This document shows positions 1 to 32,000 of a stretch of 32,000 nt of DNA, piece after piece. Position 1 is the first letter of the stretch. Each line of letters starts with the position of its first letter. Below the pieces are notes generated by a model. That model saw only the letters and a program-made list of their open reading frames with translations, did not search any database and was not told the DNA's origin. Made by a program: the position numbers and the translations under genes. Origin of the DNA: Clostridia bacterium (lineage in GTDB: Bacteria > Bacillota > Clostridia > UBA1212 > DUPL01); contig JBMNIW010000008.1 in assembly GCA_050951325.1 (NCBI GenBank), positions 62,103 through 94,102 of the forward strand, written 5' to 3'.

Positions 1-2
1 TA

Positions 3-2705
3 GCAAATAGTGATACAAAGCCCATTGGGAGAGTTACAAGAAGCATAGGAAACTATGGCACAAAACCCAGGCTTACAGCCACCGTTGTAAGGGCATATAC
101 TAAGAAAAACAGTTTCGAATCCCCTGTTGTTACAAATACCTACTTTGTTGCGGAAAACCTTGCAGACAGATACAAGCTGCCCTTTGTATCCGTATCTTTA
201 GAATTCAACGATTTTGCTGGTACAAGAGGAATATACTTTAACCCATCCATATCCGACAATGTATTTGATACAAAAAAAAGAATAAAAGTTTTTGTTGAGT
301 TTTTTGATGAAAAGGGACTGAAAAGAGACAATCTGTATGCTCAAATGACATTGCAGGGAAACGGTTCTATGGGAGCCACAATGAAATCCTTCCGTCTCTT
401 CTTCAAAAAAGATCTCGACAAGGACACTCTTTTCTATCCAAGCAAACTAACTTACGACATATTTGGAGGAAGGGTCAAGGATAAAGACGGAAATACAATT
501 AACAACTTTAAACGAATCCTTTTAAGAAACTCGGGCAACGACTTCAATCGTTCCATGCTTCGTGACAGATTGATTCAGAAACTGAGTGAACCTTTGACAT
601 GTGATTATCAGGAGTCCCAACCCGTTATGATGTTTATTAACGGCGAGTTCTGGGGAATGTACAATGCAAGAGAGCGTTACGATGACAAATACTTCAGAGA
701 CCATTACGGAATACTGGAAGAAAACATTGTAATGCTGGAAGCCCCTACTCCACTCAAGTTCCATGACAGAAGCTATACGAACCCTTACGAATTGTGTGAA
801 GGCGAAAAAGGTGACGACAAACCCTGGCATGACCTTATCCGATACATAGACACCCACAACCTGTCAAACGACAATTACTACAGGGTGGTCGAAGACCAGG
901 TTGACATATACAGTCTTATGGACATGTATATTGTAAACGTGTTTTTCTGCAATGCCGACTGGCCAGGCAACAATGTAAAGGTGTGGAGAAATAAAAATCC
1001 ACACGATCCAAGCGGCATGGACACAAAATGGCGTTTTGTCCTTATGGACCTGGACATGGGTGCAAGTTTTGGAGCAGGACCTGAACATAACTTTATGGGG
1101 CATGCATTCAACAGGGGCACGGGATGGATATTGACAAAACTTATGACCTCCCTGCTTCAAAACGATGGCTTCAAACAGGAATTTGTAGAGAGATTCGTGT
1201 ACATTGTTGATAATGTATTTACTCCTGAAATTACAATTCCTGTCATGGAAAGCATGGCGGAAGAAATTGAAGCAGCCATGGAACTGAATGTGGCTAGATG
1301 GCCTCAGAACACTATGAACAACTGGAAGATAGAGATTCAGAAAATACGCTCTTTCCTCAACAACAGAGGAAGGTACGTGAAAAATCATGTTTACAACTTC
1401 TTTGGCATTCATCCAAAGGAAGTAAGTTATGTGTTTGATAAAAACAAGGTTTCCCTTGATGTAAACGGACAGAATGTACCAGAAGGATACACAACAGAGG
1501 TTGAGGCAGCCAGCAGCTTGAATCTTTCTGTCACTACTAAGAGCGGGTATGACTTTGTTTCAATAAATGTGATTGACGCAAACGGAAACCAGAAAACATA
1601 TGCACATCCAAAGACTACAGTCTCCTTGAGTGGAAAAACCTCCATTATTGTGCTTGCAAAGATGAAAAACTTTAGGACAACACCACAGATTGTTGCAGGC
1701 TCAAGAAGCATGTTTGCAATCACTGAGAATGGTGATATGTATGCCTGGGGAAACAACGAACTTGGACAGAATGGAGTTTTCACAAGCAAAACTCTGACAA
1801 AACCAACTTTAATAATGACGGGTGTGGTCAAGGTGGCAACATCCATGGGTGGAAACGTAGGCGATTCCCCCCACACCCTTATACTCACCGACAACAACAT
1901 CTTGTACAGTGTGGGCAACAACAATTTCGGACAGCTCGGAAGAGATGGCAATACAACCATTCCAATGAAGGTCAGCTTGACCGGAAAGATTAAAGACATC
2001 AGTGCGGGTTTCGACCATACTCTTGTCTTAATGGAAAACGGAGACTTGTACGGATGCGGAAACAATCAAAGAGGCCAGCTGGGCACAACAAATTTTGGAG
2101 GCCAGGTAAGAAATTTTGTTAAAATTGCATCCAATGTAAGAGAGATTGCTGCAGGCAGGCGTCATTCCGTTTTTGTTGACAACCAGGGAAAAGCCTACGC
2201 TTTGGGAGACAACAGATGGAATAAACTTACAACCCAAAGCGTTGAAAGTTATTCTACCCCCGTACTCATAATGAACAACGTAAGAAATGTATACGCGGGT
2301 GAACACCAGACTCTGCTCTTAACCAATAATAACGAACTGTATTATCTTGGCTGGAGAAACCATGTATCTCTTGCTGCAGGTCAAGCAGACGGCCGCCCAC
2401 ACAAGCTCTTGGACAATGTGAAAAAAGCCAGCATGATGGATGAACACGCAATCATACTGACCAATGACAACAAAGCCTATGGCTGGGGTCTTAACAGCTA
2501 CAGTCAGGTAACCAACGGCACACAGACCCAATCCACCCCCGTACTCATTGCCAACAATGTAGTTGATGTGGCTGCAGGCTCCTGGTTCTCCGCACTCCTT
2601 CATGAGGATGGAAGAATTGTTGTCTGGGGCAACAACAATTCAGGAATTGCCGGAAACGGCACTACATCAGATAAAATAAGCAAAACTACAATTCGACTTA
2701 CCTGA
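3..2705 (+). CDS. CotH-family (spore-coat-kinase-like) domain fused to C-terminal RCC1-type beta-propeller repeats; 5' end lies outside the window
   Basis: The frame of the 345..2705 ORF has no stop back to nt 3 (ANSDTKPIGRV...LPFVSVSLEFNDFAGTRGIYFNP...), so the gene is cut by the window edge. There is a CotH-like block LRNSGNDFNRSMLRDRL...INGEFWGMYNARERYDDKYF. At least 6 RCC1-like repeats follow (WGNNELGQNG, GNNNFGQLGRDG, GNNQRGQLG, GDNRWNKL, GLNSYSQV, WGNNNSGIAGNG). Confidence 0.8.
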   Translation, partial: ANSDTKPIGRVTRSIGNYGTKPRLTATVVRAYTKKNSFESPVVTNTYFVAENLADRYKLPFVSVSLEFNDFAGTRGIYFNPSISDNVFDTKKRIKVFVEFFDEKGLKRDNLYAQMTLQGNGSMGATMKSFRLFFKKDLDKDTLFYPSKLTYDIFGGRVKDKDGNTINNFKRILLRNSGNDFNRSMLRDRLIQKLSEPLTCDYQESQPVMMFINGEFWGMYNARERYDDKYFRDHYGILEENIVMLEAPTPLKFHDRSYTNPYELCEGEKGDDKPWHDLIRYIDTHNLSNDNYYRVVEDQVDIYSLMDMYIVNVFFCNADWPGNNVKVWRNKNPHDPSGMDTKWRFVLMDLDMGASFGAGPEHNFMGHAFNRGTGWILTKLMTSLLQNDGFKQEFVERFVYIVDNVFTPEITIPVMESMAEEIEAAMELNVARWPQNTMNNWKIEIQKIRSFLNNRGRYVKNHVYNFFGIHPKEVSYVFDKNKVSLDVNGQNVPEGYTTEVEAASSLNLSVTTKSGYDFVSINVIDANGNQKTYAHPKTTVSLSGKTSIIVLAKMKNFRTTPQIVAGSRSMFAITENGDMYAWGNNELGQNGVFTSKTLTKPTLIMTGVVKVATSMGGNVGDSPHTLILTDNNILYSVGNNNFGQLGRDGNTTIPMKVSLTGKIKDISAGFDHTLVLMENGDLYGCGNNQRGQLGTTNFGGQVRNFVKIASNVREIAAGRRHSVFVDNQGKAYALGDNRWNKLTTQSVESYSTPVLIMNNVRNVYAGEHQTLLLTNNNELYYLGWRNHVSLAAGQADGRPHKLLDNVKKASMMDEHAIILTNDNKAYGWGLNSYSQVTNGTQTQSTPVLIANNVVDVAAGSWFSALLHEDGRIVVWGNNNSGIAGNGTTSDKISKTTIRLT

Positions 2706-4134
2706 CGATTTCTTTTTCTATCAAGAACCCTAGTTCCTTCCTTACATTTGCAAACTCGTCATTGTCTCTTGTGTAATTTAAAAGTGACTTTGAAACTTTA
2801 TTTATAAGTTTCAGAGTCGCTTCTTTTCCTATGGTTTCTTCCGCCATTTTAAGATATTCAAAATCCTCAATACCATCCCTTACAGCTTCAAGTCTCAATG
2901 AGCCACAAGGACCATTCTCTCCGTTATACAGTAAGGATCCGTCGCCAAACACATAATCAGACAACCATTTGACAGTAGCCATGTCTTCCCAAGGATCGTC
3001 AACATACTCCCAGTAGTTGGAGTGCCAGTACAAAAGGCCATCCACATCATACAGCCTCTTTTGCCAGAACAGAATCCTGTGCATGATTCCTGACATGTCA
3101 ACAAAGAGATTGCAATATGGATCACCAGGCTCCCAGCATACATACCAGAGCACTTTGTCTCCCCTTCTCTTCTTTTCTACCATCTTCTCTCCAAAAGGTT
3201 TTGTTTCAGATACATATACATCCGTGTTTATCCACATGTAACTCTTTGGACACCATATGTTTGAAACGCCGTCCAAAAGCTCCACACTGTCCTTTTCAGG
3301 GCTGTCGATAGGATTAACAAAAAATGGTGTGCATACATTGTTGTTTGGAAACAGCCTGTTCAGCCTTTCCTTGTATTCATACAACTTTTTGTAATGCTCC
3401 ATACATGAAGGCTCGTCTAGAGGATAAAAAAATCCTTTCGAGAACCATTCTTTATTCTTAACAAGTTTGTTATAGTATTTTACAATAGTATCATCGTCAC
3501 TTGAGTAGGGAATTCTGAAACTTGTCATTCGCAGATCCGACAGATATTTGTCTGCCTCATCACTAAGAATATTACAAGGAATGTCATATGCGGATATTTT
3601 ATGCTTAAGTAGAAACTCATAATATTCTGCATATAGTTTATCAGTGCCATGCATTTTCTCAATATACTTTCTACCAAGACCAAAAGCTGTAATGCAGCTT
3701 GGAGTAACCGGAAGAGTAAAATCAAAAACACAAATATCGATATGGGATTTGATTGTTCCCTCTTTAGTACTAATCAAAACCACCGCTTTGTGGTCGCCAG
3801 ATTTTACATCGCTAACAGCATGGAAACGTATGTACACTGGCTGCCTTACGCCCTTTTTTAGAGGTATTTTGGTGTTGTCGCAAATGGGCATAAGTCCGTC
3901 AGGATACATATGTTCTTTCTTTACAGATACATACCTGACAAGAAAAATATCAAAAGTAAAACCGTCTACTTTCACACTTACCGACACTTCGGCATCCACT
4001 TCCGATTTTAGAACCAGCTGGCATCCTTCATATTCATTTCTTGCCATGTAAATCTGAAAACTGCTTGTTTGTCTGTCCAAAGTAGTGTCGTTAAGTATCT
4101 TTGAATAAGGATGGTCAAAATAATATTTTATCAT
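2698..4134 (-). CDS. DUF4091-like glycoside-hydrolase-like protein
   Basis: Uninterrupted 478-aa ORF. Blocks such as WYVCWEPGDPYCNLF, LLYWHSNYW and RLEAVRDGIEDFEYL resemble DUF4091-family proteins, as recalled from memory. The 3' end overlaps the convergent CotH gene by 8 nt. Confidence 0.55.
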   Translation of the reverse strand: MIKYYFDHPYSKILNDTTLDRQTSSFQIYMARNEYEGCQLVLKSEVDAEVSVSVKVDGFTFDIFLVRYVSVKKEHMYPDGLMPICDNTKIPLKKGVRQPVYIRFHAVSDVKSGDHKAVVLISTKEGTIKSHIDICVFDFTLPVTPSCITAFGLGRKYIEKMHGTDKLYAEYYEFLLKHKISAYDIPCNILSDEADKYLSDLRMTSFRIPYSSDDDTIVKYYNKLVKNKEWFSKGFFYPLDEPSCMEHYKKLYEYKERLNRLFPNNNVCTPFFVNPIDSPEKDSVELLDGVSNIWCPKSYMWINTDVYVSETKPFGEKMVEKKRRGDKVLWYVCWEPGDPYCNLFVDMSGIMHRILFWQKRLYDVDGLLYWHSNYWEYVDDPWEDMATVKWLSDYVFGDGSLLYNGENGPCGSLRLEAVRDGIEDFEYLKMAEETIGKEATLKLINKVSKSLLNYTRDNDEFANVRKELGFLIEKEIVR

Positions 4135-4187
4135 AATATCACCCGTTTTTAATAATATAGGCCAATTATATCATAATCTCAAGTCCC

Positions 4188-4216
4188 TATACATATATTA
4201 AAGATTGTGGTATAAT
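4188..4216 (+). promoter_or_regulatory. Candidate sigma-A promoter of dfx (TATACA-N14-TGgTATAAT, extended -10)
   Basis: TGgTATAAT lies at 4208..4216 with a -35-like TATACA at 4188..4193. The ORF-track ATG at 4215 sits inside the -10 box. Confidence 0.45.
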
Positions 4217-4247
4217 GCAGACATTACAAAAAAAGGAGATGAAAGGC

Positions 4248-4634
4248 ATGTGTAAAAACCAAAAATTCTTCAGATGTAAGATGTGCGGCAAGATAATTGG
4301 TATAATTGAAGACACAGGTGTACCAACTATATGCTGCGGACAGGAAATGTATGAACTAATCCCCAACACCGAGGATGCCTCAACTGAAAAGCACGTTCCA
4401 AAAGTAACTGTTGAAGGCAACATAGTAACTGTTGAGGTAGGTAGCGCACCTCATCCAATGATTCCAGAACACTATATCCAATGGATATATCTCCTTACCG
4501 AACACGGCGGTCAAAGAAAATGCCTGACCCCCGATGACGAACCGAAAGCAATCTTTGCACTTGCCGAAGGCGACAAAGCCCTAAGTGCATTTGAATACTG
4601 TAATCTCCACGGCCTGTGGAAAGCGGATATTTAG
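4248..4634 (+). CDS. dfx: Desulfoferrodoxin (superoxide reductase)
   Basis: N-terminal desulforedoxin-type Cys motifs (FFRCKMCGKIIG...ICCGQEM) are followed by a neelaredoxin-type domain (EKHVPKV..., HPMIPEHYIQWIY, CNLHGLW). AGGAG at 4234..4238 lies 9 nt upstream of the ATG at 4248, so 4248 is preferred over the track start at 4215. Confidence 0.85.
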   Translation: MCKNQKFFRCKMCGKIIGIIEDTGVPTICCGQEMYELIPNTEDASTEKHVPKVTVEGNIVTVEVGSAPHPMIPEHYIQWIYLLTEHGGQRKCLTPDDEPKAIFALAEGDKALSAFEYCNLHGLWKADI

Positions 4635-4645
4635 AACATAACTTT

Positions 4646-4666
4646 AAGGGCAGTGCATCTGCCCTT
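4646..4666 (+). terminator. Hairpin downstream of dfx (AAGGGCAG-tgcat-CTGCCCTT)
   Basis: Perfect 8-bp stem 12 nt after the dfx stop codon. The trailing tract (aatatttc) is only moderately T-rich. Confidence 0.45.
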
Positions 4667-4698
4667 AATATTTCATAAGCAAATGAAGTGAGGTTGAC

Positions 4699-5364
4699 AT
4701 GTCGAATTTCTTTAAAGAAGCTCTCCCGTTTTACAAAAAACTTTCAAAAGAAGAACAGAAGTTGATTGCCAACAACATATACGAGAAAACTTTTTTAAAA
4801 GGCACCATAATACACTCCGGCTCACAAGACTGTACAGGTCTTTTTTTAGTAGAAATCGGAGCAGTTCGTGCATACATCCTCTCTGAAGATGGAAAGGAAA
4901 TAACACTGTACAGGCTGCTTCCAAGGGATATTTGCATGTTTTCAGCATCCTGTGTCATGAATAACATATCATTCGATATATTTATGGAAACGATAACAGA
5001 CACAGTCGTTCATGTAATACCGCCTGATATTTTCAAAACACTGAAAAACACCTCTTTGCCTGTTGCAGACTACATAAGCAAATTAATGGCCAGCAGGGTT
5101 TCTGACATGGTTTGGGTTATTGAGCAGGTGGTGTTTAAAAGTTTTGATAAAAGACTTGCAGCTTTTCTATTGGAAATGTCGGCTATTGAAGATTCCAACA
5201 CCCTTGCCACAACCCATGATCAGATTGCCAAAAATCTCGGCACGGCAAGAGAGGTGGTTTCAAGAATGCTCAAATACTTTGAGTCCAATAATCTGGTTGA
5301 ATTAAACAGGGGTGTTGTAAGGATAATAGATACGGATGCACTTTACAACCTGTCGGAGAGTTAA
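4699..5364 (+). CDS. Crp/Fnr-family transcriptional regulator
   Basis: 221 aa. An N-terminal cNMP-binding-like beta-roll (GLFLVEIGAVRAYILSEDGKEITLYRL) is followed by a C-terminal HTH (THDQIAKNLGTAREVVSRMLKYFESNNLV). Confidence 0.8.
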   Translation: MSNFFKEALPFYKKLSKEEQKLIANNIYEKTFLKGTIIHSGSQDCTGLFLVEIGAVRAYILSEDGKEITLYRLLPRDICMFSASCVMNNISFDIFMETITDTVVHVIPPDIFKTLKNTSLPVADYISKLMASRVSDMVWVIEQVVFKSFDKRLAAFLLEMSAIEDSNTLATTHDQIAKNLGTAREVVSRMLKYFESNNLVELNRGVVRIIDTDALYNLSES

Positions 5365-5377
5365 GAAGGAGTAAGGA

Positions 5378-5947
5378 ATGAAGGATAAATTCAGCAAATA
5401 TTGGACTTTATTCATATCAACTTTCAAGATAAGCGCCTTCACCTTTGGGGGCGGCTTTGTCATTGTGCCCCTTATGAAGAAGAAGTTCTGTGATGAACTT
5501 AATTGGATAAAGGAAGATGAGATTCTCGACCTTATTGCCATAGCCCAGTCATCTCCTGGTGCCATTGCGGTAAACGCATCTATAATAATTGGGCATAGAA
5601 TTTTGGGTGTAACAGGAGCATTAGTTGCAGCTATTGCCACTGTCCTGCCCCCTCTTATTATCCTTTCTGTCATATCCTTCTTTTATACCTTCTTCAAGGA
5701 GAATAGAATTATAAATGCTCTTTTGAAAGGAATGCAGGCGGGAGTTGCAGCAGTTATTGTGGATGTTGTTTTTGAAATGGCTTCCAAGATAGTAAAGAAA
5801 AAAGAAATAGTCTCTATTCTTTTAATGACAATATCTTTTATACTCGTCTTTTTCTTTAGGATCAACCTTTATCTTCTAATACTGACAGGCGCTCTGGTGG
5901 GTGTTTTGTACAAGCTAATTCAGAACAAAAGGAAGAATGCCTTATGA
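5378..5947 (+). CDS. Chromate transporter (CHR) family protein, short-chain half 1
   Basis: 189 aa and hydrophobic, with the FGGG motif (AFTFGGGFVIVPLM) typical of CHR-family half-size proteins. It overlaps the next gene by 4 nt. Confidence 0.75.
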   Translation: MKDKFSKYWTLFISTFKISAFTFGGGFVIVPLMKKKFCDELNWIKEDEILDLIAIAQSSPGAIAVNASIIIGHRILGVTGALVAAIATVLPPLIILSVISFFYTFFKENRIINALLKGMQAGVAAVIVDVVFEMASKIVKKKEIVSILLMTISFILVFFFRINLYLLILTGALVGVLYKLIQNKRKNAL

Positions 5948-6516
5948 TATACCTAAAGCTTTTTTGGAGTTTCCTACAAATAGGATTGTTAAGCATAGGT
6001 GGTGGGTATGCTGCCCTCCCCCTTATACAGGAACGCATAGTGGAAAAAAACAACTGGCTCACCATGGAGACCTTTACCGATTTGATAACAATATCGGAAA
6101 TGACACCAGGGCCAATTGCAATAAATTCGGCCACCTTTGTCGGCATGCGGGTTGCTGGCATACCGGGTGCAATTGCAACGACTATTGGCTTGGTCCTACC
6201 TGCATTCATAATTGTTATCACACTGGCATATTTCTATAACCGCTTTGTATCCTCCTTTGTAATGGACGGCATATTAACGGGCCTTAGACCCATAGTGGTT
6301 GCTTTAATAGGTTCAGCTGGTCTTTCCATTACATTTACCGTCTTATGGGAGCAAACGAGAATCATCGGTGTTCTTAATAATTTGAAGAACATCGACGTCT
6401 TCTCCCTTATTCTCTTTTTAGGCAGTATTGTCATTCTTAGAAGGTTCAAGCCAAATCCAATCCTTGTAATGCTGGGCTGCGGTGTCCTGGGAGTACTGTT
6501 CTATATGTTTGCTTAA
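5944..6516 (+). CDS. Chromate transporter (CHR) family protein, short-chain half 2
   Basis: 190 aa, with LLSIGGGYAALPLIQERIV and a PGPIAIN motif. The paired arrangement resembles B. subtilis YwrA/YwrB. Confidence 0.75.
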   Translation: MIYLKLFWSFLQIGLLSIGGGYAALPLIQERIVEKNNWLTMETFTDLITISEMTPGPIAINSATFVGMRVAGIPGAIATTIGLVLPAFIIVITLAYFYNRFVSSFVMDGILTGLRPIVVALIGSAGLSITFTVLWEQTRIIGVLNNLKNIDVFSLILFLGSIVILRRFKPNPILVMLGCGVLGVLFYMFA

Positions 6517-6545
6517 AAATTTTTGTAAAAAATTAAAAATTGGTC

Positions 6546-6617
6546 TTGAACATTGCCTGATTATGTATTATTATATATCTAGTGTATTTGTAACACCAGA
6601 AACACAACATATTGAGC
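6546..6617 (+). promoter_or_regulatory. nrdD promoter (TTGAAC-N17-TATTAT) with two candidate NrdR boxes
   Basis: -35 TTGAAC lies at 6546..6551 and -10 TATTAT at 6569..6574. Box 1 is ATTATATATCTAGTGT (6570..6585) and box 2 is ACACAACATATTGAGC (6602..6617). Against the recalled NrdR consensus acaCwAtATaTwGtgt they match about 12/16 and 13/16 positions, and their starts are 32 bp apart. Confidence 0.5.
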
Positions 6618-6650
6618 TTTTTAATGATATATCCCGTAGGAGGTAACGAC

Positions 6651-8750
6651 ATGATAACTAAAATTATTAAACGCAATGGAGATGTTGTCCCTTTTAAGAA
6701 AGAAAAAATCGTACTTGCCATATTCAAGGCTGCAAATGCAGTAGGTGGAGACGACTTTGCAACATCTGAACGCCTGGCAGAAGAAGTTGTAAGGATTGCG
6801 GAGCAGACATGCCCAGACGGAGTTGCAGAAGTAGAAAAGATTCAAGATATAGTTGAGAAAGTATTGATAGAACACGGACATGCTAAAACAGCCAAAGCAT
6901 TTATCCTTTACCGCGAAAAGAGACGTTCCGCTCGTCAGGCCAATGCACTAATCGGCGCTACAATAGATATGTTCAGCAATTATCTTAATGATACAGACTG
7001 GAAAATAAATGAGAATGCAAATACACAAAAATCAATAAACGGCCTGAACAATTATGTAAGGGAAGCTTTTACACAAAATTACTGGCTACATGAAATATAT
7101 CCTGTTGATGTCAGGGATGCCCACGTATCCGGAGACATCCATATTCACGACTTGGGCTTCTTTGGCCCCTATTGTGCTGGATGGGATTTAAGACAGCTTC
7201 TTATGAACGGTTTTGGAGGCGTTCCTGGTAAAGTTGAGTCAAAACCCGCAAAGCACTTGCGCTCATTGCTTGGACAAATTGTCAATTCAACCTTTACGAC
7301 CCAGGGAGAGACTGCCGGAGCACAAGCCTGGTCATCCATTGACACCTATTGCGCTCCATTTATCAGGTATGACAACCTTGACTACAAATCAGTCAAACAG
7401 GCTCTACAGGAGTTCATATTCAACCTTAACGTACCCACAAGAGTTGGCTTCCAGTGTCCGTTTTCCAACCTTACATTCGACCTCGTTCCTCCAAGCACAT
7501 TGAAAGACCAGAATGTAATTATTGGCGGACAGCTCATGCCTGAAACCTACGGAGAATTCCAGAAGGAAATGGATATATTCAATACAGCCTTCTGCGAAGT
7601 TATGATGGAAGGCGATGCAAAGGGAAGAGTTTTCACCTTTCCAATCCCAACCATTAACGTTACCAAGGACTTTGACTGGGACAGCCCCGTAGTGGAAAAA
7701 TTCATGGAAATAACCTGCAAGTATGGTATCCCCTACTTCTCCAACTATATCAATTCCGACCTGTCTCCCGAGGACGCTTTGTCCATGTGCTGCAGACTCA
7801 GACTTGACACCTCCGAGCTGAGAAAGAGAGGCGGCGGATTGTTTGGCTCCAACCCATTGACAGGCTCCATCGGCGTTGTAACCGTCAACCTGCCAAGACT
7901 TGCATATATTTCAAAGTCTGAATCTGAATTCAGGACAAGACTCTGGCATCTTGTAAACCTGTCAAAGAACAGCCTTGAGATAAAGAGGAAGATTATTGAG
8001 GACCAAACACATAAAGGACTTTATCCATATTCAGCCTTTTATCTAAAAGATGTCTACAACAAGACAGGAAGCTACTGGTACAACCACTTTAACACCATCG
8101 GCATTATTGGTATGAATGAGGCATGCATGAACCTGTTAGGTCCTGAAAATGATATTACAACACCTGAAGGACAGCGTTTTGCCATAGAAACACTTGAGTA
8201 CCTAAGAGATTTGATTAAGGAAATACAGGAGGAAACAGGCCACTACTACAACCTTGAGGCAACCCCGGCGGAAGGCACAAGCTACCGTCTTGCAAAACTG
8301 GACAAGGAGAAATACAAGGATATAATTACTCAAGGTACCAATGTGCCCTATTACACAAATTCCTCGCATCTGCCTGTTGGATTTACAGATGACATATTTG
8401 AAACCCTGGATCTGCAGGATGAATTACAATCCCTGTATACAGGAGGAACGGTTCTGCACTTCTATTTGGGAGAAGAAGTAAGAGACACTGAGACTGCAAA
8501 GGCCTTAATTAAAAGGATATTCACAAACTACAAACTCCCATATATTTCTCTTACACCTACCTTCTCAGTATGCAACGACCACGGATATATTCCAGGAGAA
8601 CACTTCAGATGCCCTGTATGCGACTGTCCTGCTGAAGTTTACACAAGAGTTGTGGGTTACCTAAGACCTGTACAGAACTTCAACAAGGGCAAGAAGGAAG
8701 AGTACAAGGACAGAATCAAATACGTTATTAGGGAAGAGGTATTATGTTAA
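6651..8750 (+). CDS. nrdD: Anaerobic ribonucleoside-triphosphate reductase (class III RNR)
   Basis: N-terminal ATP-cone (IIKRNGDVVPFKKEKI), a C-terminal Zn-ribbon (CPVCDC) and the glycyl-radical motif RVVGYLRP. AGGAGG at 6639..6644 supports the ATG at 6651 over the track start at 6612. Confidence 0.93.
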   Translation: MITKIIKRNGDVVPFKKEKIVLAIFKAANAVGGDDFATSERLAEEVVRIAEQTCPDGVAEVEKIQDIVEKVLIEHGHAKTAKAFILYREKRRSARQANALIGATIDMFSNYLNDTDWKINENANTQKSINGLNNYVREAFTQNYWLHEIYPVDVRDAHVSGDIHIHDLGFFGPYCAGWDLRQLLMNGFGGVPGKVESKPAKHLRSLLGQIVNSTFTTQGETAGAQAWSSIDTYCAPFIRYDNLDYKSVKQALQEFIFNLNVPTRVGFQCPFSNLTFDLVPPSTLKDQNVIIGGQLMPETYGEFQKEMDIFNTAFCEVMMEGDAKGRVFTFPIPTINVTKDFDWDSPVVEKFMEITCKYGIPYFSNYINSDLSPEDALSMCCRLRLDTSELRKRGGGLFGSNPLTGSIGVVTVNLPRLAYISKSESEFRTRLWHLVNLSKNSLEIKRKIIEDQTHKGLYPYSAFYLKDVYNKTGSYWYNHFNTIGIIGMNEACMNLLGPENDITTPEGQRFAIETLEYLRDLIKEIQEETGHYYNLEATPAEGTSYRLAKLDKEKYKDIITQGTNVPYYTNSSHLPVGFTDDIFETLDLQDELQSLYTGGTVLHFYLGEEVRDTETAKALIKRIFTNYKLPYISLTPTFSVCNDHGYIPGEHFRCPVCDCPAEVYTRVVGYLRPVQNFNKGKKEEYKDRIKYVIREEVLC

Positions 8751-9424
8751 TAGAGGGTATTGTAAAAAGTTCACTTATTGACTTTCCAAAGACATTATCT
8801 TGCATACTTTTTACATCCATATGTAATTTTGATTGTTTTTATTGTCACAACCGGGACCTGATTAAAGGTTCCGGTTCCATTATCAGCGAGGATGAAATAT
8901 TTTCATTTCTCAAGAAACGCCAGGGTCTTCTTGATGGTGTTGTAATTACAGGCGGAGAACCGACACTTCAAAAGGATCTTATTCCTTTCATGTCAAAAAT
9001 TAAGGCTCTGGGATACAAGATAAAACTGGACACAAACGGCAGTAAACCTGAAGTGGTAAAAAATGTACTTGAAGAAAACTTGTGCGACTATTTTGCGGTA
9101 GACTACAAGGCACCACAAGACAGGTATTTTGAGATTTGCAGCTTTCCAGGTACAAAGGTATTGGAAACGATAAACATATTACTGGAAAGCAATGTAGACT
9201 TTGAGGCAAGAACTACAGTCGTACCTCAATTGACACTTGAAGACTTGATAACAATGGCAAAGGAACTTCCCAAGCTTCCCAAATATGTTTTGAACAAATA
9301 TGTAAAACCAAAAAAATTCCTGGAAAAAGATATGGAAAGAATTAATGCAAAACCATACTCACCGGATGAAATTAAGGAAATGGCAAACGTATTGAGAAAA
9401 TATCAACCTTACGTCATTACTTAG
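8744..9424 (+). CDS. nrdG: Anaerobic RNR activating protein (radical SAM)
   Basis: CNFDCFYCHN radical-SAM cluster motif and GGEPTLQ. It overlaps the nrdD stop by 7 nt. Confidence 0.88.
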   Translation: MLIEGIVKSSLIDFPKTLSCILFTSICNFDCFYCHNRDLIKGSGSIISEDEIFSFLKKRQGLLDGVVITGGEPTLQKDLIPFMSKIKALGYKIKLDTNGSKPEVVKNVLEENLCDYFAVDYKAPQDRYFEICSFPGTKVLETINILLESNVDFEARTTVVPQLTLEDLITMAKELPKLPKYVLNKYVKPKKFLEKDMERINAKPYSPDEIKEMANVLRKYQPYVIT

Positions 9425-10271
9425 ATTTAAGTGCCAAAAGTATCTCTCTCACCAGCTTGCATGCAAGAACTGTTGACCTTCCGCTTGCATCATAAGTAGG
9501 CGACAGCTCACAAACATCCGCTGCAACAATATTTAGTTTGCAAACTTTCATAACACCATCCATAAGCTCGCTAAATGAAATGCCTCCTGCTTCGGGTGTG
9601 CCTGTTCCCGGAAACTCCGACGGGTCAAGCACATCCAAATCTATGGAAAAATATACATTCTTGTCTTTCAACTTATCAACAACATCATAAAGTGTGCTTA
9701 AATCAAACTTGTTCATGAACACCTTGCCTGATGCAAACTCAAACTCCGCTTTTGCCCCGCTTCTAATACCGAACTGAAAGATTCTGTTTTCTCCTACCAG
9801 CTCGTAACACCTTCTCATAACAGTTGCATGTGAAAGTTTTTCTCCCATATACTCATCCCTCAAATCGCAGTGGGCATCAAAGTGGATTATATGCAAATCA
9901 GAATATATCTCTGTACAAGCCCTTACCTGGGCCAGGGTTACCAAATGCTCTCCACCAATAAGGAAGGGGAGTTTTTTGTCTCTTAAAATCTTAAGAGCGT
10001 ACTCTTTAGTCATATCCAAAACCTTTTGGGTATTACCAAAGGGTATTTCAAGATCTCCTCCGTCAAAGAAATTGAAATCTGTCAAATCCAAATTCTGATA
10101 TGGACTATACGTTTCAATCCCATAGCTTTCATTTCTTATAAAAGAAGGGGCAAATCTTGCCCCTGGTCTGTAAGATGTCGTTCCGTCGAACGGACACCCA
10201 TATATGCAAATATCGCTTTCCTTATACCCTTTGTCCGCACCAATGAAGGTGTGTATGTTCTTCTCTAACAT
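9417..10271 (-). CDS. speB: Agmatinase (ureohydrolase family)
   Basis: Arginase-fold Mn motifs HFDAHCDLR, SIDLDVLDP and GGEHLVT. It is the last gene of the polyamine operon. Confidence 0.85.
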   Translation of the reverse strand: MLEKNIHTFIGADKGYKESDICIYGCPFDGTTSYRPGARFAPSFIRNESYGIETYSPYQNLDLTDFNFFDGGDLEIPFGNTQKVLDMTKEYALKILRDKKLPFLIGGEHLVTLAQVRACTEIYSDLHIIHFDAHCDLRDEYMGEKLSHATVMRRCYELVGENRIFQFGIRSGAKAEFEFASGKVFMNKFDLSTLYDVVDKLKDKNVYFSIDLDVLDPSEFPGTGTPEAGGISFSELMDGVMKVCKLNIVAADVCELSPTYDASGRSTVLACKLVREILLALKSK

Positions 10272-11116
10272 TTTTCAAGCAACTCCTTTACATAAGTAGG
10301 AAGATAGAAGGCTCCTGCATGAAGCTCGGTGTTGTAATATCTGGTTTCAAGATTGAACCTCTTCCACTCCTCTGCCTTTAAATCCTCGATTGGATCCAAA
10401 GTGCGGGAAGCAAATCCAAAACACCAGTGACCCGAGGGATATGTGGGTATGTGAGCCTGGTAAACCTTGCTTATTGGAAATATGGATTTTATAAGTTTGT
10501 GAGACCTCTGCATTGCTGCTCTGTCACCTTCGTAATAAGGGCTTTCATGCTGGTTGACAAGAATTCCATCCTCTTTTAAAGCTTTGAAGCAGTTGCCGTA
10601 AAACTCTTTTGTAAACAAAGCCTCTCCCGGCCCGAAAGGATCTGTAGAGTCGACAATTATCAAGTCGTATTCATCAACCACTCTTCTTACATATTTAACT
10701 CCATCCTCAAAGTAGAGATTCACTCTCTTATCGTCAAAACAGCAGGCAGTCTGGGGAATGTGCTTTTTACAAACATCAACCACCATCTTGTCTATCTCCA
10801 CCATGTCTATCCTTTCGATATGTTCATATCTGGCAAGCTCCCTTACTGTTCCGCCATCACCTGCGCCAATAACCAGTACATCCTTTATTCTAGGATTAAC
10901 CGCCATTGCCACATGGGTTATCATTTCGTGATAAACAAACTCATCCCTTTCAGTCAGCATGAGCAGTCCGTCAAGTACAAGTATTCTCCCAAATTCATAA
11001 GTATCGAAAACTGCTATATCCTGAAACTCACTTTTCGCACTCTCAAGCTGCTGCTTTATCTTTATTGAAAATTTAGCATAGTCGGTGTGTTCTTCACTAA
11101 ACCAAAGTTCCATCAT
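10265..11116 (-). CDS. speE: Spermidine synthase
   Basis: 283 aa, with VLVIGAGDGGTVRE, IIVDSTDPFGPGEALF and the N-terminal MELWFSE...FDT pattern of SpeE. Its start overlaps the upstream stop (TAATG). Confidence 0.9.
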   Translation of the reverse strand: MMELWFSEEHTDYAKFSIKIKQQLESAKSEFQDIAVFDTYEFGRILVLDGLLMLTERDEFVYHEMITHVAMAVNPRIKDVLVIGAGDGGTVRELARYEHIERIDMVEIDKMVVDVCKKHIPQTACCFDDKRVNLYFEDGVKYVRRVVDEYDLIIVDSTDPFGPGEALFTKEFYGNCFKALKEDGILVNQHESPYYEGDRAAMQRSHKLIKSIFPISKVYQAHIPTYPSGHWCFGFASRTLDPIEDLKAEEWKRFNLETRYYNTELHAGAFYLPTYVKELLEKC

Positions 11117-12558
11117 TACCCCTCCACAACATTTATTGTTTGCAATGTCATATCCTGCGTTCCTGTCAAAAGCGCACCCTTTTCCCTGGCATAGGCAATA
11201 TACTCAAGAATTTCCTTTGTAATCAATTCACCTGGAGCCAGTATGGGTATTCCCGGCGGATAAGTCATAATAAATTCAGAGCAGATCCTGCCTACACTTT
11301 CCTCAATAGGCAACGTACGTTTCTCCGCATAGAATGCTTTTTGAGGTGTTATCTGTACATTTGGAACTATATAGTCGCAATCAAACACCTCTTCCGTATC
11401 TTTTGCATATACTCTCTTTATCTCAGACATAGCCGATATTAGTCGTTCTATATCCTGATACCTGTCCCCTGCAGATATAATTGCCAGAATGTTTCCCATG
11501 TCGCCAAATTCCAACTGTATGCCGTATTCGTCCCTTAGTATGTTGAGCACTTCAATACCTGCAAGTCCTATGTTTCTTGTGTGAACCGTCAGCTTTGTGT
11601 TGTCATAGGCATAAACAGTATCGCCATTAACAAGATCACTTGAAAAGGTATAGTATCCACCTATCTGATCTATTTCCTTTCTGGCATATTCTGCATACTC
11701 CACAGTTTTTGCTATCATTTCCCTGCCTCTCAAGGCAAGATTCCTTCTGGCTACGTCTAGAGACATCATAAGTAGATAAGAACCGCTTGTGGTTTGAGTC
11801 AGATTCAAAACCTGCCTTACATAATTTGCATCCACATCCGGCCCACACAACAAAAGCGAGCTTTGTGTCAAAGAGCCACCTGTTTTGTGCATGCTGACTG
11901 CAGCCATGTCAGCGCCTGCAGTCATTGCGGATACGGGCAGGTTATCGCCAAAGTAGAAATGGGTCCCGTGGGCCTCATCAACGAGTACTTTTACACCCTG
12001 TTCCTTTGCAATTTTCACAATCTCCCTCAGATTTGAGCAAATACCGTAATATGTGGGATTGTTCACAAATACCGCTTTTGCATCCGGGTGCTCATCCAGA
12101 GCTTTCTTAACATCTGCGACAGACATTCCTAAAGGAATTCCAAGCTTTGTACTTATACCTGGATTAATATAAATTGGTTTTGCACCAATTACCACCAGTG
12201 CATTTATTGCACTTCTGTGCACATTTCTTGGGATTATTATCTTGTCACCTGCCTTGCAGGTGGACATTATCATCGTCTGTACGGCAGACGAAGTTCCATT
12301 CACCATGAAAAACGCTTCTCTTGCAGAAAACGCCTCTGCGCACAGCTTTTGCGCCTCCTTTATAACTGAGGATGGGTGAATCAGGTTATCAAGAGGTTTT
12401 CTCGAGTTGTAATCCACTCTGAGACAATTCTCACCCAGAAACTCTGCCAGTTCTGGATTGCCACGTCCTCCCTTATGTCCGGGCACATCGAATGCAACTA
12501 CCCTTTCCACCTTGTGGCTCTTTACTGCTTCAAATAGTGGTGCTCTATTTTGATCCAT
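11116..12558 (-). CDS. speA: Orn/Lys/Arg decarboxylase family PLP enzyme, probably arginine decarboxylase
   Basis: 480 aa, with the PLP-lysine context SMHKTGGSLTQSS. The size and architecture resemble B. subtilis SpeA. Arginine specificity is inferred only from the agmatinase in the same operon. Confidence 0.75.
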   Translation of the reverse strand: MDQNRAPLFEAVKSHKVERVVAFDVPGHKGGRGNPELAEFLGENCLRVDYNSRKPLDNLIHPSSVIKEAQKLCAEAFSAREAFFMVNGTSSAVQTMIMSTCKAGDKIIIPRNVHRSAINALVVIGAKPIYINPGISTKLGIPLGMSVADVKKALDEHPDAKAVFVNNPTYYGICSNLREIVKIAKEQGVKVLVDEAHGTHFYFGDNLPVSAMTAGADMAAVSMHKTGGSLTQSSLLLCGPDVDANYVRQVLNLTQTTSGSYLLMMSLDVARRNLALRGREMIAKTVEYAEYARKEIDQIGGYYTFSSDLVNGDTVYAYDNTKLTVHTRNIGLAGIEVLNILRDEYGIQLEFGDMGNILAIISAGDRYQDIERLISAMSEIKRVYAKDTEEVFDCDYIVPNVQITPQKAFYAEKRTLPIEESVGRICSEFIMTYPPGIPILAPGELITKEILEYIAYAREKGALLTGTQDMTLQTINVVEG

Positions 12559-12577
12559 TGTTGCCTCTCTCCAAAGA

Positions 12578-13396
12578 TTATTTCTGGTATATATTCATAC
12601 CACTGAAAATTTCAATCATTTCTTTTCTCAATCTATCCGTTATTTCAAGTCTATGCTTTGGAGGCAATTCATATACATCCTGATTAAATAAATAATTCTG
12701 CAAATCTATTTCCTTAATTAGCATTTTAGTATGAAAAATATTTGCCTGATAAACATTTACATCAATGGCATCATACATATTCAAGGTTTCTTCGTCTATA
12801 TAATCCTGGATGGAATTAATATCATGATCGATATAATATTTTTTCCCTTCAAGATCTCTTGTAAAGCCGCGAACCCTGTAATCTATTGTAATTATGTCGG
12901 AGTCAAAGCTCTCTATTAAGTAGTTTAGGGCTTTTAGCGGAGAGACTCTTCCGCAGGTTGATACATCTATATCAACCCTGAAGGTGGATATTGCGTTGTC
13001 AGGATGGGCTTCAGGATATGTGTGCACTGTAACATGACTTTTGTCCAAATGCGCATGAATTGTTTCCTTATACCCACTTATTCCTTTTCCTAAATTGCAC
13101 GTTTCATCAACTTGCGATTCTGACAAGGCTCCTTCTGCAATCAATATGTTTACAGAAGCCCCTTGAGGCTCATAATCCTGTTTCGATATGTTGAGTATGT
13201 GCGCACCTATAAGTTCAGTAACTTTGCATAGTATCGATGTCAGCCTTTCAGAGTTATACTGTTCATCAATGTATGCGATGTAATCTCTTTGCTCCCTGTC
13301 CGTTTTTGCATAGCTTACATCATAAATATTGAAGCTAAGAGTCTTGGTCAGGTTATTGAACCCATACAATGCCAACTTTTTTGCCAACTCTAACAT
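12578..13396 (-). CDS. speD: S-adenosylmethionine decarboxylase proenzyme (long, E. coli SpeD type)
   Basis: Near-colinear with recalled E. coli SpeD ([58 protein letters not shown]). The ATG at 13396 (MLELAKK...) is preferred; the track start at 13408 is a TTG. Confidence 0.88.
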
Positions 13397-13588
13397 CACA
13401 CCTTTCAAATATAATGATACAGCTAGAATAATACCCTATTTCCGTTCAAAAAACAACAAATTAATTGTGTGATATTGTTACAGATATTAGCGTTTTTTGT
13501 GTTATAATATATCCTGAACAAGAAATAATATAATAAAGCAGTAACAGCTATATTAATTGTAGTCAATAAAATGTAAAGGAGGATAAAC

Positions 13589-13900
13589 ATGAGTGTAATA
13601 ACATTGACAAAGGATAATTTCGAAGATGAGGTGTTGAATTCAGATGTCCCGGTTTTGGTGGATTTCTGGGCAAGCTGGTGCGGTCCATGCAGAATGATTT
13701 CCCCTATCATCGAAGAAATTGCAGCAGAGGAAAATGGAATCAAGGTTGGCAAGGTTAATGTTGATGACGAGCCTGAACTTGCATCAACTTATAACATAAT
13801 GAGCATCCCTACAATCATGGTATTTAAAAACGGCGAGGTTGTAAATGTCGCAGTAGGTGCCAGGCCAAAATCTGCACTTCTCTCACTGGTAAAAAGCTAA
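13589..13900 (+). CDS. trxA: Thioredoxin
   Basis: 103 aa with the WCGPC active site (FWASWCGPCRM). AAAGGAGG lies 6 nt upstream of the ATG. A possible extended -10 (TGtTATAAT) lies at 13500..13508. Confidence 0.93.
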   Translation: MSVITLTKDNFEDEVLNSDVPVLVDFWASWCGPCRMISPIIEEIAAEENGIKVGKVNVDDEPELASTYNIMSIPTIMVFKNGEVVNVAVGARPKSALLSLVKS

Positions 13901-13904
13901 TATT

Positions 13905-14411
13905 ATGGAAAACAGCAAATTCGGGTTCGTTCGTCATCCTTACGAGCCCGTTTTTAATATTGATTCTAAAGTACTAATTTTAGGGACTGTTCCATCTGTT
14001 GCGTCCCGCAAATACGGCTTTTACTATACCCACCCTCAAAACAGGTTTTGGAAGGTTTTGTCTTCCATTTTAAACGAAGAATTTCCCGATACTATCGAAA
14101 AAAAGACTGACATGCTGTTGAAAAACCACATTGCTCTATGGGATGTGTTAAAAGAAACACAAATCAAAGGAAGTAGCGACAGCTCTATTAAAAATCCCAA
14201 ACCCAATGATATCAACCGGATTCTAAACAGCACTGACATCAAAGCAATTTTTACAACGGGCAAAAAAGCCTTTGAACTTTATAACAAATTATGTTATCCT
14301 AAAACGAAGTTCAAGGCGATTTGCCTTCCTTCCACCAGTCCTGCCAACTGTGTTTACACATTGGACAGGCTTATTGATGAATACTCAATCATACTAAAAT
14401 ATATACAGTAA
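13905..14411 (+). CDS. Uracil-DNA glycosylase superfamily protein (hypoxanthine/deoxyinosine-DNA glycosylase-like)
   Basis: 168 aa. The GTVPSVASRKYGFYYTHPQNRFWKVL motif is typical of the small UDG-family-6-like glycosylases, as recalled. Confidence 0.6.
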   Translation: MENSKFGFVRHPYEPVFNIDSKVLILGTVPSVASRKYGFYYTHPQNRFWKVLSSILNEEFPDTIEKKTDMLLKNHIALWDVLKETQIKGSSDSSIKNPKPNDINRILNSTDIKAIFTTGKKAFELYNKLCYPKTKFKAICLPSTSPANCVYTLDRLIDEYSIILKYIQ

Positions 14412-14420
14412 GGAATGAAT

Positions 14421-14984
14421 ATGAAAGATATTATTTTAGCCAGCAAAAGCCCGAGAAGAATTGAACTGTTTAAAAAACTAAATCTACCTTTTTCATGCAT
14501 TACGCCGGACATAGATGAAGCAATGGATTTATCCTGCGGCCTTGAAAATGCGGTTGCCAAGCTTGCTTTCAGAAAAGCTAATTCCATTATTGAGAAGCAT
14601 CATAACACCATTGTTATCGGCGCAGATACAATTGTAACACTGGAAAATTTCATCCTGGGAAAACCGAGAGACAAACAGGATGCCTTCAACATGCTCATGC
14701 AACTGTCAGGAAAAACACACAAGGTAATGACAGGGGTATGCATATTGACAGATAATAGGATGGAATCCTTCTGTGATACCTCCGAGGTCACTTTCTACCA
14801 CTTGACAGACAATGAGATTAAAAAATACATTGCAACAGGCGAACCCATGGACAAGGCAGGTGCGTACGGCATCCAGGGTCAGGGCGCCCTGCTTGTAAAA
14901 CACATTAACGGAGACTTTTACTCCATCATGGGTCTTCCAATTGCAAGAATAAACCAAATCCTGAAATCCTATACTATTGATTAA
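14421..14984 (+). CDS. maf: Maf-like nucleoside triphosphate pyrophosphatase
   Basis: ILASKSPRRIELF, GADTIV and KAGAYGIQG motifs. AAGGA lies upstream of the ATG at 14421, which is preferred over 14415. Confidence 0.88.
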   Translation: MKDIILASKSPRRIELFKKLNLPFSCITPDIDEAMDLSCGLENAVAKLAFRKANSIIEKHHNTIVIGADTIVTLENFILGKPRDKQDAFNMLMQLSGKTHKVMTGVCILTDNRMESFCDTSEVTFYHLTDNEIKKYIATGEPMDKAGAYGIQGQGALLVKHINGDFYSIMGLPIARINQILKSYTID

Positions 14985-16269
14985 ATGTTACTTTCTCCAC
15001 ATCATACATGGATGAAAGTACAATCCAATTTGCTGCATTGAAACTGTTTATAGTCCAGTAGCTCACACCACCAAGACCATACTCATCAACCAGCCTTAAT
15101 CTTGCCTGTATGCTTCTTGCATCGTCAAACCACACTTCATGTCTCCTGCCCTGCGAATCCGTGTAGTTAAAGAATGGAGCCATCGCAACCGGATCAAATT
15201 TTATCTCCGACCCTGTATTCATAGCCAGATTTGCCGCAGCAACATTTGACAAAGATCTTGCTGCAGTTCCTTCTACATAAGGCAACGTCCAATCATATCC
15301 ATAGTTTGGCATTCCCATCAAAATCTTCTCCGGTGGAATCACCGTTACGGCATAGTCAAGAACCCTTCTAACCTGATCAATTGGAGCAACAGCCATGGGC
15401 GCGCTGTAGGTATAACCCCATTCATATGTCATGAGAATAATATGATCCACATACTGACCATGGAATTCATAGTCGTGCGCCTCATATAACAGACCTGGTT
15501 GATCGCCACTTATCTTGGGCGCCAGAGCAGTAGAAACCGTATATCCCAAAGGATGTAATGTTTCTGTCATTCTTCTTAAGAAATTGTTGTAATCCTGCCT
15601 GTTCTCCGGATATATGTATTCAAAATCAATATCAAGACCGTAATATCCCGTACTAAGCTCATTTATGACATTTTGAACCAGATTATCCTGCACCGTCATA
15701 TCAGTCAATATTGTTCTTGCAAGGTCGCTGTCAAAACTTTCACCTTCGGCAATATTAGTAATTACCAACAATGGCCCAACTGACTGCCCCCTTGCTGCAG
15801 ATATCAAGGGTGTATCATTAATAGGAGCCAAACTTCCATCAGGTCGTACCTCGTGACTGAATATGCTGAGATACGTAAGATAAGGCAATGTATTATTCAG
15901 CGTAGTTGTATTTATATTTGTAAATGCATATCCGTTAACTTCTATTGTACCGAGCTTCTGCTGTCCAACCGGGATAATAATTATCTGTCCCGGCCTTATC
16001 TGCGCAGGATTATCAATATTCGGATTTGCATCCAAAATACTCTCAACAGAAACACCATACAATCTTGAAATTCGATACAATGACTGCCCTGGTGTTACTG
16101 TATGTCTGATATTCTCTGTTCTAATGACTAATGCCTGGCCTATCATTATCAAGCCAGGATTTTCAAGTTGGTTATCATCAATTATTCTCTGAACAGGAAC
16201 TCCATACCTTCTGGATATTGAAAAAACACTGTCTCCTCGCTGCACTACATGAATTATCATACACATCAT
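14974..16269 (-). CDS. Two-LysM + GH18 spore peptidoglycan hydrolase (YaaH/SleL-like)
   Basis: Two LysM repeats (HVVQRGDSVFSISRRYGV; HTVTPGQSLYRISRLYGV) precede a GH18 catalytic motif GLDIDFEY. At 431 aa it is similar in size to B. subtilis YaaH. The exact start is ambiguous among three nearby ATGs. Confidence 0.78.
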   Translation of the reverse strand: MMCMIIHVVQRGDSVFSISRRYGVPVQRIIDDNQLENPGLIMIGQALVIRTENIRHTVTPGQSLYRISRLYGVSVESILDANPNIDNPAQIRPGQIIIIPVGQQKLGTIEVNGYAFTNINTTTLNNTLPYLTYLSIFSHEVRPDGSLAPINDTPLISAARGQSVGPLLVITNIAEGESFDSDLARTILTDMTVQDNLVQNVINELSTGYYGLDIDFEYIYPENRQDYNNFLRRMTETLHPLGYTVSTALAPKISGDQPGLLYEAHDYEFHGQYVDHIILMTYEWGYTYSAPMAVAPIDQVRRVLDYAVTVIPPEKILMGMPNYGYDWTLPYVEGTAARSLSNVAAANLAMNTGSEIKFDPVAMAPFFNYTDSQGRRHEVWFDDARSIQARLRLVDEYGLGGVSYWTINSFNAANWIVLSSMYDVEKVTFNQ

Positions 16270-16371
16270 CTCTCCACCGTACTTACTTGTATTTTATGCA
16301 TCCCTTTTTATTTCTGTGAAATGCATATTCTTTTTAACGTCAGACAAAATATATCAAAGGAGTGATAGATT

Positions 16372-16524
16372 ATGAAAAGAAAATCAAAAGGACGCCCTAT
16401 TGAAAATCATAATAATGCATCTTGGGCCAACATTGAAAAAACAAAGAAAAACTCAGGTGTAACAATACCATCGGAAGAACAGGTTTTAAATGCAAAACAG
16501 TACGCTGATGATAATGAGAAATAG
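16372..16524 (+). CDS. Small 50-aa protein, absent from the ORF track (too short); possibly a DUF3787 / clostridial spore-surface-like protein
   Basis: AAGGAG lies 8 nt upstream of the ATG at 16372. Translation is MKRKSKGRPIENHNNASWANIEKTKKNSGVTIPSEEQVLNAKQYADDNEK*. A perfect terminator hairpin follows immediately. The family call is from memory only. Confidence 0.55.
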   Translation: MKRKSKGRPIENHNNASWANIEKTKKNSGVTIPSEEQVLNAKQYADDNEK

Positions 16525-16560
16525 AAATAGAGCTGTCACAAAAACGTGACAGCTCTATTT
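16525..16560. terminator. Bidirectional intrinsic terminator (15-bp perfect stem)
   Basis: AAATAGAGCTGTCAC-aaaaac-GTGACAGCTCTATTT lies between the convergent small ORF (+) and nifJ (-). A/T tracts flank it on both sides. Confidence 0.8.
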
Positions 16561-16563
16561 TAC

Positions 16564-20092
<3,529 letters not shown>

Positions 20093-20240
20093 CTATTCTG
20101 AACTTGATTGAAAAAAATATACATAAAACGCCTTAGAGGCTTACATGCAACCTCAAAATTGACAGCACTCTTGGCCCAAACTAGCGTAATGCACCGTATG
20201 TGGTTGAACGTTTCTTGTTTGGCGGGAGACACAATTTGTC

Positions 20241-20813
20241 ATGATTAAGAATTTCAGAATTGTAAAAGCTACCACACCTTTATCGCTGGAATCGGAAATG
20301 GTTCATTGGCTGACCCACAGCCACACTGAATACGAGTTGAACCTTTACATCAACGTCAAGGCTACTATTTTCATTAATGAAACAGGCTATTTCATAAATG
20401 ACAACGATATTTTGTTTATTCCAGCCAATGTAGAACACAGTATTTACCTTTCAAACAAACCAAAGAACACCCAGTACTCAAGAATTGTAATCAATTTCAA
20501 CAACAACTTTCATCAGAGTGGATGTCACAGGTATTGCCGATATGGAGCTATATTGATACGCTGCGCGAAGCAATCATCCTACAAGATATCCCTTAAGTTC
20601 GAAGACTATCTTCACGTATCCGATTTGTTTAACAAAATACTCGAAAACTACCAGCTGCAAAACGGTTCTGATAGTGGTAATTCATTTATATTATCTCGTT
20701 AAAATATCTGGCAAACAGCAAGAATCACGTGAATCACTGACAGTAAAGTCTATGAAATTAGTAGATACTTGGATGAAAACTACAAGGAAGACATTACATT
20801 AACAGTGGTTTAA
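20241..20813 (+). pseudogene. AraC-family regulator remnant (cupin domain, in-frame stops, HTH domain missing)
   Basis: An N-terminal cupin-like domain (HSHTEYELNLYI...IPANVEHSI) is present. The same frame continues through TAA (20700) and TGA (20730) into KVYEISRYLDENYKEDITLTVV, the typical start of an AraC HTH domain. It then stops at 20811, 20 nt before the terminal CRISPR repeat. Confidence 0.7.
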
Positions 20814-20833
20814 CGATAGTATCACATCCTTTG

Positions 20834-23666
20834 GCTTAATACTCTTCTTGTTTTACACTACTCTCAAACGTACACATCCAGTGACGGAGCAACAGCAAGC
20901 TTAATACTCTTCTTGTTTTACACTACTCTCAAACGATGCGATACCAGGTGCAGACATATGTCATAAATCAATGCTTAATACTCTTCTTGTTTTACACTAC
21001 TCTCAAACGTGGCGACCATCCCGTACATTATGCATAAATCACATGCTTAATACTCTTCTTGTTTTACACTACTCTCAAACGCGTATCCTTATTTGGTTTG
21101 AATCACACCAGCTTAATACTCTTCTTGTTTTACACTACTCTCAAACTACTCTTATATGCCTTGCCTTCCCGACCTTGCTTAATACTCTTCTTGTTTTACA
21201 CTACTCTCAAACCCTTGGTCTTTCTTCTTTGAACATAATATCAGCTTAATACTCTTCTTGTTTTACACTACTCTCAAACTGATCGTACCTCTGCCATTAA
21301 TAGTTATGCTTAATACTCTTCTTGTTTTACACTACTCTCAAACATGTCAGGCGCAATGCTTAATACTCTTCTTGTTTTACACTACTCTCAAACATGCAGG
21401 CATAGTATTCGCTTAATACTCTTCTTGTTTTACACTACTCTCAAACACCAGTCTGAGACTCACAGTCAGCTCTCGGCTTAATACTCTTCTTGTTTTACAC
21501 TACTCTCAAACAAGGCACAGCGAGCATGCACAAGGCGAGAAGTTAAGCTTAATACTCTTCTTGTTTTACACTACTCTCAAACGACTGTTCCATCTGTGGT
21601 ATTTCAGAGTAACTGCTTAATACTCTTCTTGTTTTACACTACTCTCAAACATATGCACAGTGGAGCATAGCAAGTATGCGCTTAATACTCTTCTTGTTTT
21701 ACACTACTCTCAAACAGTCAAGCAATAATGAGAGGTATATATCGCTTAATACTCTTCTTGTTTTACACTACTCTCAAACACTAGCCAATACTCCCGACCA
21801 ATCTCTGCTTAATACTCTTCTTGTTTTACACTACTCTCAAACGACAGATAGAGGATTAGTACCATAGCTTAATACTCTTCTTGTTTTACACTACTCTCAA
21901 ACATTCCTGGGTACAATGACCGTCTTGCTGTCGCTTAATACTCTTCTTGTTTTACACTACTCTCAAACCTAGTATAAGTTATTGCAGCAATAGCTTAATA
22001 CTCTTCTTGTTTTACACTACTCTCAAACAAGCAGATTGTCATACTCGAGCATATGCTTAATACTCTTCTTGTTTTACACTACTCTCAAACATTGAGGCTT
22101 GTCGATCATCACAGTAGCATTGCTTAATACTCTTCTTGTTTTACACTACTCTCAAACATATTGGAGGCACAGCGCACAGAATTAAGGGCTTAATACTCTT
22201 CTTGTTTTACACTACTCTCAAACACGCCATAGAGCTATGCGCTACAAAGGGCTTAATACTCTTCTTGTTTTACACTACTCTCAAACTGCTTACTGTTAAC
22301 AATAAAACAAAACGCTTAATACTCTTCTTGTTTTACACTACTCTCAAACGCTTAACGTCTACCTCCAGCAGTCCATTATGCTTAATACTCTTCTTGTTTT
22401 ACACTACTCTCAAACACTGAATGGTGAAGCGGAGAAAATCGAGGCTTAATACTCTTCTTGTTTTACACTACTCTCAAACAAGTGCGATCGCATACGAAGG
22501 CATATCGCTTAATACTCTTCTTGTTTTACACTACTCTCAAACGAATCAGGCTCTTATGTGCCCTGGTAGTGCTTAATACTCTTCTTGTTTTACACTACTC
22601 TCAAACCCGTCGCCGGTAACTTGAAGCCAGCTTCAGCTTAATACTCTTCTTGTTTTACACTACTCTCAAACACCGCCTTCGAATAGAGACAGCGATGCTT
22701 AATACTCTTCTTGTTTTACACTACTCTCAAACCATGCTGTGAACTCATCAACAAGCGCTTAATACTCTTCTTGTTTTACACTACTCTCAAACCACTTGCT
22801 ATCAAACACATGTACTTGCTTAATACTCTTCTTGTTTTACACTACTCTCAAACTAGCTGACAGGAATTGCAACAGAAGCAGGCTTAATACTCTTCTTGTT
22901 TTACACTACTCTCAAACGCACTGATGCAGGCTATACTCCGAAATTAATAGTACTGCGCTTAATACTCTTCTTGTTTTACACTACTCTCAAACGACTATCA
23001 GGCTATATTGAACATTAACTGATACGGCGCTTAATACTCTTCTTGTTTTACACTACTCTCAAACATCATCGTAAGCATTACGCCCTGCATAGCTTAATAC
23101 TCTTCTTGTTTTACACTACTCTCAAACTGAGATGGTCATATTCCGCATATGTAAACAGCTTAATACTCTTCTTGTTTTACACTACTCTCAAACCGCGAAC
23201 GCAGGCACTATCAAACGACATTGAGCGCTTAATACTCTTCTTGTTTTACACTACTCTCAAACCGGTAATATTACAGAGACCATTACAGCATTCGCTTAAT
23301 ACTCTTCTTGTTTTACACTACTCTCAAACGGTGGCGGGGGCTTCGTTGAACAACAAGGATGCTTAATACTCTTCTTGTTTTACACTACTCTCAAACAGGT
23401 TTGTATCCGTTAGCTTGAGCGTAACCGCTTAATACTCTTCTTGTTTTACACTACTCTCAAACTCAAAAACTGGAGGGTTGAAGACCTGTCATGCTTAATA
23501 CTCTTCTTGTTTTACACTACTCTCAAACTTAATATTGCTTGATATGTTTCTCTTAGCCATGCTTAATACTCTTCTTGTTTTACACTACTCTCAAACCTCA
23601 AGGCGTGTACTACTAAACCGGAGATGTGCTGCTTAATACTCTTCTTGTTTTACACTACTCTCAAAC
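20834..23666 (-). CRISPR. Type II-A CRISPR array: 44 identical 36-nt repeats, 43 spacers (14-39 nt)
   Basis: The crRNA-sense repeat (minus strand) is GTTTGAGAGTAGTGTAAAACAAGAAGAGTATTAAGC. Repeat starts on the plus strand run 20834, 20899, 20973 ... 23561, 23631. Orientation is set by the tracrRNA anti-repeat, the GTTTnAGAG 5' end, and the leader next to csn2. Confidence 0.97.
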
Positions 23667-23738
23667 CCTCAAATTTCGATATGTAGGTAGTGTGCATTGT
23701 CATTGTATACAATATGTAGAAATTGTCAAACTGGATAT
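23667..23738 (-). promoter_or_regulatory. CRISPR leader with candidate promoter and ATTTGAG leader-end motif
   Basis: On the minus strand, TTGACA (23729..23724)-N16-TACAAT (23707..23702). The leader ends ...CGAAATTTGAGG immediately before repeat 44. Confidence 0.6.
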
Positions 23739-24407
23739 TTATATCCTGCACAAACTTTCATCCACAATATGCAACACTTCATATTCAAGCTTTTCTCTAC
23801 AGGTACTTTCTACTAGCATAATGTTTATTTTCTTATAAAACACATGCTTGTACAACTCCTTAAGCTCGTTCTTGTTTAGGAAACTCTTCAAGTTAACGAA
23901 TATAAAACACTTAATAGCACAAATCTCTGACATAATACTAAGGTAATCTATTATACACCCAAGCAACTCTTGATTGTCAGTGCAGACTTTTACGTCAGAT
24001 AACTTAAGTAATGCAAGAATATCATTTTGGTTCTTATACATTATCGGATAATCAATGTCTTCAATAATTGTCTCAATAAATCCAGATATGGAGCCAAGCA
24101 ATTCAGTCATAGCCAAATAATATTGATCTAACGCAAGCTCATTCATGTTCTCATAAATCTTATTAAGTATCCTTTTGTTATTCACATCCAGACCAAAAAC
24201 ATCAAGTATAAGATCAACGGCTTTAGAAAAATTCAGTTTTTTGAAATCCTCTGAAATAATCGCTTCACCATCTTCCCCTGAAAGTTGGCAAAGTATATCC
24301 TGCAAAACGCTTCGTAAAAACTTTGCATTTTCAATAACAAGTACATTTACTCTATTTTCTTCAAACTCAAACGGTTCATCCCAAAAGGGGTGAGTAAATC
24401 TAATCAT
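23739..24407 (-). CDS. csn2: Csn2 (type II-A adaptation protein)
   Basis: 222 aa, positioned directly after cas2 (4-nt overlap) and before the leader. The N-terminus [30 protein letters not shown] matches the recalled short-Csn2 pattern. Confidence 0.85.
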
Positions 24408-24724
24408 AAGACAACCAACCTTTCATCACTATCCACAAAATCGGTTTTCTTTTCTCCTACAACAAACTCCATTTTCGAAAACTGCTTTTCTGTTATTGTT
24501 AAGAGCTGAACTATACCTTCTTTAGGTTTATTGCGTTTAACTTTTCCAACGATTGAATTTGCAACAGTTGTGTTTAATGCTAACTTACAATAAACAGACT
24601 CCTGTAACATTAAAAATCCGCTTTTTACTAGAAATGTTCTAAACTTTCTATACTCTCGTTTTTCGGAAGTTGTAACAGATGGTAAGTCAAAGAACACAAG
24701 TACTCTCATGTATCTATAACTCAT
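24404..24724 (-). CDS. cas2: Cas2
   Basis: The start at 24724 gives [32 protein letters not shown]..., the same N-terminus as recalled S. pyogenes Cas2 (MSYRYMRMILMFDMP...). The track ORF start at 24778 is an upstream extension inside cas1. Confidence 0.9.
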
Positions 24725-25589
24725 ATCGGTAATGCCTGATATGAGAAATGTCGTTTTCATTAAGTGCATTAAATACACTTTTACAGTAAATCGTTATGGC
24801 ATTATTCACAAAATGCCTCTTACCATCTATTACAACTTCCTTGTTTAGAACATCGACCAATTCTTGCTTGTCTTTTTTTGTAAACTCTTTTAAGTCCATC
24901 CAGTAAACCTCCCTGTCAACTAGTATTCTATATGGTTCCATCAAGTCTGATGCCAGGTTAAAACTATTAAACATGCTATCGTGAAATATTCCGATTTGAG
25001 TGAGATAGCCATTTGCTGTGATTTCCCTATTAAAAGCAGAAAGAAGAATTGTGTAACCATAGTTCAATGCAGCATTAATATTGTTTTCTTCTGTTCTGGT
25101 GAAATTATGTCCAAACAACGCATTAAAATAAACTTTAGCGGCAAATCCTTCTCTATTGGTCGCATCATCAAATTCCAGTTCATTCAAGTATGATTCCAAA
25201 AGTTCTGCTTCAGTTTTTCGAGACAACTCTCTTAAAAAACACATTTGGTTATAGATTTTTTCTCTCACTACTTCCGTCCACACAAATTTTTTAGTATTAC
25301 AATCCCAATTTATCTGATTCTTTATTTTTGCGGAACAATCGTGGGAACCGTAATATGAAATTAATTCTGATTGTGGATTTCTTTTTTCATCACAAAAGAT
25401 AACTTTTATTTTCCTTTTTATTAATTCAGACAACAGGTATGCCGTTAAAGACACACCTGTATTCTCAATTATCAATGTAGAAATCTCGTTTAGGTATATT
25501 TTGGATGTTTCCTCTCTTCGAATTATCAAATAATTCATTTTGTAATCCAGTTTAGCTCTGCTGGAGATAATTACTGTTCGCCAACTCAT
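24714..25589 (-). CDS. cas1: Cas1 (type II)
   Basis: 291 aa, [24 protein letters not shown]..., with [11 protein letters not shown] and GIFHD motifs. It overlaps cas9 by 4 nt and cas2 by 11 nt. Confidence 0.92.
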
Positions 25590-28500
25590 TTCAGCAAGTT
25601 CACCTTCTTTTGAAATAAGCCGGTTACAGACTGGTTGATGATATACGCAGTGCTAAACTCAGAAATTTTATTTGGCATCAAAAATATAACAGTATTCTTA
25701 CTTCCTCCAATCAACTCAAGATTTGATTTTACTACACTACACTTGAACAGACTCAAAATCTGTCCCAATGCTTTACATTGAGCCTCAAGTGTCAAATCCA
25801 CAAATAGCTGTCTTCCTTCTTTTAGTTTTTCAAAAGGAACTCGGTACATATACTTTTGATTGTACATGTCATTACCCGTTATACTAGCAAGCCTATCATA
25901 TAGTTTCACATTTTCATCCGCAGTAATATGATCATATGGCGTTATTCTTATATCCCTTTTTGCCTCACTCGCTTTTTTCAAAAAATTATATATTTTCTTC
26001 ACATATTCTTCCTCTTCCGGCTTCAAAGTTAGTTGTACCCCGTTTTTATAGGTTAATCTGTTCCCTGTCCGCCCAGAAAGATGCAAATAGTATCCATTAA
26101 TACAAAACAACGTATTTACCTTAATTTTAGGTATGATTATTCGAGGATTAATCAACCCTTGGTCAATCAAATATGCAGTCATCTTGCCTTTATCTGACTC
26201 CAATTGCTTTTTCAATACTAGAGGAACATACTCAATCGAACGAACTCTTTTGTTCTCCTTGCCATGCTCTACAAGCACATAATATGCCCCCGTTAGCTTG
26301 TTGTATCCACCATATTGGGCTATTTTATCAGTGTTCTTGCTAAGTCTAAAATCTCCTCCTTTCAACGGGAATTGCCCACTACCTTTCTTTACAGGCTGAG
26401 AGTCAAAATATTCACCTTTGCTTTCATAAGAATGCCTCGTAAATTGTATATTATTTGTGTTGTATGTATCATGTACCGTTTTGATAGTTCCTTCTGGTCC
26501 TGCTTTCCACGCACAATATTCATTTCGTATAACATCATAGTCATACAAAGTATTAAATGAATAATTCCTCTTAGACTTTTTTACAAAGTTTATTGGATCA
26601 TGCGTAAACTTCACATTATACACATTGCCAACAACTATATTAAGATACGCATCTTTAGCATGATGAAAATCGTTAAGCTCACGTACTTTATAAAAATAAT
26701 ACTTGTTTTTCTCATCCTTATTAAATATATTTCTGAAATCATTTACCAACATAGCCTTTGTGTAAACAACTTCAGTAGACTTTCCAAAAATACTTTTTAA
26801 AATGTTAGCAACGGCTTTAGTAGATTGTCTTACTTCGACAAGCTGCCTTGCAATAAACCCTGCCAACTCTTCGTCGGTCAATTCCGTTTTTCTAATCAAT
26901 CTTTCATATTTATTCTTCCCCATAAACCCTTTATCATACAGCATCTTCCAGTATGTTTTATTTTTCTTCTGCCATTCGTGATCGATTGGGTACTTGTCAC
27001 CTTTTATTGCGTTATATACTTTTTTGACGAGAACTCTGTTTGCTAAACTGTCATCCTTAATATATCGCTGAGGGTAAATATGATCAATGTCATATGTATC
27101 AGTAAATAGCTCATCAATAGGAATTGGCTCACCGGAATACATGCACCTGCCCATCTGGATATAATAAAGAAATAGTTTATCCTGTCGCAGCCTATTATCA
27201 TCATATCCTTCAAGTTCTGCTATCCAATCCCTTGAATCATTCTCGATTGCCTTATATAATTCTAAAAGCTGCTCTTTTCTTGATTTTGTCCTAACTTTTT
27301 CCCCTGGCTCACGAGCAACCTCAATAAAGACTTTTTTCGGATCACTTTTCATAATTTTTCGTATTTCATCAACAATTAATAAAGCCTGCCAAATGCCTCG
27401 TTTAATTTTAGGGGATACATATAACTCCTCCACCAAAGCATAATCAATTCTCCCACTAAAATCTGGAAGTTCTTCTCTATTTATCCTAATAACCTCTTTA
27501 TAGAAATCATATTTTTTGCTTAACAGTTCGTTAAGGTTGTTGTTTGTATTTCTCAAACCAGAAATAATATTAAAATATTCTCCTGTTTCCTTGTCTACAG
27601 AGTATATTTCCGTAAGAAACTCCCTTGATAGTCTTCCCCAACCAGAATACTTTGTTGATAATGTCATTATTCTATCTATTTCATTATCACTCAGTTTATC
27701 TTTATATGTTTTTGTTATTTTTGCTCTCAAAATCTTCTTGTCTTGACCAAACAAAACAATCCATCGAATAATATTTTCAATCATTTCTGTATCATTTACC
27801 TGGTCCCCCAACAACCTAGAAAAATCAATGTAGGACGTCAAAGATACATTGAAGTCACCATCTATCCCGGTGATAACCGCATCCTTTTCTATTACGCCTT
27901 CAATTTCTAAAAACTCTCTTAATCTCTTTAGGGTTACCTTATAGTATTTTTTGAAAAGTCTGTCTATTATTCTGTATTTAAGTTCAACAGATATTTTTTC
28001 TCCATTAATCCTCAAATTGTTAAGTTGGTTCAATACCATAAACTCACTATATAGCATCGAATGTTTTGGTATTACGTTCTTGCTTTCTAAATATGTACAT
28101 TTACTAGTCATTCTCGAAATAAACTTCTCTGCGCTTGCCTCAATATCAACCACACTATCAAAATTCCAGGGAGTAATTCGTTCTCTAGATTTTTTTACCA
28201 CCCAGCAATTACCACCATATCCATCATTTACTTTGTGTGCATCATTAATTGGACCAACATAATAAGGTATTCTGAAGGTCATTATTTTTATAATCTTCTC
28301 TTTATTAGTGAATCCAGTCTCGTCCTTGAAATTTAAAAAATCGAGATACTTGGATGCATTCTCTAATATTCTCTCCAACTCTTCCAAGTGTAGCTGATAT
28401 GGCAAGATAGTGTTATCTTTAATCTTTTGCTTTGGCAAAAATGTCTGGGTCTCAATTTCAGTGAGGATATAATCAACATCTTTGTCTTCAAGATTTTTCC

Positions 28501-29659
28501 TTTTATTTAATATTCCTTTTATGTATTTATAGAATTCTTCTCTTGTACACTTTTTTAGCACAGGAATCTTTCTCTTGTTTTTCATGCACAAATCCACATA
28601 AGAACAGTAATTTCCATGAATGTTTGGAGCATTGAATATTTCATCATATTTTTCGGGATAATGTTTTTTAATTACTTTTTTCAATAGTTTCAAATCAGTC
28701 TTATGTTTCTCATAATCAGCAACTTTAGCTTCTGATAAATACGTATACTTTTTCTTCAAATCAGACAGCATTGACCAGTCATACAACTGCTTTGCCGCTA
28801 TGATTAAGTCTGCTTTATTATCTAATATCATTGTAAGATTATCCAAATCCTCTTCTGTAAAGTTGTCGGTAATCTTTAGCTTATTCATATTGCTTTCCAC
28901 AAGAGAATCATCATCATACAGTACAGACAAGGTAACTGTACCACCAGCAAGCAAGTTCACAATTTCCTTACCCGTTGCATTCTGAGAAGGCAATAATTCC
29001 GAAAGTTGCTTTTTCTTATCGTTTACTGATAGCCTCTTACTGCTCATTATCTCAGACAGCGCATCCAGATCCTTGCATTCAATATCGATATCAAGAGCTT
29101 CTTTGACTTTCTCTACAAACATATCAAAAGGAACAGAAAACGAATCAAACGAATTAATAGTAGTACCTTCAAATAAAAAATGGCCCCTTTTCTTGATAAT
29201 ATGATGTAATGCCAGATACACTAGACGTACATCAAACCTCTTTCCATCTTCCAGTAATGCCTTCCTGAGATGATATATTGTTGGATACAGTTTATGAAAG
29301 TCCTTGTCCTTAAAATCACTATCATTAAATAATGTATTGGTTTGCTGTTCATGCTTGTCCTCTATGTAATACTTGCTGTCTTCCAATCTTTGAAAAAAAC
29401 CAGAATCCACATTGTAAATCTTTTCTGCAAAAATATCCTGAAGAAGGTTGATTCTTTGTCTTCTCCTCTTAAGTCTTCTCCTGCCTGCCCTGGCAGTCCT
29501 TCTTACTTCTGCAGTATTACCGCTGTCAAACAAGCGCACACCCCACATTGACTTTCCGTTAAAGCGCAAGATATTATAATTCAGATCTGTAACAGCCCAA
29601 CCTACCGAATCAGTGCCAATATCAAGTCCTAAAAAGTAATCACCAAAATTTTTTTCCAT
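25586..29659 (-). CDS. cas9: Cas9 (type II-A, 1357 aa), catalytic motifs intact
   Basis: RuvC-I GLDIGTDSVGWAV, an Arg-rich bridge helix RRTARAGRRRLKRRRQR, HNH YDIDHIYPQ...NRVLV, and RuvC-III NDFHHAKDAYLN. GGGAG lies 8 nt upstream of the ATG. Confidence 0.97.
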   Translation of the reverse strand: MEKNFGDYFLGLDIGTDSVGWAVTDLNYNILRFNGKSMWGVRLFDSGNTAEVRRTARAGRRRLKRRRQRINLLQDIFAEKIYNVDSGFFQRLEDSKYYIEDKHEQQTNTLFNDSDFKDKDFHKLYPTIYHLRKALLEDGKRFDVRLVYLALHHIIKKRGHFLFEGTTINSFDSFSVPFDMFVEKVKEALDIDIECKDLDALSEIMSSKRLSVNDKKKQLSELLPSQNATGKEIVNLLAGGTVTLSVLYDDDSLVESNMNKLKITDNFTEEDLDNLTMILDNKADLIIAAKQLYDWSMLSDLKKKYTYLSEAKVADYEKHKTDLKLLKKVIKKHYPEKYDEIFNAPNIHGNYCSYVDLCMKNKRKIPVLKKCTREEFYKYIKGILNKRKNLEDKDVDYILTEIETQTFLPKQKIKDNTILPYQLHLEELERILENASKYLDFLNFKDETGFTNKEKIIKIMTFRIPYYVGPINDAHKVNDGYGGNCWVVKKSRERITPWNFDSVVDIEASAEKFISRMTSKCTYLESKNVIPKHSMLYSEFMVLNQLNNLRINGEKISVELKYRIIDRLFKKYYKVTLKRLREFLEIEGVIEKDAVITGIDGDFNVSLTSYIDFSRLLGDQVNDTEMIENIIRWIVLFGQDKKILRAKITKTYKDKLSDNEIDRIMTLSTKYSGWGRLSREFLTEIYSVDKETGEYFNIISGLRNTNNNLNELLSKKYDFYKEVIRINREELPDFSGRIDYALVEELYVSPKIKRGIWQALLIVDEIRKIMKSDPKKVFIEVAREPGEKVRTKSRKEQLLELYKAIENDSRDWIAELEGYDDNRLRQDKLFLYYIQMGRCMYSGEPIPIDELFTDTYDIDHIYPQRYIKDDSLANRVLVKKVYNAIKGDKYPIDHEWQKKNKTYWKMLYDKGFMGKNKYERLIRKTELTDEELAGFIARQLVEVRQSTKAVANILKSIFGKSTEVVYTKAMLVNDFRNIFNKDEKNKYYFYKVRELNDFHHAKDAYLNIVVGNVYNVKFTHDPINFVKKSKRNYSFNTLYDYDVIRNEYCAWKAGPEGTIKTVHDTYNTNNIQFTRHSYESKGEYFDSQPVKKGSGQFPLKGGDFRLSKNTDKIAQYGGYNKLTGAYYVLVEHGKENKRVRSIEYVPLVLKKQLESDKGKMTAYLIDQGLINPRIIIPKIKVNTLFCINGYYLHLSGRTGNRLTYKNGVQLTLKPEEEEYVKKIYNFLKKASEAKRDIRITPYDHITADENVKLYDRLASITGNDMYNQKYMYRVPFEKLKEGRQLFVDLTLEAQCKALGQILSLFKCSVVKSNLELIGGSKNTVIFLMPNKISEFSTAYIINQSVTGLFQKKVNLLK

Positions 29660-29660
29660 G

Positions 29661-29689
29661 TTGACAACTCCCTTTTTATATGCTATTAT
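29661..29689 (+). promoter_or_regulatory. tracrRNA promoter TTGACA-N17-TATTAT
   Basis: The -35 (29661..29666) begins 2 nt beyond the cas9 start codon on the opposite strand. The cas9 RBS (complement of 29668..29672) lies in the promoter spacer. The -10 lies at 29684..29689. Confidence 0.65.
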
Positions 29690-29694
29690 GTAGA

Positions 29695-29785
29695 TACACT
29701 ACAAGTTCAAATAACAATTAATTGTAAACGTCTTAATGACTCCACAGATGTGTGGGAGAAAAACTTGCCTCGTGCAAGTTTTTTC
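29695..29785 (+). ncRNA. tracrRNA: tracrRNA
   Basis: The anti-repeat TACACTAC-AAG-TTCAAAT (29695..29712) pairs with the crRNA repeat 5' end GTTTGAGA-GTAGTGTA. It has the same bulge geometry as S. pyogenes (CAGCATAGC-AAGT-TAAAAT). An AACAATTAATTGT nexus-like hairpin, a CTCCACA/TGTGGGAG hairpin (29740..29758) and a terminator ACTTGC-ctcgt-GCAAGT + T6 (29763..29784) follow. The 5' end is uncertain. Confidence 0.82.
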
Positions 29786-29813
29786 TTTTATAAATCTTCA
29801 TAAGCTTGAAATT

Positions 29814-29842
29814 ATTATAACAGTCCTTTCCAGTTTGTGCAA
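29814..29842 (-). promoter_or_regulatory. Candidate minus-strand promoter TTGCAC-N17-TATAAT upstream of tracrRNA/cas9
   Basis: The -35 is the complement of 29837..29842 and the -10 is the complement of 29814..29819. It points toward cas9 through the tracrRNA gene. Confidence 0.5.
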
Positions 29843-30216
29843 GACTTGAGAAATGATAAAGAGCATCCTCTCAGATGCCCTATACGTTACCTCAACGGTT
29901 CTACACTTTTATTTCCTACCTTGGCTTTGCCCGGAGTTTCTTTTGCTTGTTTTGATTTGCCTTTCTCCTGGGATATGGGTATTCCTTTAATCATAATAAT
30001 TAGATATCATCAGGCTTGTCTTGCTTTTTCTTGCTCTTGTTCTGCTTGTTATCCGACCTGCCTGGAGTCTTTTCATTTTGCACTTGTCTTTTACTCCAAA
30101 TTTATCACCTCGGGATCTATTATGCAAGTCATTTAAAATAATTATGCATATTAACTGGAAATTGTTCTAAACATGATATATAATTATGCCAAAAATGAAT
30201 GGAAAGGAAAATCAAA

Positions 30217-31596
30217 ATGAACATTTATGAAGAAAACCTGAATGCGAACTATCATAATTATACATTTGGACCTTATCTGGCCACAGACGATTTGGGAAGG
30301 TCATTGCCAACGAGTGACGAAACCGGCCCCCAGAGAAAGAACAGACATGTCGGCATGTTCTATTTCCTCTGGAACGGTGTGCATGTAGGAGATAAAAGGC
30401 CACTTGACATATCAAAAATAATTGCGGCATATCCAAAAGCAGGCTACTACCCTGATATGGATATCTGGGGAGCATACTCAGTCATGCACCACTGGGGAGA
30501 GCCTCTCTATGGATACTACTATACCGAGGATGAGTGGGTAATGAGAAAACATATAGAAATGCTGACCATTGCCGATATAGACTTCCTTGTTTTCGATACA
30601 ACCAATGCCGTAATATATGAAAGAAACGCAAAGCTGATGATGAGACTATTAAACGAGTACAGACAGGCAGGTTGGAATACTCCAAAAGTCGTATTCTACA
30701 CAAACACCCGCTCTGGCTATTCAGCCCAGCTCATTTATGACGCTATATACAAAGTAGACTTCATGCCTGACACATGGTTCTATCTTGATGGCAAGCCATT
30801 AATAATCGCAAAAGAAGACGAGTGTTCGGAAGAAGTAAGAAATCTCTTCACAATACGCGCTTCCCAGTGGCCAAACGAGCCTACCAAGCTTAATGGCTGG
30901 CCTTGGATGGATTTTGAAAGACCACAAAGAGTGCTGAAAAATCACAGAGGCGAAGATGAAATCATAAATGTGTCAGTTGCCCAGCATCCACAAATAAGGT
31001 TTGGCGACTCTGCCTTGTATGGAGAAGAATCAAACCGCGGCAGATCCTATCACAACGGTGCAAATGACAAATCAGAAGGTGCGTATAAATATGGATACAA
31101 CTTTGCAGAACAATGGGAACGTGCCCTTGAAACAGATCCACCATATGTTTTTGTAACCGGCTGGAATGAATGGATTGCAGGAAGATGGCAGGGAACCGCT
31201 GAAAGACCACTGAACTTTGTTGACTGTGCAGACATTGAGTTCTCGCGAGACATAGAACCAATGAAAGGCGGATACTTTGACAACTACTACATGCAGCTAA
31301 TATACTACGTCCGCAAGTACAAAGGCACCCAGCCAATAATCAGGCAGGAGGAAATGGAGACAGCCAGCGTTGCAGACTGCTTTGCCCGTTTCAACCGCAG
31401 CAAGGTTGTATACAGAGACTTCCCCAAAGGTGCTATGAGCAGAAACTGCAAAGGTTACGATACGGTATATACGAACAACACCGGAAGGAATGAAGTAATC
31501 GAATCCAGAGTTCTGCATGACGAGCACAAAATATACTTTTATGCAAAAACCTCGGCACCTATTGAGAGATACGATTATCAGAGTGCACCTGGATGA
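30217..31596 (+). CDS. Putative glycoside hydrolase-like protein (TIM-barrel, GH99/GH71-like features); N-terminal part of a probably split gene
   Basis: Long ORF with FYFLWNG, HHWGEPLYGYYYTEDEWVMRKHIEMLTIADIDFLVFDTTN and FVTGWNEWIAGRW. AAGGAAA lies upstream of the ATG at 30217, which is preferred over 30199. The family call is tentative. Confidence 0.6.
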   Translation: MNIYEENLNANYHNYTFGPYLATDDLGRSLPTSDETGPQRKNRHVGMFYFLWNGVHVGDKRPLDISKIIAAYPKAGYYPDMDIWGAYSVMHHWGEPLYGYYYTEDEWVMRKHIEMLTIADIDFLVFDTTNAVIYERNAKLMMRLLNEYRQAGWNTPKVVFYTNTRSGYSAQLIYDAIYKVDFMPDTWFYLDGKPLIIAKEDECSEEVRNLFTIRASQWPNEPTKLNGWPWMDFERPQRVLKNHRGEDEIINVSVAQHPQIRFGDSALYGEESNRGRSYHNGANDKSEGAYKYGYNFAEQWERALETDPPYVFVTGWNEWIAGRWQGTAERPLNFVDCADIEFSRDIEPMKGGYFDNYYMQLIYYVRKYKGTQPIIRQEEMETASVADCFARFNRSKVVYRDFPKGAMSRNCKGYDTVYTNNTGRNEVIESRVLHDEHKIYFYAKTSAPIERYDYQSAPG

Positions 31597-31955
31597 ACCT
31601 GTTCCTTAACGTTAACGAAGGCAAAAACGACGACAAACGTTTCCACGGATACAACTATCTGGTAAATTCATATCAGTACTCAGAAACCAAGACATCGCTC
31701 TCCAGGTGTACGGAAGATGTCAAGGTAATGAATCCAGATACATTCAAGATATGCGGAATGCTGGATTTCAAATTTGATGGTAATGAAATAATGATTGAGA
31801 TACCAAAGTATGCCATAGGTATTGAACCTGGTTCAAAGTTCAGGATACTGTTCAAATGGGTTGATTCAAGAACGGAAATATACCGTATTGAACAGTTCTA
31901 CACTGATGGAGACTGTGCTCCAATAGGCCGTTTGAACTATGTGTTTGAAAATTAA
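31593..31955 (+). CDS. C-terminal beta-sandwich-like fragment continuing the upstream GH-like gene (ATGA overlap)
   Basis: 120-aa ORF. Its frame is open from 31566 and reads ...CTWMNLFLNVNEG, which looks like the continuation of the upstream protein rather than an independent gene. Confidence 0.55.
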   Translation: MNLFLNVNEGKNDDKRFHGYNYLVNSYQYSETKTSLSRCTEDVKVMNPDTFKICGMLDFKFDGNEIMIEIPKYAIGIEPGSKFRILFKWVDSRTEIYRIEQFYTDGDCAPIGRLNYVFEN

Positions 31956-32000
31956 CATTTTGTTTACAACTCGCTATTGACATCGCTTTAGCACAAATAT

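What the first reader, a model, noticed from the sequence alone, without database searches (positions are those of the whole stretch)
29657..29842. tracrRNA and cas9 control regions are interleaved: promoter on the cas9 RBS, short anti-repeat, bidirectional terminator in the cas9 leader path
Seen, point 1: a near-consensus promoter TTGACA-N17-TATTAT for the plus-strand tracrRNA starts 2 nt from the cas9 ATG and contains the cas9 RBS in its spacer. Seen, point 2: its predicted start (about 29696) coincides with the first base of the strong anti-repeat. The primary transcript would therefore carry only a ~16-nt bulged duplex with the repeat. Complementarity further upstream is weak (about 6 of 8 including G:U pairs). 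Seen, point 3: there is no well-spaced cas9 promoter between the tracrRNA gene and cas9. The only proximal candidate is TTTGAA-N15-CATAAT, whose -10 is the reverse complement of the tracrRNA -10. Seen, point 4: a good minus-strand promoter TTGCAC-N17-TATAAT lies at 29814..29842. Transcripts from it would be antisense to the whole tracrRNA. They would first meet the tracrRNA terminator, which is symmetric (A-tract, ACTTGC/GCAAGT hairpin, T5 on the minus strand). Inference: cas9 and tracrRNA expression may be coupled by promoter occlusion, antisense pairing or attenuation. crRNA maturation may not follow the long-duplex RNase III route of S. pyogenes.
Basis: partly seen in the sequence, partly recalled or inferred. 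Interest (0 to 1): 0.65.

Follow-up and report, generated by a model that had tools for sequence, protein, structure and literature searches.

The report
Truncated tracrRNA interleaved with cas9 start
In this CRISPR-Cas9 locus the gene for the helper RNA (tracrRNA) starts on top of the cas9 ribosome-binding site and has lost most of the segment that normally pairs with the CRISPR repeats, so guide RNAs here probably mature without the usual RNase III step, and cas9 and its helper RNA are probably transcribed through each other.

Summary
All four sequence observations are real. A near-consensus promoter (TTGACA-17-TATTAT plus TG, 29661-29689) sits between the cas9 ATG and a homology-supported tracrRNA (about 29696-29786). 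Its -35 fills the cas9 SD-ATG spacer.

This layout is not special to the window. It recurs in about 10 of 16 related type II-A loci, down to about 36% Cas9 identity.

The short anti-repeat is specific to this lineage. The window and its 84%-identical relative lack 26 nt that form a 5' hairpin and distal anti-repeat in all relatives. The repeat:tracrRNA hybrid is 14 bp (-13.7 kcal/mol) against -39 to -47 in relatives. Repeat nt 16-36 have diverged exactly where pairing stops. cas9 is still under strong purifying selection (dN/dS 0.10).

The best cas9 promoter (29842-29814) lies beyond the tracrRNA gene. It is conserved and follows a perfectly conserved terminator hairpin. It would give a 148-nt leader antisense to the whole tracrRNA, read through a weak two-faced terminator.

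The proximal candidate is the exact mirror partner of the tracrRNA -10, with starts 18 bp apart.

RNase III-independent maturation and coupled expression are plausible but untested. Verdict: a new variant of a known system.

The parts
25586..29659 (-). cas9 (1357 aa), first gene of a cas9-cas1-cas2-csn2 type II-A operon
   Evidence: ORF. Translation with the N-terminal DIGTDSVGW RuvC motif and the DIDHI HNH motif. Homologues named Cas9 with Cas9 Pfam domains. cas1, cas2 and csn2 confirmed by Pfam.
29668..29672 (-). cas9 Shine-Dalgarno GGGAG, 8 nt upstream of the ATG, inside the spacer of the tracrRNA promoter
   Evidence: Read directly.
29661..29689 (+). tracrRNA promoter: -35 TTGACA (29661-29666), 17-nt spacer, TG (29681-29682), -10 TATTAT (29684-29689)
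   Evidence: Scan. Rarity. Both hexamers and the TG are identical in L007. The position next to the cas9 ATG is conserved in relatives.
29696..29786 (+). tracrRNA, about 90 nt. Anti-repeat upper stem 29696-29702, bulge 29703-29705, lower stem 29706-29712, nexus hairpin about 29714-29725, hairpin 29740-29758, terminator hairpin 29763-29779, U-tract to 29784.
   Evidence: Homologous RNA lies next to cas9 in 14 loci, and the terminator stem shows compensatory changes. The anti-repeat co-varies with each locus's own repeat. Fold z-score is -2.8. Identity to L007 is 92%, while flanking synonymous divergence is 0.39-1.1.
29685..29690 (-). CATAAT, reverse-strand partner of the tracrRNA -10. Candidate proximal cas9 promoter with a predicted start near 29678 and a 19-nt leader.
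   Evidence: 8-9/12, spacer 14-15. The -11A/-7T positions reciprocally coincide and the starts are 18 bp apart, as described for bidirectional promoters.
29787..29813 (.). Unconserved segment between the tracrRNA terminator and the distal promoter
   Evidence: 56% identity plus a 13-nt indel against L007. Every flanking segment is 71-100% identical.
29814..29842 (-). Distal cas9-sense promoter: -35 TTGCAC (29842-29837) or TGCACA (29841-29836), TG (29822-29821), -10 TATAAT (29819-29814). Predicted start about 29807.
   Evidence: In L007 the -10 and TG are invariant and the -35 has one substitution.
29860..29881 (-). Terminator-like hairpin (9 bp, GAGA loop, -12.1 kcal/mol) followed by UUUAUCAUUU, directly upstream of the distal promoter
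   Evidence: 22/22 identical in L007 and L008.
20834..23666 (-). CRISPR array of 44 identical 36-nt repeats. crRNA sense: GTTTGAGAGTAGTGTAAAACAAGAAGAGTATTAAGC.
23702..23729 (-). CRISPR leader promoter TTGACA-16-TACAAT (11/12)
   Evidence: The leader is identical in L007.

Best explanation
This is the shared control region of a type II-A CRISPR-Cas9 locus. The tracrRNA gene lies head-to-head against cas9.

Shown:
- A near-consensus promoter, whose -35 fills the cas9 SD-ATG spacer, is placed to start the tracrRNA at about 29696.
- That placement is inherited from the common ancestor of a broad Cas9 clade.
- In the lineage of the window and its 84% relative, 26 bp are missing that in all relatives encode a 5' hairpin and the distal anti-repeat.
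- The anti-repeat that remains can pair with only the first 15 nt of each repeat: 14 bp with the usual bulge.
- Repeat nt 16-36 have diverged.

Inferred:
- Only slightly more duplex is retained than in an engineered single-guide RNA (from prior knowledge, not checked here). That is enough to load Cas9, but it leaves no exposed double-stranded RNA where RNase III normally cuts.
- crRNA 3' ends are therefore made by other nucleases or by trimming of the single-stranded purine-rich repeat tail, or they are left long.
- cas9 is transcribed mainly from the conserved extended -10 promoter at 29842-29814, which follows an insulating terminator hairpin.
- Its 148-nt leader is the full antisense of tracrRNA and must read through the weaker face of the tracrRNA terminator and across the tracrRNA promoter.
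- The two promoters are thus convergent with about 112 nt of overlap. cas9 and tracrRNA output would then be linked by polymerase collision or occlusion, partial termination and sense/antisense pairing.
- The mirror face of the tracrRNA -10 may add a second, short-leader cas9 start.
For: tracrRNA identity
- It is homologous and syntenic in 14 loci, its anti-repeat co-varies with each repeat, and terminator pairs show compensatory changes.

Promoter
- 11/12 plus TG. It is one of 4 such sites in 64 kb, and another of the 4 is the CRISPR leader promoter.
- The -10 ends 29-33 nt from the cas9 ATG in 10 of 16 loci.

Deletion and short hybrid
- There is a 26-column gap against 6 relatives.
- The missing part is a hairpin predicted in all 8 long-anti-repeat relatives, with z-scores of -3.4 to -8.9.
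- The upper stem is 7 bp from the predicted start, and 8-9 bp if the start is placed further upstream. Relatives have 14-25 bp.
- Hybrid energy is -13.7 kcal/mol, against -39 to -47 in relatives and -41 for S. pyogenes. The published II-A median is -47.6.
- Repeat nt 1-15 are 13-15/15 identical to relatives. Repeat nt 16-36 are only 8-10/21 identical, against 13-19/21 among relatives.

Still functional
- cas9 dN/dS is 0.098 at dS 0.85 between the two short-anti-repeat lineages.
- Both lineages carry arrays of unique spacers.
- No other anti-repeat is present in the window.

Distal promoter
- 10/12 plus TG.
- It lies in a block 86% identical to L007, and the hairpin just upstream is 100% identical. 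The 27 nt downstream are 56% identical with an indel, and flanking dS is 0.39-1.1.
- No promoter with a 16-18 nt spacer lies nearer to cas9.

Terminator
- The core hairpin is weak both ways, -5.3 and -5.9 kcal/mol. The cas9-sense U-tract has only 5 U.
Against: - No transcript ends, RNA-seq or rnc genetics are available. All starts are predicted from consensus matches.
- The distal promoter's conservation is not much above that of the surrounding intergenic DNA (86% against 86-91%), so its selection is not shown independently.
- The locus is a recombination mosaic: cas1-csn2 are 99-100% identical to L007 while cas9 is 84% identical. This complicates neutral expectations.
- A proximal bidirectional start with canonical geometry exists. 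It would remove the antisense overlap.
- Long-anti-repeat relatives mostly lack a clear distal promoter, so the distal route is not a clade rule.
- RNase III can cut short or imperfect duplexes in some contexts. A longer tracrRNA from promoter-like sites inside cas9 (+112..+80) would add weak pairing.
Confidence: 0.55

Rival explanations
1. One bidirectional promoter serves both genes. RNA polymerase binds the near-symmetric -10 (TATTAT/CATAAT) in either orientation. It starts tracrRNA at about 29696 or cas9 at about 29678, the latter with a 19-nt leader containing the SD. The transcripts do not overlap. Coupling comes from mutually exclusive polymerase binding, strongly biased toward tracrRNA. 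The promoter at 29842-29814 then makes only a short antisense RNA ending at the terminator, or contributes little.
For: - The -11A and -7T positions of the two hexamers coincide and the starts are 18 bp apart. This is the commonest bidirectional-promoter geometry.
- The reverse hexamer is 5-6/6 in most relatives.
- In every locus the reverse start falls upstream of the SD. It is at -19/-20 in 9 loci. This would explain why the promoter keeps a fixed distance from the ATG.
- Several relatives have a 9-10/12 reverse promoter with a 16-17 nt spacer (L011, L006, L018, L021).
Against: - In the window and L007 the reverse -35 is mis-spaced (14-15 nt) and there is no TG. By consensus it is much weaker than the distal promoter.
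- Any good -10 has a mirror partner, so the geometry alone is weak evidence.
- This reading does not explain the conserved terminator-plus-promoter unit at 29881-29814.
Confidence: 0.3
2. Canonical RNase III co-processing still operates. A longer tracrRNA form starts from a promoter inside the cas9 5' coding region, as with the two tracrRNA forms of S. pyogenes. The imperfect extended duplex, stabilised by Cas9, is still cut by RNase III.
For: - Promoter-like sites lie on the tracrRNA strand at cas9 +112..+83 (10/12) and +107..+80 (9/12). The latter recurs at the same position in L007, L016 and L017.
- Including upstream DNA raises the hybrid to 27-29 scattered pairs, -17.7 to -18.7 kcal/mol.
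- Published work finds RNase III tolerant of imperfect upper stems.
Against: - Even the extended hybrid is less than half as stable as in relatives, and a 5x5 internal loop follows 8 bp.
- The intragenic sites sit on conserved codons (Y-N-I...) and may be by-products of coding sequence.
- The repeat half that would be cut has drifted to near-random identity. That is not expected if it were still a processing site.
Confidence: 0.12
3. The tracrRNA truncation crippled interference. The locus is decaying or is retained for a non-defence role.
For: - The hybrid is far below the published stability range.
- The window's array has abnormal spacer lengths.
- The window shows possible frameshifts in neighbouring DNA.
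Against: - cas9 dN/dS is 0.098 across dS 0.85 after the deletion, and catalytic motifs are intact.
- tracrRNA substitutions fall outside the anti-repeat and the core of the terminator stem.
- Both lineages have many unique spacers behind an intact near-consensus leader promoter.
- From prior knowledge (not checked here), engineered sgRNAs with an even shorter duplex work.
Confidence: 0.05

Closest known systems
S. pyogenes-type II-A tracrRNA and cas9 arrangement (Deltcheva 2011; Workman 2021, tracr-L autoregulation)
   Same: - The tracrRNA is encoded upstream of cas9 on the opposite strand.
- It has the same module order: anti-repeat with lower stem, AAGU-type bulge and upper stem, then nexus and terminal hairpins.
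- The operon is cas9-cas1-cas2-csn2 followed by leader and array.
   Different: - In S. pyogenes a 25-nt near-perfect anti-repeat is co-processed by RNase III, and the cas9 promoter lies between tracrRNA and cas9.
- tracr-L carries a GTTTTA lower stem and an 11-15 nt guide against P_cas9.
- Here the tracrRNA start and the cas9 ATG are 36 bp apart.
- There is no repeat-like lower stem and no match of 11 nt or more on the tracrRNA strand upstream.
- The anti-repeat gives 14 bp.
Related type II-A loci with GTTTGAGA-type repeats (Dehalobacterium formicoaceticum, Sedimentibacter saalensis, Acidaminococcaceae and Tissierellia MAGs, Ezakiella coagulans, Sharpea azabuensis)
   Same: - They carry a homologous tracrRNA body.
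- The tracrRNA -35 is within a few nt of the cas9 start.
- Gene order is the same.
   Different: - Relatives carry a 5' hairpin and a 14-25 bp upper stem, with hybrids of -39 to -47 kcal/mol. Ezakiella, Citroniella and one uncultured Clostridia MAG (locus L003) are intermediate at about -19 to -20.
- Most lack an obvious distal promoter.
RNase III-independent crRNA biogenesis in type II-C (N. meningitidis, C. jejuni)
   Same: It is a precedent that Cas9 systems can work without RNase III cleavage of the repeat:anti-repeat duplex.
   Different: - Those systems keep a long anti-repeat and make crRNA 5' ends from promoters embedded in each repeat.
- Here no repeat-embedded promoter reaches 9/12. 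The best by eye is TTGAGA-17-GAGTAT, 8/12.
- A single strong leader promoter is present instead.
- Here the duplex itself is missing.
Engineered single-guide RNA scaffold (from prior knowledge, Jinek 2012; summarised)
   Same: [quoted passage not shown]
   Different: The window's version is natural, is made of two RNA molecules, and keeps 7-8 upper-stem pairs.
Bacterial bidirectional promoters (Warman 2021) and convergent-promoter transcriptional interference
   Same: - The -10 is near-symmetric, with reciprocal -11A/-7T and divergent starts 18 bp apart.
- The distal promoter and the tracrRNA promoter face each other with about 112 nt of overlap.
   Different: Activity in either direction has not been measured here. 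The reverse face lacks a usable -35 or a TG.

Membership tests
tracrRNA (type II trans-activating CRISPR RNA) | Anti-repeat complementary to the 5' part of the CRISPR repeat, with a G:U-closed lower stem and a bulge | tested here: met
   14 bp (7+7) with an AAG bulge. G1:U closes the lower stem. The anti-repeat co-varies with the repeat across loci.
tracrRNA (type II trans-activating CRISPR RNA) | Long anti-repeat duplex (about 20 bp or more) suitable for RNase III co-processing | tested here: not met
   The upper stem is 7-9 bp and the hybrid is -13.7 kcal/mol. Relatives are at -39 to -47 and the published II-A median is -47.6.
tracrRNA (type II trans-activating CRISPR RNA) | Nexus stem-loop and Rho-independent terminator 3' of the anti-repeat; own promoter; location next to cas genes | tested here: met
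   Fold. Alignment with compensatory terminator pairs. Promoter. Lies 36 bp from cas9. No Rfam hit, so the assignment rests on homology to neighbouring loci.
Type II-A CRISPR-Cas locus | cas9, cas1, cas2, csn2 in one operon followed by a leader and a 36-nt repeat array | tested here: met
tracr-L natural single-guide autoregulation (Workman 2021) | Long tracrRNA form with a repeat-like lower stem preceded by a match of 11 nt or more to the cas9 promoter next to a PAM | tested here: not met
   No GTTTGA on the + strand in 29200-29696. No shared 11-mer with 29660-29900. Criteria taken.
Repeat-embedded promoters (N. meningitidis / C. jejuni type II-C route) | Extended -10 promoter inside every repeat, giving crRNA 5' ends by transcription | tested here: not met
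   No site of 9/12 or better falls inside the repeats scanned in 23300-23666. The only strong minus-strand site there is the leader promoter.
Bidirectional promoter (Warman 2021) | Divergent starts 7-25 bp apart (mode 18) sharing a near-symmetric -10 with reciprocal -11A/-7T | tested here: inconclusive
   The geometry is met exactly: 29696 and 29678, TATTAT and CATAAT. Transcription from the reverse face was not measured and its -35 is mis-spaced.
Bidirectional intrinsic terminator | GC-containing hairpin flanked by an A-tract and a U-tract, so that both strands read hairpin plus U-run | tested here: met
   A5-ACTTGC-loop-GCAAGT-T6. The minus strand reads the hairpin followed by T5. Termination efficiency is not testable here.
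RNase III-independent crRNA maturation | Mature crRNAs and interference unchanged without RNase III | not testable with these tools
   Needs rnc genetics or in vitro cleavage assays. Only the absence of a duplex substrate is shown.

The most novel reading that the evidence does not exclude
A type II-A lineage has given up tracrRNA-directed RNase III processing altogether. The tracrRNA is transcribed already 'mature', with an sgRNA-like minimal anti-repeat, and crRNAs are finished by other nucleases. The only long perfect duplex tracrRNA can still form is with the 148-nt cas9 leader. RNase III and antisense pairing would then have moved from guide maturation to setting the cas9:tracrRNA ratio. 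More widely, the tracrRNA-promoter-on-cas9-RBS layout would be a conserved, undescribed expression-coupling module of a large Cas9 clade.
Probability: 0.2. Interest if true: 0.75.

Novelty: new variant of a known kind. Interest (0 to 1): 0.55.

Why it matters
- If the 14-bp hybrid is all that is used, this is a natural demonstration that a type II-A system can run on an sgRNA-sized repeat:anti-repeat module. It would then mature its guides without the RNase III step that is considered the hallmark of type II-A.
- It would explain why anti-repeat-based searches miss tracrRNAs in some Clostridia and Peptoniphilaceae-type loci. Chylinski 2013 found none for 12 loci.
- It offers a compact natural tracrRNA for a 1357-aa Cas9.
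- The conserved placement of the tracrRNA promoter on the cas9 translation-start region means cas9 must be transcribed through or out of that promoter. This gives a directly testable model for how Cas9 and its RNA cofactor are kept in proportion, different from the tracr-L circuit of S. pyogenes.

Tried and rejected
- Rfam, at gathering thresholds and at permissive E-values, gave no tracrRNA or other meaningful hit.
- A second, full-length anti-repeat elsewhere in the window was not found. The best hit (3167-3194, 75% over 28 nt, E = 0.38) lies inside a minus-strand ORF and has no nexus or terminator.
- tracr-L-style natural sgRNA: no repeat-like lower stem and no 11-mer match.
- Repeat-embedded promoters: none at 9/12 or better.
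- A conserved antiterminator upstream of the reversed terminator was rejected. The intervening 27 nt are unconserved and differ by a 13-nt indel.
- An anti-SD role for CUCCC in the leader was considered. Only 5 bp could form, and the sequence is already sequestered in its own hairpin.
- Scans of the genome and metagenome collections with the Cas9 N-terminus found only relatives of 45% identity or less. The close relative came from the protein index.
- Spacer matches: one search of the phage collection and two scans of viral contigs found nothing usable, so the PAM remains unknown.
- RNAalifold on the 5' ends of the relatives' tracrRNAs gave no consensus because of poor alignment. Single-sequence folds were used instead.
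Full report
**Context**

The window carries a type II-A locus on the minus strand.
- cas9 is at 25586-29659 (1357 aa, RuvC and HNH motifs intact).
- cas1, cas2 and csn2 follow.
- A leader carries a near-consensus promoter (23729-23702).
- The array has 44 identical 36-nt repeats at 20834-23666.
- In crRNA sense the repeat is GTTTGAGAGTAGTGTAAAACAAGAAGAGTATTAAGC.

**Observation check**

1. Promoter on the RBS.
- TTGACA (29661-29666), a 17-nt spacer, then TATTAT (29684-29689), with TG at 29681-29682. This scores 11/12 plus an extended -10.
- The cas9 ATG ends at 29659. Its SD GGGAG (29672-29668) is inside the promoter spacer.
- Only four sites in 64 kb of sequence reach 11/12, against 1.25 +/- 1.0 in resamples. 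Two of them are this promoter and the CRISPR leader promoter, the promoters of the system's two RNAs.

2. Short anti-repeat.
- Seven nt downstream of the -10 is A29696, the first base of ACACUAC-AAG-UUCAAAU.
- This pairs with repeat nt 1-15 as 7+7 bp, at -13.7 kcal/mol.

3. No well-spaced proximal cas9 promoter.
- Between the tracrRNA gene and cas9 the cas9 strand offers only TTTGAA-15-CATAAT or TTGAAC-14-CATAAT.

4. Distal promoter and terminator.
- TTGCAC-17-TATAAT (or TGCACA-16-TATAAT) with TG lies at 29842-29814.
- The tracrRNA terminator reads as hairpin plus U-run on both strands: T6 on the + strand and T5 on the minus strand. The core hairpin is only -5.3 and -5.9 kcal/mol.

An independent assembly with the same Cas9 (L015) matches the window across 29640-29880 except for one base, at about 29798, in the unconserved segment between the terminator and the distal promoter.

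**The tracrRNA is real**

- Rfam finds nothing.
- The closest Cas9 relatives were retrieved with their flanks. They are P0002 (84% identity), Dehalobacterium, Sedimentibacter, Acidaminococcaceae, Tissierellia, Lachnospiraceae and others (46-54%), and more distant Ezakiella, Citroniella and Sharpea.
- All of them have a homologous RNA gene antisense and immediately upstream of cas9.
- The anti-repeat changes in step with each locus's own repeat: ACACUAC with GUAGUGU, ACACCAU with AUGGUGU, and ACAUGAC or ACAUAAC with GUUAUGU.
- Terminator pairs show compensatory changes.
- Between the window and L007 the tracrRNA is 92% identical. The differences fall outside the anti-repeat and the core of the terminator stem. 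Synonymous divergence is 1.1 in the adjacent cas9 5' part and 0.39 in the upstream gene.

**What is ancestral**

- The tracrRNA -35 lies within a few nucleotides of the cas9 start codon, and the SD lies in the promoter spacer.
- This holds in the window, L007, L019, L010, L011, L016, L017, L018, L005 and L003. In these the -10 ends 29-33 nt from the ATG by the coordinates. One search's convention gives values one position more negative, so the window is at -29 or -30.
- In the remaining loci the promoter is a little further away.
- The papers searched here do not describe it. Workman 2021 analysed only the Streptococcus, Listeria and Lactobacillus branch. There, loci without tracr-L merely have intergenic regions about 200 bp shorter.

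**What is derived**

- Aligning the segment from the ATG to the lower stem shows a 26-nt gap in the window and L007.
- In all eight long-anti-repeat relatives the missing stretch is part of a predicted 5' hairpin. Its loop presents GACUACC, which is complementary to the repeat's GGUAGUC. Z-scores are -3.4 to -8.9 and the arms co-vary.
- Upper-stem complementarity in the DNA is 8-9 bp here and 14-25 bp in relatives.
- Hybrid energies are -13.7 kcal/mol here, -39 to -47 in relatives, -41 for S. pyogenes, and -19 to -20 in the intermediate loci L001 (Ezakiella) and L003 (an uncultured Clostridia MAG). Faure et al. report a II-A median of -47.6.
- Even if upstream DNA were transcribed, the hybrid reaches only -18.7 kcal/mol, with a 5x5 internal loop.
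- Repeat nt 1-15 are 13-15/15 identical to relatives. Repeat nt 16-36 are only 8-10/21 identical, against 13-19/21 among relatives. Divergence begins exactly where pairing ends.
- No other anti-repeat exists in the window.
- The system has stayed under selection since the deletion. cas9 dN/dS is 0.098 at dS 0.85 between the two lineages, and both carry arrays of unique spacers.

**Mechanism for guide maturation (inferred)**

[quoted passage not shown] The 14-bp hybrid should therefore load Cas9.
- The canonical RNase III site lies about 12-14 bp up the upper stem, in duplex that does not exist here.
- The remaining 21 nt of each repeat are purine-rich and single-stranded.
- I infer maturation by other endonucleases and exonucleases, or use of long 3' tails. 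RNase III is dispensable in N. meningitidis.
- The meningococcal solution of repeat-embedded promoters is absent, and a strong leader promoter is present.

**Mechanism for cas9 transcription (inferred)**

The distal promoter is the best match.
- It scores 10/12 plus TG.
- Its -10 and TG are invariant in L007.
- It is preceded by a terminator-like hairpin that is 22/22 identical in L007 (-12.1 kcal/mol).
- It is followed by a 27-nt stretch that is only 56% identical with a 13-nt indel.
- From a start near 29807 the leader is 148 nt, fully antisense to tracrRNA. It meets the reversed terminator first and must cross the tracrRNA promoter.
- The two promoters are convergent with about 112 nt of overlap.

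The rival is that CATAAT (29690-29685) is the mirror face of the tracrRNA -10.
- Its -11A and -7T coincide with those of the forward hexamer.
- The predicted starts, 29696 and 29678, are 18 bp apart, the modal geometry of bidirectional promoters.
- In every locus the reverse start would lie upstream of the SD.
- Its -35 is mis-spaced here.

I rate the distal route about 0.55 and the proximal route about 0.3. They are not exclusive.

**Comparison with the known and novelty**

- This is a bona fide type II-A locus and tracrRNA.
- It fails the usual long-duplex criterion. It also fails the tracr-L criteria and the repeat-promoter criterion.
- It is best described as a new variant. It has a naturally minimised tracrRNA in a clade whose tracrRNA promoter is built into the cas9 translation-start region.
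- Anti-repeat-based pipelines would probably miss it. Chylinski 2013 found no anti-repeat in 12 loci, several from related taxa.

**Limits**

- Every transcription start is a consensus prediction.
- Terminator efficiency is unknown.
- The locus is a recombination mosaic: cas1-csn2-leader are 99-100% identical to L007 while cas9 is 84% identical.
- The short-anti-repeat lineage is known from only two species-level genomes.

Noticed in passing
window 20834-23666 (CRISPR array): Spacer lengths range from 14 to 39 nt, with lag-1 autocorrelation of 0.47. L007 has the same repeat and leader and a 99-100% identical cas1-cas2-csn2 block, yet has uniform 30-nt spacers. All other relatives have 65-67 nt units. 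The most similar spacer pairs are neighbours with similar odd lengths (spacers 10/11 at 36/39 nt, 41/42 at 36/38 nt, 35/36 at 17/14 nt). They align at both ends with internal indels. Unexplained.
   Followed up: partly
window 13985-13999 (minus strand), inside ORF 13905-14411: The 3' 15 nt of spacer 32 (ACAGATGGAACAGTC) match the chromosome exactly inside a UDG-superfamily gene, followed by CCTAAAAT. The crRNA would pair with the coding strand. About 0.002 such anchored 15-mers are expected by chance. This could be a partial self-target that binds without cleaving, or it could be chance. The PAM is unknown.
   Followed up: partly
L019, L018, L011, L016, L010, L006, L020, L021: 5' end of the tracrRNA, about 30-70 nt upstream of cas9: Relatives with long anti-repeats have a conserved, co-varying 5' hairpin. 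Its loop presents the distal anti-repeat GACUACC and its 5' arm copies part of the repeat. It looks like a loop-nucleation device for pairing with pre-crRNA.
   Followed up: partly
window 29860-29881 (minus strand): A terminator-like hairpin is 22/22 identical between the window and L007, while its flanks are 71-86% identical. It sits 17 nt upstream of the distal promoter.
   Followed up: partly
window 29887-30127 (minus strand): Two small lysine-rich ORFs lie upstream of that hairpin...KTPGRSDNKQNKSKKKQDKPDDI and MIKGIPISQEKGKSKQAKETPGKAKVGNKSVEPLR. Both are present in L007 and L015. Their function is unknown.
   Followed up: partly
window about 30068, 30091, 30105 and 31593-31596: The window has three single-C insertions relative to L015 and L007. 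A neighbouring gene is split (465 + 120 aa), whereas it is 584 aa in L015. This suggests indel errors or recent frameshifts in the window sequence. None lies in 29640-29880.
   Followed up: partly
L018 6806-7795 and L021 6817-7761: A WYL-domain (HTH/WYL/WCX) regulator gene lies directly upstream of the tracrRNA and cas9 in the same orientation as cas9. It is a candidate transcriptional regulator of these loci. The window has no counterpart.
   Followed up: no
window 23600-25589 versus 25586-29659: The locus is a recombination mosaic. cas1 (dS 0.13), csn2 (dS 0.016), the leader and the repeat are nearly identical to L007, while cas9 has dS 0.85.
   Followed up: yes
window 29548-29580 (+ strand, inside cas9 codons about 27-37): Promoter-like sites antisense to the cas9 5' coding region (TTGACT-18-TATTAT and TTTCCG-16-TATAAT) recur at the same position in L007, L016 and L017. 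They could give a long tracrRNA form antisense to the cas9 RBS, or they could be a by-product of conserved codons.
   Followed up: no
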